The notes under the pieces: model-generated | Databases searched by the model: none | Seen by the model: the letters and a program-made list of their open reading frames with translations, nothing else | Told to the model about the DNA's origin: nothing | From: a virus | Lineage: Duplodnaviria > Heunggongvirae > Uroviricota > Caudoviricetes | Length of the DNA: 41,351 nt | Strand: one strand, 5' to 3' | Virus record (IMG/VR): IMGVR_UViG_2541047933_000011 | Made by a program: the position numbers and the translations under genes | Shown: piece after piece, positions 1-41,351 of the stretch | Layout: each line of letters opens with the position of its first letter | Position numbering within the stretch: the stretch's first letter is position 1

Positions 1-516
1 ATGAAATTTAAAAAATGTCTTCTGCCTGTGGCAATGTTAGCGTCATTCACTCTGGCAGGATGCCAGTCAAATGCTGATGATCATGCCGCCGATGTTTATC
101 AAACCGATCAACTGAATACCAAACAAGAAACTAAAACCGTTAATATTATTTCCATTCTTCCCGCAAAAGTTGCCGTAGACAACGCCCAAAATAAACGGAA
201 CGCACAAGCCTTCGGCGCGCTTATTGGCGCTGTCGCTGGCGGTGTTATCGGCCACAACGTCGGGTCTGGCAGCAATTCCGGAACGACGGCAGGTGCAGTT
301 GGCGGCGGAGCTGTAGGCGCGGCAGCGGGTTCTATGGTGAATGATAAAACCTTAGTGGAAGGTGTTTCTTTAACATATAAGGAAGGCACCAAAGTGTATA
401 CCTCCACCCAGGTGGGTAAAGAGTGCCAGTTTACGACAGGTTTAGCCGTTGTTATTACCACGACGTATAACGAAACGCGTATTCAGCCAAATACCAAATG
501 TCCTGAAAAGAGCTAA
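1..516 (+). CDS. SlyB/Pcp-like glycine-zipper outer-membrane lipoprotein (probable host flank)
   Basis: ATG at 1; lipoprotein signal with lipobox LAGC; Gly/Ala zipper GALIGAVAGGVIGHNVGSG resembling SlyB family (recalled, not searched). Confidence 0.55.
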   Translation: MKFKKCLLPVAMLASFTLAGCQSNADDHAADVYQTDQLNTKQETKTVNIISILPAKVAVDNAQNKRNAQAFGALIGAVAGGVIGHNVGSGSNSGTTAGAVGGGAVGAAAGSMVNDKTLVEGVSLTYKEGTKVYTSTQVGKECQFTTGLAVVITTTYNETRIQPNTKCPEKS

Positions 517-531
517 TAATCAGGAGGAGTC

Positions 532-1071
532 ATGAAGAAAGTTTTTCTTTGCGCCATCTTAGCCTCCTTAAGCTATCCGGCTATCGCCTCATCATTGCAG
601 GATCAACTCTCGGCTGTCGCAGAAGCGGAACAGCAAGGTAAAAATGAAGAGCAAAGGCAGCATGACGAATGGGTCGCGGAGCGCAACAGGGAAATCCAGC
701 AAGAGAAGCAACGTCGCGCAAACGCCCAGGCCGCGGCTAATAAAAGAGCGGCAACGGCAGCAGCGAATAAGAAAGCTCGTCAGGATAAACTGGACGCCGA
801 AGCCACTGCGGACAAAAAACGCGATCAAAGTTATGAAGATGAGCTACGTAGCTTAGAGATTCAGAAACAAAAACTGGCGCTGGCGAAAGAAGAAGCCCGC
901 GTCAAGCGCGAAAACGAATTTATCGATCAGGAACTGAAGCACAAAGCTGCGCAAACCGATGTGGTGCAATCTGAAGCTGACGCAAACAGAAATATGACTG
1001 AAGGCGGTCGCGATCTGATGAAAAGCGTGGGTAAAGCAGAAGAGAATAAATCAGATAGCTGGTTTAACTAA
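532..1071 (+). CDS. secreted, highly charged coiled-coil protein (probable host flank)
   Basis: GGAGG RBS before ATG 532; N-terminal signal peptide; K/R/E/Q/A-rich body. Confidence 0.5.
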   Translation: MKKVFLCAILASLSYPAIASSLQDQLSAVAEAEQQGKNEEQRQHDEWVAERNREIQQEKQRRANAQAAANKRAATAAANKKARQDKLDAEATADKKRDQSYEDELRSLEIQKQKLALAKEEARVKRENEFIDQELKHKAAQTDVVQSEADANRNMTEGGRDLMKSVGKAEENKSDSWFN

Positions 1072-1116
1072 ACGATGTTAGTAACTTCAAACCTATAATT
1101 CTTTAGGATAAAAAAA

Positions 1117-1140
1117 CCCTCTGTAGTAACAGAGGGTTTT
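1117..1140. terminator. bidirectional rho-independent terminator
   Basis: A-run, perfect 8-bp stem CCCTCTGT/ACAGAGGG with 4-nt loop, then TTTT; lies between convergent host genes and the prophage lysis genes. Confidence 0.65.
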
Positions 1141-1289
1141 GTTCATTCATAGTGCAGGGTCAAATCATTCCCACTCAATTATTTACGACAATCATAACCA
1201 ATTGAGTGATAACATTTTTCCAAAGTTCAACTTTTCCCGTACCGTTTTATATACCGTCACCGGAAATCAGTGCCATGAAAAATACCATG

Positions 1290-1772
1290 CTATCTGGTCA
1301 GGGTGTCGTACTGTTTTTCGCAGACTCTTCCGGCTTCGGCTGCCCGGTCAGCATACTCTGCCAGTTGTCTGTTTCTCTCGAGAGATTTGCTGAGCACGTC
1401 GGCAAGCAAAACTCCGGTGTCTGCGGCTGACGACCCAGCGCCGACAATGGCGTTATACTGCCTGAGCTGCTCACGGATGGCAACGAGCTGTTGCTGCAAC
1501 CTGCCAGCGCGAGCGGCAGCATCAAGAGCATCGCTGCGCGCCTGATCGATCCTCTGCTGCGCTTCACGTTCATTGGTCGCTTTCTCCTGTTCGTAGTACT
1601 GACGAACTTTTTCTTCTTCGGCTTTGCGGTCTTCTTCCGCCTGCGCATACCCGGCATCGTACTGGCGACTGCCGTGTGCATTCCAGGCTACAACTCCTGA
1701 TATGACCAGAACAGCAAGCATCGCCATGATAACCAACTGTTTCCAGTATGCTTTTGCGAATGCCCAGATCAT
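1290..1772 (-). CDS. Rz-like i-spanin
   Basis: ATG at 1772 overlaps endolysin stop (ATGA); N-terminal TM helix then charged coiled-coil; last gene of lysis cassette. Confidence 0.6.
1298..1531 (-). CDS. Rz1-like o-spanin embedded in Rz in an alternate frame
   Basis: internal ATG (1531 or 1522) giving lipoprotein signal [12 protein letters not shown] inside the Rz gene; start uncertain. Confidence 0.45.
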   Translation of the reverse strand: MLLMLPLALAGCSNSSLPSVSSSGSITPLSALGRQPQTPEFCLPTCSANLSRETDNWQSMLTGQPKPEESAKNSTTP

Positions 1773-2398
1773 ACCGCCAGCACCTTACTGGCAGTGATGT
1801 ATCGCGCGCGCCGGTCATCAATGCCGTTCCGGCCACCATTGATAAGCAGAGTTACACGTGCAATATCTCCGGTATACTTCATGCAGCCTTTGCTGGCGAA
1901 GAACCACGCCGCGCTACGAGCCGCATATTCGTCCTGCGCCAGCAGTTCAGGGCTCTCCAGCAGGTCAACCTTCAGACCGTTTCCGCAATCACGATAGTTA
2001 TTCAAACCGGTAATCTGGATAAGTCCGCGCCCTCGGTAATTCCAGCCATCACCAGGGGCATTGTTCCCCATGCGTTTGCTGTACACCAGATTGGCAATCG
2101 CTCTCTGGCGCTCAGGTGGCAATGGTGGTTCGCCTGCGCGTCGCCCCAATGCGTTGGCCTGTCCCTGAGTGAGACGCCCAGCCCGAACAAAGTTAGCCAG
2201 TCCGCTGACGCTGTAGTTGAAATTCTCCTGCAACCGGGTGAAGCCTCCAGACTCATGCCCGACCTGAGCAATAAACATAGCCTGATCTTCTGGTTTGCTG
2301 ATACCAAACTCTTTCATCGCAGAAGTTATATGCGAGAACCAGCGTGCGGCCAGTGCCTCGCTGATACCAGCAGCTCGCTGGAATTGTTTAATCTCCAT
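1769..2398 (-). CDS. endolysin, glycoside hydrolase family 19-like
   Basis: ATG at 2398 with GAGG RBS; motif [10 protein letters not shown]...NFNYS typical of GH19-type phage lysozymes (recalled); the longer ORF to 2563 is an upstream extension. Confidence 0.75.
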
Positions 2399-2696
2399 GT
2401 TTAGACCTCGATACTTTGAAAATTTGAACGACGTTACCGCGCGTTTTAATAACCGCAGCAAGCATGACAGCGTTGATAATGACCTCGGATAAATCCACAG
2501 CCATTGGCGTACGTAACCAGATTGCATAGGCGACTCGAACAGGAATACTGGCCGCAGCAACAATCAGGAAATAAGCAAGCCATCCTCCCCACCTTCGGTG
2601 TTGAGAGCCGTTACGCCGGAATGTGACAACGCGAATTGCTATGCCAGTGCAAATAACTGCATTGGTGATAAGCAAAAAAAACTCATGCGTTACCAT
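2388..2696 (-). CDS. small multi-TM membrane protein in lysis cassette (second holin or antiholin candidate)
   Basis: ATG at 2696 overlapping stop of upstream holin gene; about 3 hydrophobic segments; overlaps endolysin start. Confidence 0.45.
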
Positions 2697-3087
2697 CGTC
2701 TTTTCTCCCCGGAATTAACTCGCGTGGATTATCGGAACGGTGATAGAGCCATATACCAATACGCACAGCGACAATTGCTGACACGAATGCGCCTGCAGAG
2801 AAAACAATCCCTTTTTCAAAAGAGTCCTGCGTGATGGTAGGGATCAGGCTGGCTATGCCGATAAGAATTGATGCTGCTGGTTTGTAAAAGAGAAGGCCGC
2901 AAAGAAAGCTGAGCATCGACAGGAGCACCCGGCGACGGATGGGGTACTCTACTGCAGAGGTAACAAAAATTACCGCCCCAGCCAAAGCCCCTAAAGCAAC
3001 CTCCGGAGGGACACCTGCAATAACTGCAGCAAGAGAACCAAAACTAAGCAACTGATTTAATTGCTCACTTGTTACTTGAGCAGACAT
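2683..3087 (-). CDS. putative holin (about 3 TM segments)
   Basis: ATG 3087 with AGGAG RBS; three hydrophobic helices; first gene of lysis cassette. Confidence 0.55.
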   Translation of the reverse strand: MSAQVTSEQLNQLLSFGSLAAVIAGVPPEVALGALAGAVIFVTSAVEYPIRRRVLLSMLSFLCGLLFYKPAASILIGIASLIPTITQDSFEKGIVFSAGAFVSAIVAVRIGIWLYHRSDNPRELIPGRKDDGNA

Positions 3088-3368
3088 ACTTTCTCCTGTT
3101 TACTATCTATAAGCCAGTCAATTATTGATGACTAAACCCGCATAGTAAACCATATATGAATCATTATTGTTCCATATCATATATCTCAATAAAAGTACTA
3201 ATGATTTTACAGAACGAGCCAGCAGAGTGGGGGCAGTTGTACAGGAACCATAGACTTAATTTTGTATTTAATAATGCTATGGTGTAATAAACCTGAACAT
3301 GTATTTAAAATACGTACTGATTCATGATAGAATTCAAAGATAACTTTTCACCAACTCCGTTTTTGATA

Positions 3369-3395
3369 CCCGCAATATTTTGCGGGCTTTTTTTT
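3369..3395. terminator. stem-loop with flanking A/T runs at 3' end of tail spike gene (possible terminator)
   Basis: CCCGCAA-tatt-TTGCGGG hairpin followed by T9 on plus strand and preceded by A-run on minus strand. Confidence 0.35.
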
Positions 3396-6300
3396 AACGT
3401 TCTTCCAGAGACTGAACCCGCTCTTTTATCTTATCCATTTCTCTGCGCTGCCATGCTGCCTCGATATAGAATAAGAGATCAGGTCTGACCCCCCATCTAG
3501 ATCCTGCTGGCGTTATTTCAACGCGCTCAATGATGTCTTCTATTACCATCACTGGATTATCATCCTCATCAACAATGATGCTCCCGTCATTATCAGTCAG
3601 CGGCATTTCCCTTTGGCCAGTAATGACGTCATCATATACTGCGGGATAATCGTCATAGCAAAGAAAGGCATAGCGGCATGTTGTGCTTTCTTCTTCCATG
3701 AGTCCGTGAGAAATAAGAACATCACGAAGTTGCTGCGCGATTACACCATGATGTATCCTCGCCCCTTCTTCCCCCTTTATAGCGACAGCGTTCAGCCATT
3801 TATAAGCGATATACCTGACGTCACCCCAGGCATCCAGCAATGCTTCGTCAGGAGAGACCGGCTCTGTCTTTAATGTTCCGTCACTGGTAACCACAGGATT
3901 GGAGCCAAGATAAACTGTCGAGAACCTGTTTCCCGGACCACCAAGAGCATTTACATTATCAAGATAAGGTTTAACATCTCCGTTCTCAAAAAGATGTTCG
4001 AGTGCGTTATATACCGCGCGACGTGGAGTACTGCTTCCGGAACCATGCAACGTTATCATTGCACCATCTGCTGAAGACGTTGTTTCACCGCCGCTAACGA
4101 TTAATCTCTGAGCGGTAACATCATCAGACGGTACTTTCTTCGCAATAATGGCGTAATTACCCTCAAGTTTGACTTCCGCGCGAACTTGTCCTGATGTACC
4201 TGCATGGACAGTCAGTGACTGGACGGCAACATCATCTGTGAAATCAACGGGTACAGGAACCGTCCTCACGCCTGACGTCGACATAAAAGTAGGAAGCGTT
4301 CTGTTAGGAGTGGCTCCGTAGACAAAATCCCTTGAAACAAATTCTTCCTGTTTAATTTTCACCCTGAAACAATACAAATCAGCCGGGTGACCATCGTGAA
4401 CATAAGGATATTTTCTGTTGTTATCCCCTATGCTCCATGGGTTTAGAAAGTCTTCCCCACCGAAAATGTAGTACAGCCAGTTGTCTTTGATACAAACTGA
4501 ACCAACACCAACCGCAGAGTTAACTATTCCGCCCTGATAAATCTGATCAGTAACATTAACCCACTCTACATTATCCAGACTCCACTCATTGACGTTAACT
4601 CTGGTCATAAATGTTCTTGGATAATTTCCTGCATAACGGTTATCAGGCTCTCCTCCTTCCCACTCACCAAATGCGCGCTCACTGCCAAAAATAATCAGCT
4701 CATCGCCAACTTTGGCAAAAGGAAGGTTTGAGTGATGAACATTATTTGGGAAGCGAAGAGAATTCCATGATGTACCTAAATCAGAGCTTCTGTGCAATGA
4801 ACTACCGGGTTGAGTACTTAATGTCCCCCTGGTCGTCAGATACAGAATGCCATCATAATATTTTACACATGGCTCAGATGCATTCGCCTCATATTCTGCA
4901 GGTATGCGTCTGCGAACAAAGCTACCAGGAGAACCGAAAGCATCAGAGAAATAGAGTATCCCAAGCTCGCGTGGACCAATATCACCATTATGGTAGCCAA
5001 CAGCAAAACTGTTATCGCTAATCGTCGCAAAACTGTGAATCTCAGTAACAGGAGTGCTTCCGTCAACAAAAGAAGGAATAGTTCCAAGACTGGTTTTTCT
5101 CCATGGTGACGAGTGAAATGATGTACCAAAACTCCAGTATCTACCCTCGTTATTCTGATCCACATCCTGGGTATTTTGCGTCGTAACTGTAAAAGTATTT
5201 TTATCAATAACAGTAGTCACCGTCATATTCCCGGTAACACCTGTAACACCAGAGTTTGAGAAGTTGACAAAATCACCAGCAAATAATCCGTGATCAGTAA
5301 TGCGAATATAAGCGACTTGCTGATTTGCTGCTTTCGTTATACCACCATAAACGCGAAGGCTGCGACTCATTGGGCGATCCCACAACTCTGCAACCTGCAG
5401 TTTATTTCCGCTCACGGTCCGCGTCTCAATTACAGCAAAAAGGCGATTTCTGACAACCCCCATACTCATGCAGTGATAGTTAACTGTGGGATAGTTTTCA
5501 TGTAAATCTGTAAGCCATTCCGGCGTTGTCCAGGTCTTCCCGTCATCTCCTGAGCGAACCCATGCAACATGGAGGTTATTTACACCATGGCGGTCTCCAG
5601 CCATAAAAGGCGCATAGATGACATTGTCATATACAAACGTTTTATCCTGCGTCCAGGCGTTGTACCACGGTGTATCTGTAATTTTAAATAACTCTCCCTG
5701 GATAAAATCTTCAGAAGCATAAAAAAGAGGCTGGCCCGGTATTCTCTCAAATAAAAAACGAGCATTTTTAAATCGACTGACATCCGGAAGAGTTGATACT
5801 TTAAAAGTAAGCCCTAATCCGTCAATTTTATAACCTGGAGATGAGGCTTCAAGGCACGCGCTTATTGCAGTGGAATCGTCATTTATACCATCACCAACAG
5901 CTCCAAAATCTTTGGGGCTAATAGCATCACGCATTTTATCCTGGAACGTTCGGTACACAGCCCCAGAACCATACTGAATAAACCAACCAAAACCACCAAC
6001 AACCCCGGCGATTGCAGCATCGACATAATTACGCATTGAGCGATTATTTACAGCGTCCTGCTCAAATGATGGATCTGCAAGGTTAGAAATTTTGTTTTGC
6101 TTTGCATCGTAATATTTTGCAAGCAAAGATGGTTTCATCAATGCACGTCTGAACCACCCAAAACATTGCTGGATCAGCATCGTCAGGTAGTCAAAGGCAT
6201 CTTCATGCACTTCGGGGAAAAATTTTCCCTGATTGCGAAGGTCTGTCTCCTGCACCACATCAAGCACACGATCTATCGTAATTCGCCATCCAGCAGCAAG

Positions 6301-6513
6301 CGGCGACGGAAGAACAACAGAACCGCCACTATAAGTGCCCGCCCCAGTTACCGTATAACCGGTATCCAGTACTAGTTCTGTTACGTTACCGTTAAGGTCA
6401 GACACCTGAACAACCAGGTCGGATTTTTTGAAAATACGGAAGGTATACGGAAATGATGTCGTAACGCCGTTACCAGTGTATTCGTTGTGGTCAACTTCGG
6501 TTGAGACCGTCAT
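3394..6513 (-). CDS. tail spike: T7 gp17-like N-terminal adaptor, beta-helix/sialidase-like Asp-box region, C-terminal S74-type intramolecular chaperone domain
   Basis: 1039 aa; GGAG RBS; N-terminus YTGNGVTTSFPYTF; DFGAVGDGINDDSTAI pectate-lyase-like motif; Asp-boxes SGDDGKTW and SSDLGTSW; C-terminal GVIAQQL region. Confidence 0.8.
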   Translation of the reverse strand: MTVSTEVDHNEYTGNGVTTSFPYTFRIFKKSDLVVQVSDLNGNVTELVLDTGYTVTGAGTYSGGSVVLPSPLAAGWRITIDRVLDVVQETDLRNQGKFFPEVHEDAFDYLTMLIQQCFGWFRRALMKPSLLAKYYDAKQNKISNLADPSFEQDAVNNRSMRNYVDAAIAGVVGGFGWFIQYGSGAVYRTFQDKMRDAISPKDFGAVGDGINDDSTAISACLEASSPGYKIDGLGLTFKVSTLPDVSRFKNARFLFERIPGQPLFYASEDFIQGELFKITDTPWYNAWTQDKTFVYDNVIYAPFMAGDRHGVNNLHVAWVRSGDDGKTWTTPEWLTDLHENYPTVNYHCMSMGVVRNRLFAVIETRTVSGNKLQVAELWDRPMSRSLRVYGGITKAANQQVAYIRITDHGLFAGDFVNFSNSGVTGVTGNMTVTTVIDKNTFTVTTQNTQDVDQNNEGRYWSFGTSFHSSPWRKTSLGTIPSFVDGSTPVTEIHSFATISDNSFAVGYHNGDIGPRELGILYFSDAFGSPGSFVRRRIPAEYEANASEPCVKYYDGILYLTTRGTLSTQPGSSLHRSSDLGTSWNSLRFPNNVHHSNLPFAKVGDELIIFGSERAFGEWEGGEPDNRYAGNYPRTFMTRVNVNEWSLDNVEWVNVTDQIYQGGIVNSAVGVGSVCIKDNWLYYIFGGEDFLNPWSIGDNNRKYPYVHDGHPADLYCFRVKIKQEEFVSRDFVYGATPNRTLPTFMSTSGVRTVPVPVDFTDDVAVQSLTVHAGTSGQVRAEVKLEGNYAIIAKKVPSDDVTAQRLIVSGGETTSSADGAMITLHGSGSSTPRRAVYNALEHLFENGDVKPYLDNVNALGGPGNRFSTVYLGSNPVVTSDGTLKTEPVSPDEALLDAWGDVRYIAYKWLNAVAIKGEEGARIHHGVIAQQLRDVLISHGLMEEESTTCRYAFLCYDDYPAVYDDVITGQREMPLTDNDGSIIVDEDDNPVMVIEDIIERVEITPAGSRWGVRPDLLFYIEAAWQRREMDKIKERVQSLEER

Positions 6514-6616
6514 GTTAAATCTCCAGATAGTCGCAGCACCCGTTGCGCCGCATATCTGGTTATTCTATTACCTGAAAAACCACATATGGATAGAAAGACT
6601 GTGAATACGAATAGAT

Positions 6617-6633
6617 ATTACCTTTCGGGTAAT
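6617..6633. promoter_or_regulatory. operator-like palindrome ATTACC-tttcg-GGTAAT (perfect)
   Basis: exact 6-5-6 inverted repeat; 37 bp upstream of LexA box and 76 bp upstream of ATG 6709. Confidence 0.6.
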
Positions 6634-6669
6634 TTGCAAAACGTGCTGGATAGCAAACAAATTATTTGA

Positions 6670-6689
6670 TACTGTATAAATATACAGTT
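6670..6689. promoter_or_regulatory. LexA (SOS) box
   Basis: TACTGTATAAATATACAGTT: 18 of 20 matches to TACTGTATATATATACAGTA with CTGT-N8-ACAG intact; 20 bp upstream of ATG 6709. Confidence 0.7.
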
Positions 6690-6708
6690 ATTGCATGGAG
6701 AAGATAAG

Positions 6709-6966
6709 ATGCAGCAGTATCACTATCCACTGGAAGACGGATTTACCGAAAGGATTCACACGCCGGGAGGCGTCAGATCACTGGTGGAGGGATCGCACTT
6801 GATGAAATTACTCCGGGATCTCGATAAGGATGGATTTAATGTCGATGGCCCACTTGCCGAACTGACTGCACTGATTAACTACGTCACCAGCTCACAGATG
6901 TCTATGCAGGATCTGCAAACACATCTCGACTATTGTGCCGAACAATTACGAAAACAAACCACATAA
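6709..6966 (+). CDS. small protein homologous to the C-terminal domain of the Bro-N antirepressor (candidate SOS-inducible antirepressor)
   Basis: 85 aa; GGAG RBS 8 nt before ATG; about 36 percent identity over about 72 aa to the C-terminus of the 8112..8804 product (hand alignment). Confidence 0.6.
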   Translation: MQQYHYPLEDGFTERIHTPGGVRSLVEGSHLMKLLRDLDKDGFNVDGPLAELTALINYVTSSQMSMQDLQTHLDYCAEQLRKQTT

Positions 6967-6971
6967 AGAAA

Positions 6972-6989
6972 AGGCCGCTCTAGCGGCCT
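6972..6989. terminator. bidirectional stem-loop between convergent genes
   Basis: AGGCCGC-tcta-GCGGCCT hairpin overlapping stop of 6988..7716. Confidence 0.45.
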
Positions 6990-7716
6990 ATCGTTTCGCT
7001 TTGTGCTCGTCCCAGCACGTTTTGCACCATGCCATTAAGCCGTCCGCATTTTGATTATTAGGGTAAAAGCTAGTTCGTTTTCTGCGGACATTACAAATTG
7101 GGCACCACTTCATATGGCGTGTATTCTTTGGGCCATCGAGACACCTTGCACACCACTTAGTCAATCCATCTGGATTTTTTGACGATTTCCTGAATTTTTC
7201 ATATGGAAGGTTTATTCTGCATCGCAAGCACTGCTTGCTACCACTTGAAACTCTGTTAGCTGATTCTTCTTTTGGCGGCGATACAGAAGGTATTCTTGCT
7301 GGCTCTGATACTGCCTGAGGTGCTTTTTTAGATGACTGAGACGATATGTCATCACCAGGGAATCTTCCATGATATGCCGGACGCGTTGACACTCCGGGTG
7401 GAAGCTCAGCTGTAAACGGCTTTGGCTGAATCAGTTGCCTCTCTTTTGCTAACTCCTGCTGTTTATAATATGTCTGGATTACCGCGCTATCATAAGCAGG
7501 AGGTACGGAAATATTAGGCGCATTATCTCCCGTTTTTTGAAACTGAGTGGAGGTGTGTTCTATCACCTGTGTACGATTAATCGTTATCTCCCCATCTTCA
7601 GTCTTTATCGTTTTGTTATGATTAACGACCGTACGATCAGAGATCTTAGTCTTGTTCTGGTTGATAACGTAAATAATCACCGCAACCACACCAACAACTA
7701 CCCAGAAAACTTCCAT
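6988..7716 (-). CDS. membrane-anchored protein with C-terminal tandem zinc-ribbon (four CxxC pairs)
   Basis: 242 aa; strong GAGGAAAGG RBS; N-terminal TM helix; C-terminus CLRC...WCARC...WCPIC...WCKTC. Confidence 0.6.
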   Translation of the reverse strand: MEVFWVVVGVVAVIIYVINQNKTKISDRTVVNHNKTIKTEDGEITINRTQVIEHTSTQFQKTGDNAPNISVPPAYDSAVIQTYYKQQELAKERQLIQPKPFTAELPPGVSTRPAYHGRFPGDDISSQSSKKAPQAVSEPARIPSVSPPKEESANRVSSGSKQCLRCRINLPYEKFRKSSKNPDGLTKWCARCLDGPKNTRHMKWCPICNVRRKRTSFYPNNQNADGLMAWCKTCWDEHKAKR

Positions 7717-7735
7717 TGCCTTTCCTCACAATAAC

Positions 7736-7752
7736 ATTACCTTAAAGGTAAT
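7736..7752. promoter_or_regulatory. operator-like palindrome ATTACC-ttaaa-GGTAAT (perfect)
   Basis: exact inverted repeat 20 bp upstream of ATG 7716 (minus strand). Confidence 0.6.
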
Positions 7753-7800
7753 ATCTTGCTTTCAGGTGATCAAGCGTTAAACGCAATCAACCAAATACGG

Positions 7801-7830
7801 TTGATTTTAATATTTCTTCGCGTTTATCAT
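7801..7830 (+). promoter_or_regulatory. candidate sigma70 promoter (TTGATT-18-TATCAT) overlapped by operator
   Basis: -35 at 7801-7806, -10 at 7825-7830; operator 7829..7845 overlaps -10 and start region. Confidence 0.4.
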
Positions 7831-7845
7831 TACCTTTGCGGTAAA
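7829..7845. promoter_or_regulatory. operator-like palindrome ATTACC-tttgc-GGTAAa
   Basis: core TTACC-N5-GGTAA exact. Confidence 0.55.
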
Positions 7846-8111
7846 TTTACATCGCACTCCTCTTGTGCCATAGTAATCGGGCACTGGCAAAATCCAGTGC
7901 CGGGATTGGTCTCCCGGATTACTACAGAGGCACATATGCCGCATAAGCGGTTTTTTTATGTGTAAAGCGCACCTATTCTATGGTGGGCTGTGTGGGGGCA
8001 CCGAAAGGTGCGCCGGGTTCCTTTGTAGCCGGTAAGACCAACTCTGCACAGTTCACCACCATCTGATTGGTCTCAGCGGTGGTGATTAACCTAACTACAA
8101 AGGTGATCGCC
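7846..8111 (+). other. long structured non-coding leader upstream of Bro-N gene (possible attenuator or small RNA)
   Basis: about 265 nt without a credible ORF; hairpins at 7872-7897 and 7996-8011 (GAAA loop); CCGC-ataa-GCGG plus T7 at 7938-7957. Confidence 0.3.
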
Positions 8112-8804
8112 ATGAATACCAAACCTTCCATCTTTTCCTTTGAGTCATCCTGCCAGATCCGTATGTTCATGATTGACGGAGAACCTTGGTTTGTCACCAA
8201 AGATGTGTGCAATGCTTTGAATATTGATGTTACACAAGCGAGAAAACTTGATAAAAAAGGCTGGAACAAAAAGGGGCTGTATTCAATACAGACCCCTGGT
8301 GGAATACAAGAACTATCCATCGTTTCAGAATCAGGTCTCTACATCCTTATTCTGCGTTGCAAAGAGGCAATGACTGAGGGAACGAGAGCATTCAGATTTC
8401 TTGAATGGGTTACAGGTGAGGTTCTTCCTCAGATCCGCCGCACCGGAAGTTACATTAAAAACTCGCTCCCGCAGGAAGAACGCATAAAGATGGTTGCCGA
8501 CCAGGTAGCCAACGCCACAGCATCAGCAGTGATGCAGGCAATGAAGATAGAGAACAAAACCTACAGTGCCCCACTGAAGCCCGGCTACCGCAGCCTGATT
8601 CATTCTCCGTCTGGTGTTCTCGGCCTGACGGAGAACTCATTGCTTATGAATCTGCTAAACCAGTTACAGGAAGACGGGCACGACGTATCGGGCGCGGCGG
8701 CGGAGCTGACCACCATGTTCTGCTACATCGTCGGTGTGAGCAAATGCCTGCGTGATATCCAGACCCACGCGGAGTACATCAACGACAAGGCAGGGTTCTT
8801 CTGA
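8112..8804 (+). CDS. Bro-N domain antirepressor-like protein
   Basis: ATG 8112 with AGGTGA RBS; N-terminal FMIDGEPWFVTKDVCNALNI Bro-N motif; C-terminal domain paralogous to 6709..6966. Confidence 0.75.
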   Translation: MNTKPSIFSFESSCQIRMFMIDGEPWFVTKDVCNALNIDVTQARKLDKKGWNKKGLYSIQTPGGIQELSIVSESGLYILILRCKEAMTEGTRAFRFLEWVTGEVLPQIRRTGSYIKNSLPQEERIKMVADQVANATASAVMQAMKIENKTYSAPLKPGYRSLIHSPSGVLGLTENSLLMNLLNQLQEDGHDVSGAAAELTTMFCYIVGVSKCLRDIQTHAEYINDKAGFF

Positions 8805-8875
8805 CGGGCGGTGGCACAGGGACGTGCCTTTAAATAATTCTGTACAGATTGCAGACTGGGGGTGAATAGAGTACT

Positions 8876-8892
8876 ATTACCCCAAAGGTAAA
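8876..8892. promoter_or_regulatory. operator-like palindrome ATTACC-ccaaa-GGTAAa
   Basis: core exact; 26 bp upstream of ATG 8918. Confidence 0.55.
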
Positions 8893-8917
8893 CCGAGAGT
8901 TTACATGAGGGGGAAAC

Positions 8918-9106
8918 ATGGAAATCAACATCATTACATTGCTGAAGGCCATTATTGGCGGAGCGGGCTTAGGCTTTGCCCTACCAGGCGGATTATCTTT
9001 CCTGCTTCCTGCTTTTACTGTTACAGCTGGGATAGCCTATGCATTTGCTGTGGCTGGTGCTGTTGCACTCCCTGCTATCTATGCCGCAAAGAAGTTAGCC
9101 AACTAA
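8918..9106 (+). CDS. small hydrophobic Gly/Ala-zipper peptide (bacteriocin-like or membrane toxin-like)
   Basis: 62 aa; GAGGGGG RBS; N-terminal 15 aa ends in GG (MEINIITLLKAIIGG) followed by 47-aa hydrophobic glycine-rich segment. Confidence 0.5.
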   Translation: MEINIITLLKAIIGGAGLGFALPGGLSFLLPAFTVTAGIAYAFAVAGAVALPAIYAAKKLAN

Positions 9107-9107
9107 A

Positions 9108-9440
9108 ATGCCTGATTTATCTTGGCTTGCGCCCAGAGATGCACAGCAATTGACAAGGTTTTATTTCATACTGTGCATTGCTTATCTTGCTGTTCATCTG
9201 ATATGGGATGCCGTTTGCAAAGATACGCCTCCTTTTTCTTTGGATAAGTTGCAATACAAGATGAATGAGGTTTATTCATCATCTACTTTTGCAACCAGCG
9301 CATTCTTCATTGTTATTCTGTTCGATATGAAGAATCCACTGAGAACTTCAGATGCTTTCATATTCCCATTAATTATTGCTGCTCTAACTGGCTTTATGAT
9401 CTCATTATCAGCAATAGTGCCAAAGAAAGTAAATAACTGA
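9108..9440 (+). CDS. 3-TM membrane protein translationally coupled to the hydrophobic peptide (immunity or partner candidate)
   Basis: ATG 1 nt after upstream stop; three predicted TM helices; AT-rich. Confidence 0.5.
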   Translation: MPDLSWLAPRDAQQLTRFYFILCIAYLAVHLIWDAVCKDTPPFSLDKLQYKMNEVYSSSTFATSAFFIVILFDMKNPLRTSDAFIFPLIIAALTGFMISLSAIVPKKVNN

Positions 9441-9443
9441 ATA

Positions 9444-9466
9444 AGCCCGCGTTGCGGGCTTTTTTA
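9444..9466 (+). terminator. rho-independent terminator
   Basis: AGCCCGC-gttg-CGGGCT followed by TTTTT. Confidence 0.6.
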
Positions 9467-9537
9467 TGGACGAAACAAAAGTCAGTGCTACACTCATTGA
9501 CGCCACATCGAGGTGGCTTATAGATGGAAATGTCACA

Positions 9538-9699
9538 ATGAAAAAAGCATTTGCTGCACTGTTCGTTTTGTTGTCTCTGGTAGCTTCAACTCAGGCCTTT
9601 GCCGGTCGTTGTCAGCACGACAGCGATACTGCCGCTGACGGCTCCCGCTGCGGTGGGCGTTCTGCGGATTCCCGCCCGGGCGGCGGTGGCATTCGTTAA
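9538..9699 (+). CDS. small secreted Cys/Gly-containing peptide
   Basis: internal ATG gives signal peptide MKKAFAALFVLLSLVASTQAFA then about 31-aa mature peptide with 2 Cys; start and reality uncertain. Confidence 0.35.
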   Translation: MKKAFAALFVLLSLVASTQAFAGRCQHDSDTAADGSRCGGRSADSRPGGGGIR

Positions 9700-9704
9700 A
9701 AACA

Positions 9705-9727
9705 AGGCCGCGAAAGCGGCCTGTTTG
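9705..9727. terminator. stem-loop between convergent genes
   Basis: AGGCCGC-gaaa-GCGGCCT hairpin. Confidence 0.45.
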
Positions 9728-9728
9728 A

Positions 9729-10580
9729 TCACTGTGCAGTTTTCGCTGATCGATTTTCAGCTCTAAATTCAAGAACCGTTTCAATATTTCTTTCCTTCAG
9801 CATATCAATAACATTTTTATTCATTTGACTATCACTGGTTAATAACTGGTAAACGTTGCTTCTCTCTTTATCAGAATTTTCTTTAACAGCTGCTTTGCAT
9901 GCCAAATGCTTATTGAAATTTTCTACATCGCTAGTACAGGAATTTACGGCTGCTGATGAAATATCAGACGCTGAAGAAACACCATCATCCAAACGTTTTA
10001 TAGCATTTTCTATACATGAGTTAAGGGAATAAACGACAACTGAGCGATACCCTTCAGACGCACACCATTCTAAATTTCTTGAAGGATCGAGTGGTTTTAC
10101 TTCGCTGGATTGAATTAACTTGTCAAAAACTGACTTATATTCAATCTGTTTTTTATCTATAGCCCATACTTCAGTAGCTGATTTATAATTCCCCGTATGC
10201 CTATTAACATCAAATCCATGTTTTATAAGCAAATCTGCCCATGAAAGATTTATTGATTCATTGTTATGAGGCCATTTTCCTGTCAGAACCGCCCCCATAG
10301 ACCCCATATATCCGCCATATGATGGTATAGCACCATGGCTCAGTAACTTCTCAGCAACCACAGGGCAATTAATTACATAAGAGGCGTAAAGCCCATTCCA
10401 TAAAGCCCCTCTATAGTAATCGCCACGATTAGGTTCTTTTAAGTCGATAGCCTTTGATAATTGTTCACACGTTTTGCATGCATCAAAGTTATCCTTATTG
10501 CATTGCAATGAACTGGCGGCTGTAGGATTTACAGAGACTATTGAAAGCACTATGCCAAAAAACAAATTTATTTTTTTCAT
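9729..10580 (-). CDS. secreted protein with ankyrin-like repeats
   Basis: 283 aa; signal peptide MKKINLFFGIVLSIVSVNPTAASS; ankyrin-like segments (AEKLLSHGA; ADLLIKHGFDVNRHTG); AT-rich; starts 1 nt after stop of upstream virion gene. Confidence 0.55.
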   Translation of the reverse strand: MKKINLFFGIVLSIVSVNPTAASSLQCNKDNFDACKTCEQLSKAIDLKEPNRGDYYRGALWNGLYASYVINCPVVAEKLLSHGAIPSYGGYMGSMGAVLTGKWPHNNESINLSWADLLIKHGFDVNRHTGNYKSATEVWAIDKKQIEYKSVFDKLIQSSEVKPLDPSRNLEWCASEGYRSVVVYSLNSCIENAIKRLDDGVSSASDISSAAVNSCTSDVENFNKHLACKAAVKENSDKERSNVYQLLTSDSQMNKNVIDMLKERNIETVLEFRAENRSAKTAQ

Positions 10581-10581
10581 C

Positions 10582-13500
10582 CTATTTCATCTGCTCTTCA
10601 ACTTTATTTAGTAATGGTGATATCGCCCACAGATTCTGAAAAGGTAGCATTTTACGGACAGCGTGGGTTTGCTGGCTGTCAAATTCTCCGTTAAGTACAC
10701 CATTTGCAACCGTCGCGGCATCACCGCCAAGATCAAAGGTAGGACCAAGTAAAGCACCAATAGCATTACGACTCTGAAACCTTGATACCGGAGGCGCACC
10801 AAACATCGCGCCAAGACCAAACCTACCGCCGCTTATGTTCTCAACGGTATTCAGCGGCTCAGAGAGCCAGCCAAGCATTCCGCCCCGGTCGATCCCCTCT
10901 TTCACAAGGTTATTCCAGCTGTAGTCGATATCGCGACCGCTTAACTTCTGTTTCATCATATAGACCATTGAGCCAAGCGCAATCGTGCCAAGCGCACCAA
11001 GATAGAATGAAGCATCGCCCTGCTGGATACCAGATACCAACACCCTGTTATGCTGTGCGAAGATAAACGTTTTGAACTGCGTGATCATCTTCCAGCCTTC
11101 TTTACTAAAAAACAGCGGTGTATCACCTACGCCAGGCGTTACAATCACTGAGTCTACATCTTTCAGCACTGCAGACTGGAAAATCTCTCTAGCGAAACGG
11201 TCATCCCACAGATGACTATGCCCGGTTAACAGCCCGTCCATATCCTCTCCGTGCTTCCCGAATTGCTCCCCGATTCGGCGCAGAACATCTTCATTGATGC
11301 CGACCTGTGCCATCTTCCGCATTTCACTTTTGGCGAGCGTGCCACCAGCAGAAACCTGGCGAGCCGCGTCAAGTATCCTCGACTGCACTATCATCCCGGA
11401 CCATGATTTAAGTGCGCTGTTCCACTGATTCATCAGCGTCCAGTTACCGAATTTCTGCGTCATCCAGTTCAGGCCTCGCTCAGCGGCGCTTCTCCGGCTA
11501 TAGGGGTCAGTAAGATCCGCTATAGCCTTTGTACGCGTAGACAGGACATAATCAAGCCCAACGGCCATTTCTCGCAAATCCCTGGTTGCAATTTTCACTG
11601 AGTCCATATTTTTAAGCATGCTTACCATTGGTCCGAGAGATTTTCTCAGGCCATGCTGCATCATCGGTCGCATCAGATCAGTTGCAGCGGAGACGGTCAT
11701 TCCACCAAGCAAACGGAGGAAGTTAATATTCCTAGCAACTCGCCCGGCACGAACAAAGAAACTGCGTGGATCTTGAGGTGCGCCGTAAGTACCAAGCAGT
11801 CGGTCACGCATAGCCGTAATATCCCTAATATCAGCCTCCCGTTGCTTCTCAAGAGCTGCACGTCGTTTAGGTGTTTTAGCCTCTTTTATTAGCCGGGTAT
11901 ATTCCTCACTAACCTGACGGATTTGCTCCCCCATATCTTTACGGCCAAACTGCGCAGTCAGCTCAATTTCTGGTGCCACCTGCCGGAGATAACTTTCCAT
12001 GATGTAGTTAACATCTGATTCAAGAAAATCTTCTATACGCTCATCAGGAATAAGCAGCGTTCGGCTTTTAGTGAAACCAGCCCGACCAACGAGTCTCTCT
12101 GGGATAATATCGGCTGGTACAAGCCCGGAAGGTGCGCCTATTATTTTATTCACGATCTCGTCAGCAGCGTCCTCTGCTTCCTCTCGGGATAGAGGCTCCA
12201 TCTGCTTCAGTGCTCGCTCGCGGCTTGCATTCAGCCTTGTGGTTGAATTTGCCCGTTTTTGCAGTCGGCGAAGCTCAGAACGATATTTCCGTGGATTATC
12301 CAGCAACTCCATATGGCGCTGATAGACAGGAAGCTCACTCTTTGCCTGCGCTATATCATCAAGGCGTGTTTTAAGGTCAGAGCTTTCTTTCATCATTCTT
12401 GCCTGAAGTTTTTCTGATGAAGTCTCGGCCAACTCTTTTTCTATTCTTGTAAGACGCGCCTGTGTGTCAGTCTCCTGAGATATAAGCTTATTTCGTTTAT
12501 CCAGTTCTTCCATGAGTAGAATTTTTTTACCAGACCATTTCTCCGCTTCAGCGATTTCACTAGCGAGAGCATCAGCGCGCGGTGCCGATTCCTCTGCAGT
12601 TTTTAGCAATGAATTTATCCTTTCAATTCGCTGACCTGCTTTGTCAGCACCTTTGGCACTAATCCCTTGTATCCAGTTGGCAATTCGCCCTCTGAATTCA
12701 GTGCGGTCGGAAAGTATCTTATCGAACTTATAAATGCGGGGAAGATAACTTTTCGCCGTCACGACATCGATATCCTCAGGAAGGATCCCCAGTTCCTGCA
12801 TACGGGCTTTTGTGGTCTCGAAAATGGGGCGGATTCTGGCGGCTGCTTGTGAAACCTCAGGAATATCACTCTGATCACCACGGCGCATAGCCATGCCAAC
12901 AGCTTCATTGAAATCAATAAAGCTCATCCTCTTCACGCCGCGGGCGCTGACAGATTTGCTGTACTGCTGGTAAGCATCACGAGTGGCTTCCATCTGCTTA
13001 TAAAGCATGGCGTCGTATTGCTTAATCTTAGTCTCGACTGCCGTAAACGTAGCCAACCCCTCATCATTTTTGGCGAAGAAATAGTTATTTTCGGCAAGCT
13101 GCTGGTTAATCTGACGGGAGACAAGAGATGGTGATTGCGCCAAGCGGCCAGCAGGAGTGACACTCAACGTTTTGTTAGCAAGTCCAAGTCCAGCGAGCTG
13201 TTCCTGATCGAGTGTGGTATTGAAAACCTGAGCTGCACCAATGCTTTGAGGAGAATCCATACCTCGCAAATGATTACCTACTGAGTTAACCACTGCCTCG
13301 CGCGCGCTAGGTCCAGCAAGTAGCTGTGCACCAGCACCAAGGATCCCACCAACGAGAGCATCAACAACAACGTTCGATACGCTCTCCATCGGTGAGCGAG
13401 CTTCCTGAGTGGCCTGCAATGCGGCCTCTGAAGCAACACTGCCAGCAGCATTGGCTAAAGCAAAACGTCCGGCTGTTTCTGCAATACGACCGCCACGAAC

Positions 13501-13971
13501 GACAGCGCCGAACGGAATAAACATAGAAATCGCATTGAATGGATCTGCTAATCTCATTGCTACAGAAGAGACTGTACCAGCAAATCCCAAGCCTGAATTG
13601 TATTCCATGTCAGCTCTCTGCTGATCGATTCGATGTTTAATTGCCATTGTTTCTTCAGGCGAACCGGAGTTGATAAACGAATCTGCAAAATCTTCATAGC
13701 CTTTAATATCTGCTGCATCGTTATCAAATGGGTTATATCCTTCAATCCTGTCAAACTGACTGAAAGGAGCACTGGCAATAAAGCTACCCAGCGTGTTATC
13801 TATACGAAATGCTGCTTGTCTAGACCTTTGAACGCGTTGATCACTGGTAAATGGGTTCACAGCAGAAAGCAAAGAAGGTGTTTCCATATAGAAATTACTG
13901 TCATCAGGTGCTGCTATTTGCTGAATATCCTCGCCAAGCAACTCTTTAGGATCCTGTTCATATATCGGCAT
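10582..13971 (-). CDS. large virion/internal (ejection-type) protein
   Basis: 1129 aa; start overlaps upstream stop (TAATG); position in structural operon. Confidence 0.7.
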   Translation of the reverse strand: MPIYEQDPKELLGEDIQQIAAPDDSNFYMETPSLLSAVNPFTSDQRVQRSRQAAFRIDNTLGSFIASAPFSQFDRIEGYNPFDNDAADIKGYEDFADSFINSGSPEETMAIKHRIDQQRADMEYNSGLGFAGTVSSVAMRLADPFNAISMFIPFGAVVRGGRIAETAGRFALANAAGSVASEAALQATQEARSPMESVSNVVVDALVGGILGAGAQLLAGPSAREAVVNSVGNHLRGMDSPQSIGAAQVFNTTLDQEQLAGLGLANKTLSVTPAGRLAQSPSLVSRQINQQLAENNYFFAKNDEGLATFTAVETKIKQYDAMLYKQMEATRDAYQQYSKSVSARGVKRMSFIDFNEAVGMAMRRGDQSDIPEVSQAAARIRPIFETTKARMQELGILPEDIDVVTAKSYLPRIYKFDKILSDRTEFRGRIANWIQGISAKGADKAGQRIERINSLLKTAEESAPRADALASEIAEAEKWSGKKILLMEELDKRNKLISQETDTQARLTRIEKELAETSSEKLQARMMKESSDLKTRLDDIAQAKSELPVYQRHMELLDNPRKYRSELRRLQKRANSTTRLNASRERALKQMEPLSREEAEDAADEIVNKIIGAPSGLVPADIIPERLVGRAGFTKSRTLLIPDERIEDFLESDVNYIMESYLRQVAPEIELTAQFGRKDMGEQIRQVSEEYTRLIKEAKTPKRRAALEKQREADIRDITAMRDRLLGTYGAPQDPRSFFVRAGRVARNINFLRLLGGMTVSAATDLMRPMMQHGLRKSLGPMVSMLKNMDSVKIATRDLREMAVGLDYVLSTRTKAIADLTDPYSRRSAAERGLNWMTQKFGNWTLMNQWNSALKSWSGMIVQSRILDAARQVSAGGTLAKSEMRKMAQVGINEDVLRRIGEQFGKHGEDMDGLLTGHSHLWDDRFAREIFQSAVLKDVDSVIVTPGVGDTPLFFSKEGWKMITQFKTFIFAQHNRVLVSGIQQGDASFYLGALGTIALGSMVYMMKQKLSGRDIDYSWNNLVKEGIDRGGMLGWLSEPLNTVENISGGRFGLGAMFGAPPVSRFQSRNAIGALLGPTFDLGGDAATVANGVLNGEFDSQQTHAVRKMLPFQNLWAISPLLNKVEEQMK

Positions 13972-16718
13972 TATTTGCCCCCTGCGTATATATTGCTCGG
14001 AAGGTAATTGGCTGAACCATAACCGAATGGTTTGGTCAGATCTGGAGGAGTATATCCATCTTTATTGCTGAACTGCGGCAGCGGATTGCCTTCTCTCCGC
14101 ACTCTAGCCTCATCAACACGCTGTTGCTGGAACTGAATGGTTTGCCTGTACATTGGAGATGTCAGCTGATCCGGCTTGAAACGAACAGGGAGACCATTTT
14201 CTCCAATATAATTTCTCGGTTCTATCGCTCCGTTTGCGTCAGGCTGTAAAACCATAACAGCATAACTCCTATCCCTTGCCGTAAGGCCATCAGAAACAAG
14301 TATTAAGTCCGTATCACTGCGAGGACCGCCAAAGGATTTTGATTTAAGCTCGCGTTTTTCCTGCTCCCACTGCCCCTGTATCCAGTTACCAGCACCATTA
14401 TTTACTCCGTACAATGCCTCAGGTGCATACTTCATAACCTCTGCTTTGCCATTAACCGTAGAAACTCCCCAGGTGGTTCTGATCATGGCATTGGTCATTT
14501 TCTCAGCCTGTTCTGCATCGCCACCTGTCTGTACAAAGTTAGCATCGTAAATTGTCTGGTAATCTCGCTGATAGGCCGCATTTGATTTTCCTGGATCGGT
14601 AATATCCGGAGACCACGAACCAAAGGAAGTCAGACTGCTGGCGTTATTTTGTGCAGCAGTTACCCTCGCCGCGACATATTTTTTGTCTCGCATGGCAGTG
14701 GAAAGCATCTGTTTCATTCGGTCATCCTGTTGGAACACCTGACTGTAAGCCATATCAACAGCCTTATCCTCCGGCACGCCAGCGCGGGAATAATCGTAAA
14801 CCTTGCCATAAAATGCCATCGTACTTTTATCAAGTGTTGCCGCTGCCGCCGGATTATTATCGAATAACTGACCGTAGAATTTTGCCATCGGGACAACCAG
14901 CGCAGGATCTCTTGATGTTGCTCCACTGTTAAGCATTGTTTTAACCTGAGTTGGTATCATGCCGCTTTTAGTTGTGACGGTGACCAGTGTATTGATGCTC
15001 TGCGGATCAGATATGGAAAACGAAGGCGCGATATCCTGCGCGAAATAACGGTCTACCGCTGCCTGATTGTTTTTGTCGTTCGGGTCCAGCGGGAAGTTAT
15101 TTTGCATTGAAGACACGAACCTGTTTCTTCCCTGCTGAATCTCCCACTCCCTATCCATCTCTTTAAATTTGGCCTGCATTTTCTCCCAGCGTTGCTGGTT
15201 AGCAGCAAATCCAGGAGCATTTGGATCCTGTGGACGTAAACGTTCAAGAATGTCTTGTCGTCCTTCTGGAGTGAGGTCTTTAGCGGCACCAATGACACCT
15301 CCATATTGTATCTGCGCCTGCATATCCTTCCACTTCATAGCGCCAATGCGCGGACCATTGGCCCGGATAAAATCGTCCTCAGAAGGTAACTTCTCAGGTT
15401 TCAATCCTTCATCAAGGGCTGAATATGCATCTTTAACTACGGTGCTAAGCTGGTCCGCATACTGCTGGCGGTACTGATTTCTCAGCTCATTAGCCTGCCT
15501 CAATGCCTGTATTTGCATTTGAGGGCTCATAGCATCAAATGCCGCATTGCCCGTATAACGCTTAGGTGAATCAAGGTTAGTTAGACCAAGGGCTGCCGAG
15601 ATACCAGTTTCAAGCTGTTCGGTGCTATAAGGCATACTGCCATTTTCGTGTTTAATAATCCCAGCACATAAAGCAGCTAGTGTCTTTGGGTTAGAGATAT
15701 CAAGCTGATCATTCTCCCCAACACCAAGCTCACCACACAATGCCCTAATATAAGCATCAGTATTATTACCATCACTAGCCGGAGCATAGCGATTAACAAT
15801 CTCGCTAACGGTGTCATAGCCTTGACGCTGGTAAGACAACATATTTTTACCCAACGCGCGGATTCCATGCTCAGGGGTAGCAAACGTTGCAAAACGTCCA
15901 TCGCTACCGATCTGACCTTCCCACGGGTTAGATTTGCTCGCTTCAATATTACCAGGGTTATTATTACGTAAACCACGAGCATCCAATGAATTACCATGTG
16001 ATATTGCACGACTCACACCATCAAGATCCCCTGGCTCTCCATTAACCTGAAGAAACTCGTTGTATTTTTGAGCGATATTTCCTATCCATGCTTGCTGCCC
16101 CATTTGTTCCTTGAGCTGAGTTTTCTGCTGAACACGCCACTCATCAGGAAGCCCATGCGCATCAGCGTATTGATCAATAGATTCAAATCGCTGCTTGGCT
16201 AAATCGACAAATGCTTGGTTATCGCTATATAGCCCCGCAGACTGAGTGACAGCCAATGCATTTCCTGACAAATACGTTTGATCTTGGAATTGCTGAAACT
16301 GCCCAACTTCATATCGACGTGCCTGATTGTAATAAGACTGCATAGACTGCTGGAGTTGAAAGGATAATTTATTCCTTTCCTCACTTTCAGGGATTGAGCC
16401 TAATAATGCCTGAGCCCTTTCCTGCATATTTTTCATAACAGCGTCACTCTGACCAAGAGCGTTTTTACCCTGTTTAGAAATCAGCCCATTTTCAGGGTTG
16501 TTAATCTGGTCATCTGCAAATTGGTTAAATTGCAGTAACGCCTCCTGGGCCATAGCAACATTCGCTTTCTGCCTGGCTTCACCATATGCCACCGCATACT
16601 GATCTGCGACATTCGCCAGCACCTGACCTGCTTGAGGAACATCGAAGGTCTGAAAACCACCGGTTTGCACACCACGACTTTGCACCTGGCGTCCGGATGT
16701 AGTAGGAACAACAGGCAT
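13971..16718 (-). CDS. large virion protein
   Basis: 915 aa; AGGAGG RBS; contains RNNNPGNIE...W.G motif of uncertain assignment. Confidence 0.7.
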   Translation of the reverse strand: MPVVPTTSGRQVQSRGVQTGGFQTFDVPQAGQVLANVADQYAVAYGEARQKANVAMAQEALLQFNQFADDQINNPENGLISKQGKNALGQSDAVMKNMQERAQALLGSIPESEERNKLSFQLQQSMQSYYNQARRYEVGQFQQFQDQTYLSGNALAVTQSAGLYSDNQAFVDLAKQRFESIDQYADAHGLPDEWRVQQKTQLKEQMGQQAWIGNIAQKYNEFLQVNGEPGDLDGVSRAISHGNSLDARGLRNNNPGNIEASKSNPWEGQIGSDGRFATFATPEHGIRALGKNMLSYQRQGYDTVSEIVNRYAPASDGNNTDAYIRALCGELGVGENDQLDISNPKTLAALCAGIIKHENGSMPYSTEQLETGISAALGLTNLDSPKRYTGNAAFDAMSPQMQIQALRQANELRNQYRQQYADQLSTVVKDAYSALDEGLKPEKLPSEDDFIRANGPRIGAMKWKDMQAQIQYGGVIGAAKDLTPEGRQDILERLRPQDPNAPGFAANQQRWEKMQAKFKEMDREWEIQQGRNRFVSSMQNNFPLDPNDKNNQAAVDRYFAQDIAPSFSISDPQSINTLVTVTTKSGMIPTQVKTMLNSGATSRDPALVVPMAKFYGQLFDNNPAAAATLDKSTMAFYGKVYDYSRAGVPEDKAVDMAYSQVFQQDDRMKQMLSTAMRDKKYVAARVTAAQNNASSLTSFGSWSPDITDPGKSNAAYQRDYQTIYDANFVQTGGDAEQAEKMTNAMIRTTWGVSTVNGKAEVMKYAPEALYGVNNGAGNWIQGQWEQEKRELKSKSFGGPRSDTDLILVSDGLTARDRSYAVMVLQPDANGAIEPRNYIGENGLPVRFKPDQLTSPMYRQTIQFQQQRVDEARVRREGNPLPQFSNKDGYTPPDLTKPFGYGSANYLPSNIYAGGK

Positions 16719-17284
16719 CAGTAACCTCCTATTTTGAATCGGGAGTCAGAATTCATAAAACCTGAGTTAGATAACATTGGCGTGTTTCCTTGCTTACTAA
16801 TCGGATTGATACTTCCGCCACCCAACTTATATGCACCGTACGCTTTTAGTGGTGCCGTTAACAAAGTGCTGGTCATCGATGATTTAGCAGCCGACTGAGC
16901 AGCAGCCCCCTGTGCCTGAGCATTCATTCCCTGAACCTGATACCCATATGCCTCACGCTGAGCGTTATTCACTGTCGTTAACGCATCAAGAGTGCCGAAC
17001 TGAGCATTATCCGCAAAAACGTCAAGAGCTGTTCCGCTACTTAATTCCGCACCGGTAGCCCCCATAGTGGCCGCCGCAGTGCCTGAGCGTTGACGCATTT
17101 CACGACGACGCTGATCCGCTTCAATATTCCCACGATTGATTGAATCCTGTGCCTGGGCTTCAGCAATCTCAGCATTCCGATCAGCTACGGCTGACTGGTA
17201 TCTTGCCTGCTTGCTCTGGCTGTACATTGATGCGGCTGTGGATGCCACTGTGACTGCAACCAAAGCGATGGCTGGGTTACACAT
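16718..17284 (-). CDS. virion internal protein (Ala/Gln-rich)
   Basis: 188 aa; start overlaps upstream stop. Confidence 0.6.
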   Translation of the reverse strand: MCNPAIALVAVTVASTAASMYSQSKQARYQSAVADRNAEIAEAQAQDSINRGNIEADQRRREMRQRSGTAAATMGATGAELSSGTALDVFADNAQFGTLDALTTVNNAQREAYGYQVQGMNAQAQGAAAQSAAKSSMTSTLLTAPLKAYGAYKLGGGSINPISKQGNTPMLSNSGFMNSDSRFKIGGY

Positions 17285-17748
17285 TATTTTCTCTCCATGT
17301 GAAATCTGTGGAAATTAAGACCAAGAGCACCATAAGGCGCGGCTTCTTCAAGCCTGAATCCAAGCCAGTGCAGCCATGCTTTGGCAACATGGTTTCGCTC
17401 GTCGACGTAGTTTTCCAGGCGCGGATAAACTGCCAGCATCTGCTGCAATACAGGGCGGCAGTGGCGAAGAAATGTCTTCTGATATTTTTCGATACGGCTG
17501 GTTCCGACCAGCCAGGGCGTACCATTGCCACCGATCATTGACGCCGGAGATACGCCAAATATGGTTACCAGTTCTCCGTTCGCAAATCCTGACCAGGCCA
17601 TAGTCGCAGTACGCAGACCAACACGCAGCGCATCTTCGGTAGTCATCAGTGATACCGCATACAGTTCGTCAATATCAGCCTGACGAACATCCGGCAAAAT
17701 CATCTGAAGATGCTCTTCGGTTGCGGGAATAATTTGAACATCTATCAT
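17284..17748 (-). CDS. virion-associated protein, unknown function
   Basis: 154 aa; translationally coupled. Confidence 0.6.
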   Translation of the reverse strand: MIDVQIIPATEEHLQMILPDVRQADIDELYAVSLMTTEDALRVGLRTATMAWSGFANGELVTIFGVSPASMIGGNGTPWLVGTSRIEKYQKTFLRHCRPVLQQMLAVYPRLENYVDERNHVAKAWLHWLGFRLEEAAPYGALGLNFHRFHMERK

Positions 17749-20219
17749 CAGAATCCCCCAACAGTAAGGCGAGGAATAACGGCAAGAACAGACAGCGGCA
17801 ACGGGTCAAGCTGACGGATTTTTACACGTCCGTTTTTGCCCCAGTTACTGTCCAGTTTCACTTCTACTTTTCCGGTAGCATCATCAACAGGATCATCGTA
17901 GAACTCGAATTCACGCTGTGGATATTCGTACCATTTACCGCCGGGCGTAGTCGCCCAGATGCCGCGACTGGCATTCACAACCAGAGTAACGGAGGGGATC
18001 ACCTGTTTTTTGTCCAGCAGCGTTTCCTGTCCGTTAATGTTGATATCCAGTGTTTCGAATTCAGCAGTTATTGGCAGGCCGATGTGCACTACAGCCCCCG
18101 GAGATTCCAGCGTGACGGCACCTCCGGAAACCACTTTCTGTGGTTCCACGTTCGCATCAGAGAGAATGTTTACGGTCTGGCCTTCAAGATGAGACAGGCC
18201 TCCAAATGTCCGGCGCGCCATCTGCCAGTTCGTGGTAGCCACATTCCTGAGGGATGGCGGGACGTTCCTGTTAGCACGAACCACTACAGCGGTATTGCTG
18301 GTTACAGAAATGATGTCGCAACGTAATTCTTTTGACACTTCATCGCCAGTATCAGGATCAGTTCCGGTATAAGGGAACTGTAGTTGAGCACCGATATCAC
18401 TACTGGTGAAGTACGCACCACCAGAAACACTGATTGTATATTCCGCGCGGTAATCCCATTCGCCAGAACCACCAGTGATGGTCATCGTTCTGTCAGACGT
18501 ATTTCTTCCATCATAGCTAAGGCCAGAATCAACAAAGAAAGCATCTTCATCGCTGGTAAATAAACGGCTGGACAGCCGCTCGATGTATCTCACTGTTTGC
18601 CCGTTAACGGTTCGGTTAACGACGAAATACACCGCATCTTCATTGCCTTCGCTGATACTGCATGTGCTTTCATATTTTCCGGTACTGGATTGTGGTGCCC
18701 ATGCAAAAACCTGCTGATCACGCAAATAGGTCATCACCAGTAATTTACCGTCATCACGAATGCAGAAGGCACTGGAGTAAGGGACAATCGAGAAGCACCA
18801 GTCAACAATGCTGTGCTTCTGAAAAAGATGATTGGCAAGGATGGTCAGGTCGTTCCCCTGATAGCCGTCAACATCGAATGAGTAGGCCAGATCACGGACA
18901 ACGCTGCCTTTCTCCTGGACGAACAGAGCAATATTCGCCACGGCAATTGGCGGGACGTTGCTTGAGCCATTTGATCCCTGAGAGCTGAATGCAAATGATG
19001 ATGGGGTTAACACTTTGTTCTGGTCGCCGGTGATGACGTACTCACCTCCGGAAGTCAGCGCCACCAGCGAACCGACATCAATCAGGTGGCGGATCTCATT
19101 AACCTGACGCCCGGCATAGGTGTAGATAATTCTGTCGTCATCCTGCGTAGGATTGCTTTTGCCAAAATCCTTATAATCCCCGGTACGGCTGGCCCAGATA
19201 GTCTGAGGGAACGCAGTCGATGCGGCGAAGTAAAGACGTTGTTGATAATAAACAACAGTGCCAGGATAACCATTAACACTGTTCCAGGCATATTTAGCCC
19301 ATTTATAGCTGGCATTATCCTCGCCAACGACCTGCGAAGGGATATAGGAAATCACCTCAGCAGTTGCAGTAGTGCCATTTGCAGCAGTGATACGGGCAAT
19401 GCCAAAACCACTGTGCAGATACTCCCACTCAATGCCAGTATCATCATCACCGGATCCGCCCCAGCCATCCCATGATGTGCCTTCTGTATGCGAAGGGCGC
19501 AAAGTACCTGTTTTGCCTGCTGTAACGGCGCGATAGTAGTTACTGTCTGCACGGCGAATATCGCCAATCGACGTACTCTTACTGGTTTCCCATACCGGCA
19601 CAGAATCCACTGCAGGCTGTTCCAGATAGAACAATTTGCCTACCTGCTCCGCGCCAAAAATAGAGGCGCTTGCCGTTAACGTAATTGTCCCGGTGCTGGC
19701 GCTGGCATAAACCGTCACTGACTCGTCAATATTGATATCTTCAAATGGCCCGTTCTTCGTTACCACATCAACCAGTTGCCAGTTGTCATGCGCATAGCGG
19801 CGCAACTCTTTCGGCGGGTATGCCGGATGAACCAGCGTAAGCACGTCTGCGCTTTGCGTGAATTTAATTCGGAACAGATCGGCTTCAGTATATGGCGTGG
19901 AAATTTCATAAATAACATTGCTGCTGTTCAGCACCAACGCACCATCTTTGATAACGCGCATGTACTGGTGTCCGAACTCCAGAGCATAAGTCTGAACCGT
20001 CGAGAACTGGAACGGGATCAGGCGGCATTTCCGATTTGGGTATTTGGCGGCACCGACAAAACGCGTACCAGGTCGATTCTCAACTCCGCCATACTGCCGC
20101 ACGATAAAGTTATCGCACTTGCGCAATGCCACCTGGTACTTCGCCATGTCAATACGACCGTACAACGACGGTCCAATCTCACCACCGGCAAAGCTGGGCT
20201 GGATCCAACTGATAGCCAT
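17748..20219 (-). CDS. tail hub / tail tubular protein B-like
   Basis: 823 aa; N-terminus MAISWIQPSFAGGEIGPSLYGR resembles T7 gp12 N-terminus (recalled). Confidence 0.65.
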   Translation of the reverse strand: MAISWIQPSFAGGEIGPSLYGRIDMAKYQVALRKCDNFIVRQYGGVENRPGTRFVGAAKYPNRKCRLIPFQFSTVQTYALEFGHQYMRVIKDGALVLNSSNVIYEISTPYTEADLFRIKFTQSADVLTLVHPAYPPKELRRYAHDNWQLVDVVTKNGPFEDINIDESVTVYASASTGTITLTASASIFGAEQVGKLFYLEQPAVDSVPVWETSKSTSIGDIRRADSNYYRAVTAGKTGTLRPSHTEGTSWDGWGGSGDDDTGIEWEYLHSGFGIARITAANGTTATAEVISYIPSQVVGEDNASYKWAKYAWNSVNGYPGTVVYYQQRLYFAASTAFPQTIWASRTGDYKDFGKSNPTQDDDRIIYTYAGRQVNEIRHLIDVGSLVALTSGGEYVITGDQNKVLTPSSFAFSSQGSNGSSNVPPIAVANIALFVQEKGSVVRDLAYSFDVDGYQGNDLTILANHLFQKHSIVDWCFSIVPYSSAFCIRDDGKLLVMTYLRDQQVFAWAPQSSTGKYESTCSISEGNEDAVYFVVNRTVNGQTVRYIERLSSRLFTSDEDAFFVDSGLSYDGRNTSDRTMTITGGSGEWDYRAEYTISVSGGAYFTSSDIGAQLQFPYTGTDPDTGDEVSKELRCDIISVTSNTAVVVRANRNVPPSLRNVATTNWQMARRTFGGLSHLEGQTVNILSDANVEPQKVVSGGAVTLESPGAVVHIGLPITAEFETLDININGQETLLDKKQVIPSVTLVVNASRGIWATTPGGKWYEYPQREFEFYDDPVDDATGKVEVKLDSNWGKNGRVKIRQLDPLPLSVLAVIPRLTVGGF

Positions 20220-20824
20220 CAGGACAACCTCGCAATGGTAAACTCGTCAACCGGTGGCAGTGGTTCCTGTGATTCATTCTGGCTATGCGAGCCAGCACTA
20301 AGAATCACGCGATTGTACATATTGAGGGCAAACGTACCGAGGTCTGCATTCCCAGTCAGCGCCATGTTAATAGCTGCAGCAAGACGCCAGGCCAACGCCT
20401 CCATAAAAATGGCATCAAACATGTTCACATCTGAAACGCGAGAGACATACTTGAGCCATGCCTGCGGCTGGTCTGTGTAGATCAACTTTCCTGTTCCGTT
20501 GGTGTCTGCACCAACTTCGTACTGAACGCGCATTGCTGCTGTTGGATTGCGTACACCAGGAAGCATAATTTCAGTAATGCGCAGACAATCGGACGGGTAC
20601 TGGTACGCATATTCCCAGTCAGGCGGTGGATTGTTCGTATCTGCAAGCGCCACGCGTTTGGTAGCAAAGTTCCAGTCAAAATCAGAAAGCACAGCATCAC
20701 GGCAGGCCTCAAAGTGCAGCGAACATTCCCCTGCTTCCTTGCTGGCTTCCGTCAGGCTGTTAATGCTGCGGCTGTTGCCAATATTGGACAGCGCACGATT
20801 ACAGATCTCTACTACAGAGGCCAT
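20219..20824 (-). CDS. tail tubular protein A-like
   Basis: 201 aa from ATG 20824; loose resemblance to T7 gp11; directly precedes the tubular B-like gene. Confidence 0.5.
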   Translation of the reverse strand: MASVVEICNRALSNIGNSRSINSLTEASKEAGECSLHFEACRDAVLSDFDWNFATKRVALADTNNPPPDWEYAYQYPSDCLRITEIMLPGVRNPTAAMRVQYEVGADTNGTGKLIYTDQPQAWLKYVSRVSDVNMFDAIFMEALAWRLAAAINMALTGNADLGTFALNMYNRVILSAGSHSQNESQEPLPPVDEFTIARLS

Positions 20825-21147
20825 CACTCACCCCCGTTACCGTAGAGGGTTTCAGCCGCTGATTTTTCTACATCACCGGAAACAGGAGCGATTGCCATAT
20901 CAGTGATCTGCAGATCGGCGCTGCGATTAACACCATCGTCAGTTTCTCTGGCAGACAGGCCTCGAATAACAGCCTTTGCAGTTATCATCACTTCTGTTCC
21001 GACGCCCTGAGGTTGCGCCTTCAGCTTATTCAATGTGTCGTTATTAAGAGTGATGCACAGCCCCCACGGGTATTCATCGCGAGTTCTGGTTTCTCCGCTC
21101 TCATCCTGGTAGCTGTCAGTGCCGGTTTTGAGGTTTACGAGTTCCAT
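20824..21147 (-). CDS. small structural-module protein
   Basis: 107 aa from ATG 21147 with AGGAG RBS. Confidence 0.5.
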   Translation of the reverse strand: MELVNLKTGTDSYQDESGETRTRDEYPWGLCITLNNDTLNKLKAQPQGVGTEVMITAKAVIRGLSARETDDGVNRSADLQITDMAIAPVSGDVEKSAAETLYGNGGE

Positions 21148-21164
21148 ATACACTCCTGCAATAA

Positions 21165-21180
21165 AGGGGCCGAAGCCCCT
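21165..21180. other. stem-loop between structural genes
   Basis: AGGGGC-cgaa-GCCCCT (UUCG loop on the transcribed strand). Confidence 0.35.
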
Positions 21181-21197
21181 TGTCGGATTCGCGAGGC

Positions 21198-21533
21198 TTA
21201 CACGCCCAGTTCTTTACGCTTATCTGCGATCTTCTCGCGGAGCGTTTCGGCTTTAGCGTTATGGTGTGGCTTCTCGTTAAAGAGCAATTCGTACTCTTCA
21301 CGGAGCTTATCCAGTTCACCATCATCTGACACATCATTGATGATTTTGGTGCTGGTTGCTGCCATTGACACCTTTCCTGCAACTTTTGCTTTTGCCTGTC
21401 TGGCTGCATCGTTAACAGGTTCCAGTGCGCTACCAGGCTCACCTTCGTATTCGATTTCTGCCCCCTCCGGCCACAGAGTGTTATGGATATGAGAGAGGCG
21501 CAGAACGAGGTATCTTGGTTTCTCACCTGACAT
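21198..21533 (-). CDS. small structural-module protein (possible capsid decoration)
   Basis: 111 aa from ATG 21533 with AAGGTG RBS. Confidence 0.5.
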   Translation of the reverse strand: MSGEKPRYLVLRLSHIHNTLWPEGAEIEYEGEPGSALEPVNDAARQAKAKVAGKVSMAATSTKIINDVSDDGELDKLREEYELLFNEKPHHNAKAETLREKIADKRKELGV

Positions 21534-21543
21534 CGATATCACC

Positions 21544-21981
21544 TTAACCAGTTACTTTTGAGCGGATCGGATACGGCGTATTGGCATCAACATCAAGACT
21601 GATACCAGCAGTGAATTCGCCAGCCGTTAGTGGGCCAGTTGCGACGGAGTAGTTAACACGCAGATATCGCTGAACACCGGCAGGCACCTTTGCAGAAACA
21701 ACTCGTTTACCTGCTGTCAGGGCGGTCTTTGCCAGTGCGCCACTATCATAAATAGTGGTCCATGAGCTGTTATTTTCACTCGTCTGCAACTGGATGTTTA
21801 CAGTTGCATCACCACTTGCCGTGGCGGCTGTGTTAACCAGCGCCCAAAACTCAAGCGGGTAACCAACGCCGATATCACGACGTTTTCCGTCAATTGGACC
21901 GAGATCGATTACGTCAGTAGAAGCCGCGGTATCAGTTACCGCCTGTGCTTCGGAGAACATCAACAGTTTGTCGGTGATCAT
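21544..21981 (-). CDS. structural-module protein downstream of capsid gene
   Basis: 145 aa; GGAG RBS. Confidence 0.55.
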   Translation of the reverse strand: MITDKLLMFSEAQAVTDTAASTDVIDLGPIDGKRRDIGVGYPLEFWALVNTAATASGDATVNIQLQTSENNSSWTTIYDSGALAKTALTAGKRVVSAKVPAGVQRYLRVNYSVATGPLTAGEFTAGISLDVDANTPYPIRSKVTG

Positions 21982-22032
21982 CTTCTTTCTCCATTAGTGG
22001 GTCTGTTACGACCCACAGGTTAATAACAGGCG

Positions 22033-23025
22033 TTACACCACGCGGGCTTCTGTTTCCAGAAGCGCATCAGTTTCACGGATTGGTACACCACGGAATGAAG
22101 TCCACCACTCGCCTTCTGTCTCTTTTACGCTGATAGCCAGAGATGTTTTCTCCAGAGACTGCAGATCAAGAGCCTGGCCTACAGTGCGGTTCATGTAGAA
22201 CACCGGGCGGCCCATGCCACGGTTTGGAATGCGATGTAGTGCTTTAACCATCAACTTCGCAATATTTGCGGCAGAGGATGGTTCTGAAAGATTGCTGACA
22301 TCGATGTTTGCAATGCGAACAACATAACGCCAGTCACGCAGAGCAAGTCCGTTGTCCCATTTGTAATGGGTACGGTAGCCTTCGTACTTGCCGCCATTAG
22401 CATCTTCCAGTGTCACCTGGCCTTTATCTTCCATCTGGATGCCAGCCTTCTGCCCTTTCGGGAAGATGCCATGCACGGTGTTTTCGCCCCACACCACTAA
22501 CCAGATTGAGGTGTTATCTGTACCCGTGCCACCAGCATCAATGATGTTCTGAGCATTACCCGCAGACAGGCTGGAATAGCGGGAGGACAGTCCCATAAAC
22601 TGCTGAGGGTTAACGCTGGAATCACCATAAAACAGCGTCTGCGCCATCTGCTGATTCATCGCTTCAATAAATGCGCGGTCTTCAGACAGGCGGAATTCGG
22701 CGGTATTGCCGTTCAGATCAGCCAGTGACTTATCGACTTCCGCATAGGTTTCCAGCATGCCAACGGAATCGGTTACCTGCACTGTGGTTGATTTGCTTGG
22801 CTGTACGCCATAGTTCAGCAAACGCCAGGTAGCTGAAGGTAAACCAGAACGAATGGTGGTTCGGTGTCCGGTAGGAAGGTTCCCTTCGACAAAAGGCATA
22901 TCCTGAAGGATCGGGTTAGTTTGACCGAGAAGCTCGATAATCTTATCGACTTTCCCGTTTGGATCGACGCGCTTACCCCAGTCAGCCAGCGTCAGCGCAG
23001 TTAAGCCTTTAACAGCCATTGTCAT
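22033..23025 (-). CDS. major capsid protein (by position and size)
   Basis: 330 aa immediately downstream of scaffold-like gene; start may be ATG 23019. Confidence 0.6.
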   Translation of the reverse strand: MTMAVKGLTALTLADWGKRVDPNGKVDKIIELLGQTNPILQDMPFVEGNLPTGHRTTIRSGLPSATWRLLNYGVQPSKSTTVQVTDSVGMLETYAEVDKSLADLNGNTAEFRLSEDRAFIEAMNQQMAQTLFYGDSSVNPQQFMGLSSRYSSLSAGNAQNIIDAGGTGTDNTSIWLVVWGENTVHGIFPKGQKAGIQMEDKGQVTLEDANGGKYEGYRTHYKWDNGLALRDWRYVVRIANIDVSNLSEPSSAANIAKLMVKALHRIPNRGMGRPVFYMNRTVGQALDLQSLEKTSLAISVKETEGEWWTSFRGVPIRETDALLETEARVV

Positions 23026-23033
23026 TTCCTCTC

Positions 23034-23729
23034 TTATTTGCCATAGAGCACTTCGGCCGCACTACGCTGGCCTTCATTACCACCGGTGACCATGCCATCT
23101 TCAGACATCGCCTTTCCGATTTTCACGAACGTTTTGACCAGATCAGGGTGATTACCCAGCCCGGTGGTGTTCAGATATTCTTTGAGTTCAGGTGTCCCGA
23201 ACTGGTCAAGCGCACGCTGTGCGGCGCTAAGGTTAGAAATCAACTTGTCGCCACCGATTTCTTTGTCGGCTTTTACATCCGCAGCCCACTGCTCGGTTGT
23301 TTTCTGCCAGGCTTCTGCCTGGCGCTGCTGAACACCTGCCAGAATCTTCGGATAAGCATCAACCAGCTTTTGCGCTTGCTCGTTGGTCAGGTTTAGTTCT
23401 CGCGCCACCGGCTCGAATTCCTTCAACGCTTCTGTATCCAGCTCTACGCCTTCGGCAGCCTGAAACTCGTACTTTTCAGGCGCACCCTCTGGTTTATCGC
23501 CGTCCTTTTTTTCATCCTGCTTATCGTTTTCAGGCTTTTTGTCATCAGCAGGTTTATCGCCATCAGCAACAGGTTGTGGCTTATCACCTTCCTGTTGTGA
23601 TGGATCACCAACTGGAGCAGGGTTATCACCTGCAGGCGCTGACGGTTCTGACGCAGCCGGAGCTGCTCCACCATCGACTGGTTGCTCATTGCAAATACGG
23701 CGATACAGCAAACGCTCAAATAAATTCAT
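23034..23729 (-). CDS. scaffolding protein
   Basis: 231 aa from ATG 23729 with AGGAG RBS; acidic, Pro/Ala/Asp/Lys-rich N-terminal half; between portal and capsid. Confidence 0.6.
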   Translation of the reverse strand: MNLFERLLYRRICNEQPVDGGAAPAASEPSAPAGDNPAPVGDPSQQEGDKPQPVADGDKPADDKKPENDKQDEKKDGDKPEGAPEKYEFQAAEGVELDTEALKEFEPVARELNLTNEQAQKLVDAYPKILAGVQQRQAEAWQKTTEQWAADVKADKEIGGDKLISNLSAAQRALDQFGTPELKEYLNTTGLGNHPDLVKTFVKIGKAMSEDGMVTGGNEGQRSAAEVLYGK

Positions 23730-23731
23730 GA

Positions 23732-24028
23732 TCACTCCTGTTCACTGGCCTCTTTGGCCATCTTCAAATACTGTTCAGGGCAATGCGCCATAACGCGCTG
23801 AAACAGTTCCAGCGCCAGATTGCGTTGCCCCTCATTAAATGCCATTGCCATAGCGTCCATCGGTGAGATAGCGGAAAACACACGGCCTTTCTCCAGCACC
23901 GACCAGACAACGCGACGCCCCTGTTCACTGCTCATGACAAAGCGAATGTCATCAATTTCACGCTGCGCCATGTCACGTTGCTTACGGGCGTTTTCTTCTT
24001 TCAGTTGATCGTCTTCGTAATCTGTCAT
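23732..24028 (-). CDS. small protein between portal and scaffold genes
   Basis: 98 aa; start overlaps portal stop. Confidence 0.5.
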   Translation of the reverse strand: MTDYEDDQLKEENARKQRDMAQREIDDIRFVMSSEQGRRVVWSVLEKGRVFSAISPMDAMAMAFNEGQRNLALELFQRVMAHCPEQYLKMAKEASEQE

Positions 24029-25704
24029 TGTGATTGCCCACCCTGACCACTAACTGCATTCGCCATAGCTGACAAAACACTCGGATCCGAAGTTTTAGCT
24101 TCACTTAGCGTCTTGGCACCCTGTGCCGCCGCCATCCCCATCGCCATCATTTGTTGCTGCTGTTGTTGCTGTGCCCGTTGCTGGCGAGCCTGCTCAACCT
24201 GTTCCTGCGGAACAATGACGGTTGGAGACACTCCGGACATATCAGCGAATGCATCGATCGCCTGATCAACGTTGAGTTTGTCGAGAGCTTCTGGTTTCGC
24301 TTGCGCAAGTTGACCAATGAAGTTAACCGTGGACGCCAGACTGGACAGGCCGATAGACTTCTGCGCCTGAGCCATGACGGAAATGTATTCGACCTTCAGG
24401 GGCATGCCTTCCATCGCGTCAGGCGGTGGCGGCAGCATGTTTTTACGCACCATCATCGAGAAAGAGCGATCAATGAGAGGATTAAGACATTCGTCGTTCA
24501 GGCGCTCCAGAACCGGCCCCAACATCAGAAGTTTTTCTTCTTTCATTTCGATCACCGCTTCCACAGGCATCGAGCGGGTATTGATGTTCTGCAACATCAT
24601 GAACAGATCGACAAAGTAGGCGCTGTTAATGATTTGACGAGTGTCCTGAATGTCTGCCACCAAATCTGCTGTACTGGGGTTAACCAGATAAGCAGGCCTG
24701 AAACCATCCTGACCAGTAATCTGATCGATATACGTGATGTCGCCAGGAAGAAGGGAGGCGCGCTGATTCTTGAGGGAAGTCGGAGCAACCATCGGCGGAT
24801 TGGTGGCTTTATCAATCAACTGCGACTTGCGCTTCTGGAGAAGCTGCAATGCCTTAACAGGTCCAAGCGCCAGCATACCCGGGCATGATGATCCATAAAC
24901 ATCTTCGCCGTTAACTTCCCAGCGCGGAGCCATAATTGGAAACTCATCGAATCCGGACTCACGCAACAACTTGTCGTTATCGCCACCAACCTCGTAATAA
25001 ACCGATTTGAATGGCTTGTTCTTGCTATCCAGCTTCGATGTATCGCGGTCAATGTTCGGGTAAACCGAATGCATCACTTCAATCCACTTCTCGTAGGTGC
25101 CGCTTTCCCACATGCTTTTTACGGATTCGCTGACGTTATTTAGCCCGAACTCCTGAACAAGCTGACGAACAGTCATAGAGAACTTGCGAAAACAGGTGTC
25201 CACACTGCCACGAGGTGAGTTAGCCAGGTAGTAACTGCCTATCGGGAATGGCATTGTGCGAATGATGTCCTCGTCATCCTCCAGCACCGCCATTGCACCA
25301 GTGCTGTATGTGCCGAGGCTTCCGTATAACTGCGGAAGAGACTGGTAGAGATTCGACTTATTGAACATATCGTTCATGCGGTTCTGCACCGCCTCGAGCC
25401 ACAACTTAACAGGACCATAATCCATCATTTCAGGATCTGGCGTAGCCAGGCGAAACCACGGACGCGCAGGGCTTGTGATGCCTGACATCATGCCGCTGGC
25501 GAGAGTGCGCGCCGCCATAGTCCCGGTCGAATCAATAATGCGTGTATTGCGTCGATCGTTACGGTTGACTTCAGAAGTCAGAAAGCGGGAACCACGCGGG
25601 TTGATGTAATCACTCAACTCGCGCCAGTGCGGCTCGAACGACTGACGCTCGCTTTCAAGTTGTGCGAACTGTTTGTTCAATCGCTCTTTAGTTGTTTCCG
25701 CCAT
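24025..25704 (-). CDS. portal (head-to-tail connector), T7 gp8-like
   Basis: 559 aa; GGAG RBS; Gln/Met/Ala-rich C-terminus (QQQQQQQMMAMGMAAAQGA) resembling T7 gp8 C-terminus (recalled). Confidence 0.8.
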   Translation of the reverse strand: MAETTKERLNKQFAQLESERQSFEPHWRELSDYINPRGSRFLTSEVNRNDRRNTRIIDSTGTMAARTLASGMMSGITSPARPWFRLATPDPEMMDYGPVKLWLEAVQNRMNDMFNKSNLYQSLPQLYGSLGTYSTGAMAVLEDDEDIIRTMPFPIGSYYLANSPRGSVDTCFRKFSMTVRQLVQEFGLNNVSESVKSMWESGTYEKWIEVMHSVYPNIDRDTSKLDSKNKPFKSVYYEVGGDNDKLLRESGFDEFPIMAPRWEVNGEDVYGSSCPGMLALGPVKALQLLQKRKSQLIDKATNPPMVAPTSLKNQRASLLPGDITYIDQITGQDGFRPAYLVNPSTADLVADIQDTRQIINSAYFVDLFMMLQNINTRSMPVEAVIEMKEEKLLMLGPVLERLNDECLNPLIDRSFSMMVRKNMLPPPPDAMEGMPLKVEYISVMAQAQKSIGLSSLASTVNFIGQLAQAKPEALDKLNVDQAIDAFADMSGVSPTVIVPQEQVEQARQQRAQQQQQQQMMAMGMAAAQGAKTLSEAKTSDPSVLSAMANAVSGQGGQSQ

Positions 25705-25718
25705 TTCAATGACTCCGG

Positions 25719-25925
25719 TTACTGACCAAGCAGCGTTTTACCGCTGGTATTAGCGGTTGATGTGTCGCCCTGAGAACCGGTAAGCAGCGTAGAACTACGA
25801 CCAGCAGCAGCGCGACGGCGACGTGTTTCTTCGTCGCGGGCATCAACAACGGCGGCATCCTGCTCCTGTGGTGCTGCCTGAACTTCTGGTGTTGCAGGCA
25901 CTGATGGTGAGCTACCCATGCACAT
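25719..25925 (-). CDS. small protein preceding portal
   Basis: 68 aa; GGAG RBS 8 nt before ATG 25925; preferred over overlapping frame 25706..25945. Confidence 0.4.
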   Translation of the reverse strand: MCMGSSPSVPATPEVQAAPQEQDAAVVDARDEETRRRRAAAGRSSTLLTGSQGDTSTANTSGKTLLGQ

Positions 25926-26014
25926 ATCAATGACTCCGTACGCAATTAAATTATTACCAATTTAACCACATATGATTTATTTATCGTAGAAGGTTGACAT
26001 TTAACGCGTTAATT

Positions 26015-26031
26015 ATTACCTTTCAGGTAAC
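26015..26031. promoter_or_regulatory. operator-like palindrome ATTACC-tttca-GGTAAc
   Basis: core exact; 90 bp upstream of ATG 25925. Confidence 0.55.
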
Positions 26032-26352
26032 CAAAGGGCTCATTCTGGTTACTAACCTGACTGGCTTGTCGTTAAATTAAACAGGTGGAGTGAGCTTTTA
26101 TTTTGAGCAGTACGGCGTATGGCACATGCGCCGATAGCGGTCTGGATACGTTTAAGGGGCACCCTCCCTTGCTCGGGCAAACGAACCAGGTAGCCGGAAT
26201 GTGCAAGTCGAGCGGTTTTATTCCGCGCACGGGGATTCACCATCCCGGCGATTCGGTGTGACGCCTCGGAAGAGACGAGGGTACAACGATGAGAGCATTT
26301 ATGGAGCCGCGACAAAGTGTGGCGCCTTAACAGGCTAAGTGCTCTCAGCGTT

Positions 26353-26429
26353 GTGGCATTAGCTCAGTTGGACAGAGCAACCGCCTTCTAAGCGGTTGGT
26401 CGCAGGTTCGAATCCTGCATGCCACGCCA
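26353..26429 (+). tRNA. tRNA-Arg (anticodon UCU), phage-encoded
   Basis: 77 nt; acceptor stem GTGGCAT/ATGCCAC; D-arm GCTCAGTTGGACAGAGC; anticodon stem ACCGC/GCGGT with loop CTTCTAA; T-arm GCAGGTTCGAATCCTGC; 3' GCCA. Confidence 0.85.
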
Positions 26430-26472
26430 GAATCACGCCTAAGGACCGTGATGCCAGAAGTTCCAGGTGCTT

Positions 26473-26516
26473 GGCGGTGATAGTTTCCCTTGAAGGACTA
26501 TCACCGCCCTTTTTAC
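26473..26516 (+). terminator. rho-independent terminator after tRNA
   Basis: 12-bp stem GGCGGTGATAGT/ACTATCACCGCC followed by CTTTTT. Confidence 0.65.
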
Positions 26517-26627
26517 AGCAGGACGCCATTGCGATGACTTCATGCTGTAAACCCGTACAGCCACGGAAGGCATAACTCATTGCTTCCAGTTCGCCCGGTT
26601 CGCCGGGCATTTTTTTAAGGTGAGATT

Positions 26628-27002
26628 ATGAACGACCAGCAAATCGAAAAAGAAATCGTTGAGAAAGGCAAAACCGCTCCGCGTGTAACACCCGAGAAAA
26701 TTGAAGGCCTCATTTGCAGTGAGCATTTTTTCACTGCTGCGCAGGGTGACCACCAGGCTAAAGAAGATGACCTTATTTATAATCCGGAGCCTTATGTCGA
26801 AGCCACCCCTGATGCTCTGCACCTTCTCACTTTCTGCGTATTGGTACTGAAGAATGGCTTCACCGTTACCGGAGAGAGTGCCTGTGCAAGCCCGGAAAAC
26901 TTTGATGCAGAAATTGGTCGGAAGATTGCCCGGCAGAATGCTGTAAACAAAATCTGGATGCTCGAAGGTTACTTGCTGAAGCAGAAGTTAAGCGAGCAAT
27001 AA
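26628..27002 (+). CDS. Gp49-like (N4 gp49 / Sf6 gp66 family) protein
   Basis: 124 aa; AAGGTGA RBS; motif LTFCVLVLKNGFTVTGESAC recalled as typical of this family. Confidence 0.55.
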   Translation: MNDQQIEKEIVEKGKTAPRVTPEKIEGLICSEHFFTAAQGDHQAKEDDLIYNPEPYVEATPDALHLLTFCVLVLKNGFTVTGESACASPENFDAEIGRKIARQNAVNKIWMLEGYLLKQKLSEQ

Positions 27003-27019
27003 CACCGTGACATGTCACA
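26999..27019. repeat. direct repeat copy 1: ATAACACC-GTGACATGTCACA (12-bp perfect palindrome)
   Basis: shares 21 of 21 non-indel positions with 29447..29470; at the terL-distal boundary of the terminase block. Confidence 0.7.
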
Positions 27020-27022
27020 AAC

Positions 27023-27050
27023 AGCCAGCCGATGAGCTGGCTTTGTTTTA
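27023..27050 (+). terminator. terminator-like hairpin after gp49-like gene
   Basis: AGCCAGC-cgatga-GCTGGCT followed by TTGTTTTA. Confidence 0.5.
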
Positions 27051-27092
27051 TCCTCACCAGAGGATATCAGCAGTATTATCCCCACCAGCGGA

Positions 27093-28568
27093 TTAAGCAT
27101 AAGGGTCATAATCCGTTATGGCCCTTCCCTGCTGGCTTTGCTGTCCAGGTATATTTATGCGTTTCGAGACCGGGAAAGCAAACGTCAGCAGTAGCGCATC
27201 GCCTTTACCAGGAGAACGCCCAAGTCGCTCTTTGATATCTTCCTTCGGTTCGATAACGATTTTACCGTCCACTCGAACTTTGTACTCTGCCGCCGACAGG
27301 TCGTCTGCTGTTTCCTGGTCATCCAGCATGCCGCCCAGCCTCAGCCATGTCTTGCATGAATTGAACATCTCCCCACGCTTGTTGAGCATCTGCGGGTCAG
27401 TAGACGCGCCACCGAACGGAACAAGTTGCCATGTACGACCCCAGCCGTCACCGATTGACTTCAAACCGGTTCCGTAACCGAAGTCGATGAACACCGCGTC
27501 AGCCTGATACTGGTCTTCAAAGTCAGCGATACGCTTCGCCATAATCAGATCGTCGGTAGTCTTGTTGCCAGTCCACAGCACCTTACTGTGTAGCCCCTGC
27601 CGCAGGTATATCACAGCGTCATCAACGCCGGAGTATGCCGGGTCAACGCCGATTATCACCGGAGCATGTGCAACCTGCGCAGCGGTTACCACCCGTTTCA
27701 TTGCCTCGTCAGTAAGACCGGTAGGGATAAACTGCAATTCAGATGCATCAGGGAATATGCCACGCACACGGATTTTAACGAAGTCGCTGTCTTCCCCGTA
27801 GTCATCAACCCATTTCTGCAACTGCTGTTTGTTAGTGCCTTCCACCGTCCGGCTGTCAATCTGCGCAGTTTTCCAGCGGTGTTTATATTTGCGGAAACAT
27901 TCGCGAAAACGCCCGGTGTTACGTGTAGGGTTTCCGAACGCCACCCAGATAATCTCAGTGTCTTCGTCCGTAAGCGCACCCTCGGCAACTTCCCACACCA
28001 GATCCGCAATGTTCGACGCTTCATCAAACACCACGATGATGCGTTTGCGCTCGTTGTGTAGTCCGGCGAATGCCTCGGTGTTGTGCTCAGACCAGGGTAT
28101 TGCGTCAGCCCGCCACCGCTTGTCGTGCCCTAGGTCATTGCTGTACATCGCGGTAGCGGTACAGGTAAACCAGTCTTTCGTGATAGCAAGGTTCGACCAC
28201 TTGATAATTTCCGGCCAGGTCTTCGTTCGTAGCTGGTTGTCGGTGTTGGCGGTCACCACGACCTTACAATCCTCGCAAGTGGACATGCCCCAGTTGATCA
28301 GCATTGAGATGAATGCGGATTTACCAATACCGTGACCAGAAGCGCGTGCCAGCATAAGCGGCTGATAGCGCGTCTCTGGATTCTGCAGGTGATCACGTAT
28401 CTCTCGGAACGCATCAGCCTGCCACTGACGTGGGCCGGTGGCATGTGCCAGTTCAGTCCCCTCTTCCCCCCATGGGAACGCATAGAGGGCATAGCCAAGC
28501 GGATCGTGAGTGAACCCTGCAATATCCTCGATTAACTGCTCTTCAGGAGATAACGCTGTATCTGTCAC
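27093..28568 (-). CDS. terminase large subunit
   Basis: 491 aa; Walker A ARASGHGIGKS; GTG start overlapping terS stop (GTGA). Confidence 0.85.
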   Translation of the reverse strand: MTDTALSPEEQLIEDIAGFTHDPLGYALYAFPWGEEGTELAHATGPRQWQADAFREIRDHLQNPETRYQPLMLARASGHGIGKSAFISMLINWGMSTCEDCKVVVTANTDNQLRTKTWPEIIKWSNLAITKDWFTCTATAMYSNDLGHDKRWRADAIPWSEHNTEAFAGLHNERKRIIVVFDEASNIADLVWEVAEGALTDEDTEIIWVAFGNPTRNTGRFRECFRKYKHRWKTAQIDSRTVEGTNKQQLQKWVDDYGEDSDFVKIRVRGIFPDASELQFIPTGLTDEAMKRVVTAAQVAHAPVIIGVDPAYSGVDDAVIYLRQGLHSKVLWTGNKTTDDLIMAKRIADFEDQYQADAVFIDFGYGTGLKSIGDGWGRTWQLVPFGGASTDPQMLNKRGEMFNSCKTWLRLGGMLDDQETADDLSAAEYKVRVDGKIVIEPKEDIKERLGRSPGKGDALLLTFAFPVSKRINIPGQQSQQGRAITDYDPYA

Positions 28569-29161
28569 TGATTGCCATCCTGACGTTCTTTCAGTCTCTT
28601 CCTGGCTGCCGCTATGCGATCAGCAATTGTCACATTCACATTAACATCCAGGCGTTCTTTGAATGCGTTGACGTCGACGTGCTTACCAATCAGTTCGAGG
28701 TTCTTCACCTTGTCAGGCCATTTAATTTTTTTGAGGATTGTCTCTATCGAATCCTCGTTCATGTTCATGATGGTCGATGACAGATCAAAGCCACTAAGCG
28801 TAGTGCGCCAGATTTTCGGCCACTCGCGGATTGGCTTAAGGCTCCCATCGTCGTTGAGGATGTCGATCACGTCCATCTGGTCGATCTCCACCAGGCGCAT
28901 GAGAACGTAATCAGCACTGACGCGCATTCGTTTGTTGCGCTCTTCCATCAGCTCGGCAATCCGTTTTTGAATGCGTTCATCGCGCATCATGAGACTGGCT
29001 TTAACTGCCGCTGTATTTGGGGAGAATCCTGCGTTAATCGCAGCCTGAGTCTGGTTTTCAGGCGTTTGGATGTATGACTGGCAATAAGCCTCCTGCATTG
29101 CTGTTAGTGGCTTAAATTGCGTTGATTTGCGTTTATAGGTTTTAGGTTCAGCAGGCATCAT
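28565..29161 (-). CDS. terminase small subunit
   Basis: about 199 aa from ATG 29161; HTH-like NQTQAAINAGFS; directly upstream of terL. Confidence 0.65.
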   Translation of the reverse strand: MMPAEPKTYKRKSTQFKPLTAMQEAYCQSYIQTPENQTQAAINAGFSPNTAAVKASLMMRDERIQKRIAELMEERNKRMRVSADYVLMRLVEIDQMDVIDILNDDGSLKPIREWPKIWRTTLSGFDLSSTIMNMNEDSIETILKKIKWPDKVKNLELIGKHVDVNAFKERLDVNVNVTIADRIAAARKRLKERQDGNQ

Positions 29162-29177
29162 AACCACCGTGGTAATA

Positions 29178-29194
29178 GTTACCGTTGTGGTAAT
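29178..29194. promoter_or_regulatory. operator-like palindrome gTTACC-gttgt-GGTAAt inside an 11-bp direct repeat (GTGGTAATAGT x2)
   Basis: core exact; 17 bp upstream of terS ATG. Confidence 0.55.
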
Positions 29195-29235
29195 AGTACC
29201 ATGCAAAATAAAGCCGCCATAGTTGGCGGCAGTAT

Positions 29236-29448
29236 TCAAAGTCCATCAAATTCATCGTAAAAACTCTCGTCAAGATACCCTTCCCATTTACCGCGAATGA
29301 AAATTACATCCTCGCCGCAAGGGTGCTGACTGTCGATAACTATATCCCTCCTGGCGCAACCATACTTATGCATGAGAAATTTAACCTCTTTCGGAAAATT
29401 TGCTGAGTTATCTCTCATATCTTCAAGGTCGTAGCGTATTTTTGGCAT
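29236..29448 (-). CDS. small protein upstream of terS
   Basis: 70 aa from ATG 29448 with AAGGTG RBS. Confidence 0.5.
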   Translation of the reverse strand: MPKIRYDLEDMRDNSANFPKEVKFLMHKYGCARRDIVIDSQHPCGEDVIFIRGKWEGYLDESFYDEFDGL

Positions 29449-29470
29449 AACACCTTCGTGACATGTCACA
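29447..29470. repeat. direct repeat copy 2: ATAACACC-ttc-GTGACATGTCACA
   Basis: matches 26999..27019 apart from a 3-nt insertion; overlaps start of 29236..29448 and stop of 29466..29804. Confidence 0.7.
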
Positions 29471-29804
29471 CTATTAATTTCGTTTCATGCCAGCCTTTAG
29501 TCACCCAGCATTGCGAGTCACCATTACACGGGCATGAATTAACGGGAACTCTCTCGCCGCACTTACCGCAAAGTTTTCTGCTGATCGATTTTATACGCCC
29601 GCGCACACGTGCATCATCCTGGCGGATCAGCAGCGCGATGTACTCGGCCATTTCATAGGGATCGTGACCAGGGCGCCGGGCGGCGCAGTTCCGCGCCAGC
29701 ATTTCCTGCTCCTGCTTATCCAGCACCAGTTCAATTTTGCGCTCACCGGCGGCGGACTGCCGAGCGCGCTGCGCGGCTTTGCGCTCTGCTGCTGATTTAG
29801 CCAT
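29466..29804 (-). CDS. protein with C-terminal Cys cluster (zinc-binding; possible late regulator by position)
   Basis: 112 aa from ATG 29804 with AAGGTG RBS; C-terminus CGKCGERVPVNSCPCNGDSQC. Confidence 0.5.
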   Translation of the reverse strand: MAKSAAERKAAQRARQSAAGERKIELVLDKQEQEMLARNCAARRPGHDPYEMAEYIALLIRQDDARVRGRIKSISRKLCGKCGERVPVNSCPCNGDSQCWVTKGWHETKLIV

Positions 29805-30078
29805 CAATATTCACCTTTATAGCGAACACCTTTACCGGTTTATCGCCGAAGTGCGGATGTGTGATTGTCTTGATTTCATATCCGTCATACGGGACGTCAA
29901 TTCTGCGGCTGGAATCGTCGCGCTTCGGATATCCCTTTGTGATAATCAGGCGGTCATACTCGCGGAACATAATTCGCTTATTCCAGTAGTCATTACACAG
30001 GCGATACTCTTCCGTTTTCTCTCCGCGAATCATGGCATCGAAGTATTCACCTTTAACGGCAAGTTGCAGGTTAGCCAC
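29797..30078 (-). CDS. ASCH/DUF3850-like small protein
   Basis: 93 aa; AGGAGG RBS before GTG start; pattern GEYFDAMIRGEKTEEYR resembles DUF3850 (recalled). Confidence 0.5.
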   Translation of the reverse strand: MANLQLAVKGEYFDAMIRGEKTEEYRLCNDYWNKRIMFREYDRLIITKGYPKRDDSSRRIDVPYDGYEIKTITHPHFGDKPVKVFAIKVNIDG

Positions 30079-30355
30079 GACCTTCCTCCTTTGGCTTGTG
30101 AATTTGTATCGTCATGCCGCTTTGAGTGGTGACTACAACGACAGAACCAGGCTGAAGACTGTTAAGATTGAATGCTTCGTAAAACGAAGCCAAGGCCAGC
30201 GCTTTTTTATTCTTTCGGTTCCACCAACGCCATCCATTGCTACAGGCTACACTGACAATCCACTGTCCACTCCTGTAAGCCATATAAAACCAGATGAGCA
30301 AAACCTGAATGAATGCTATCCAGTCAATAATCGTATATTTCGCGAAGGAGACCAT
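30071..30355 (-). CDS. small membrane protein, unknown
   Basis: 94 aa from ATG 30355; N-terminal TM segment. Confidence 0.45.
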   Translation of the reverse strand: MVSFAKYTIIDWIAFIQVLLIWFYMAYRSGQWIVSVACSNGWRWWNRKNKKALALASFYEAFNLNSLQPGSVVVVTTQSGMTIQIHKPKEEGRG

Positions 30356-31104
30356 CAATTAACCTCCTGCGGCGGTTCCGGTAGAGGCATCCAGTACAAG
30401 GCGTTCCCTAACCACGATAAAGTGCCGTCGCTCAACTCCACGTATTCCCCTTGTACCTGTCCTGCCATATACTCGCCGTGCTTTGAATAAATTAAAATCC
30501 AATCATCTTGAGCGGGCATTCGCTCACTACAGCTTATCCAACCATCCGGAGTTACCGGATAGTTGCCAGCCTGAACAGTAGGCATATCAGGACCTTTGCG
30601 AATCGCCCTGGCAAGATCGATTGGGTCGTCGTACAACCAGTCACCTGTTTGCGGATGATTGGCTTCTGCCAATTGTGCAGCCCACTCCAGGCCGTCTTTG
30701 TGTCCTTGCAGATAGTCCAGCGGTAACTCATCACTATTACTTACAGGTTCGGCCTGAAGCATGGCGGCGCGGCAGGCGTTCCAGCCTCTCACCTCTGCAA
30801 TAGCGGCAACAGCATCGACCGCGTACATTTTAAGAGGGTTAGGCATTGGTTTTTCTTCAGGTACTACTGGCACTGGAGGGGCGGCATAAACAGGAATAAC
30901 GTCCGATTGCTCTTTATTGCTTTCATCCGTCAAAGCCCAGAATAATTTCCCGGCCGGATGTTTGAAAATATAAGCAACTGGATCTGCTTCCAGCGATGCC
31001 AGTGCAATTTCATAAGCCCGGCGTTCAATATTGTCTCGAACGTCCAGGCTGCTGATACGCTCTTTGATTTCTTTAATCAGTTCTTTGTCGGTAAAAGTAG
31101 TCAT
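30355..31104 (-). CDS. DUF551 domain protein
   Basis: 249 aa; C-terminal YWMPLPEPP motif; GAGG RBS. Confidence 0.6.
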   Translation of the reverse strand: MTTFTDKELIKEIKERISSLDVRDNIERRAYEIALASLEADPVAYIFKHPAGKLFWALTDESNKEQSDVIPVYAAPPVPVVPEEKPMPNPLKMYAVDAVAAIAEVRGWNACRAAMLQAEPVSNSDELPLDYLQGHKDGLEWAAQLAEANHPQTGDWLYDDPIDLARAIRKGPDMPTVQAGNYPVTPDGWISCSERMPAQDDWILIYSKHGEYMAGQVQGEYVELSDGTLSWLGNALYWMPLPEPPQEVN

Positions 31105-31107
31105 GTG

Positions 31108-31395
31108 TTAGTCCTCATCCACTTCAACGCCATCTTTCAGCGTGATGCCGTGCCAATCATCAGCCCAACTGGTTAGCCCTGGCGCATCAATGCTAGGCAT
31201 ATAAACGCTTGCAGTGTGGTAGCCCTTATCGTTATCAATGCTGGCAACGTGCTCGCCGTTGTATGCGCTCAGCGTGTCCAGGACGCTATAAAACTTTCCT
31301 CCGGCTGCCCTGAAATCCTTTACAGCCTTCACAAGGCGATTCCACGCTTTTTCCTGTTCTGGCGTCAGGTCGATTAATTCCTGCAAAGTTGCCAT
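31108..31395 (-). CDS. hypothetical phage protein
   Basis: 95 aa from ATG 31395 with AGGAG RBS. Confidence 0.5.
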   Translation of the reverse strand: MATLQELIDLTPEQEKAWNRLVKAVKDFRAAGGKFYSVLDTLSAYNGEHVASIDNDKGYHTASVYMPSIDAPGLTSWADDWHGITLKDGVEVDED

Positions 31396-31396
31396 A

Positions 31397-32053
31397 TCAC
31401 TCTCCTTTGATGCCAATGTTTACAGCCTGACAAGCCTCTTTGAGCACCCAGTCAACAGCGTCTTTCCATGCTCCGGTTTCGACTGGCGGATTTTCACGCT
31501 TAACCTGTTCATAGAAGCGCACTGCTTTAACCAGTCCTTCCGGTACTACTGGCGATGGTTGTTTAGCTTCTAAATCAGCAATTCTGTCAACCACGACATC
31601 TACGGCATCTGAAAAGCCGAACCAGTTACTCCACTCCGGCCTATCCCCGGTTGCTGCAAAGTACATATCAGCTAAAGCAGACTCAGCATGGTCACGCTCA
31701 TCGATGAGTTGCTCTTCGCTTTTCTCCAGTTCAGCAATACGCTTACTCCCATCCGAGATAACACCTTCGTAATACTCACGCTGCTCGTTGAGTTTTGATT
31801 TTGTCTCCTCAAGCTCAACTCTCAGCTTCCCTACCGTTAGCGCAATATCCTCGTTCTCCTGGTCGCGGCGTTTGATGTATTGCTGGTTTCTTTCCAGTTC
31901 ATCCAGCAGTGCCAGCGCGATATCTGGCGAAAAGTGCTTCATAAAATCGTTAAGCGCATTAATTCGCTGATCGAAGGGCATTACAGGTGCTTCACCAGCA
32001 ATTTTTGTTTTTTCAGCGATTTCACGAAGCTTTTGATAATCAATCTTGCTCAC
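31397..32053 (-). CDS. Ead/Ea22-like protein
   Basis: 218 aa; N-terminus MSKIDYQKLREIAEK typical of Ea22-like family (recalled); AGGAGG RBS with GTG start. Confidence 0.6.
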   Translation of the reverse strand: MSKIDYQKLREIAEKTKIAGEAPVMPFDQRINALNDFMKHFSPDIALALLDELERNQQYIKRRDQENEDIALTVGKLRVELEETKSKLNEQREYYEGVISDGSKRIAELEKSEEQLIDERDHAESALADMYFAATGDRPEWSNWFGFSDAVDVVVDRIADLEAKQPSPVVPEGLVKAVRFYEQVKRENPPVETGAWKDAVDWVLKEACQAVNIGIKGE

Positions 32054-32568
32054 TGGTTGCCTCCTTTGCGAAGCTGGGCAGCAAAGTCAACTAACCACTC
32101 AGTCATTTCAACCTTCCCTACCAGGTCTGAACCAGGGTGCATACAGCAATCACTCTGCGCCGCTTTGAAATCCTTATACTCATATTCTTGGGCCACCAGA
32201 TTTTTTGCAGCTTCTATAGCAGCATCCACCCCCTGCGCCCGCACTTCAGACAGGAAAGCATCGGTGGCTGGCATATTTCCTGTTGCCTTCATTGCCTCCA
32301 AAATAACCAGAACGCCATCTCGCCCAATCTCCTCGCAGATAACCTCGGTGCTGTCGCCAACAACATCGCAAAATGCCTGAACTGCTTTACGAGCCAGCGC
32401 ATTCTCCGCAGCCAGCGCATTAGCACGCACCAGTTGCACTTCCAGTTGCGTTGCCAAATAGCTGATCAGCTTTGCCACACTGCGCATATCAACGGCACCA
32501 CATTCTGCTTTCAGTTCCGAAGCCATCTCATGCCCGGCGGCAACTAACCCTTTGATATTACTTTCCAT
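32050..32568 (-). CDS. hypothetical early protein
   Basis: 172 aa; GAGGG RBS. Confidence 0.55.
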   Translation of the reverse strand: MESNIKGLVAAGHEMASELKAECGAVDMRSVAKLISYLATQLEVQLVRANALAAENALARKAVQAFCDVVGDSTEVICEEIGRDGVLVILEAMKATGNMPATDAFLSEVRAQGVDAAIEAAKNLVAQEYEYKDFKAAQSDCCMHPGSDLVGKVEMTEWLVDFAAQLRKGGNQ

Positions 32569-32629
32569 CTTTACCCTCGCTTATCCACATAACTTATTGA
32601 TTACATTGATAACTAAAAAGATCGTCGAT

Positions 32630-32977
32630 TCAGAACTCTTCGATGTTCCAGCCACCACCTGCTTTCTTTGGCTTAACCGTTACCCCGATGATTCGGAACG
32701 GATACTGATCTGCGGCGACTTTGGTTTTCACTCTGGCGTCATCGGTCCAGAATCCCCCTTTCACTTCGTGCAGTTCCATCTCGCCGGTGGCGAGCATCAC
32801 AGCAAAATCTGGCGTATAGAACGTGTTGTCAGCTAACCGCAGCTTGATACCCTCAAATCGATACCAGACGATTTCTCCTGCACGTTTACGCAGCTCAAGG
32901 TGCTGGCAATACGCAGATTCTGTTTTGTTCATCTGGCCTGTTTTGAGTCGACCAAGAGCCTGCATCTGTTTTCTCAT
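32630..32977 (-). CDS. PD-(D/E)xK nuclease-like small protein (DUF1064-like)
   Basis: 115 aa; motif YTPDF...ELHEVKG; RBS overlapped by operator 32980..32996. Confidence 0.5.
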   Translation of the reverse strand: MRKQMQALGRLKTGQMNKTESAYCQHLELRKRAGEIVWYRFEGIKLRLADNTFYTPDFAVMLATGEMELHEVKGGFWTDDARVKTKVAADQYPFRIIGVTVKPKKAGGGWNIEEF

Positions 32978-32979
32978 GA

Positions 32980-32996
32980 TTTACCCCTTAGGTAAT
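32980..32996. promoter_or_regulatory. operator-like palindrome tTTACC-cctta-GGTAAT
   Basis: core exact; overlaps RBS of 32630..32977. Confidence 0.55.
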
Positions 32997-33041
32997 TAAA
33001 AACCACATAAGACACGAAATCAATAGATTTTAGAATATTTT

Positions 33042-33058
33042 ATTACCTCTAAGGTAAT
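33042..33058. promoter_or_regulatory. operator-like palindrome ATTACC-tctaa-GGTAAT (perfect)
   Basis: exact; 65 bp upstream of ATG 32977, inside the early operon. Confidence 0.6.
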
Positions 33059-33094
33059 TATCGAGACGTAAAAAAATGCGCTATCGCGCTGGTA

Positions 33095-33877
33095 TTACTT
33101 GATAAATCCTGACGCCTTTCCCCGCCTGTATTCCTCCATCAGCCACTGCGCCGGTGTTATTCCCCCAAGGGTGGCGGCGTTAGGCATGCACCCGAAACTT
33201 CGCCCTGGTGGATGGTAAACGTCTCTCCCTGTGTCCGGAGGCGTACTCATGGGTTCTGGCTTTGCCTGTATGCTGATCACCGGATCGGGTATCTGCTGTC
33301 CGGAAGCCACCTTTTTCGCCCAATCATCGAGCAGCCTGCGCGCGTGTTTCTCAACCTCAATCTCGCTAAGCTGGCGCTGATACATTGCACGGCGGGTATC
33401 ACATACGACCCAGTACATAACCGGATGTCGCCACGGGAATCTTTCGGGACCACCAGGATATAAACTTTTTTCCTTGCTGTACCGGTGAAACTCCGCCATC
33501 ACATCGTCAATGGTGACGCCAAGAACCATCTTGCTGTCTTTACACCACTTGATGAATTGCCCTGGCGACGGCCAGAACGGAGACTCACTGGCGCGGGCGT
33601 GGCGCATACCAGCGTTAACCTGTTCCATTGTTGTGATCCCATTCTCCAGAAACGCAAGCATCCATTGTTTTCGAAATTCGTTTAGCTTTCCTTGCTCGCT
33701 GATAGCAGCGATGCTGCCTGGAAATGCAGCCTGTAACTGGACAAACATTTCGTTGAAAATTCTTGCAACCTGCTCCTTCTTTGCCCTTTCATCGTCAGCA
33801 GAAGCAACCGCCGTCGAGTGGTCATGCCCACCACGAAAGCGATCGTACTCATTAAGAAGTTCTGGAGTTGATTTCAT
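33095..33877 (-). CDS. replication protein P-like (helicase loader)
   Basis: about 260 aa from ATG 33877; ITTMEQVNAGMRHARASESPFWPSPGQFIKWCKD closely matches lambda P (recalled). Confidence 0.8.
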   Translation of the reverse strand: MKSTPELLNEYDRFRGGHDHSTAVASADDERAKKEQVARIFNEMFVQLQAAFPGSIAAISEQGKLNEFRKQWMLAFLENGITTMEQVNAGMRHARASESPFWPSPGQFIKWCKDSKMVLGVTIDDVMAEFHRYSKEKSLYPGGPERFPWRHPVMYWVVCDTRRAMYQRQLSEIEVEKHARRLLDDWAKKVASGQQIPDPVISIQAKPEPMSTPPDTGRDVYHPPGRSFGCMPNAATLGGITPAQWLMEEYRRGKASGFIK

Positions 33878-34685
33878 CCCACACCTCATCTATCCAGTCA
33901 GTGTTATGCCAGTCAAGGCTCTTTCTGACTTCACCTGATTTCTGTCTACAGAACTGGATGCGCCTTGCCAGCTTCTGCTCCCACTGTGCCTGATGGTATG
34001 CCTTACCCTCAGCCATCCAGTAAATTCTGAACTCTGCAAGTTCCTGTGCCGTTGGCAGACTGTCCAGGTAGATTCCCTGCAATGAGCTTTTCCGAAGAAA
34101 GTCATCTGATGGCTGCCATTGTTCATGCATGACAAATTTGCCTAATTGCCCTGGCCCACCAGGAGGAACAAAGTTATTCATCACGGCGTTGTTTGCGCCG
34201 GGGTCATGAGGCACAGAATCCCCGGTTTTTGTCCTGCTCTCCCTCTCTTGGTTAAATGACTGGTTATATGACTGGTTCTGGATCCCGTTTTTGGGATCAT
34301 TCAACATCCCGTTTTTGGGATCATTCAACATCCCGTTTTTGGGTATATTCCCGTTTTCGGTAACATTACCGTTTTCGGGTTCATTGCCCCCCTCCCGGTT
34401 GCCTTTAATGTTCCCGTTTTTGGTTATATTAAGAGAGAAAACCCGCACTCTTTTTGTCGCTCCCTTTCTCTCTCCGGTATCTGAAATAAGCCCCATTTTC
34501 ATGAGCGATATAAGCCCGGCCTGCACGGTTTTTTTATTCAGGCAAGTGTCTTTAACGAGGCGTTCTATGCTGGGGTAGCAGAGGTTATATTCATCGGCTC
34601 TGTCAGCCATCGAGAGCAGTATGAGCTTTAATGATGAGCTACCTGGATCTGTCTCCCAGGCCCAATCTGTTGCATGTCTGCTCAT
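33852..34685 (-). CDS. replication initiator O-like (N-terminal HTH, iteron-encoding linker)
   Basis: 277 aa; GGAG RBS; N-terminal HTH; NGN/KNG repeats encoded by the iteron array. Confidence 0.7.
   Translation of the reverse strand: MSRHATDWAWETDPGSSSLKLILLSMADRADEYNLCYPSIERLVKDTCLNKKTVQAGLISLMKMGLISDTGERKGATKRVRVFSLNITKNGNIKGNREGGNEPENGNVTENGNIPKNGMLNDPKNGMLNDPKNGIQNQSYNQSFNQERESRTKTGDSVPHDPGANNAVMNNFVPPGGPGQLGKFVMHEQWQPSDDFLRKSSLQGIYLDSLPTAQELAEFRIYWMAEGKAYHQAQWEQKLARRIQFCRQKSGEVRKSLDWHNTDWIDEVWDEINSRTS
34282..34425. repeat. iteron array / replication origin inside O-like gene
   Basis: six copies of palindromic ATCCCGTTTT(T)GGGAT-like unit at 18-24 bp spacing, including an exact 24-bp tandem duplication (34282-34305 and 34306-34329). 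Confidence 0.7.
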
Positions 34686-34700
34686 GATTAATCTCCGCTA

Positions 34701-34901
34701 TCAGCTTGAGTGTTGTGGGGAGGAATTAATCATGATCTGCTTAATCTCTGCCCTGATGCGACGGTTTGATTCCATGGTGCACTCAACACAGTGTCCGTTG
34801 TAAACCCAGCGTTCACTGTCATGTCCATGCTTACATGGTTTTCCGGTGTAGTAGCGTTTAAGTCCGCGCTTTGCGGCATCAATACGTGTAATGATTTCCA
34901 T
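34701..34901 (-). CDS. small zinc-finger protein (between cro-like and O genes)
   Basis: about 66 aa from ATG 34901; KPCKHGH...GHCVEC; start ambiguous (34937 and 34964 are alternatives). Confidence 0.4.
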   Translation of the reverse strand: MEIITRIDAAKRGLKRYYTGKPCKHGHDSERWVYNGHCVECTMESNRRIRAEIKQIMINSSPQHSS

Positions 34902-34980
34902 GGTAAGCCCTGTTATTAGTATTGGGATTACGGTCATTTTGTGCTGACACAAAAAAAAGATCAACCAGATTTGGTTTTTT

Positions 34981-34997
34981 ATTACCTTTGAGGTACG
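34981..34997. promoter_or_regulatory. degenerate operator-like palindrome ATTACC-tttga-GGTACg
   Basis: one core mismatch. Confidence 0.4.
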
Positions 34998-35051
34998 AAT
35001 AGATATGAAAAGACCGCCGGGTGGCGGTCTACAGAGGGTTGTAGCTGGATA

Positions 35052-35282
35052 TCATGAGTAGAAGAAGTATGCCAGTTCTGCTTTTGAGCGCAGCCATTGT
35101 CTTGTTTTACAGGCTTTAAAAAGCCCATTCATCAATACCTTACCTGGCATTTTGCGCTTACCTGTTAAGTGAGTCTGGATATAGTGACTCGTCGTTCCGG
35201 CTTCCTGTGCGAAGGCTTCACGCTCATCCGGAGTAAGTGCAAGCCAGTGCTTTTTGAAATCGAAATGTCCGTTATCGCTCAT
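35052..35282 (-). CDS. Cro-like HTH regulator
   Basis: 76 aa; HTH segment EAFAQEAGTTSHYIQTHLTG; divergent from repressor gene across operator cluster. Confidence 0.6.
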   Translation of the reverse strand: MSDNGHFDFKKHWLALTPDEREAFAQEAGTTSHYIQTHLTGKRKMPGKVLMNGLFKACKTRQWLRSKAELAYFFYS

Positions 35283-35317
35283 AGCTATTGCCTGATATTT
35301 ATTTCAGATAATAAATA

Positions 35318-35334
35318 TTCACCCATAAGGTAAC
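35318..35334. promoter_or_regulatory. degenerate operator-like site tTCACC-cataa-GGTAAc
   Basis: one core mismatch; immunity intergenic region. Confidence 0.4.
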
Positions 35335-35348
35335 AAAAATCAAGGATA

Positions 35349-35365
35349 GTTACCTACGGGGTGCA
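35349..35365. promoter_or_regulatory. degenerate operator-like site gTTACC-tacgg-GGTGCa
   Basis: two core mismatches; abuts next site. Confidence 0.35.
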
Positions 35366-35382
35366 TTTACCTGTTGGGTAAT
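35366..35382. promoter_or_regulatory. operator-like palindrome tTTACC-tgttg-GGTAAT
   Basis: core exact; 55 bp upstream of repressor ATG. Confidence 0.55.
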
Positions 35383-35436
35383 ATTGCTTTAAATTGAATC
35401 ATCTACTGATTCATATATGAGGCGATTTTCCAGAAA

Positions 35437-36021
35437 ATGAAAAGTATCCAGGACGTCCGCAGGCAAAATCTCAACGACTTGATCGACCGTGAATTCAATG
35501 GTGTTCAGACGCGGATGGCAGAAAAACTTGGAACTCAGGCAAATCTGGTAAACCGCTGGGCTCTTGGCAAGAAGGTTATCGGCGACCAGGTTGCACGAAA
35601 AATTGAAGCTGCCGCCAATAAACCCCGTAACTGGCTTGATATTGATCGTTCGCTTTCTCAGGAGGGTTTTCAGCCTGTCGGCCCGAGCGATATAGGTCAG
35701 CTGGCGGCTCACAACCTGGAACGCTGGATGAGCGAAAGCCGCGACCTTTCAACACAGGGAAAACTTCACCGCGCATCCGGCGTCGCCCAGGTGACAATCA
35801 GCCGCCTGTTAAACAATGAGGTCAGCGTTTCCATTTCCACTCTGGAGAATGTTGCATCCGCATTCGGGCGTCACGGATATGAACTACTGATTCACCCGCA
35901 CGACCCTGCGACTATCAACTATGACCGCTCACGCTACGCATTGTTACCCGAAACCGAGAAAGCAAAGATCGAAAGTTACATTGAATTTGTCATCAACCAG
36001 AACGAAAAAAGCAAACAATAA
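35437..36021 (+). CDS. prophage repressor candidate with two XRE-type HTH domains and no peptidase domain
   Basis: 194 aa; HTH-1 QTRMAEKLGTQANLVNRW, HTH-2 SGVAQVTISRLLNNEVS; no S24 Ala-Gly/Ser-Lys region; no strong SD. Confidence 0.6.
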   Translation: MKSIQDVRRQNLNDLIDREFNGVQTRMAEKLGTQANLVNRWALGKKVIGDQVARKIEAAANKPRNWLDIDRSLSQEGFQPVGPSDIGQLAAHNLERWMSESRDLSTQGKLHRASGVAQVTISRLLNNEVSVSISTLENVASAFGRHGYELLIHPHDPATINYDRSRYALLPETEKAKIESYIEFVINQNEKSKQ

Positions 36022-36041
36022 AACTATAGTTTTCAGTAAGT

Positions 36042-36066
36042 AAGCCGCCTCATGCGGCTTTTTTAT
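36042..36066 (+). terminator. rho-independent terminator after repressor gene
   Basis: AAGCCGC-ctcat-GCGGCTT followed by TTTTATT. Confidence 0.6.
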
Positions 36067-36076
36067 TGCCAGATAG

Positions 36077-36093
36077 ATTACCTTACGGGTAAT
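36077..36093. promoter_or_regulatory. operator-like palindrome ATTACC-ttacg-GGTAAT (perfect)
   Basis: exact; 19 bp upstream of TTGACA -35. Confidence 0.6.
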
Positions 36094-36111
36094 TTTTTTA
36101 ACTCATATCTA

Positions 36112-36140
36112 TTGACACCAAACCAAATAAGCATAATTAT
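36112..36140 (+). promoter_or_regulatory. candidate early promoter (PL analogue): TTGACA -35 with AT-rich -10
   Basis: TTGACA at 36112-36117; -10 candidates at 36133-36140; flanked by operators 36077 and 36139. Confidence 0.5.
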
Positions 36141-36155
36141 TACCTCAACGGTAAC
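36139..36155. promoter_or_regulatory. operator-like palindrome ATTACC-tcaac-GGTAAc
   Basis: core exact; overlaps -10 and start region; 19 bp upstream of ATG 36174. Confidence 0.55.
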
Positions 36156-36173
36156 AGACCGAGGTAACAAGTT

Positions 36174-36326
36174 ATGCAGTGGAAAATCATCAACGGTTGG
36201 TACTGCGTTACTGCATGCGGATTCATGAGCTGGAAGTTCCGCACCTTACAGGAAGGCATTAAGTGGGCTTTCGTCAGCAAAGAAGCTCGCGATGTAGCCA
36301 ACGATAACGAGATATGGGAGGGCTGA
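36174..36326 (+). CDS. small ORF (50 aa), hypothetical
   Basis: GAGG RBS 7 nt upstream; first ORF after the promoter; below the ORF-track size cutoff. Confidence 0.35.
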   Translation: MQWKIINGWYCVTACGFMSWKFRTLQEGIKWAFVSKEARDVANDNEIWEG

Positions 36327-36328
36327 TA

Positions 36329-36628
36329 ATGAACGTTAATCAGCAGAAAAATCTTCAAAAAATCATGCTGGCATTCGACAAGGACTACCGCCTGTCAGAA
36401 CAGCTATATGACCGACAAGTTGAACTGATTGAGAGCATCCGACTTCATCAACTGTCCTCAACTTTCGACGTTGTAACAGGCAAAGGCGTTCGTCAGGAAG
36501 TGCTGGAGGCTGCTAAAGACAGCCCTGAGTTCGAAGAACTGATAGATTCCTACCGGCGCGAGGCAATGGCAATTATCGCCCGCTGGGATCTGGCGGATCG
36601 GATTGATGGGCAGAGGGAAGCGGCATGA
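36329..36628 (+). CDS. hypothetical early protein
   Basis: 99 aa from ATG 36329 with GGGAGGG RBS; stop overlaps exonuclease start. Confidence 0.5.
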   Translation: MNVNQQKNLQKIMLAFDKDYRLSEQLYDRQVELIESIRLHQLSSTFDVVTGKGVRQEVLEAAKDSPEFEELIDSYRREAMAIIARWDLADRIDGQREAA

Positions 36629-37524
36629 TGCAGAACGCTGGAATCATGGATAGAACAAAATACATCGGAGGAAGCGATGTTGCAGGGATTCTTGGAATTA
36701 GCCCATGGCGCACCCCGCTTGAGGTTTATCTGGATAAGGTCCAGCCACGTGTCAAACCAGTAGACCAAAGCAAGCAGAAAGTTTTCACGCGTGGCCAGCG
36801 TATGGAGCCATACGTAATAGACCTGCTTTCTGAGGAAACAGGGATGGAAATCGTTCATCGCGGAAACCGCTATATCCACCGTGATTACGATTTTATTGCA
36901 GCTGAGATCGATGCAGAAGCAGCGTCAGGCGAGAACATTGAGATCAAAACAGTTAGTCCGTTCAAAGCCAAAGAATGGGGAGAAATCCAGACAGATGCAA
37001 TTCCTGTGCATTACACGGCCCAGGCCATGCACGGGTTGATGGTTACAAACAAACAGGTATGCGTTTTCGGTGTGCTTATCGGTGGCGACGACTTCCGAAT
37101 CTATCGGGTTGAGCGTGATGAAGAAACTATCCAGGCGATCTTAGAAAAAGAAATCGCTTTCTGGGACCGAGTGAAAAATCTTAACCCGCCGGAAGCTACC
37201 AGCGTAAGCGATGTATCGCTGATGTTTGAGAAAGATGCCGGGACAAGTATCGAGGCTGACGGAAAGGCACTCGCACTATTCAACGATCTACGAGACATGA
37301 AGTCACGCAGAAAATCACTGGAAGAAGAAATAGCTATATCAGAAGAGAAGCTGAAGATGTACATGCAAGAGCACTCAGTCCTGACCCTGGACGGAAAGCC
37401 GCTCTGCACATGGAAATCTCAGATCAGCAACAGATTCGACCAGAAGCTATTCCAGTCAGTACACCCTGAGTTATTCGAAAAATTCAAAACAACAACGACA
37501 CAACGCGTCTTCAGAATGAAGTAA
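36625..37524 (+). CDS. YqaJ-type recombination exonuclease
   Basis: 299 aa; N-terminal GGSDVAGILGISPWRTP; paired with RecT. Confidence 0.8.
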   Translation: MMQNAGIMDRTKYIGGSDVAGILGISPWRTPLEVYLDKVQPRVKPVDQSKQKVFTRGQRMEPYVIDLLSEETGMEIVHRGNRYIHRDYDFIAAEIDAEAASGENIEIKTVSPFKAKEWGEIQTDAIPVHYTAQAMHGLMVTNKQVCVFGVLIGGDDFRIYRVERDEETIQAILEKEIAFWDRVKNLNPPEATSVSDVSLMFEKDAGTSIEADGKALALFNDLRDMKSRRKSLEEEIAISEEKLKMYMQEHSVLTLDGKPLCTWKSQISNRFDQKLFQSVHPELFEKFKTTTTQRVFRMK

Positions 37525-37533
37525 GGAGAAAAA

Positions 37534-38556
37534 ATGTCTATCAATGCACTTAAGGCAGCGGCTACCGGTAACCAAGTTGCACATCATAATGAGAAACCAA
37601 CAACTCTGGCCGGACTTCTGGCAGACCCAAAAATTAAAGCTCAGATGGCTTTGGCACTTCCAAAGCACATGACAGCAGACCGTCTGGCGCGCATAGCAAC
37701 CACAGAGATCCGAAAGGTTCCAAAACTTGCATCATGCGACCAAGCCAGCTTCCTGGGGGCAATTATGCAATGTGCCCAATTGGGTCTTGAACCAGGCGGA
37801 GCTCTTGGACACGCTTACCTGATACCGTTCGACAAACGCCAGAAAGTAAATGGAAGATGGGAAACCGTATCTACAGAAGCACAGCTGATTATCGGCTATC
37901 GCGGAATGATTGACCTTGCCCGCCGCTCTGGGCAGATCCTGAGTATCTCGGCTCGTACCGTACATACAAACGACAAATTCAGCTACTCATACGGCCTGGA
38001 AGAAACGCTCGAGCATTTACCTTGCGAAACAGGTGACCGCGGAGAATTAACGCACGTTTACGCCGTTGCACGACTGAAAGATGGCGGAGTCCAATTTGAA
38101 GTTATGAGCCGGGCAGACATTGAGAAAGTTCGTGCACTGAGCAAAGCCGGTAGCAGTGGCCCATGGGTTGATCACTTCGATGAGATGGCTAAAAAAACAG
38201 TAATTCGCCGACTATTCAAATATCTTCCTGTTTCTATTGAAATGCAGAAGGCTGTTGTTATGGATGAGCGCGCTGAAGCTGGACTTAGCCAAGATAACGC
38301 AGCTGTTATCACTGGTGAATATTCCGTAGTTGACGATGAGCGTCAACACCTGTCGCCAATTTCAGATTCAGAACGAGAAGAAGCTCGAGAATATATCATC
38401 GCGATACTTAATAGCCTGGATCCATCTGCTGAAGATGCAAAAACGATGTTCAAGCGCGCTGAAAATGAGATTAACACCATGGCTGAAAAGCTCGGTGATG
38501 AATATCACCAAAAATTCATGATGACGCTTAACGATATGCGTCCAGAATTCGAGTAA
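37534..38556 (+). CDS. recT: RecT single-strand annealing recombinase
   Basis: 340 aa; AAGGAG RBS; long stretches close to E. coli Rac RecT (IATTEIRKVP; LIIGYRGMIDLARRSGQI; THVYAVARLKDGG; GPWV; MAKKT.IRRLFKYLPVSIE). Confidence 0.9.
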   Translation: MSINALKAAATGNQVAHHNEKPTTLAGLLADPKIKAQMALALPKHMTADRLARIATTEIRKVPKLASCDQASFLGAIMQCAQLGLEPGGALGHAYLIPFDKRQKVNGRWETVSTEAQLIIGYRGMIDLARRSGQILSISARTVHTNDKFSYSYGLEETLEHLPCETGDRGELTHVYAVARLKDGGVQFEVMSRADIEKVRALSKAGSSGPWVDHFDEMAKKTVIRRLFKYLPVSIEMQKAVVMDERAEAGLSQDNAAVITGEYSVVDDERQHLSPISDSEREEAREYIIAILNSLDPSAEDAKTMFKRAENEINTMAEKLGDEYHQKFMMTLNDMRPEFE

Positions 38557-38605
38557 CCACCACCGCGGTGCCACACGCGCCGCACTGCAACCAAGAGAGG
38601 TATTT

Positions 38606-38854
38606 ATGAAAGGTGCATTAGGTAAGAAGGAACTCCTGGCGGTGGTGCCACTGTCATGGAGCACTATCGACCGTATGGAGCGCGCAGGGGAATTTCCTAA
38701 ACGCTGGTATATCACTGACAAACGCTGCGCATGGAACCGTGACGAAGTTGAGCGTTGGCTTGATGAACGTCAGGCAGCAAGCCCGGCAGAGTTCCAGGGT
38801 AAAAAACCTCCTGTTCAGCAACGTGTATATCGTCCCGTGAGCAACGCTGCATGA
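38606..38854 (+). CDS. AlpA-family HTH regulator / excisionase candidate
   Basis: 82 aa; LLAVVPLSWSTIDRMERAGEFPKRW matches AlpA/Xis-type HTH pattern; upstream of integrase. Confidence 0.65.
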   Translation: MKGALGKKELLAVVPLSWSTIDRMERAGEFPKRWYITDKRCAWNRDEVERWLDERQAASPAEFQGKKPPVQQRVYRPVSNAA

Positions 38855-38963
38855 GTGCGCTGCTAAGGAACTGGATCAAATGGTCAGGATGGTACTTATT
38901 CCTGGCCTCTGTTTCAGCATGGCTTTATCTGCTGGCATTAATTTTCAGAGAGGGTTGGATTAA

Positions 38964-39263
38964 GTGAGAAAGTTAAGCCGACTTGAAAAATATCACATGA
39001 ATAAGGTTTCAATGCGCAGTCCGTCAAAGATTGTCGCCGTTACTCCTGCGGCGATAGAGATCGAAAAACGCGCGATTGAAAGAGAGAAAAAAGGGCAGTT
39101 CCGCATTGCCGCTCACCTTTGGCTTCAGTGTATGGATGTTGCTTCTGGTGATGTTGAGCGTGCAAGGATCGCGGTTCGCAGGGACCAATGTATCACAAAA
39201 GGTAACGGCCTTCGCCGTGGAGACTATAGCGGTATAGGATGTTGCGGGGTGGTTTATGACTAA
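38964..39263 (+). CDS. PerC-family-like transcriptional regulator (tentative)
   Basis: 99 aa; FRIAAHLWLQCMDV...RRDQC resembles PerC/Pch signature (recalled); start uncertain (GTG 38964 or ATG 38997). Confidence 0.4.
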   Translation: MRKLSRLEKYHMNKVSMRSPSKIVAVTPAAIEIEKRAIEREKKGQFRIAAHLWLQCMDVASGDVERARIAVRRDQCITKGNGLRRGDYSGIGCCGVVYD

Positions 39264-39906
39264 GAAATACACACTAATCTATGCAGATCCACCCTGGGTA
39301 TACCGGGACAAAGCCGCAGATGGTAATCGCGGTGCCGGTTTTAAATATCCGGTTATGAGTGTGCTGGATATCTGCCGCCTTCCTGTGTGGGATTTGGCCG
39401 ATGAAAACTGTCTGTTGGCCATGTGGTGGGTGCCAACACAACCACTCGAAGCACTAAAAGTTGTTGAAGCCTGGGGATTCCGTCTGATGACGATGAAGGG
39501 CTTCACGTGGATAAAATGTGGTAGTCGACAACCAGATAAACTGGTTATGGGTATGGGACACATGACTCGCGCCAATAGTGAAGATTGCCTGTTTGCGGTA
39601 AAGGGAAAACTACCTACGCGCATTAATGCAGGGATCGTTCAGTCATTTACCGCACCGCGGCTTGAGCATTCAAGAAAGCCAGATATCGTTCGTGAAAAAC
39701 TTGTGCAATTATTAGGCGATGTTTCTCGCATTGAACTGTTCGCCCGCCAGACGTCTCATGGCTTCGATGTTTGGGGTAATCAGTGCGAAGACCCGGCAGT
39801 GCAACTACACCCTGGATACGCGTTGGATATTGGCGGATTAACAAATGCATTCAGCAATGCTCCGCTGTCACCAACAGACAACCAGGGGCGGGAGCGTGCT
39901 GCATGA
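39256..39906 (+). CDS. MT-A70 family N6-adenine DNA methyltransferase (orphan)
   Basis: 216 aa; catalytic DPPW in IYADPPWVY; GGGGTGG RBS. Confidence 0.8.
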   Translation: MTKKYTLIYADPPWVYRDKAADGNRGAGFKYPVMSVLDICRLPVWDLADENCLLAMWWVPTQPLEALKVVEAWGFRLMTMKGFTWIKCGSRQPDKLVMGMGHMTRANSEDCLFAVKGKLPTRINAGIVQSFTAPRLEHSRKPDIVREKLVQLLGDVSRIELFARQTSHGFDVWGNQCEDPAVQLHPGYALDIGGLTNAFSNAPLSPTDNQGRERAA

Positions 39907-40097
39907 ACAGGGCATCACCAGCAGATTTAAGAAAATGCCTTGAAACTGCAAACATGCTTGCACACAGCGGGATCAGGTTTGTTCCAATTCCCGCTGTCAC
40001 TGATGCTGAATTTGCAACACTGTCAGCAATATTCGAAAACAAAATTGAATCACTGGCAGCAGAAGCAGAGATGGAAGAAAATCAGCAGAACTATTAA
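39903..40097 (+). CDS. small protein translationally coupled to methyltransferase
   Basis: 64 aa; ATGA overlap with methylase stop; convergent with integrase. Confidence 0.45.
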   Translation: MNRASPADLRKCLETANMLAHSGIRFVPIPAVTDAEFATLSAIFENKIESLAAEAEMEENQQNY

Positions 40098-40100
40098 ACG

Positions 40101-41351
40101 TTATTCCCCCGCCATCCACTTCTCAAACTTCGACGGGGAGAACGGAATCAGATCCGTATGCTCCCCGTCAATCCATGAATCAATCATATCGGCCCACTGC
40201 TGCAACATGTAGGCGCGCTGTCTGGCGTATTCCGCTTTGTTATATACGGCGCGCACACCTTTCTGCTCATGTGCCAGAGCCTTTTCAATCCAGTCTGAAG
40301 GATAACCAGCCTCATGCAACAACGTACTGGCTGTACGGCGCATATCATGTACAGTGAAGTCCTGAATATGCTCACCATCTTCATTTATTATTTTCACCGT
40401 TCTGTCGATCAGAGAGTTCAGCGCGGCATTAGATAATGGCTTCCGGAAATTGTAACGACCAGGAACCAGATATTCACTTCCACCAGCGCACATCTGCAAC
40501 CCGACCAATATATCCTGTGCCTGTTTAGGCAGGTAAATAACGTGCGCCCGGCTTCCCTTCATGCGGTCTGGAGGAATTGTCCATGTCCATTTTTTAAAAT
40601 CTATTTCATCCCACGTTGCATTGGTGAATTCGCCCTTACGAACCATAGTGATAAGCACCAGTTTTAAAGCCATTTTCATAGTGCCCATAGCACCAATGGC
40701 ATCCAGCGTGCGGAAGAACAGGCCAATTTCTTCTGGTGTCAGTGTTCGCTCTCGTGGTTTAAATATGGCGATAGACGAAGGTTTAATGTCAGCCGCAGGA
40801 TTAAACAAACCATGACCACGGTCATTGGCGTGACGGTATACGCTACTGATGATCTCCCTGGCCTGCACTGCTGTTGCCCGGCCACCGCGTTCGACAATCC
40901 GGTCACACAAATCACGAACCATTGATGTGGTAATTTCAGCCATCATTTTATTGCCAAGAACCGGAAGTATGTCACGGTCGATCACCGCCTGTTTCATTGC
41001 GCGGGTACTGTCAGCCAGGATGACGTGTTTCATATAACTGTCGGTATGTACCGCAAACGTCTCGGCACCACGAATCTTTTTGATACCGTCACGTTTAGCC
41101 GCAGCCGGCGACTGGCCTGCTTTAAGCAGCTTCTTTGCAGCAATCAGTTCTTCTCGCGCTTCTGCCAGGCTGATACCGTCACGCCCATACTGCCCGATTA
41201 CCAGTGTTTCGCGGCGACCGTTGATACGGTAGTCATAGCGAAACGAGACCGTACCTGACGTAAGCACAGCTACATACAGCCCGTCACGATCGGAAACTTT
41301 GTACAGTTTGTCCTGTGGCTTGAGGTTCTTTAATTTTGTATCGGTAAGCAC
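40101..41351 (-). CDS. int: tyrosine integrase, P4-type; 5' end at window edge
   Basis: 416 aa; N-terminus LTDTKLKNLKPQDKLYKVSDRDGLY (P4-type arm-binding domain); catalytic region HDMRRT...VYNKAEY; begins at a GTG on the last base of the window so the true start may lie beyond. Confidence 0.9.
   Translation of the reverse strand: MLTDTKLKNLKPQDKLYKVSDRDGLYVAVLTSGTVSFRYDYRINGRRETLVIGQYGRDGISLAEAREELIAAKKLLKAGQSPAAAKRDGIKKIRGAETFAVHTDSYMKHVILADSTRAMKQAVIDRDILPVLGNKMMAEITTSMVRDLCDRIVERGGRATAVQAREIISSVYRHANDRGHGLFNPAADIKPSSIAIFKPRERTLTPEEIGLFFRTLDAIGAMGTMKMALKLVLITMVRKGEFTNATWDEIDFKKWTWTIPPDRMKGSRAHVIYLPKQAQDILVGLQMCAGGSEYLVPGRYNFRKPLSNAALNSLIDRTVKIINEDGEHIQDFTVHDMRRTASTLLHEAGYPSDWIEKALAHEQKGVRAVYNKAEYARQRAYMLQQWADMIDSWIDGEHTDLIPFSPSKFEKWMAGE

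Follow-up and report, generated by a model that had tools for sequence, protein, structure and literature searches.

The window analysed here, a stretch of 41,351 nucleotides, belongs to an epsilon15-like Escherichia coli prophage. Two small genes lie next to each other on its forward strand and form a self-contained cassette of a previously undescribed family. The upstream gene (8918–9106, from the ORF call) encodes a 62-aa hydrophobic peptide with Gly/Ala zippers, and is preceded by a Shine-Dalgarno sequence, GAGGGGG, at 8907–8913, 4 nt 5' of the ATG at 8918; the strong ribosome-binding site of the original prediction is thus present. The downstream partner gene (9108–9440, forward strand, ORF call) encodes a 110-aa three-helix membrane protein. 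It is followed at about 9443–9468 on the same strand by an intrinsic terminator (an 8-bp stem with 6 GC pairs, a 3-nt loop, and then a T-run), and weak Rfam matches to MicC and to Trp/Thr leaders at 9371–9475 were set aside as merely this terminator. The region had been described as AT-rich. This held for the pair (41.3% GC against 48.3% for the window), but not for the peptide gene (48.1%); the low value of the pair is attributable to the partner gene (37.5%). The peptide matched PHROG 13406 (E = 2.5e-38) and the partner PHROG 36716 (E = 2.5e-40), both of unknown function, and the corresponding RefSeq entries (WP_000405096.1 and WP_001113079.1, respectively) are labelled "hypothetical".

The peptide is strongly hydrophobic over its whole length (GRAVY +1.33). 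In the first 15 residues, MEINIITLLKAIIGG, the last two are GG, −4 is I, and −7 is L; the following 47-aa segment (residues 16–62) is 42.6% Gly+Ala. Both features are as originally described. Small-xxx-small ladders run through the peptide (A11-G15-G19, G17-A21-G25, G38-A42-A46-A50, and A40-A44-A48), and the peptide probably has two hydrophobic small-residue-zipper segments. The C terminus carries a KK anchor, and residues 16–62 contain no soluble receptor-binding domain. In the AlphaFold2 model, the peptide was all-helical (pLDDT 83.9) and formed one continuous 57-residue helix rather than a hairpin; therefore, the model does not settle its topology. In the partner, hydropathy revealed three hydrophobic helices, and AlphaFold2 placed helices at residues 12–36, 45–72, and 82–103 (mean pLDDT 68.5), in agreement with the three transmembrane segments first proposed. 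The partner motifs H30, W33-D34, K51, and D73-x2-NPLR-x-SD are kept within Enterobacterales, and D34, T40, and K51 are nearly invariant in the wider family.

The stop/start junction between the two genes, TAA-A-ATG at 9104–9110 on the forward strand, places the start of the partner ORF 1 nt past the peptide stop. Nearly all related loci have either a stop-N-[ATG/GTG/TTG] junction or stop and start codons that overlap, and many partners have the weak start codons TTG or GTG. The two genes adjoin in every locus in which both are readable; this applies to 18 curated loci, about 40 loci with a recognisable peptide, 6 remote relatives, and an Aeromonas plasmid. Adjacency and the conserved junction thus bear out the earlier view of a coupled pair, and the peptide and partner very probably form a translationally coupled functional unit. 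Across genera, dN/dS was 0.03–0.27 for the peptide and 0.02–0.14 for the partner, and both genes are under strong purifying selection. Since these values are low and synteny is conserved, we conclude that both are real genes and reject the reading that they are not.

A putative promoter of the cassette lies at 8849–8877 on the forward strand, with a −35 element TTGCAG (8849–8854), a 17-nt spacer, and a −10 element TACTAT (8872–8877). It falls under the 9/12 threshold of the consensus scan, and we therefore infer it rather than call it. The TTGCA...TAnnnT layout is retained in Klebsiella prophage copies, and phage TL-2011b carries a near-identical promoter/operator region upstream of other cargo. 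A palindrome, ATTACC-N5-GGTAA(A), to which no strand is assigned, occupies 8876–8892; it overlaps the −10 element and ends 26 nt before the ATG. The earlier reading of this palindrome (8876–8891) as an operator 26 bp upstream was reinforced by its multiplicity. With one mismatch allowed, the window contains 25 strand matches, or about 13 sites, against 0.42 expected by chance. Copies overlap the −10 elements of several promoters, including that of the antirepressor operon (7829–7845), and they cluster on both sides of a gene at 35437–36021 (forward strand): one clear and two degenerate sites at 35319–35382, and a second cluster at 36077–36155. The 194-aa product of this gene has two HTH domains in Pfam, HTH_3 and a YdaS-like HTH, with no Pfam peptidase domain, and is the candidate operator-binding repressor. 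We accordingly regard the palindrome as a true operator, a repressor site that the phage carries in about 13 copies, and propose that the 194-aa HTH protein represses the cassette. The position of the operator across the −10 element predicts that the cassette is repressed in the lysogen. A weaker promoter-like site at 8811–8838, upstream of the operator, could allow some expression in that state. A possible stem-loop in the 5'-UTR, GTAAAC-N5-GTTTAC (8888–8904, forward strand), is weak. Different stems occur at the same place in other phage-borne copies (ATTCAAC/GTTGAAT, TAGGTT/AACCTA, and AATCCGGC/GTTGGGTT); with a fold of −4.2 kcal/mol and z = −1.1, we did not accept it as a covarying 5' hairpin. 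Rfam yielded no riboswitch or leader in the region upstream of the cassette.

Upstream of the cassette lies a P1-like immI operon (7801–8804, forward strand). It comprises a promoter with an operator (7801–7845, from the promoter scan), an a1b1/isrK/C4 antisense RNA at 7868–8063 (Rfam; 78.6 bits for C4 and 74.7 bits for isrK), and a BRO-N antirepressor gene at about 8112–8804 (Bro-N, E = 1.7e-13), all on the same strand. No terminator was found between the antirepressor stop codon and the cassette, which is located between the antirepressor and ejection-protein genes. The shared flanks were present in 502 of 5426 E. coli genomes, only 19 of which carry this cassette. At least six alternative cassettes occupy the same E. 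coli slot; they include a 59-aa protein with a YafO-like toxin, DUF4760, a 108-aa protein with DUF2335, a 55-aa with a 147-aa protein, and a 210-aa protein. The cassette therefore occupies a cargo hot-spot, located at the distal end of the immI (antirepressor) operon. It also has features of a moron, or lysogenic-conversion cassette, namely, a putative promoter of its own (8849–8877), a terminator (9443–9461), and a GC content of the partner gene that differs from that of the window. With PADLOC v2, neither protein of the pair nor the 53-aa protein encoded downstream had a match at E <= 1, and the alternative cargo had none at E <= 0.01.

This arrangement resembles P1/P7 immI in several respects: a C4 antisense RNA precedes the antirepressor, the operator across the operon promoter is repeated at many scattered promoters (approximately 13 sites here), and the repressor has no recognisable autocleavage domain. 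However, the operator in P1, bound by C1, is asymmetric, whereas the operator in the present prophage is a symmetric ATTACC-N5-GGTAAT palindrome, and the virion is that of an epsilon15-like podovirus, unlike P1. We know of no counterpart of the distal cargo slot in P1.

The family extends well beyond this prophage. The peptide has homologues in about 60 clusters, and a profile search with the partner retrieved 82 representative proteins at E <= 1e-3, some of them from Providencia, Erwinia, and marine or alphaproteobacterial MAGs; a match to a 3161-aa protein (P0115) was discarded as spurious because it is a Thr-rich repeat protein. The cassette was found on 19 IMG/VR viral contigs. Its E. coli form resides in K1-capsule-specific prophages of ExPEC and APEC strains, and the Klebsiella form of the peptide was detected in 2675 index blocks of an assembly collection. 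Most carriers of the pair are not phages. It is present on a 4.9-kb qnrS2 plasmid of Aeromonas veronii, adjoins integrase, hipBA, higB, or hicB genes, or sits in guaA-adjacent islands. The pair is thus mobile among prophages, a small plasmid, and genomic islands, and such movement of a compact two-gene operon is a trait of toxin-antitoxin or addiction cassettes. The chromosomal pair is also found at one fixed locus in 8 Yersinia species and Sodalis, where it is flanked by a CorA-family gene and an SBP_bac_5 gene. Two independent assemblies of Serratia fonticola have an intact peptide gene beside a partner that is frameshifted in helix 1. In Serratia and marine contigs, an ABM-domain gene lies upstream of the pair; a functional link was set aside because the similarity is at the domain level only (33% over 49 aa).

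In 50,697 phage records, tblastn found neither protein, and among deposited phage genomes only the flanks of the cassette matched, to TL-2011b-like phages. Neither protein had a significant match in Pfam, NCBIfam, PADLOC, or PDB. PDB profile searches returned nothing for the partner and noise only for the peptide, and scans of relatives (63 of the partner and 44 of the peptide with Pfam, the latter also with NCBIfam) returned scattered noise only. No literature on these two proteins was found by accession number, sequence fragment, or topic.

The original prediction regarded the pair as a double-glycine bacteriocin or microcin with its immunity protein. According to this explanation, the peptide is a class II double-glycine microcin or a Cdz-like bacteriocin that is cleaved after G15 and exported, and the three-helix partner confers immunity. 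Class II microcins are typically Gly/Ala-rich, and in MccV (cvaC/cvi) and MccE492 (mceA/mceB), as in the present locus, a small Gly/Ala-rich peptide gene is coupled to the gene of a small multi-pass membrane protein, the order of bacteriocin-immunity operons; the N termini of these microcins likewise finish in GG, with −4 and −7 hydrophobic. Double-glycine leaders are 15–25 aa long, end in GG, GA, or GS at −2/−1, have an acidic residue at −8 and hydrophobic residues at −4, −7, −12, and −15, and are hydrophilic or amphipathic overall. In the peptide, the GG and the residues at −4 (I), −7 (L), and −15 (M) fit this consensus, whereas −12 is N. However, the residue at −8 is L, F, or M in every aligned member and never acidic, and the putative leader is as hydrophobic as the remaining 47 aa (GRAVY +1.43 and +1.30, respectively). 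It is also conserved like the rest of the peptide, with K10 invariant, and G14 is replaced by Ala in several whole clades. A K-x(3-6)-[GA]-G-x-G-x-G motif includes the GG and persists even in remote alpha- and gammaproteobacterial relatives. The supposed mature part, with its hydrophobic body and KK anchor, has no soluble uptake domain of the microcin type.

The HMM search proposed earlier was equally unfavourable. At a cut-off of E <= 1, the bacteriocin and microcin models of Pfam and NCBIfam did not match the peptide or its 43 relatives, apart from one noise-level match of a single member to the cyclic class IIc model BacteriocIIc_cy (E = 0.094). As previously stated for the window, no C39 exporter is present: none appeared in the annotation of the matching E. 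coli prophage or among the Pfam-annotated neighbours of related loci, and no gene for a C39 peptidase, ABC transporter, MFP, or T1SS was seen in any annotated neighbourhood, the search having covered loci with gene or Pfam annotation. The presence of the cassette on a small plasmid fits a bacteriocin, and release of the peptide by phage lysis, or by an exporter encoded at another locus, is conceivable. However, the family shows strong purifying selection and vertical inheritance in Yersinia, not diversification. An architectural parallel is the contact-dependent Caulobacter Cdz system, in which the glycine-zipper toxins CdzC and CdzD are encoded in the same operon as CdzI, a 3-TM immunity protein (PMC5380434). 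The gene order of the present pair also matches cdzC/D-cdzI, but this is an architectural resemblance only: Cdz comprises two toxins of 84–86 aa with RTX-like secretion signals and requires the adjacent type I secretion genes cdzAB (PMC5380434), whereas the present locus encodes one 62-aa peptide with no T1SS, ABC, or MFP gene in any annotated neighbourhood. Taken together, the peptide is not recognisable as a secreted bacteriocin, and we consider export with immunity to be very improbable.

Three other explanations were considered. The pair may be a non-toxic exclusion or defence system, an inner-membrane complex that stops competing phages at genome entry or at an envelope step in the manner of P22 SieA, T4 Imm/Sp, or HK97 gp15, without self-toxicity. 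In P22, sieA is a neighbour of the immI (mnt-arc-ant) region, in the interval from the ejection-protein genes to the tailspike gene. The SieA protein is likewise a small inner-membrane protein encoded beside an antirepressor region, and the place of the cassette between the antirepressor and ejection-protein genes, in a hypervariable cargo slot, mirrors that of sieA. Both products of the pair are predicted to be small inner-membrane proteins, exclusion would also benefit chromosomal carriers, which fits conservation in Yersinia, and T4 Imm/Sp are made early, a parallel if the present pair is expressed early. However, the operator across the −10 element predicts low expression in the lysogen, when prophage exclusion normally matters, there are two proteins rather than one, most members are outside phages, and no homology to a known Sie protein, Imm/Sp, or a PADLOC model was found. 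We regard exclusion as rather unlikely. A housekeeping membrane complex that hitch-hikes on mobile elements, for example a small channel or two accessory subunits that serve transport or envelope homeostasis, would account for the fixed CorA-family/SBP_bac_5 locus, the very low dN/dS, the reach of the family into distant Proteobacteria, and the conserved polar residues of the partner (D34, T40, and K51). Moreover, G-x-G-x-G resembles the helix-packing motifs of oligomeric rings, such as subunit c of ATP synthase. This explanation is nonetheless unlikely: the distribution of the pair is patchy, it recurs on prophages and the 4.9-kb plasmid and beside integrases and TA genes, no functional neighbour is conserved across contexts, and in its E. 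coli slot it is interchangeable with a YafO-like toxin cassette.

The pair may also be an auxiliary holin/antiholin pair that tunes the timing of lysis, with the 62-aa peptide as a class II-like holin and the 110-aa partner, N-out/C-in with a basic tail, as a class I-like holin or antiholin. The two proteins are similar to holin classes in size, in helix number, and in their short basic C termini; glycine-zipper helices drive the assembly of pinholins; and a holin gene is also present on the phage-like contig of one remote relative. However, the phage already has a complete lysis cassette approximately 6 kb away (roughly 1290–3087) with two holin-family genes at 2388–3087, and the lysis cassette of the Klebsiella relatives contains Phage_holin_8, Phage_holin_3_7, and GH19 genes. 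The pair belongs to the antirepressor operon, which is early and repressor-controlled, and lies far from the endolysin gene, neither protein matched a holin family in Pfam or PHROG, and most carriers are not phages. A role in lysis timing is accordingly improbable for either protein.

The explanation we favour as a whole, with slightly less than even confidence, is a co-translated membrane module with toxin/antidote-like or holin/antiholin-like logic, carried as repressor-linked cargo. The fallback of the original prediction, a membrane toxin with its antagonist, is thus the mechanism class that we prefer. The peptide would stay in the membrane of the producing cell, and its N terminus would be part of a hydrophobic body with a conserved K...G-x-G-x-G packing motif rather than a cleavable leader. 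Translation of the partner may be reinitiated at the peptide stop codon, in which case both proteins would always be made together. The two may assemble into an inner-membrane hetero-oligomer, with the partner holding back or positioning a peptide that oligomerises and is prone to form pores. The mobility of the module as a cassette, seen in prophages, a small plasmid, and genomic islands, is part of this explanation. With the repressor operator across the −10 element of its promoter, it should be low in the lysogen and may be switched on with the antirepressor upon infection or induction. The target would be the host envelope, with host take-over or the exclusion of competitors as the outcome.

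Known membrane-acting toxin modules and holin/antiholin pairs offer partial parallels. TisB, HokB, GhoT, pinholin S21, and P1 LydA/LydB likewise involve small hydrophobic peptides with small-residue packing faces. Such toxin and holin modules, similar to the present pair, are self-contained mobile cassettes, in which a second gene possibly restrains the first. However, the pair has no sequence relationship with these systems and no linked endolysin, and its putative antagonist would be neither an RNA nor a soluble protein but a co-translated 3-TM protein. Several observations also weigh against a simple antidote. Reinitiation coupling would not provide the partner in excess of the peptide, which is unusual for an antidote. 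The frameshifted partner beside an intact peptide in S. fonticola is awkward for an essential antidote, a mild counter-argument, and the fixed Yersinia/Sodalis locus under strong purifying selection is more suggestive of a host function than of an addiction module.

The present results have implications for annotation. A Gly/Ala-rich hydrophobic peptide with GG at residues 14–15 may resemble a microcin by eye; it was the family-wide conservation, hydrophobicity, and gene context that argued against a microcin in the present case. A bolder proposal, which we regard as possible but doubtful, is that the pair represents a new and widespread family of membrane toxin/antidote (or pore/gatekeeper) modules, reaching from Enterobacterales to alphaproteobacterial relatives, that epsilon15-like phages have wired to their master repressor to fire with the antirepressor. 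The module would then depolarise or re-model the host membrane at the switch from lysogeny to lysis, to the benefit of host take-over or the exclusion of competing phages, and the slot would be an unrecognised hot-spot of such weapons, with YafO-like toxins, DUF4760, and DUF2335 as alternatives. If the toxin/antidote-like logic that we favour is correct, the pair would represent an undescribed family of small membrane effectors that is common in prophages of clinically important bacteria. The cargo hot-spot under the control of the phage repressor may provide a defined place to seek genes that act at the lysogeny-to-lysis switch.

The two genes at 8918–9440 form a self-contained, co-translated unit, and their products are small integral membrane proteins of a new family. 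The unit moves between replicons, and in this phage the pair has been placed under a repressor operator in a cargo hot-spot. The peptide ORF (62 codons, 8918–9106, plus strand) follows the strong ribosome-binding site named in the original prediction (Shine-Dalgarno sequence GAGGGGG, 8907–8913, plus), and its product begins MEINIITLLKAIIGG; Gly and Ala make up 42.6% of the remaining 47 residues. The partner ORF (110 codons, 9108–9440, plus) starts 1 nt past the peptide stop in a TAA-A-ATG junction (9104–9110, plus), and both hydropathy and AlphaFold2 predict three hydrophobic helices in its product (12–36, 45–72, and 82–103; pLDDT 68.5). The proposed coupled pair is supported. A terminator scan placed a strong intrinsic terminator at the end of the unit (9443–9461, plus). 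The region had also been described as AT-rich. The pair has 41.3% GC versus 48.3% in the window; however, this is due entirely to the partner gene (37.5%), whereas the peptide gene has 48.1%. Since dN/dS values across genera were low for the peptide (0.03–0.27) and the partner (0.02–0.14), both ORFs are real genes.

Neither protein matched Pfam, NCBIfam, or PADLOC, and their PHROG matches (13406 for the peptide and 36716 for the partner) have no assigned function. Both are annotated only as hypothetical, and a literature search found no paper mentioning either. Judged by sequence, the pair is a new family outside all family libraries searched, whereas the kind of system, a small membrane effector with a membrane partner on mobile DNA, is familiar. 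The peptide has approximately 60 homologue clusters, and all clusters with a source name are from Enterobacterales. An exhaustive profile search found 82 representative partner proteins at E <= 1e-3, with relatives in Providencia, Erwinia, and marine Oceanospirillaceae and Rhodospirillales MAGs. Peptide and partner genes lay side by side wherever both were readable: in 18 curated loci, approximately 40 loci with a recognisable peptide, the six remote relatives examined, and an Aeromonas plasmid. A stop-N-start or overlapping junction is nearly universal, and TTG or GTG is the start codon of many partners; it follows that translation of the partner reinitiates after the peptide.

The pair occurs in four contexts. 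It is carried by epsilon15-like prophages of E. coli, Klebsiella, Enterobacter, and others (19 IMG/VR contigs; the Klebsiella peptide is listed in 2675 index blocks) and by a 4.9-kb qnrS2 plasmid of Aeromonas veronii. In this non-mobilizable plasmid (pHN21SC2322-1, 4928 bp), the complete pair is unannotated at 1859–2409 on the minus strand, and the annotated genes are only qnrS2 and one hypothetical gene. It also lies in islands beside integrase, hipBA, higB, or hicB genes, several at guaA, the attachment side of this phage type; the chromosomal pairs adjoining guaA in Serratia fonticola and Providencia may have been left behind by elements of this kind. In the fourth context, found in eight Yersinia species and Sodalis, the pair has a fixed chromosomal position, with a CorA-family gene on one side and an SBP_bac_5 gene on the other. 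The FnrS sRNA (Rfam RF01796, 118–122 bits) is encoded close to the pair in Yersinia rohdei (L012, 3217–3336) and Sodalis (L022, 2145–2261), and these chromosomal loci are, therefore, orthologous. An ABM-domain gene lies approximately 400 bp upstream of the pair in S. fonticola (L003–L006, 5324–5620) and in unrelated marine contigs (L029–L031, approximately 2046–2339). These antibiotic biosynthesis monooxygenase-like proteins are only 33% identical across a 49-aa stretch, and their shared position may be a coincidence.

The palindrome ATTACC-N5-GGTAA, correctly placed 26 nt upstream of the peptide ATG (8876–8891), is confirmed as the predicted operator. With up to one mismatch, the window contains 25 matches on the two strands, approximately 13 sites, versus 0.42 expected by chance. 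The pattern scan placed copies of the palindrome, in full ATTACC-N5-GGTAAT, at 6617–6633, 7736–7752, 7829–7845, 8876–8892, 26015–26031, 29160–29194, 32980–33058, 34981–34997, 35366–35382, and 36077–36155. Two adjacent copies at 29160–29194 fall within the 5' end of the small-terminase gene as annotated. The copies are not placed at random: several overlap -10 hexamers, including that of the antirepressor-operon promoter (TATCAT/ATTACC, 7825–7845) and that of the putative promoter of the pair (TTGCAG-17-TACTAT, 8849–8877, plus), which the operator overlaps from 8876. Given this multi-copy operator, the promoter of the pair belongs to the phage repressor regulon; therefore, the pair is expected to be little expressed in the lysogen and switched on together with the antirepressor. 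In phage TL-2011b, a near-identical promoter and operator precede different cargo; therefore, the regulatory region belongs to the phage backbone and not to the cassette. A short stem-loop lies 3' of the operator (8888–8904), and at the same position in six related loci (L007, L040, L045, L048, L050, and L053). It is present in most phage-borne copies with differing stems (GTAAAC/GTTTAC, ATTCAAC/GTTGAAT, TAGGTT/AACCTA, and AATCCGGC/GTTGGGTT), and the window copy folds only weakly (-4.2 kcal/mol, z = -1.1). The stem-loop could stabilise the mRNA at its 5' end or be a chance feature.

A gene for a 194-aa protein with two HTH domains (35437–36021, plus; Pfam YdaS-like at 21–61 and HTH_3 at 106–147) is flanked by two operator clusters. 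The divergent intergenic region at 35319–35382 has one clear copy (35366–35382) and two degenerate copies found by eye, and the second of two copies at 36077–36155 directly follows a TTGACA...CATAAT promoter. We infer that this protein is the prophage repressor. Pfam detected no S24/peptidase domain in it, which suggests induction via the antirepressor; this repressor would be inactivated by the antirepressor and not by RecA-stimulated self-cleavage. The same layout of one repressor and many operators is known from P1, and is seen here in an epsilon15-like podovirus.

The window is a temperate podovirus of the TL-2011b/phiV10 type integrated in E. coli. The annotation of a matching prophage names its tailspike (3394–6513, minus) an endosialidase, and the prophage is, therefore, K1-capsule-specific. 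Strain FDAARGOS_1303 carries an identical stretch ending in the integrase gene (40101–41351, minus), which adjoins guaA. Upstream of the pair, a predicted promoter (7801–7830, plus) is followed by Rfam matches to the C4 antisense RNA and isrK (7868–8063, plus; 78.6 and 74.7 bits), with the a1/b1 targets of C4 matched just under the gathering score, and directly 3' by a BRO-N antirepressor gene (approximately 8112–8804, plus; Pfam). These elements form a P1/P7-type immI module. Since the terminator scan found no terminator between the antirepressor gene and the pair, the pair forms the distal end of the immI operon and also has its own promoter.

The slot between the antirepressor gene and a conserved 53-aa gene is hypervariable. 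Its flanks are present in 502 of the 5426 complete E. coli genomes, and the cassette itself in only 19. At least six alternative cassettes, including the pair, lie between identical flanks (8805–9537; loci L002 and L057–L060). The others encode a 59-aa protein with a YafO-like toxin, a DUF4760 protein, a 108-aa protein with a DUF2335 membrane protein, a 55-aa protein with a 147-aa protein, and a 210-aa protein; several are pairs of a small gene followed by a larger one, and none matched PADLOC v2 models. The 53-aa gene (9538–9699, plus; PHROG 14503 'membrane associated protein', category moron), just past the cassette terminator, belongs to the conserved right flank. It encodes a protein with a signal-peptide-like N-terminus (…STQAFA/G) and a short Gly/Arg/Asp-rich tail that contains two Cys residues. 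Beyond it, a 283-aa protein gene with a signal-peptide-like N-terminus, 36.7% GC, and no Pfam match (9729–10580, minus) looks like a second foreign cassette adjoining the slot; related prophages carry other genes there.

The original prediction of a double-glycine bacteriocin with an immunity protein was not borne out, and we consider it very improbable. Bacteriocin and microcin models gave one noise match (E = 0.094) among 44 family members. The 'leader' (residues 1–15) is as hydrophobic as the rest of the peptide (GRAVY +1.43 versus +1.30) and equally conserved, with an invariant K10; G14 is Ala in whole clades, and position -8 is never acidic in the family alignments. The GG forms part of a K-x(3-6)-[GA]-G-x-G-x-G motif that persists in the remote relatives IGKAAIAGAGVGLA and IGKGLVAGLGVGMA, which argues for helix packing and not a cleavage site. 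Presence/absence polymorphism and diversification are typical of known bacteriocin loci; the pair is under strong purifying selection and is inherited vertically in Yersinia. The annotated neighbourhoods contained no C39/ABC/MFP or T1SS genes. In architecture, the nearest analogue is the Caulobacter Cdz system (PMC5380434), which has glycine-zipper peptides, a 3-TM immunity protein, and adjacent T1SS genes; the last are absent here.

The YafO-like alternative cargo, toxin-antitoxin neighbours, and tiny-plasmid carrier lead us to favour, tentatively and at slightly less than an even chance, a toxin/antidote-like or holin/antiholin-like membrane pair in which the partner restrains the peptide. 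However, the partner is frameshifted within helix 1 with an intact peptide in two independent S. fonticola assemblies (L003 and L005, 6116–6519); other loci of this species (L004 and L006) have a full-length partner. Fixation in Yersinia and Sodalis also argues against this reading, as do the coupling, which should yield no more partner than peptide, and the AlphaFold2 model, which draws the peptide as one 57-residue helix. A non-toxic exclusion complex is unlikely, a housekeeping membrane complex hitch-hiking on mobile elements slightly more so, and an auxiliary holin/antiholin pair improbable.

Under the toxin/antidote-like or holin/antiholin-like reading, the two proteins would assemble in the inner membrane of the producer. 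The peptide has two small-xxx-small ladders (A11-G15-G19 with G17-A21-G25, and G38-A42-A46-A50 with A40-A44-A48) and may be the oligomerising, potentially pore-forming component, and the partner would restrain or position it. The phage would employ this logic when switching from lysogeny to lysis.

Follow-up and report, generated by a model that had tools for sequence, protein, structure and literature searches.

A two-domain ankyrin-type protein with a predicted export signal in the late operon of an epsilon15-like prophage: a candidate periplasmic inhibitor of PHA02564 muralytic enzymes

Known periplasmic inhibitors and exclusion genes

Two described periplasmic proteins that block muralytic enzymes are among the closest comparisons for the gene analysed here. 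Bd3460 of Bdellovibrio bacteriovorus is a periplasmic ankyrin protein of self-protection, which blocks peptidoglycan hydrolases (DD-endopeptidases) (PMC4686830). Its gene adjoins that of a peptidoglycan-degrading enzyme, with which it is co-transcribed. The second protein is Spackle (gp61.3) of phage T4, a periplasmic phage protein which inhibits the gp5 tail lysozyme (PMC7677548). In the literature searched, Spackle is the only periplasmic inhibitor of a phage injection lysozyme that was found, and none was found for podoviruses of the T7/epsilon15 architecture. Spackle is small and all-helical, and it is the product of an early gene of T4.

Superinfection-exclusion genes of temperate phages are another group for comparison. 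The rexAB genes of lambda and the ltp gene of TP-J34 lie next to the repressor gene, and the gene site after CI is the usual home of prophage genes that are expressed in the lysogen, typically for exclusion or defence.

The DNA analysed here (41,351 nucleotides; hereafter the window) is a temperate podovirus prophage of the epsilon15/phiV10 type, whose late operon ends in a gene for a 283-aa protein. This protein resembles Bd3460 in having a predicted signal peptide and ankyrin repeats, and a steric blocking in the periplasm is proposed for it too; specific similarity to Bd3460 was not detected. It has no relationship in sequence or fold to Spackle and is not a member of that family. What the two proteins would share is the proposed function, that of a phage periplasmic inhibitor directed against the muralytic domain with which a superinfecting phage injects its DNA. 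Spackle is an early product and acts on a T4-type lysozyme, whereas the 283-aa gene belongs to the late operon of a temperate podovirus and its proposed target is a domain of the PHA02564 family. The role proposed below would therefore join Spackle-type exclusion with ankyrin immunity of the Bd3460 type, in a pairing of fold and target and in a setting that are new.

The late-operon gene and its predicted export

Among isolated phages, the closest relative of the prophage is Escherichia phage EC.W1-9, with which it shares 99% identity in this region; E. coli IHE3034 carries the same prophage, adjoining yfgI. The late genes of the minus strand follow one another without gaps. They encode, in order, a tail protein (17748-20219), a protein of 154 aa, a gp14-like internal virion protein, a 915-aa gp15-like ejection protein (13971..16718; phrog_1044/873/7182, with an RNNNPGNI motif) and a 1129-aa internal virion or ejection protein in the position of T7 gp16 (10582..13971; phrog_342/16310, with synteny to Morganella and Serratia prophages). 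The 283-aa gene, taken from the ORF list and assigned to phrog_6118, is the last of this operon (9729..10580, stop codon included). As the initial annotation had stated, it starts 1 nt after the stop codon of the 1129-aa gene (ATG at 10580, stop codon at 10582-10584). A promoter scan gave no sigma-70-like site between or just upstream of the last two late genes. Directly after the 283-aa gene, between the two convergent stop codons, lies a G+C-rich hairpin (9705..9722) with a 7 bp stem, a T-run and a terminator score on the minus strand, which is taken as the late-operon terminator and probably acts in both directions; the homologous site of phiV10 carries a terminator annotation. Given the lack of a promoter-like site and the terminator that follows at once, transcription with the late operon is the simplest reading, and the coupling to the late structural genes that had been proposed is confirmed to this extent. 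The gene is also AT-rich, as had been judged by eye: its GC is 0.367 (GC3 0.28), compared with 0.483 in both the 1129-aa gene and the whole window.

The 283-aa protein begins with MKK-INLFFGIVLSIVSV-NPTAAS. In the n/h/c-region analysis, codons 1-24 (10509..10580, minus strand) encode a predicted Sec/SPase I signal peptide, MKKINLFFGIVLSIVSVNPTAASS, with a positively charged n-region containing two lysines, a hydrophobic core of 14 residues (mean KD 2.9 over 10 residues) and AXA-type cleavage sites, predicted at residues 22-24. These calls are rule-based and were made on 14 family members and 11 stand-alone relatives, the lipobox being defined as [LVI][ASTVI][GAS]C. In the 283-aa protein there is no lipobox in the first 40 residues and no further TM or hydrophobic segment. 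Lipoprotein status was rejected for this reason, and the protein does not belong with the exclusion proteins of lipoprotein type (Llp, Cor, Ltp). By the same rules, an SPase I-type signal peptide without lipobox places it among the predicted Sec-exported periplasmic proteins. All 13 homologues compared have this signal-peptide architecture in common, and its sequence varies among them. The classical signal peptide of the initial annotation is thus upheld, and its cleavage is predicted. Eight Cys residues are invariant in the homologues (C27, C35, C38, C72, C173, C189, C215 and C228), as is a CKTC (CxxC) motif. The eight residues fit oxidative folding in the periplasm, where they are predicted to form disulfides; we infer from these features a Sec-exported, periplasmic and disulfide-stabilised protein.

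The position of the gene, at the end of a block of internal-virion-protein genes, would suit a structural or ejection protein of the virion like its upstream neighbours. Virions, however, assemble in the cytoplasm, whereas the predicted cleavage of the signal peptide and the eight conserved Cys agree with folding in the periplasm. Related phages, moreover, lack the gene. The signal peptide by itself makes a stoichiometric virion role unlikely, and the virion reading as a whole is assigned a very low probability.

Convergent with the 283-aa gene, on the plus strand, lies a 53-aa ORF (9538..9699) which had been described as encoding a signal peptide but regarded as less certain. The first point is supported, as a predicted signal peptide ends at AFA|G and is followed by a mature peptide of 30 residues, rich in Gly/Ser/Asp and containing two Cys. 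The reservation no longer applies. Because the whole length of the ORF matches phrog_14503/3117 and comparison with its Klebsiella-phage homologue shows strong purifying selection (pN 0.10, pS 0.73), it is a real gene, surer than first thought. Eight E. coli phage records contain it in identical form, seven of them without the 283-aa gene, and the copies in Klebsiella phages share 82-86% identity with it; the relatives that carry it without the 283-aa gene include TL-2011b, phiv142-3, HEMP4 and the Klebsiella phages. Terminator-like hairpins stand on both sides of it, and the upstream one (9443..9461, plus strand; terminator scan) closes the preceding plus-strand genes. A weak promoter-like site, TTGACG-16-TATAGA, can be seen by eye upstream of the ORF but failed the rule of the scanner. 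The ORF is not linked to the 283-aa gene as had been supposed; it is an independent, separately mobile moron cassette which shares only the terminator with it.

Other small genes of this part of the window deserve a brief description. The terminator at 9443-9461 closes two adjacent low-GC ORFs on the plus strand, which encode a Gly/Ala-rich hydrophobic peptide of 62 aa (8918-9106; phrog_13406) and a 110-aa protein with several hydrophobic segments (9108-9440; phrog_36716) and resemble a small membrane-peptide/partner pair. A 242-aa protein (6988-7716, minus strand; phrog_6762) has an N-terminal TM helix and a C-terminal series CLRC...WCARC...WCPIC...WCKTC, whose Cys motifs match endonuclease VII/HNH/Lar-like zinc-ribbon families weakly; since IHE3034 has a YafO-type toxin gene there, this is another variable cargo site. 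A 91-aa ORF (6691-6966, plus strand) repeats the C-terminal ~85 residues of a Bro-N/Ant-like protein of 245 aa (8067-8804, plus strand), and both products match phrog_450/15539, which amounts to a partial duplication of the anti-repressor C-domain.

The homologues of the 283-aa protein fall into 22 clusters, all of 270-283 aa, with identities of 84-89% in Klebsiella, 55-61% in Serratia and others and 39-42% in Morganella and Providencia. Wherever the context is visible, the gene follows immediately upon that for the ~1130-aa ejection protein in related prophages, and the gap to the upstream gene is 1 nt, 11 nt and 31 nt in three genera. With Morganella, the identity is 41% for this gene and 55% and 44% for its two upstream neighbours, and for Serratia the values are 61% as against 79% and 57%; by this comparison, the gene co-diverges with the ejection-protein genes upstream of it. 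It is AT-rich in all three hosts (GC 0.35-0.40), and a dN/dS of about 0.16 indicates purifying selection. Among 5426 complete E. coli genomes, 120 have the 1129-aa allele and 106 of these also the 283-aa gene (~2% of all). In 50,697 phage records, tblastn found the protein in EC.W1-9 only. The corresponding slot is occupied in phiV10 by a gene for a 46-aa membrane protein and in Klebsiella phage ST512-KPC3phi13.3 by one for an unrelated 204-aa cytoplasmic protein (phrog_3383; L108:4686-5300, minus strand), for which PADLOC gave no match. Such unrelated genes mark the slot as a cargo hot-spot, and the 283-aa gene, though conserved, is accessory and belongs to one phage lineage.

The strict late-operon coupling in three genera, the retention of the gene in most E. 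coli genomes with this 1129-aa allele and the invariant CKTC motif would also agree with a helper in the phage's own cycle, that is, a late periplasmic factor which tunes the phage's own wall-degrading activities, in lysis timing or in protection from premature damage, or a protein with a CxxC redox role. However, close relatives lack the gene and have other cargo in the slot, and the endolysin type varies among the prophages that carry it (GH19, PHA02564, GH24). The fold described below, which is that of ankyrin and not of thioredoxin, also counts against this reading. A helper of this kind is considered improbable.

The gene is present in ExPEC/APEC strains, including IHE3034, APEC O18 and ST95. 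Ankyrin proteins of pathogens are often effectors, and morons are typically AT-rich, as this gene is, features which would be in keeping with a factor of lysogenic conversion or virulence that remodels the envelope or, once released at lysis, acts on the eukaryotic host. Yet the Sec signal alone leads only to the periplasm, free-living bacteria of the environment, and prophages of such bacteria, also have relatives of the protein, and the gene neighbourhoods described in the next section point to muralytic enzymes and CI operons. The link with K1 ExPEC/APEC (IHE3034, APEC O18) is itself explained by the carrier, whose endosialidase tailspike is K1-specific. Little likelihood is left to a virulence function. 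The tailspike (1039-aa; 3394-6513, minus strand) is of the K1 polysialic-acid depolymerase type; its N-terminus is the conserved adaptor of the epsilon15-like phage group, and its C-terminus reads by eye as an intramolecular-chaperone-like region.

Two domains and the neighbours of their stand-alone relatives

The initial annotation had described a repeat protein and noted no second domain, but two domains are present. The first (N-domain; residues ~25-162; 10095..10508, minus strand) consists of a Cys-rich N-cap (C27, C35-x2-C38, C72) followed by three ankyrin-type repeats of ~33 residues each, which form the stacked helix-turn-helix and beta-hairpin units of the ankyrin fold and have ALWNGLY in place of the TPLH consensus. 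The second (C-domain; residues ~168-283; 9732..10079, minus strand) is a helical bundle, with pLDDT above 90 in the full-length model, and contains C173, C189, C215 and C228 and the motif C-x8-LDDGVSxASDI-x8-C; the signature that is invariant in the family is C-x8-(L/I)DD-x-x-S-x-ASD-x8-C. The idea that the C-domain might be a lysozyme inhibitor of the LprI/DUF1311 type was dropped, as neither Pfam nor profiles supported it.

Pfam Ank models gave no match at E<=1, either to the 283-aa protein or to its stand-alone relatives. The family profiles, on the other hand, match true ANK proteins at E 1e-9 to 1e-11 and Ankyrin-1 in the PDB at E 6.5e-5. The ankyrin-like repeats reported earlier are thus substantiated by fold and profile matches, with the single sequence falling below the Pfam Ank models. 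The protein joins the ankyrin superfamily as a new and divergent member, to which none of the libraries searched assigns a function. It matches phrog_6118, labelled as of unknown function, over its full length (1-283 of 283, E 1.1e-200). Scans of the protein against Pfam, NCBIfam and PADLOC gave no match, and PADLOC-DB returned 0 families for it, the 53-aa peptide, the neighbouring small ORFs and one C-domain relative. A PDB sequence search with the full-family profile yielded chance coiled-coil matches only, and Foldseek against BFVD no significant match.

A profile search of 1.84 billion representatives retrieved 68 relatives, which separate into two sets. One set comprises secreted proteins of ~160-170 aa that match residues ~1-155 only, the other secreted proteins of ~110-160 aa that match residues ~160-272 only. 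The 283-aa protein is hence a fusion of two uncharacterised secreted families. No Pfam domain is found in either stand-alone set, and the sole PHROG match of both is 6118, the fusion itself. A scan of genome contigs with a narrower alignment yielded two loci only.

The genes of the C-domain set recur at one site. In all three prophage loci with visible context, which belong to unrelated prophages (L074:1614-2843, L110:4325-5345 and L113:9204-10483), the stand-alone C-domain gene lies directly downstream of a CI-type repressor gene (HTH_3/Peptidase_S24), with a Cro-like gene divergent from the repressor gene. In L113 the C-domain gene overlaps the repressor gene by 4 nt. The small secreted products share the motif LDDG(V/I)SPASDIA. 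They resemble the rexAB and ltp systems in their position directly after CI, and differ from them in lacking homology and in not being lipoproteins; in the window, the C-domain is instead fused to an ankyrin domain and encoded in the late operon. These small proteins are candidates for a new exclusion module expressed in the lysogen. In a BPP-1-like phage (L111), the C-domain gene has a giant virion-protein gene on one side and the Mtd tail-fibre genes on the other, a position comparable to that of the 283-aa gene.

The genes of the N-domain set have a different recurrent neighbour, a domain with the signature RNNNPGNI...G-DG-FA-F...(W/Y)AP...ENG, which is the catalytic domain of PHA02564/Enc34-type endolysins. 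The muralytic activity of the Enc34 endolysin has been shown experimentally, and its catalytic Glu lies in the ENG motif (PMC8943055). The family has no Pfam model, and PHROG labels it 'endolysin' or 'tail injection transglycosylase'. In the window, motif and HMM evidence place a PHA02564/Enc34-type domain, the proposed target, at residues ~243-395 of the 915-aa protein (15534..15992, minus strand), with the RNNNPGNI, (W/Y)AP and ENG elements and the position of the catalytic Glu all present; muralytic activity of this domain is predicted. The 915-aa and 283-aa genes belong to one operon, and the 915-aa gene lies upstream with just the 1129-aa gene in between. The domain is present in the gp15-like ejection protein of every fusion-gene prophage (the window, Morganella, Serratia, L039-41 and L104). 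The endolysin of the Morganella prophage (L004:12247-12723) is a paralogous PHA02564 copy and matches the Enc34 endolysin structure (PDB 7Q47) at E 1e-22.

A small PHA02564 gene lacking a signal peptide adjoins a secreted N-domain gene in 4 of ~13 loci with usable flanks, all four being environmental. In a Bacteriovoracia MAG (L011:5267-6402), a PHA02564+DUF3892 gene overlaps the N-domain gene by 4 nt; in L071:336-1353 the overlap is 8 nt; in L073:7932-8961 the genes are 7 nt apart and lie 1.3 kb from a T6SS tssH gene (TIGR03345, 1274 bits). The three pairs are co-oriented, the arrangement expected of an enzyme and its immunity protein, whereas in L106:457-2175 the genes are convergent and ~0.5 kb apart, with a toxin-antitoxin pair between them. 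In a prophage (L010), the N-domain gene is the last of the tail module and the tape-measure protein ends in a PHA02564 domain. The association is partial, since ~8 of 13 N-domain-only loci have no PHA02564 gene nearby (L057, L061, L063, L064/68, L067, L070 and L107). By a rough estimate, four adjacencies still far exceed the number expected, the domain being rare outside phages.

An enzyme without signal peptide next to a tightly coupled gene with one is the classic layout of periplasm-acting effectors and their immunity proteins, as known for T6SS peptidoglycan effectors, and the overlap in the Bacteriovoracia locus also recalls the neighbourhood of Bd3460. The PHA02564/N-domain pairs look, from their layout, like an undescribed antibacterial effector/immunity pair; neither an N-domain immunity family nor a PHA02564 effector class was found described in the literature searched. 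Some of the small PHA02564 proteins of these pairs have DUF3892 or His-rich tails, and they occur in non-phage contexts. In two marine contigs (L064:276-1652 and L068:3548-4987), the N-domain lies inside a secreted protein of ~460-480 aa, with N-terminal MORN-like repeats by eye, next to integrase genes.

These loci raise the question of whether the prophage gene is itself an orphan immunity gene, whose inhibition of PHA02564 enzymes would protect the lysogen from effectors delivered by T6SS or predators and not from phages. The tightest pairs are indeed non-phage, by tssH in L073 and in Bacteriovoracia-like contigs in L011 and L106, and in L067 the N-domain gene is clustered with genes for small secreted proteins and for a 217-aa protein, lysozyme-like by eye, which has no NCBIfam match. 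In the Enterobacterales, however, the gene is confined to this prophage lineage, always behind the ejection-protein genes with which it co-diverges; the window has no T6SS context, and no enterobacterial PHA02564 T6SS effector was found documented in the literature searched. An orphan immunity role is accordingly judged unlikely.

Proposed inhibition and its significance

The preferred reading is that the 283-aa protein is a periplasmic inhibitor of PHA02564 enzymes, either of the ejectosome or of foreign origin. Binding and inhibition are proposed, and we regard this reading as evenly poised between right and wrong; a specific role in superinfection exclusion is somewhat less probable than that. 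After export and cleavage of the signal peptide, a mature protein of ~259 aa would reside in the periplasm. The PHA02564 domain of the 915-aa ejection protein would have to act in this compartment during DNA injection. The ankyrin domain may bind the PHA02564 domain of ejection proteins as they cross the periplasm of the attacked cell, and the binding would sterically block local digestion of the wall, so that DNA entry of related phages would be stopped. A producing cell, in the late phase of infection or, provided that lysogens express the gene, in the lysogenic state as well, would thereby exclude related superinfecting phages. The protein could also neutralise PHA02564 effectors of competitors or predators, in the manner of Bd3460, and the C-domain would probably add a second exclusion function or one of anchoring or tethering.

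Several lines of evidence support the inhibitor reading: the export signature, with a signal peptide in all homologues and eight invariant Cys; the stand-alone N-domain genes beside PHA02564 genes; the constancy of PHA02564 in the ejection protein of the carriers while their endolysin types differ; and the experimentally proven muralytic nature of the family (PDB 7Q47). Further support comes from the stand-alone C-domain genes directly after CI, from the accessory cargo slot seen in phiV10 and ST512-KPC3phi13.3 and from the precedents Bd3460 and Spackle. In light of this, the earlier suggestion that the protein could act on the envelope or on host factors lacks precision and probably names the wrong target, as the neighbourhoods of both domains lead to muralytic enzymes and prophage exclusion. 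The PHA02564 link is guilt by association, and the domain is common in phages anyway. That the gene is wired into the late operon and no separate promoter was detected for it counts against exclusion, which would matter most in lysogens. Moreover, as the endolysin of the Morganella prophage is a PHA02564 protein, the inhibitor might antagonise it unless it is specific for the ejection copy.

In its widest form, the proposal would make the 283-aa protein the first phage ankyrin-type periplasmic inhibitor of an ejectosome muralytic domain and the phage representative of a wider, as yet undescribed PHA02564-cognate immunity family, with stand-alone PHA02564 proteins as new periplasm-targeting antibacterial effectors delivered by T6SS or predators, and with the C-domain as a second exclusion module that normally belongs to CI operons. 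This combined claim is put forward tentatively, as one more likely to be wrong in some part than right throughout. If the inhibitor reading is true, an ankyrin protein unrelated to Spackle would be a second solution to the same problem, and blocking the breach of the wall would be a recurrent strategy of exclusion. A function would be given to two uncharacterised secreted families that have no Pfam match and are represented in PHROG by 6118, and PHA02564 proteins would become candidate interbacterial effectors with a cognate immunity family. The 283-aa gene could then also be an obstacle to therapeutic phages, or to enzybiotics of the Enc34 type, that depend on PHA02564 domains.

Follow-up and report, generated by a model that had tools for sequence, protein, structure and literature searches.

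A conserved structured RNA with a tRNA-Arg(UCU) slot in Uetakevirus and other enterobacterial phages

Organization of the locus

The DNA analysed here (the window) is the 41,351-nucleotide IMG/VR record IMGVR_UViG_2541047933_000011, from a virus of the Caudoviricetes, and the region of interest lies between its gp3-like gene and terL (Table 1). A first-pass annotation of the bare sequence had placed a well-formed 77-nt tRNA-Arg(UCU) and a gp49-like gene antisense between terL and portal, and both are borne out: the late genes are indeed on the minus strand, ARAGORN and Rfam agree on the tRNA, and the gp49-like protein aligns to positions 1-82 of the 82 in the PF13876 profile at 118.1 bits (cutoff 27), above the gathering score. 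The arrangement had also been called an insertion, but it is not a recent one: the order gp3, RNA, variable gene, terL is common to Escherichia, Salmonella and Klebsiella members of the group and recurs in prophages of several other enterobacterial genera. The slot occupied here by the gp49-like gene holds a DUF2829 protein, a protease-like protein, other small ORFs or nothing in relatives.

Table 1. Features of the RNA locus and its flanking genes (window coordinates)
Feature	Position	Strand	Description or evidence
Portal gene	24025-25704	minus	PF12236, E 3e-187
gp3-like gene	25719-25925	minus	
Putative sigma-70 promoter of the RNA unit	25994-26022	+	-35 TTGACA 25994-25999, 17-bp spacer, -10 TACCTT 26017-26022
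Putative Rep (phage repressor) operator ATTACCTTTCAGGTAAC	26015-26031		17-bp palindrome; overlaps the -10 hexamer
Variable 5' leader	26032-26112	+	between operator and conserved core
Conserved RNA core	26113-26280	+	RNAalifold covariation, covariance model R2
Helix P1	26113-21/26125-33	+	
Helix P2	26138-44/26187-96	+	variable apical insert with UCCUUG-type motif
Single-stranded segment GGAAUGUGCAAG	26196-26207	+	invariant
Helix P3	26207-09/26247-49	+	
'T-arm-like' hairpin GGGGATTCACCATCCC	26231-26246	+	is helix P3b
Helix P3b	26232-35/26243-46	+	loop forms pseudoknot
Pseudoknot	26238-41 with 26255-58	+	
Helix P4	26264-68/26276-80	+	
Long hairpin P5	26282-26300 with 26337-26355	+	encloses variable insert; 3' strand ends GUUGUG
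tRNA-Arg(UCU), encoded CCA	26353-26429	+	ARAGORN (anticodon tct, position 35); Rfam RF00005, 73.3 bits, cutoff 29
Predicted hairpin P7	26432-26452	+	AUCACG, loop CCUAAGGAC, CGUGAU; little covariation
Intrinsic terminator T1	26473-26514 (hairpin 26473-26508)	+	GGCGGUGAUAG...CUAUCACCGCC then CUUUUU; terminator scan
Conserved spacer and terminator T2	26515-26616 (T2 26593-26616, hairpin 26593-26608)	+	terminator scan
gp49/Sf6-gp66 family ORF	26628-27002	+	Pfam PF13876 Phage_gp49_66, E 2.4e-34
Terminator hairpin between convergent gp49-like gene and terL	27023-27042	+	terminator scan; annotated as terminator in phiV10
terL	27093-28568	minus	

The 300 bp before the tRNA had been described as GC-rich and non-coding. 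Non-coding they appear to be, but the GC enrichment is only modest (55-60%, against 32-39% in the promoter region directly upstream and ~50-58% in neighbouring genes). The sole sizeable ORF in the stretch is an 87-aa minus-strand frame with a TTG start at 26052-26315, and it was rejected: of the 109 indel runs seen in relatives, 94 have a length that three does not divide, and the variable columns are spread 36/35/28 over the codon positions, with no third-position excess. This analysis agrees with the earlier view that 26052-26352 contains no credible ORF.

Operator, promoter and leader

Sites of the form ATTACC-N5-GGTAAT (at most two mismatches) occur 15 times in the window against 1.17 expected, a count that none of 100 shuffles reached. 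In the GenBank record of epsilon15 the homologous site is annotated 'repressor', and the record shows further such sites ahead of terS and of the tailspike gene and next to the repressor gene. The operator proposed at 26015 by the first-pass annotation is thereby upheld, as a putative Uetakevirus Rep operator. The same annotation had the portal operon probably driven by a promoter near it; the only recognizable sigma-70 pair, however, faces the RNA and tRNA, and no leftward, portal-facing promoter was recognized at the operator. The epsilon15 record puts the homologous operator on the gp3-portal side, and a leftward promoter may still exist there.

From the putative plus-strand promoter, transcription is predicted to start at ~26029. 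The TTGAC(A/C)-17-TACCTT layout is kept in Klebsiella, Salmonella and epsilon15 relatives, and in 66 of 119 IMG/VR relatives the 200 nt that precede the core contain a TTGACN-16..18-TAnnnT pair; phage cdtI, for example, has a TTGACA-16-CATAAT promoter and a palindromic operator ~40 nt upstream of the core. A generic promoter scan of the locus reported no promoter, because the -10 hexamer TACCTT matches only three of six consensus bases; this apparent weakness counts against the main reading given below. The leader that follows varies in sequence and in length, from ~80 nt here to ~25 nt in SPN9TCW and almost none in three other relatives (L096, L099 and L112).

A conserved RNA core

Comparative analysis identifies the 300 bp before the tRNA as the conserved core of a structured RNA, neither a spacer nor a failed tRNA. 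On the plus strand, 26113-26355 folds into five helices and a pseudoknot. RNAalifold on 18 sequences gave 45 pairs, 16 of them with compensatory changes, and in a pair test of the proposed fold 99.3% of cells were paired, against 30-45% when partners were slid, a result matched by none of 500 shuffles. Across 102 distinct relatives 99.0% of the proposed base pairs are kept; the pair 26117:26129, for example, is AU in 52 and GC in 49 of them, and the pseudoknot pair 26238:26258 is CG in 95 and AU in 6. Preservation of about 99% of pairs by compensatory changes in at least three unrelated phage types argues for selection on the RNA fold. The strand is indicated by the U-G pairs 26118:26128 and 26141:26193, kept in 101 of the 102 sequences, since on the minus strand they would be A-C mismatches. 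The T-arm-like sequence that had been noted upstream of the tRNA does form a hairpin, which is best placed as helix P3b of this core and not as a tRNA relic.

Single-sequence folding of 26040-26352 was uninformative (z = -1.97 on the plus and -1.65 on the minus strand), so comparative analysis was needed; the whole unit at 26105-26516 has a folding z of -5.26, and none of 100 shuffles folds equally well. Most relatives were collected by an exact 19-23-nt motif, whose invariance is for that reason partly circular, and relatives found by BLAST carry the motif too. The most divergent of these, Kp4866-6, keeps GGAAUGUGCAAG and has yet another compensatory substitution in P2. Searching with the gp3-like protein gave 80 near-identical prophages of no use for covariation. 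An early covariance model (R1), built on the automatic RNAalifold structure of alignment A5, replaced P1 by a GGCACA/UGUGCA pairing without covariation and was discarded; model R2, rebuilt on the covariation-supported structure, scores the core at 131.9 bits. A closing stem that would pair the 5' flank with the bases preceding CAAC was also dropped as inconsistent across sequences on inspection of alignment A4.

At the gathering threshold, Rfam 15 returned no family for the core in the whole window or in 17 related loci, the window itself matching tRNA, C4 RNA (7976-8063) and isrK. With E ≤ 10 over 25700-27200 only the tRNA passes; the other matches have E ≥ 0.008 and scores far below their cutoffs, and none lies within 26113-26352, the sole overlap with 26052-26352 being a 14-bit lncRNA match at 26019-26107 on the minus strand. 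The core RNA is uncatalogued in Rfam 15, which offers no recognized family to explain 26052-26352. A full-text literature search found no description of the core RNA, and an earlier one may exist.

The tRNA slot, hairpins and terminators

The conserved unit runs past the core, as comparison of relatives makes evident, into a tRNA slot, a hairpin and a terminator. P5, which has 17 pairs, 7 with compensatory changes, ends in a GUUGUG that overlaps the first 3 nt of the tRNA, and the junction GCTCT...CGTTGTGGCATTAG is identical in 12 of 12 readable tRNA-bearing relatives. P5-like modules stand in tandem in two relatives (L104 and L116) and also lie between the tRNA genes of P1 and P7. The core of an integron attC site is GTTRRRY; the GTTGTGG and CCACAAC repeats here are unlike it, and an attC-like site was rejected.

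In most relatives the slot holds a tRNA-like domain closed by GUUGUGGU/ACCACAAC; a tRNA takes its place in 17 of 118 distinct IMG/VR relatives, always tRNA-Arg(UCU). The three bases that follow the 3' strand of the tRNA-like domain, ..CCACAA(A/C), are CCA in 25 of 78 cases, against ~1.6% by chance. Its loops GCUGA and UCAGC are complementary in most of 27 cases, and a kissing interaction is an unproven suggestion that draws on a single possible compensatory change, in P7. Downstream of this tRNA or tRNA-like domain, relatives of the Uetakevirus type and several others keep the predicted hairpin P7, and its 5'-strand pattern matches 50 of 108 IMG/VR relatives. A likeness of P7 to the 3' end of 16S rRNA was dropped as not conserved in the window.

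T1 had been taken for the tRNA's own terminator; it is kept in lambdoid relatives that lack a tRNA, and its stem sequence covaries, so it belongs to the larger RNA unit, of which it is likely to be the 3' end in most transcripts. T2, preceded by a spacer that is kept with it in Uetakevirus-type relatives, is a predicted alternative 3' end. In Salmonella relatives the loop of T1 repeats the UCCCUUGAUGCU motif of the P2 loop.

The tRNA and codon usage

The tRNA is a paralogue of host argU: aligned with the K-12 gene, it has the same D-arm, anticodon loop and T-arm, and where the acceptor and anticodon stems differ, the changes are compensatory. The two share their anticodon, and the phage makes heavy use of AGA and AGG. 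Unlike argU and other phage-borne tRNA-Arg(UCU) genes, the phage copy is embedded in a larger conserved RNA and does not stand alone, and its acceptor stem (GUGG...CCAC) is like the stem that closes the tRNA-like domain of relatives. In the closely related phage ZX5 a single 77-nt tRNA was reported by tRNAscan-SE (PMC9782041). The 252 nt upstream of it are 100% identical to the window.

AGA and AGG make up 23% of the arginine codons in the window, or 14.3 per 1000 codons, a share several-fold above that of E. coli genes. The first-pass annotation suggested that a tRNA for these codons may aid late translation; this fits the tail, injection and early genes but not the major head genes, which have 0-2 such codons.

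Distribution and genomic contexts

The segment 25940-26360, which includes the promoter region, has BLAST matches in 1077 of 5426 complete E. coli genomes, in genomes of 23 enterobacterial species and in 591 plasmid records, of which those inspected are P1-size replicons that carry the 5' domain only, as phage P1 does. Matches fall in lambdoid, P1/P7 and Uetakevirus phages, and those in the E. coli lysogens IHE3034 and APEC O18 are 100% identical over 25940-26360. In the lambdoid cdtI, mEp460 and Stx2c phages the core (about 150-245 nt) lies directly after a repressor-controlled early-left promoter, and a cI-like gene stands directly upstream on the same strand in 59 of 120 IMG/VR relatives; 49 of the 120 share the gp3/portal and/or terL neighbourhood of the window, and the epsilon15/phiV10-like phages that carry the core come from Escherichia, Salmonella and Klebsiella. 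In P1 and P7 it sits between tRNA-Ile and ban, beginning 10 nt after tRNA-Ile, which could define its 5' end; phage P1 keeps only the 5' ~170 nt of the unit (helices P1-P4), directly before ban and without a terminator. As far as seen, the core is restricted to phages of Enterobacterales.

Most relatives lack the tRNA and keep the core. In epsilon15, a deletion that joins the T1-loop and P2-loop repeats of the UCCCUUGAUGCU motif has removed the tRNA and most of the RNA; the phage is viable all the same, which shows that the unit can be dispensed with, under laboratory conditions at least. Only 2 of 40 Uetakevirus-type relatives (L155 and L142) have no downstream gene; in these, which could be recent deletions, the core, slot, P7, T1, spacer and T2 are intact and no gene precedes terL. 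In the records inspected, the stretch is unannotated save for doubtful ORFs on the opposite strand of a few and, in epsilon15, a feature labelled 'RNaseIII'. The opposite-strand 'hypothetical proteins' of phiV10 and mEp460 are probably spurious, and the epsilon15 'RNaseIII site' is a remnant of this RNA left by a deletion.

A proposed mechanism

The segment 26029-26514 is best read as more than a tRNA gene with a long empty leader. We propose, with a probability of roughly 0.45, that ~26029-26514 (possibly to 26616) is one early, repressor-controlled unit encoding a composite RNA that releases tRNA-Arg and a stable, trans-acting core. The sigma-70 promoter, with its -10 under the Rep operator, would become active at infection or once the prophage repressor has been inactivated, and the transcript would fold in the order of the pseudoknotted core (P1-P4), P5, tRNA-Arg(UCU), P7 and T1, with the tRNA sitting in the slot that relatives give to the tRNA-like domain. 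RNase P is predicted to cut at 26352/26353, and 3' trimming would halt at the encoded CCA; the released tRNA would decode the AGA and AGG codons enriched in the phage, and the same cut would leave a stable core RNA, about 240-320 nt long, with its 3' end defined. In this scheme the tRNA (in relatives, its tRNA-like counterpart) would serve as a built-in processing signal and the core RNA would be the conserved product, acting in trans at an early stage of the lytic cycle. Some transcription past T1 and T2 would allow the gene in the variable slot, here the gp49-like gene, to be expressed at a low level.

A wider form of this proposal is possible, if on balance doubtful: that the RNA represents an uncatalogued class in lambdoid, P1-like and epsilon15-like phages. 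It would be the first product of a derepressed early promoter, sized by host tRNA processing through a tRNA or its mimic, and would act on the host as an effector while phage proteins are still absent, for instance by countering a defence system or by engaging the machinery of transcription or translation.

Alternative readings

The trans-acting part of the proposal has to be weighed against the 59 of 120 relatives in which the early-left operon has this RNA as its leader; this position, like that of the phage P1 core before ban, fits a role in cis at least as well. The core could be a processive antiterminator like put of HK022, which would fold as the early transcript emerges, bind the elongating RNA polymerase and let it pass T1, T2 and later terminators, in lambdoid relatives across the whole early-left operon, a reading that we consider unlikely while giving it appreciable weight. 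The put element lies directly downstream of the early-left promoter (PMC9378689), and the core takes the position of putL in those 59 relatives. One or two terminator-like hairpins separate the RNA from the first gene in lambdoid and Uetakevirus contexts, and the gp49-like gene must be transcribed through T2, which ends 12 nt before its start codon. Phage mEp460 has a Q-like protein and no annotated N homologue, PHROG matches of the first early-left ORF are confined to families of unknown function, and the copy in phage P1 consists of the core only, directly before ban. The purine-rich GAAGAGA loop of P4 and the UGCUCU(U/C) of the P5 3' strand resemble boxB and boxA, but the boxA-like bases are paired inside P5. 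No relation to put was found, HK022 matching neither covariance model R2 nor the sequence profile; there is one copy per genome, R2 finding one in the window and one in mEp460, whose rightward operon has none, and no diverged second copy comparable to putR was detected in mEp460, the window, P1/P7, epsilon15 or HK022. An antiterminator would leave the tRNA or tRNA-like slot without a role, and it sits poorly with the conservation of T1 and its loop motif within the unit, with L155 and L142, which keep the full unit and have nothing downstream to express, and with the window itself, where processive read-through would run antisense into terL.

Other readings of the stretch are less probable still. 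A sensor (a riboswitch or a protein- or tRNA-binding leader) that sets read-through of T1 and T2 by a cellular signal at the lysis-lysogeny decision would account for the compact pseudoknotted fold, the invariant unpaired segments and the placing of a 5' leader before terminators, and two alternative partners are available to the GUUGU at the base of P5, (R)CAAC upstream and CCACAAC downstream, in a three-part, switch-like arrangement. We judge it improbable: the distance from core to T1 ranges from ~120 to >400 nt with varied cargo, which is at odds with a simple alternative-pairing platform, neighbouring genes differ by context and give no clue to a ligand, stand-alone copies exist, and the copy in phage P1 has no terminator. 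The stretch might also have no function of its own and travel with tRNA-Arg, either as its long leader or as what is left of a decaying phage tRNA array. In favour of this, P5-like modules and tRNA-like domains separate true tRNAs in P1/P7, T-arm-like fragments are found in some inserts, and the unit is lost in epsilon15. The reading is very improbable: most relatives carry no tRNA but still keep the core, 99% of pairs are retained through compensatory changes in 102 distinct sequences from at least three unrelated phage types, and the slid-partner controls argue against an alignment artefact behind the covariation. A signal on the minus strand, either the 87-aa ORF or an RNase III site in a late terL-to-portal transcript, would suit the ORF listed there, the similar ORFs annotated in mEp460 and phiV10 and the 'RNaseIII' feature at the homologous place in epsilon15. 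We give it almost no credence, given that the near-invariant U-G pairs would become A-C mismatches, that lambdoid relatives have the element on the strand of cI and the early-left operon, and that the epsilon15 feature spans only the deletion remnant.

Relation to known systems

The proposed composite RNA is reminiscent of GOLLD and ROOL, which are likewise encoded by phages or prophages, highly structured, pseudoknotted, of unknown function and near tRNAs. GOLLD combines a conserved part with a variable linker that sometimes holds phage tRNAs, and it is expressed in lytic growth (PMC12286853). The tRNA neighbourhood is similar here, with an embedded tRNA-Arg in the window and a core after tRNA-Ile in P1/P7. 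However, neither family was matched by Rfam at the gathering score (window and 17 loci) or at E ≤ 10 (25700-27200); the new unit is smaller (about 400-600 nt, with a core of about 150-245 nt), lies directly behind a repressor-controlled early promoter and has its conserved part at the 5' end, whereas that of GOLLD is 3'. Like putL and putR of HK022, the core is a cis-encoded structured RNA after an early-left promoter, with no annotated N and with terminators downstream, but put is about 70 nt long with two stem-loops (PMC9378689). The core differs from it in having five helices, a pseudoknot and a tRNA slot, in occurring also as a stand-alone gene, in its one copy per genome where HK022 has a left and a right put, and in showing no homology.

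With regard to processing, there is a parallel in the eukaryotic MALAT1-mascRNA system, in which RNase P, recruited by a tRNA-like element, generates the 3' end of a long non-coding transcript; here too a tRNA or tRNA-like domain with an acceptor stem, often followed by N-CCA, abuts the 3' end of a conserved RNA. The two are unrelated, processing in the phage RNA is inferred, and the embedded element of the window is a genuine decoding tRNA. The C4 RNA of P1/P7 and the CI RNA of P4 are also cut from longer early transcripts by tRNA-processing enzymes; both, at about 77-90 nt, regulate known targets by an antisense mechanism and have Rfam entries. The core RNA has no detectable similarity to them, and a C4 RNA gene lies elsewhere in the window.

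Implications for phage biology

P1, the lambdoid phages and the epsilon15 group are among the best-studied phages, yet this stretch is all but unannotated in the records inspected. Its fold is well defined by covariation. Whether as an early RNA effector or as a new kind of antiterminator, the core would add an RNA layer to the early programme of temperate phages, and would do this in about one-fifth of complete E. coli genomes and in P1-type plasmids. The placement of phage tRNA genes would also be explained, with the tRNA being both cargo and processing signal in a larger RNA.

A conserved structured RNA ahead of the tRNA

Patterns of sequence change identify the 300 bp ahead of the tRNA gene as a conserved structured RNA, with a pseudoknotted core of helices P1-P4 followed by a long hairpin, P5. 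Sensitive BLAST searches found that 26112-26352 is ~82% identical to unannotated DNA of lambdoid phages (cdtI, mEp460, Stx2c phages, Ayreon, 2H10) and that its 5' ~165 nt are ~80% identical to DNA of P1, P7 and P1-like plasmids; Klebsiella, Salmonella and Enterobacter relatives of epsilon15 share 70-75% identity with 26112-26352. Scanning one genome per species for exact words added 23 true loci (Kosakonia, Citrobacter, Kluyvera, Klebsiella, Phytobacter, Buttiauxella, Erwinia and others), and an IMG/VR scan yielded 120 further loci, 118 of them distinct. Most relatives were collected by an exact 19-23-nt word from the P2-P3 segment, so that word's invariance is partly by construction; the same word is also found in the BLAST-found relatives, the most divergent of which, Kp4866-6, keeps GGAAUGUGCAAG and has an extra compensatory change in P2. 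Typical enterobacterial-type copies also occur in a MAG labelled Bacillota (locus L113) and a phage labelled Stenotrophomonas from hospital sewage (L119), labels that could be due to contamination, mis-binning or wrong host assignment.

In the alignments, invariant blocks alternate with hairpins whose sequence is swapped while pairing is retained. RNAalifold predicted 45 pairs from 18 full-length sequences, 16 of them with compensatory changes. Our own model, pseudoknot included, was then compared with a control in which pairing partners were slid. Among the 18 sequences 99.3% of cells were paired (control, 30-45%), 17 pairs had changed on both sides, and none of 500 shuffles reached any measure; among 102 distinct 5' domains the value was 99.0% (control, 30-45%). 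For example, these 102 sequences have 52 A-U and 49 G-C at pair 26117:26129, 90 C-G and 12 U-A at 26143:26188, 83 C-G and 18 G-C at 26267:26277, and 95 C-G and 6 A-U at 26238:26258, a pair of the pseudoknot. The U-G pairs 26118:26128 and 26141:26193 are near-invariant and establish the plus strand as the one that folds. Readings that place the signal on the minus strand are less likely.

The first-pass annotation had described 26052-26352 as GC-rich and without a credible ORF. Its GC content is indeed 55-60%, but this is only moderately above that of neighbouring genes; the sole sizeable ORF (26052-26315, minus strand) is judged non-coding because 94 of 109 indel runs among relatives are not multiples of three and the variable columns have no third-position excess. 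ORFs opposite the RNA and tRNA (26359-26610 and 26052-26315, both minus, in the window; PhiV10p04 in phiV10; gp37 in mEp460) overlap structured RNA or tRNA, are 'hypothetical proteins' in some records, and are probably spurious. No Rfam family matched within 26113-26352, even at E <= 10. The T-arm-like GGGGATTCACCATCCC noticed earlier is present, but it forms helix P3b of the core, whose CACC loop is paired to GGUG, 14 nt further 3'. A subgroup of related loci (from IMG/VR except for L099: L130, L135, L136, L140, L159, L164, L165, L170, L200, L207, L208, L218, L229 and L099) has P1-P3 and the pseudoknot without P4 and runs on into different 3' sequence (GGUGACAGCCCAGACGAUAUCUGAGUGGC...), so the minimal conserved unit may be ~150 nt.

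The tRNA slot and terminators

The proposed tRNA-Arg(UCU) is real by both ARAGORN and Rfam. Compared with its K-12 paralogue argU, it has compensatory changes in the stems. A single 77-nt tRNA was reported by tRNAscan-SE in phage ZX5 (PMC9782041); the 252 nt upstream of it are identical to the window. The suggestion that it supports late translation is plausible for the phage overall, in which AGA (8.1 per 1000 codons) and AGG (6.3 per 1000) make up 23% of Arg codons, but not for the head genes specifically, since these codons cluster in tailspike, injection and early genes and hardly occur in capsid, scaffold, portal and terL.

On the 3' side of P5, bases GUUGUGGU pair with ACCACAAC 80-250 nt further on and enclose a variable domain that is tRNA-like in three respects: a 4-bp hairpin in a D-arm-like place, another hairpin that stacks on the closing stem as a T-arm would, and, in 25 of the 78 cases, CCA right after that stem. 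In the window and other tRNA-bearing relatives this slot is occupied by a true tRNA-Arg, whose acceptor stem (GUGG...CCAC) resembles the closing stem and whose first three bases are overlapped by the P5 3' strand. A true tRNA fills the slot in 17 of the 118 distinct IMG/VR relatives, and it is Arg(UCU) every time. The conserved hairpin P7 lies after the slot, before terminator T1. This terminator had been taken as the tRNA's own; it exists, but is also found in lambdoid relatives that lack a tRNA and thus cannot be assigned to the tRNA. The whole unit (26105-26516) has a folding z of -5.26.

Two tandem P5 modules, two slots, or both occur in L104 (Ca. Erwinia dacicola), L116 (Pseudescherichia vulneris), L155, L169 and L175, so the 3' half of the unit behaves as a modular array. 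In the lambdoid relatives mEp460 and cdtI (L088/L089), L107, L108 and L111, a second conserved structure (AAAACAGAGAAGAGC...GUUCUUCUCUGUUUUGUGGAGAAAC) sits between T1 and the first early-left ORF, in the first two ~170-300 nt past the P5 end.

Promoters, operators and genomic contexts

The locus belongs to a prophage of the phiV10/epsilon15 type (genus Uetakevirus). E. coli IHE3034, APEC O18 and other genomes match 25940-26360 at 100% identity, and this segment, which includes the promoter region, has BLAST matches in 1077 of the 5426 complete E. coli genomes; phiV10 and its relatives are ~97% identical over 25700-27100.

Coordinates of features of the locus in the window
Feature	Position	Strand	Remark
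Capsid	22033-23025	minus	late gene
Portal	24025-25704	minus	late gene
gp3-like gene	25719-25925	minus	late gene
Putative -35 hexamer TTGACA	25994-25999		17-bp spacer; conserved across epsilon15-type group
Operator palindrome	26015-26031		ATTACC-N5-GGTAAT
Putative -10 hexamer TACCTT	26017-26022		conserved across epsilon15-type group
RNA core (P1-P4)	26113-26280	plus	pseudoknotted
Hairpin P5	26282-26355	plus
tRNA-Arg(TCT)	26353-26429	plus	ARAGORN; Rfam 73.3 bits
Hairpin P7	26432-26452		conserved
Terminator-like hairpin (T1)	26473-26508
Terminator-like hairpin (T2)	26593-26608
gp49-like ORF	26628-27002	plus	Pfam PF13876, N4 gp49 / Sf6 gp66 family, as first annotated
Terminator-like hairpin	27023-27042
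terL	27093-28568	minus	late gene
terS	28565-29239	minus	late gene

The -10 hexamer falls within the operator. Earlier recognition of an operator near 26015 is borne out by 15 such palindromes in the window, against 1.17 expected, and by the homologous epsilon15 site, annotated as a repressor site. The sites include 6617, 7736, 7829, 8876, 26015, 29160, 29178, 32980, 33042, 35366, 36077 and 36139, and lie before terS, before the RNA/gp3 divergent region, and in the antirepressor and immunity regions. This distribution, which resembles the many C1 operators of P1, suggests that the repressor (Rep) directly controls several operons. At 7881-8063 (plus strand) isrK RNA (74.7 bits) is directly followed by C4 antisense RNA (78.6 bits), with Rep operators (7736-7752, 7829-7845) and an ORF (8079-8804) alongside. 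The P1 immI/antirepressor control region is laid out in this way, and the isrK-C4 pair also occurs in mEp460 and cdtI, both carriers of the new RNA.

In 59 of the 120 IMG/VR relatives a gene for a cI-type repressor lies just upstream in the same orientation, and there transcription from the early-left promoter would reach the RNA first; 49 have a gp3/portal and/or terL neighbourhood like that in the window, 5 a DnaB-like gene nearby, and 7 none of these markers. In cdtI, TTGACA-16-CATAAT and a palindromic operator lie ~40 nt upstream of the core; a similar promoter directly precedes helix P1 in several loci, and such a hexamer pair occurs <=200 nt upstream in 66 of 119 scannable IMG/VR relatives. 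The gene slot behind the unit is variable (gp49-like, DUF2829 protein, protease-like, other small ORFs, or none), and in L155 and L142 the complete unit, with T1, spacer and T2, directly abuts the end of terL with no gene between.

In P1 and P7 the core lies within the C1-controlled ban operon, beginning 10 nt past tRNA-Ile and ending ~100 nt before ban, and further P5-like modules and a tRNA-like domain occur between other tRNA genes. Three P5-like hairpin modules lie between tRNA-Asn/Thr and the tci genes (P7, L091, 1408-2060; P1, L092, 1108-1690), together with a tRNA-like domain closed by GUUGUGGUG/CACCACAAC; in this P7 interval ARAGORN calls a tRNA-Ser(UGA)-like gene, unannotated in the record.

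The covariance model finds one copy in the window, one in mEp460, a remnant in epsilon15 and none in HK022. In Salmonella relatives the P2 and T1 loops share the motif UCCCUUGAUGCU; in epsilon15, a deletion between the two loop copies (UUCCCUUGAUGCU) took the tRNA and most of the RNA, leaving P1 and part of P2 (L006/L117, record positions 2660-2725, homologous to window 26113-26170), which the record's 'RNaseIII' feature covers.

Possible functions of the RNA

A single early RNA gene is the favoured reading. We infer its transcription, processing and trans action as follows. Derepression of the operator-covered promoter would give a ~480-nt transcript ending at T1, with some transcripts reaching T2; RNase P and 3' trimming would free the embedded tRNA-Arg and also generate the 3' terminus of a stable core RNA, with the tRNA mimic supplying the equivalent signal in relatives and the upstream tRNA setting the core's 5' end in phage P1. 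The core RNA would then act in trans on a partner, with read-through providing for expression of the downstream gene. This reading is favoured by conservation of the whole unit, terminator included, by the exact abutment of P5 and tRNA, by CCA enrichment after the tRNA-like domain, and by stand-alone copies.

The main rival is that the core is a cis-acting antiterminator like the put RNAs of HK022, consistent with its placement behind early promoters, with terminators standing ahead of genes, with mEp460 having no annotated N, and with the P1 copy retaining only the core. However, the core is unrelated to put, is present once per genome, precedes a conserved terminator and can lack a downstream gene, and antitermination gives the tRNA slot no part. 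It is less likely that the core is a sensor or attenuator, or that the stretch is a functionless relic.

Relation to known RNAs

P1 C4, P4 CI and MALAT1-mascRNA are matured by RNase P, and these RNAs and the put RNAs are among the nearest known kinds, as are GOLLD and ROOL, also phage RNAs near or around tRNAs (PMC12286853). Membership of each of these kinds was rejected by covariance-model tests. Literature searching, which covered older accounts incompletely, found no description of the RNA, so an earlier one is possible. Of the features described here, the tRNA, gp49-like gene and operator were known before. What appears to be new is the RNA family, together with its fold and the way it embeds the tRNA.

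Follow-up and report, generated by a model that had tools for sequence, protein, structure and literature searches.

A short palindrome accompanies a small Cys-cluster protein gene in temperate phages and may be an operator-type site at operon boundaries

Results

The terminase region of an epsilon15-like phage

The window, meaning the whole 41,351-nucleotide stretch that was analysed, is a podophage of the epsilon15/phiV10 type (Uetakevirus), and its late genes lie on the minus strand. The features relevant to our analysis are listed below; sites without a strand are unstranded.

26015..26031: repressor-operator-like site that precedes the gp3-like and portal genes and marks where the next late unit starts
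26353..26429, plus strand: tRNA-Arg(TCT), within the plus-strand insert that holds the moron gene, between terL and the gp3-like gene
26628..27002, plus strand: moron gene, Gp49/Sf6-gene-66 family (PF13876, E 2e-34), convergent with terL
27007..27018: palindrome copy 1, 4 nt past the moron gene TAA and 4 nt ahead of the terminator stem
27023..27042, plus strand: intrinsic terminator, AGCCAGCcgatgaGCTGGCT followed by TTGTTTT, separating the convergent terL and moron gene
27093..28568, minus strand: terL
28565..29161, minus strand: terS (Terminase_2), with its likely start at ATGATG (29161/29158) and not at TTG (29239)
29160..29194: two repressor-operator-like sites of the ATTACC-N5-GGTAAT type, just upstream of terS
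29213..29230, minus strand: intrinsic terminator, GCCGCCaactatGGCGGC followed by a T run, closing the early-right transcription unit
29236..29448, minus strand: 70-aa ORF (phrog_1541), an accessory gene lying between copy 2 and the terminator
29458..29469: palindrome copy 2, holding the stop codon TGA (29466-29468, minus strand) of the gene for the 112-aa protein
29466..29804, minus strand: gene for a 112-aa protein, homologue of epsilon15 gp49 and N15 gp46 (phrog_536), the candidate palindrome binder

Several of these features have counterparts in epsilon15, whose annotation includes a stem-loop homologous to the terminator at 29213-29230. The operator-like sites at 29160-29194 correspond to epsilon15 positions 12-27, annotated as repressor-binding, and the site at 26015..26031 corresponds to 2931-2947. 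In epsilon15-like phages the 112-aa-family gene is the last of the early-right operon and directly precedes the terminator and the late genes.

A palindrome occurs twice around the terminase genes

Exact copies of the 12-bp palindrome GTGAC-AT-GTCAC (GTGACATGTCAC) lie at two places in the window, 27007-27018 and 29458-29469, where 0.01 copies are expected, and none of 100 dinucleotide-preserving shuffles reached two. With two mismatches allowed the count in the window is not significant, so the signal sits in the exact copies. Both copies share the 14-mer CGTGACATGTCACA (27006-27019 and 29457-29470), and the longer match reads ATAACACC-GTGACATGTCACA at 26999-27019 and ATAACACC-ttc-GTGACATGTCACA at 29447-29470.

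The first-pass annotation had described this match as a direct repeat bracketing the 70-aa ORF, terS and terL. The repeat is real, non-random and functional-looking, and the intervening gene content is as described. A common orientation can be read from the flanks only; the core is its own reverse complement, so the distinction between direct and inverted is empty for it. A CRP site had been excluded on spacing, and we reject it on the same ground: TGTGA-CATG-TCACA has an N4 gap, whereas CRP requires N6. The suggestion that copy 2 sits at the start of the late operon does not fit the gene order. Copy 2 is found where the last conserved early-right gene has its stop codon, and the 70-aa ORF, the terminator at 29213-29230 and the operator-like sites at 29160-29194 all precede terS. 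Copy 1 lies past the terL terminator, on its downstream side for late transcription.

Both copies coincide with mosaic junctions

The additional 8-mer ATAACACC shared by the copies is a real match, with an estimated chance probability of roughly 1e-4 when a few offsets are allowed. Its meaning differs at each copy. At copy 1 the TAA stop of the moron gene falls within it. At copy 2 it is antisense to the ATG and ribosome-binding site with which the 70-aa ORF begins (GAAGGTGTTATG), and these are the source of the ATAACACCttc flank. The 8-mer is missing at copy 2 in relatives without the 70-aa ORF (phiV10, typing phage 9, PAS61 and epsilon15). The ORF itself has been reduced to an 8-codon remnant in phiV10, PAS61 and typing phage 9, and the difference between presence and absence begins immediately past copy 2. 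Copy 1 is abutted by at least five different, unrelated convergent cargo genes, or by none; these genes end at the same TAA, 4 nt away.

Such a pattern could mean that the palindrome serves mainly for recombination or module exchange, either as a conserved boundary sequence or as a target of site-specific insertion. Cassettes like the 70-aa ORF and the moron genes behind terL would be exchanged there, and the gp49-family gene would be another cassette. Every site lies at a mosaic junction. In addition to the full or remnant 70-aa ORF directly past copy 2 and the convergent genes ending at one TAA, 15 of 78 relatives carry other inserts at copy 1 and one relative (L190), which lacks the moron gene, keeps only a half-site at that place. 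A third site, known from epsilon15 and phiV10, has been replaced in the window with its neighbouring terminator intact, and the common 8-nt flank suggests an old duplication or exchange of a site plus its flank. Against this, the gene-site unit and its neighbours show no recombinase or nuclease domain, 12-14 bp is short for homologous exchange, and sites also occur without a cassette boundary inside conserved coding sequence (cII-like genes, repA and the start of Q). Conserved islands at gene ends become crossover points regardless of function, and a binding-site model predicts junctions as well. We thus consider a primary role in recombination improbable, and attribute the coincidence with mosaic junctions to the site being such an island. 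The module-exchange junction proposed earlier survives insofar as both copies lie at mosaic junctions (the 70-aa ORF on one side, at least five cargo genes on the other); what does not survive is its tie to the terminase.

The palindrome follows the 112-aa-family gene across phages

GTGAC-N2-GTCAC was counted in eight complete genomes, which represent six phage lineages and each encode a member of the 112-aa protein family. Together these genomes, six of which were picked because they encode the protein, contain 18 exact sites, compared with about 0.2 expected under a first-order Markov model. The sites are distributed as follows: two in the window, two in phiV10 (plus one with a single mismatch), one each in Chlobot and Yersinia YenM_31.17, and three each in epsilon15, ZF40, Vibrio K308 and N15. 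As a further control, the same half-sites with spacers of 0, 1 and 3-7 yielded two sites in total in the eight genomes. No spacer-2 site was found in lambda or P22, the two control genomes, both of which lack a family member. The motif is therefore enriched where the protein is encoded, has a copy at the gene itself and is absent from the controls, which form a small set.

A second sample consisted of 80 loci (IMG/VR contigs, 1.33 Mb) chosen by the protein alone and made up of close relatives with at least 80% identity. These loci contain 140 spacer-2 sites and three sites for all other spacers combined, and in 77 of the 80 the palindrome is exact at the stop codon of the 112-aa-family gene. 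Copy 1 is less constant: it is found behind terL in 62 of 78 IMG/VR relatives (56 exact, six with one mismatch), and the 15 that lack it have terminase proteins that are 97-99% identical. Its position is conserved in phiV10, PAS61, PH444 and epsilon15, and with two mismatches in a Klebsiella phage. The first-pass annotation had made its reading depend on retention of the repeat in close relatives with the same terminase genes; this held largely for copy 2 and in part for copy 1. Individual sites are dispensable, since these 15 relatives lack copy 1 and the window lacks the third site. Many IMG/VR matches to the 14-mer stand alone or result from coding coincidence, as with VTCH in a CxxC motif, and were left out as evidence.

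Beyond the epsilon15-like phages, the palindrome follows the gp49/gp46-family gene into lambdoid, P2-like, N15-like, HK97-like and myovirus genomes with unrelated terminases. The stop-codon arrangement seen at copy 2 recurs in N15, a Yersinia P2-like phage, an HK97-like contig and lambdoid prophages. In ZF40 and the class of loci represented by L016 the stop codon lies upstream of the site and the site is still kept, so its conservation is not due to coding. Across genera the site stays the same although the DNA around it varies. Other sites lie just upstream of xis-int, on the start codon of Q, inside cII-like genes or 30 nt upstream of terS (Vibrio phage K308). The third copy of epsilon15 and phiV10 is 17 kb distant, where the structural operon ends. 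Throughout, the half-sites are invariant while the central dinucleotide varies (AT, GC, AC, TG/CA, CC) among proteins of 34-45% identity, as is characteristic of a dimer reading two 5-bp half-sites.

These distributions also bear on packaging. The sites flanking the terminase genes, one at either end, could constitute a pac recognition element of the epsilon15-type terminase: copy 2 lies 100-300 bp upstream of terS, a frequent pac location, one K308 site precedes terS by 30 nt, and the epsilon15 and phiV10 records open next to the site. However, the records start right after the preceding stop codon and look conventional, not like mapped ends. The motif also occurs with the gp49/gp46 gene in phages with cos or unrelated terminases (N15, a P2-like phage, the lambda-like Chlobot and the HK97-like contig), the third copy is far from the terminase, and copy 1 is dispensable among nearly identical terminases. 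We thus rejected pac and cos sites as candidates, and a packaging role is highly improbable. The same observations remove the earlier view of the repeat as an element of the terminase block.

Spacing separates the phage sites from matS

Another possibility is that a host protein such as MatP binds the sites, through which the phage would attach to or interfere with host chromosome organisation. The hosts of motif phages that were examined (Escherichia, Salmonella, Klebsiella, Yersinia, Pectobacterium and Vibrio) all fall in the MatP-bearing group. MatP reportedly occurs in the host groups other than Vibrio, and a host factor common to Enterobacterales and Vibrio may be the binder. V. cholerae has MatP (PMC11564523). 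The phage half-sites are identical to those of the 13-bp matS consensus, GTGAC-RNY-GTCAC (PMC6907758, PMC3603311). The parallels extend further, as MatP/matS, the organiser of the Ter macrodomain in E. coli and Vibrio, also uses few dispersed palindromic copies per replicon, has an overlapping host range and involves a ribbon-helix-helix (RHH) domain, which in the phage protein is predicted.

Several features nevertheless set the phage sites apart. Their spacer is always 2 bp and never 3 bp in the 18 genomic and 140 locus sites, giving strictly 12-bp elements, and the loss of one base pair turns the half-sites relative to each other by about 36 degrees; identity with matS was rejected because neither window copy nor any of the 18 sites has the 3-bp spacer. 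Prophages reportedly avoid true matS (0 in 500; PMC3603311). Lambda and P22 share hosts with the motif phages yet lack such sites, and the motif tracks a phage gene and occupies its stop codon. MatP has a four-helix bundle and a coiled coil where the phage protein has a Cys cluster, and the phage protein shows no sequence relationship to the MatP family, PF06303/PF17414 (BLASTP E 12 and hhalign probability 0.2%). Binding of the sites by MatP or a similar host protein therefore seems unlikely.

The palindrome is a poor candidate for an RNA element

The sites lie in transcribed 3' regions right beside intrinsic terminators, and some abut ribosome-binding sites or start codons. This raises the possibility that they act in transcript 3' ends as a hairpin, GUGA-CNNG-UCAC, either as a nut/boxB-like recruiter of an arginine-rich N-terminus or as a signal for processing or stability. 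A palindrome forms an identical hairpin from either strand, which would be in keeping with the convergent position of copy 1, and the 112-aa protein has an Arg/Lys/Gln-rich N-terminal helix. The predicted stem is weak, however, with 4 base pairs and -2.7 kcal/mol (z -1.5; 20 of 200 shuffles were as good), and is not the preferred fold in the copy 2 transcript. There is no covariation; an invariant stem around a centre that varies at 34-45% protein identity is the pattern of DNA half-sites. Among Rfam families only the tRNA matched in the window, and the predicted fold of the protein is a DNA-binding one (RHH). A nut/boxB-type hairpin was accordingly rejected, and we give RNA-level function in general a low probability.

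The 112-aa protein is the candidate binder

The 112-aa protein has a basic N-terminal helix, a predicted RHH fold and a C-terminal Cys cluster. The most conserved residues of its family are Arg8 and Arg13 in the basic helix and Cys79, Cys82 and Cys99. The single protein had no match among Pfam, NCBIfam and PDB sequences. The family profile matched TraR and YbiI weakly (E 0.04-0.08, residues 49-110), no family member matches the DksA/TraR Pfam model, and of the C4 pattern of DksA/TraR (CxxC-X17-CxxC) only CxxC and one later Cys are invariant in the family. At 50% identity the family falls into 146 clusters; its prophage copies number in the hundreds, and its members are labelled at present as 'hypothetical' or, without evidence, as 'transcriptional regulator'. 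A second homologue search with the Yersinia protein as query added only nine sequences.

The first-pass annotation had suggested a binding test with this Cys-cluster protein, encoded upstream. It is indeed the best candidate, and judging from the co-occurrence of motif and gene the palindrome is most likely its binding site. Structural neighbours of the predicted fold include the RHH proteins omega (1irq), Arc (1arq) and Mnt (1mnt), each of which offers a partial parallel. Omega, the repressor of the inc18 plasmid pSM19035, is likewise a small RHH protein that serves several dispersed sites. Its heptads follow the 7-bp consensus (A/T)ATCAC(A/T), and TGTGACA-TGTCACA, divided into two heptads, looks like a pair of the omega type in inverted orientation, with TCAC in common. 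Unlike the single inverted pairs at operon 3' ends described here, omega sites consist of 7-10 heptads arrayed within promoters; omega also lacks a zinc-type C-terminal domain and has no detectable sequence homology to the phage protein. P22 Arc and Mnt are phage-encoded and bind short palindromic operators. Those operators overlap the promoters that they repress, upstream of the corresponding genes (P22 annotation), whereas the palindrome overlaps the stop codon of its putative binder and lies beside terminators.

Parallels with phage late-gene activators are looser. In epsilon15-like phages the family gene holds the position of lambda Q, as the last early-right gene. Like P2 Ogr-type zinc-finger activators, the 112-aa protein is small with a Cys cluster, and the palindrome is of the TGT...ACA type. 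The Ogr site is TGT-N12-ACA. The phage site differs from it in spacing and from both systems in not lying in a promoter; there is no homology to Q or Ogr, and the family gene also occurs in phages with their own Q (ZF40, N15 and Chlobot).

Discussion

Our analyses lead us to propose, with a probability of roughly 0.55, that the palindromes are operator-type sites for the gp49/gp46-family protein, located at transcription-unit boundaries beside terminators. The operator would be best read as the 14-bp TGTGACA-TGTCACA, bound by the small, dimeric protein. In temperate phages of Enterobacterales and Vibrio, gene and site travel as one unit, with one to three sites per genome. In epsilon15-like phages the sites mark transcription-unit boundaries, each by an intrinsic terminator: copy 2 lies where the early-right operon ends, copy 1 at the convergent junction that follows terL and, in epsilon15 and phiV10, a further site where the structural operon ends. 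A search of the literature found neither the 14-mer nor a binding experiment, nor anything on such an element for epsilon15/phiV10, SPC32H or matS-like phage sites. The ZX5 publication covers repressor, anti-repressor and integrase only.

What the sites do is a matter of conjecture, and they do not lie near recognisable promoters. Binding presumably controls how much transcription crosses the boundaries. We favour a roadblock or insulator that would limit how far transcription of the early operon runs on into the 70-aa ORF and terS-terL or, in the case of lambdoid phages, into xis-int or Q; alternatively, the protein could act in anti-termination at the same terminators. Sites at xis-int, the Q start, cII-like genes and Vibrio terS are compatible with blocking entry to key genes. 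Copy 1, being downstream of the terL terminator, fits neither a simple roadblock nor simple late anti-termination.

A bolder version of the operator model, which we regard as speculative and rather unlikely, is an undescribed phage system that acts at operon boundaries instead of promoters. The predicted RHH domain would hold the site and a putative TraR/DksA-like zinc domain may engage RNA polymerase, deciding between stopping and reading on into terminase, structural or tailspike genes. The sites would then be deliberate matS look-alikes, one base short so as to avoid MatP.

The likeness to matS, with one base less, offers a simple test of how a host chromosome-organising site and a phage site are told apart by their spacing. 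The motif also provides a cheap annotation marker of transcription-unit and mosaic boundaries in these phages. Some epsilon15/phiV10-type phages serve in O157 typing. If the operator model is true, it would add a regulatory layer to phages of this type, in which late-gene control is poorly understood. If the pairing of protein and palindrome is right, a family that is common in the temperate phages and prophages of Enterobacterales and Vibrio would gain both a function and a cognate site.

A palindrome is the constant part of the repeat

The window represents an epsilon15/phiV10-like podophage of the genus Uetakevirus with its late genes on the minus strand, and the region shares 95-96% identity with several E. 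coli phages and about 80% with Klebsiella, Salmonella and Enterobacter relatives. The first-pass annotation described a direct repeat bracketing the terminase block, and both stretches lie where it placed them: ATAACACC-GTGACATGTCACA at 26999-27019 (copy 1) and ATAACACC-ttc-GTGACATGTCACA at 29447-29470 (copy 2). The block common to both copies, as delimited by a repeat finder, is the 14-mer CGTGACATGTCACA. The exact 12-mer GTGACATGTCAC, of the form GTGAC-N2-GTCAC, occurs twice against 0.01 expected, and none of 100 dinucleotide-preserving shuffles yielded two.

Features around the two copies in the window
29804-29466, minus: 112-aa gene, homologue of epsilon15 gp49 and N15 gp46 (gp49/gp46 family), TGA stop inside copy 2
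29448-29236, minus: 70-aa ORF (phrog_1541)
29230-29213, minus: intrinsic terminator after the 70-aa ORF
29194-29160: two repressor-operator-like sites between this terminator and the terS start
29161-28565, minus: terS
28568-27093, minus: terL
27042-27023: terminator behind terL
27018-27007: copy 1 palindrome, after the terL terminator in the late-gene direction
26628-27002, plus: Gp49/Sf6-gene-66-family gene, with the "TAA" of ATAACACC at copy 1 as its stop codon
26353-26429, plus: tRNA-Arg(TCT)
26031-26015: further operator-like site, followed by the gp3-like and portal genes

Since the palindrome core is its own reverse complement, the orientation of the repeat comes from its flanks alone. 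Beside copy 2, ATAACACC reads on the opposite strand as the 70-aa ORF's ribosome-binding site followed by its start codon (GAAGGTGTTATG), and in phiV10, typing phage 9, PAS61 and epsilon15 this flank differs while the palindrome is kept. Beside copy 1, the flank TAACACC is conserved in E. coli and Klebsiella relatives despite different convergent genes. A changing flank around a constant palindrome thus identifies the 12-14 bp palindrome as the functional repeat; the extra 8 bases may date from an old event in which the site was duplicated or exchanged together with its flank.

Because the 70-aa ORF precedes the terminator and operators, it closes the early-right transcription unit rather than opening the late genes. 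The suggestion that copy 2 marks the start of the late operon thus falls, as the ORF, terminator and operators all separate it from terS. The terS ORF as called mechanically (28565-29239) opens at a TTG and runs across the terminator and operators; translation almost certainly begins instead at the ATGATG at 29161/29158, as it does in epsilon15.

Twelve inverted repeats of the ATTACC-N5-GGTAAT type (0-1 mismatch; window positions 6617, 7736, 7829, 8876, 26015, 29160, 29178, 32980, 33042, 35366, 36077 and 36139) match epsilon15 sites annotated as repressor-binding. Besides those in the immunity region, there are copies ahead of terS, the gp3-like gene and the tailspike region, so that each late unit seems to be under direct repressor control.

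Conservation of the sites in close relatives

phiV10, PAS61, PH444 and epsilon15 have the palindrome at both positions, and a Klebsiella phage has copy 2 exact and copy 1 with two changes. Among 80 IMG/VR loci sampled solely by similarity to the 112-aa protein, 77 carry an exact copy of the palindrome at the gene's stop codon; of the other three, one breaks off at the end of the gene, one gave a truncated protein match and one (L176) carries the motif at another place in the locus. Behind terL, 56 of 78 loci have an exact site, six a site with one mismatch and one a half-site; the remaining 15 have unrelated AT-rich inserts instead, with nearly identical terminase proteins. The search of relatives thus bears out the repeat for the most part at copy 2 and only in part at copy 1.

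A third copy, at 19517 in epsilon15 and 19493 in phiV10, closes the long structural operon immediately ahead of the terminator; in epsilon15 the operon's last gene has its stop codon within this copy. This copy is not present in the window, where the homologous place (9700-9735) has another upstream gene and a terminator, GGCCGCtttcGCGGCC, identical to that of phiV10.

The DNA around the sites is variable. From terL to the gp3-like gene, window 26050-27006 is an insertion hot spot, within which the tRNA gene has its own terminators (26473-26508 and 26593-26608). Among relatives, at least five different convergent genes end at one TAA beside copy 1. After copy 2, the 70-aa ORF varies as an indel polymorphism: epsilon15 has none, and phiV10, typing phage 9 and PAS61 retain an 8-codon remnant made of the ATG and the final seven codons (MHDEFDGF*), a sign of deletion rather than insertion. 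Every site stands at a mosaic boundary, as a recombination or module junction would, yet this is expected of any conserved island at gene ends. With no associated recombinase, and with some sites inside conserved genes, we regard a junction as improbable.

The motif travels with the small gene

When viral contigs were scanned with the 14-mer, homologues of the 112-aa gene (45-88% identity) proved to have the site at their 3' end. They belong to lambdoid prophages, in which excisionase-like and integrase genes, not terS, follow.

Sites in other lineages encoding a family member
ZF40, Pectobacterium myovirus: three exact copies, just after the gene, in a cII-like gene and in gp08
Chlobot, lambda-like: one site, after the gene
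YenM_31.17, Yersinia P2-like: GTGACGCGTCAC across the stop codon
K308, Vibrio siphovirus: three sites, central dinucleotide GC or AC; one lies 30 nt before terS
N15, linear plasmid prophage: three sites, central dinucleotide TG/CA; one spans the gp46 stop codon
L218 (viral contig), HK97-like: GTGACACGTCAC across the stop codon

Eight complete genomes encoding a family member (the window, phiV10, epsilon15, ZF40, Chlobot, YenM_31.17, K308 and N15; L218, a 14.6-kb contig stretch, is outside the count) hold 18 exact GTGAC-N2-GTCAC sites, where about 0.2 would be expected. Spacers of 0, 1 and 3-7 between these half-sites account for two sites in the same genomes. By sequence comparison, the motif follows the small gene and not the terminase; the repeat is real, but the earlier terminase-centred reading was only partly right. 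This distribution also rules out a pac site.

Half-sites are invariant while the centre varies, and in ZF40 and the class of viral loci represented by L016 the site persists with the stop codon upstream of it, which together indicate conservation at the DNA level. That the element acts as an RNA hairpin is unlikely: its stem would have only 4 base pairs (-2.7 kcal/mol) and shows no covariation, and no Rfam family matches.

The half-sites are identical to those of matS, GTGAC-RNY-GTCAC (PMC6907758, PMC3603311), raising the prospect that host MatP binds them. However, the phage spacer is always one base shorter, true matS is reportedly avoided by prophages (PMC3603311), and the same-host phages lambda and P22 have neither a gp49/gp46-family gene nor the motif; we give binding by MatP little credence. 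The 112-aa protein has no sequence homology to MatP. K308 carries one canonical 13-bp matS (GTGACACCGTCAC, at 19491) alongside its three 12-bp sites.

Several further placements were observed. In a phage-82-type Q gene (MRDMSQVLERW...), codons 2-5 overlap the palindrome, which also lies in the 3' part of cII-like genes, where it encodes (C/R)DMS(Q/H), and in three contigs supplies with its central ATG the apparent start codon of a gene (cases in L015, L077 and L118, lambdoid viral contigs; ZF40 at 7622; and viral loci L033, L040, L059, L037, L065 and L079). The old "ice" element of lambda cII (38543-38557) is itself built as a 5-2-5 inverted repeat (GTCGT-TG-ACGAC) and precedes by about 10 bp the place at which cII-like genes of other phages have GTGAC-AT-GTCAC, which may be coincidence. 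High-GC viral contigs (L027, L046, L056, L075 and L113) hold the palindrome within dense, irregularly spaced, iteron-like arrays of CGTGAC/GTCACG half-sites, apparently unrelated to the enterobacterial phages. In several lineages (ZF40, L114, L096, L123 and L077), the family gene adjoins DNA methyltransferase genes.

A candidate DNA-binding protein and its proposed operators

The 112-aa protein belongs to phrog_536, labelled "transcriptional regulator", and has no match in Pfam, NCBIfam or PDB sequence searches. Clustering at 50% identity divides this small family into 146 clusters, almost all with lengths of 105-130 residues. Conserved across it are a basic helix at the N-terminus (Arg8, Arg13), a core of strand-helix-helix form and a Cys cluster in which a CxxC and one later Cys are invariant. 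An AlphaFold2 model (pLDDT 76.6) contains the helices that a ribbon-helix-helix monomer would have. The family profile weakly matches the DksA-type zinc fingers TraR and YbiI (E 0.04-0.08), a lead only. The literature searched contained neither the palindrome sequence nor a functional study of the family, and the palindrome is missing from the annotation of the epsilon15, phiV10 and N15 records, which does cover repressor, IHF, RNase III and integrase sites as well as terminators.

We consider it somewhat better than an even bet (roughly 55%) that the palindromes are operators for the gp49/gp46-family protein. The palindrome is strongly non-random, strictly spaced and kept across genera in otherwise variable DNA; it co-occurs with one protein family, whose fold is predicted to be ribbon-helix-helix-like. 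The protein would bind as a dimer or pair of dimers; on one reading, the 14 bp consist of an inverted heptad pair, TGTGACA and TGTCACA.

In epsilon15-type phages, every site lies at the end of a transcription unit beside an intrinsic terminator, and the following late units each have their own repressor-operator-like site. Other lineages have sites at the entry to key genes: before xis-int, at the Q gene start, inside cII-like genes and before terS. We favor a mechanism in which the bound protein would act as a roadblock or insulator limiting transcription from one unit into the next; alternatively, it might mediate anti-termination at the same terminators. Two observations fit the mechanism poorly: late transcripts would reach copy 1 only after passing the terL terminator, and single sites are dispensable in some relatives.

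Judged from sequence, the system would be of a recognizable kind, a candidate phage DNA-binding protein with dispersed palindromic sites. It is unusual in that the gene for the putative binder has its stop codon overlapped by one of the sites, that sites adjoin terminators and that the half-sites match matS with a shorter spacer.
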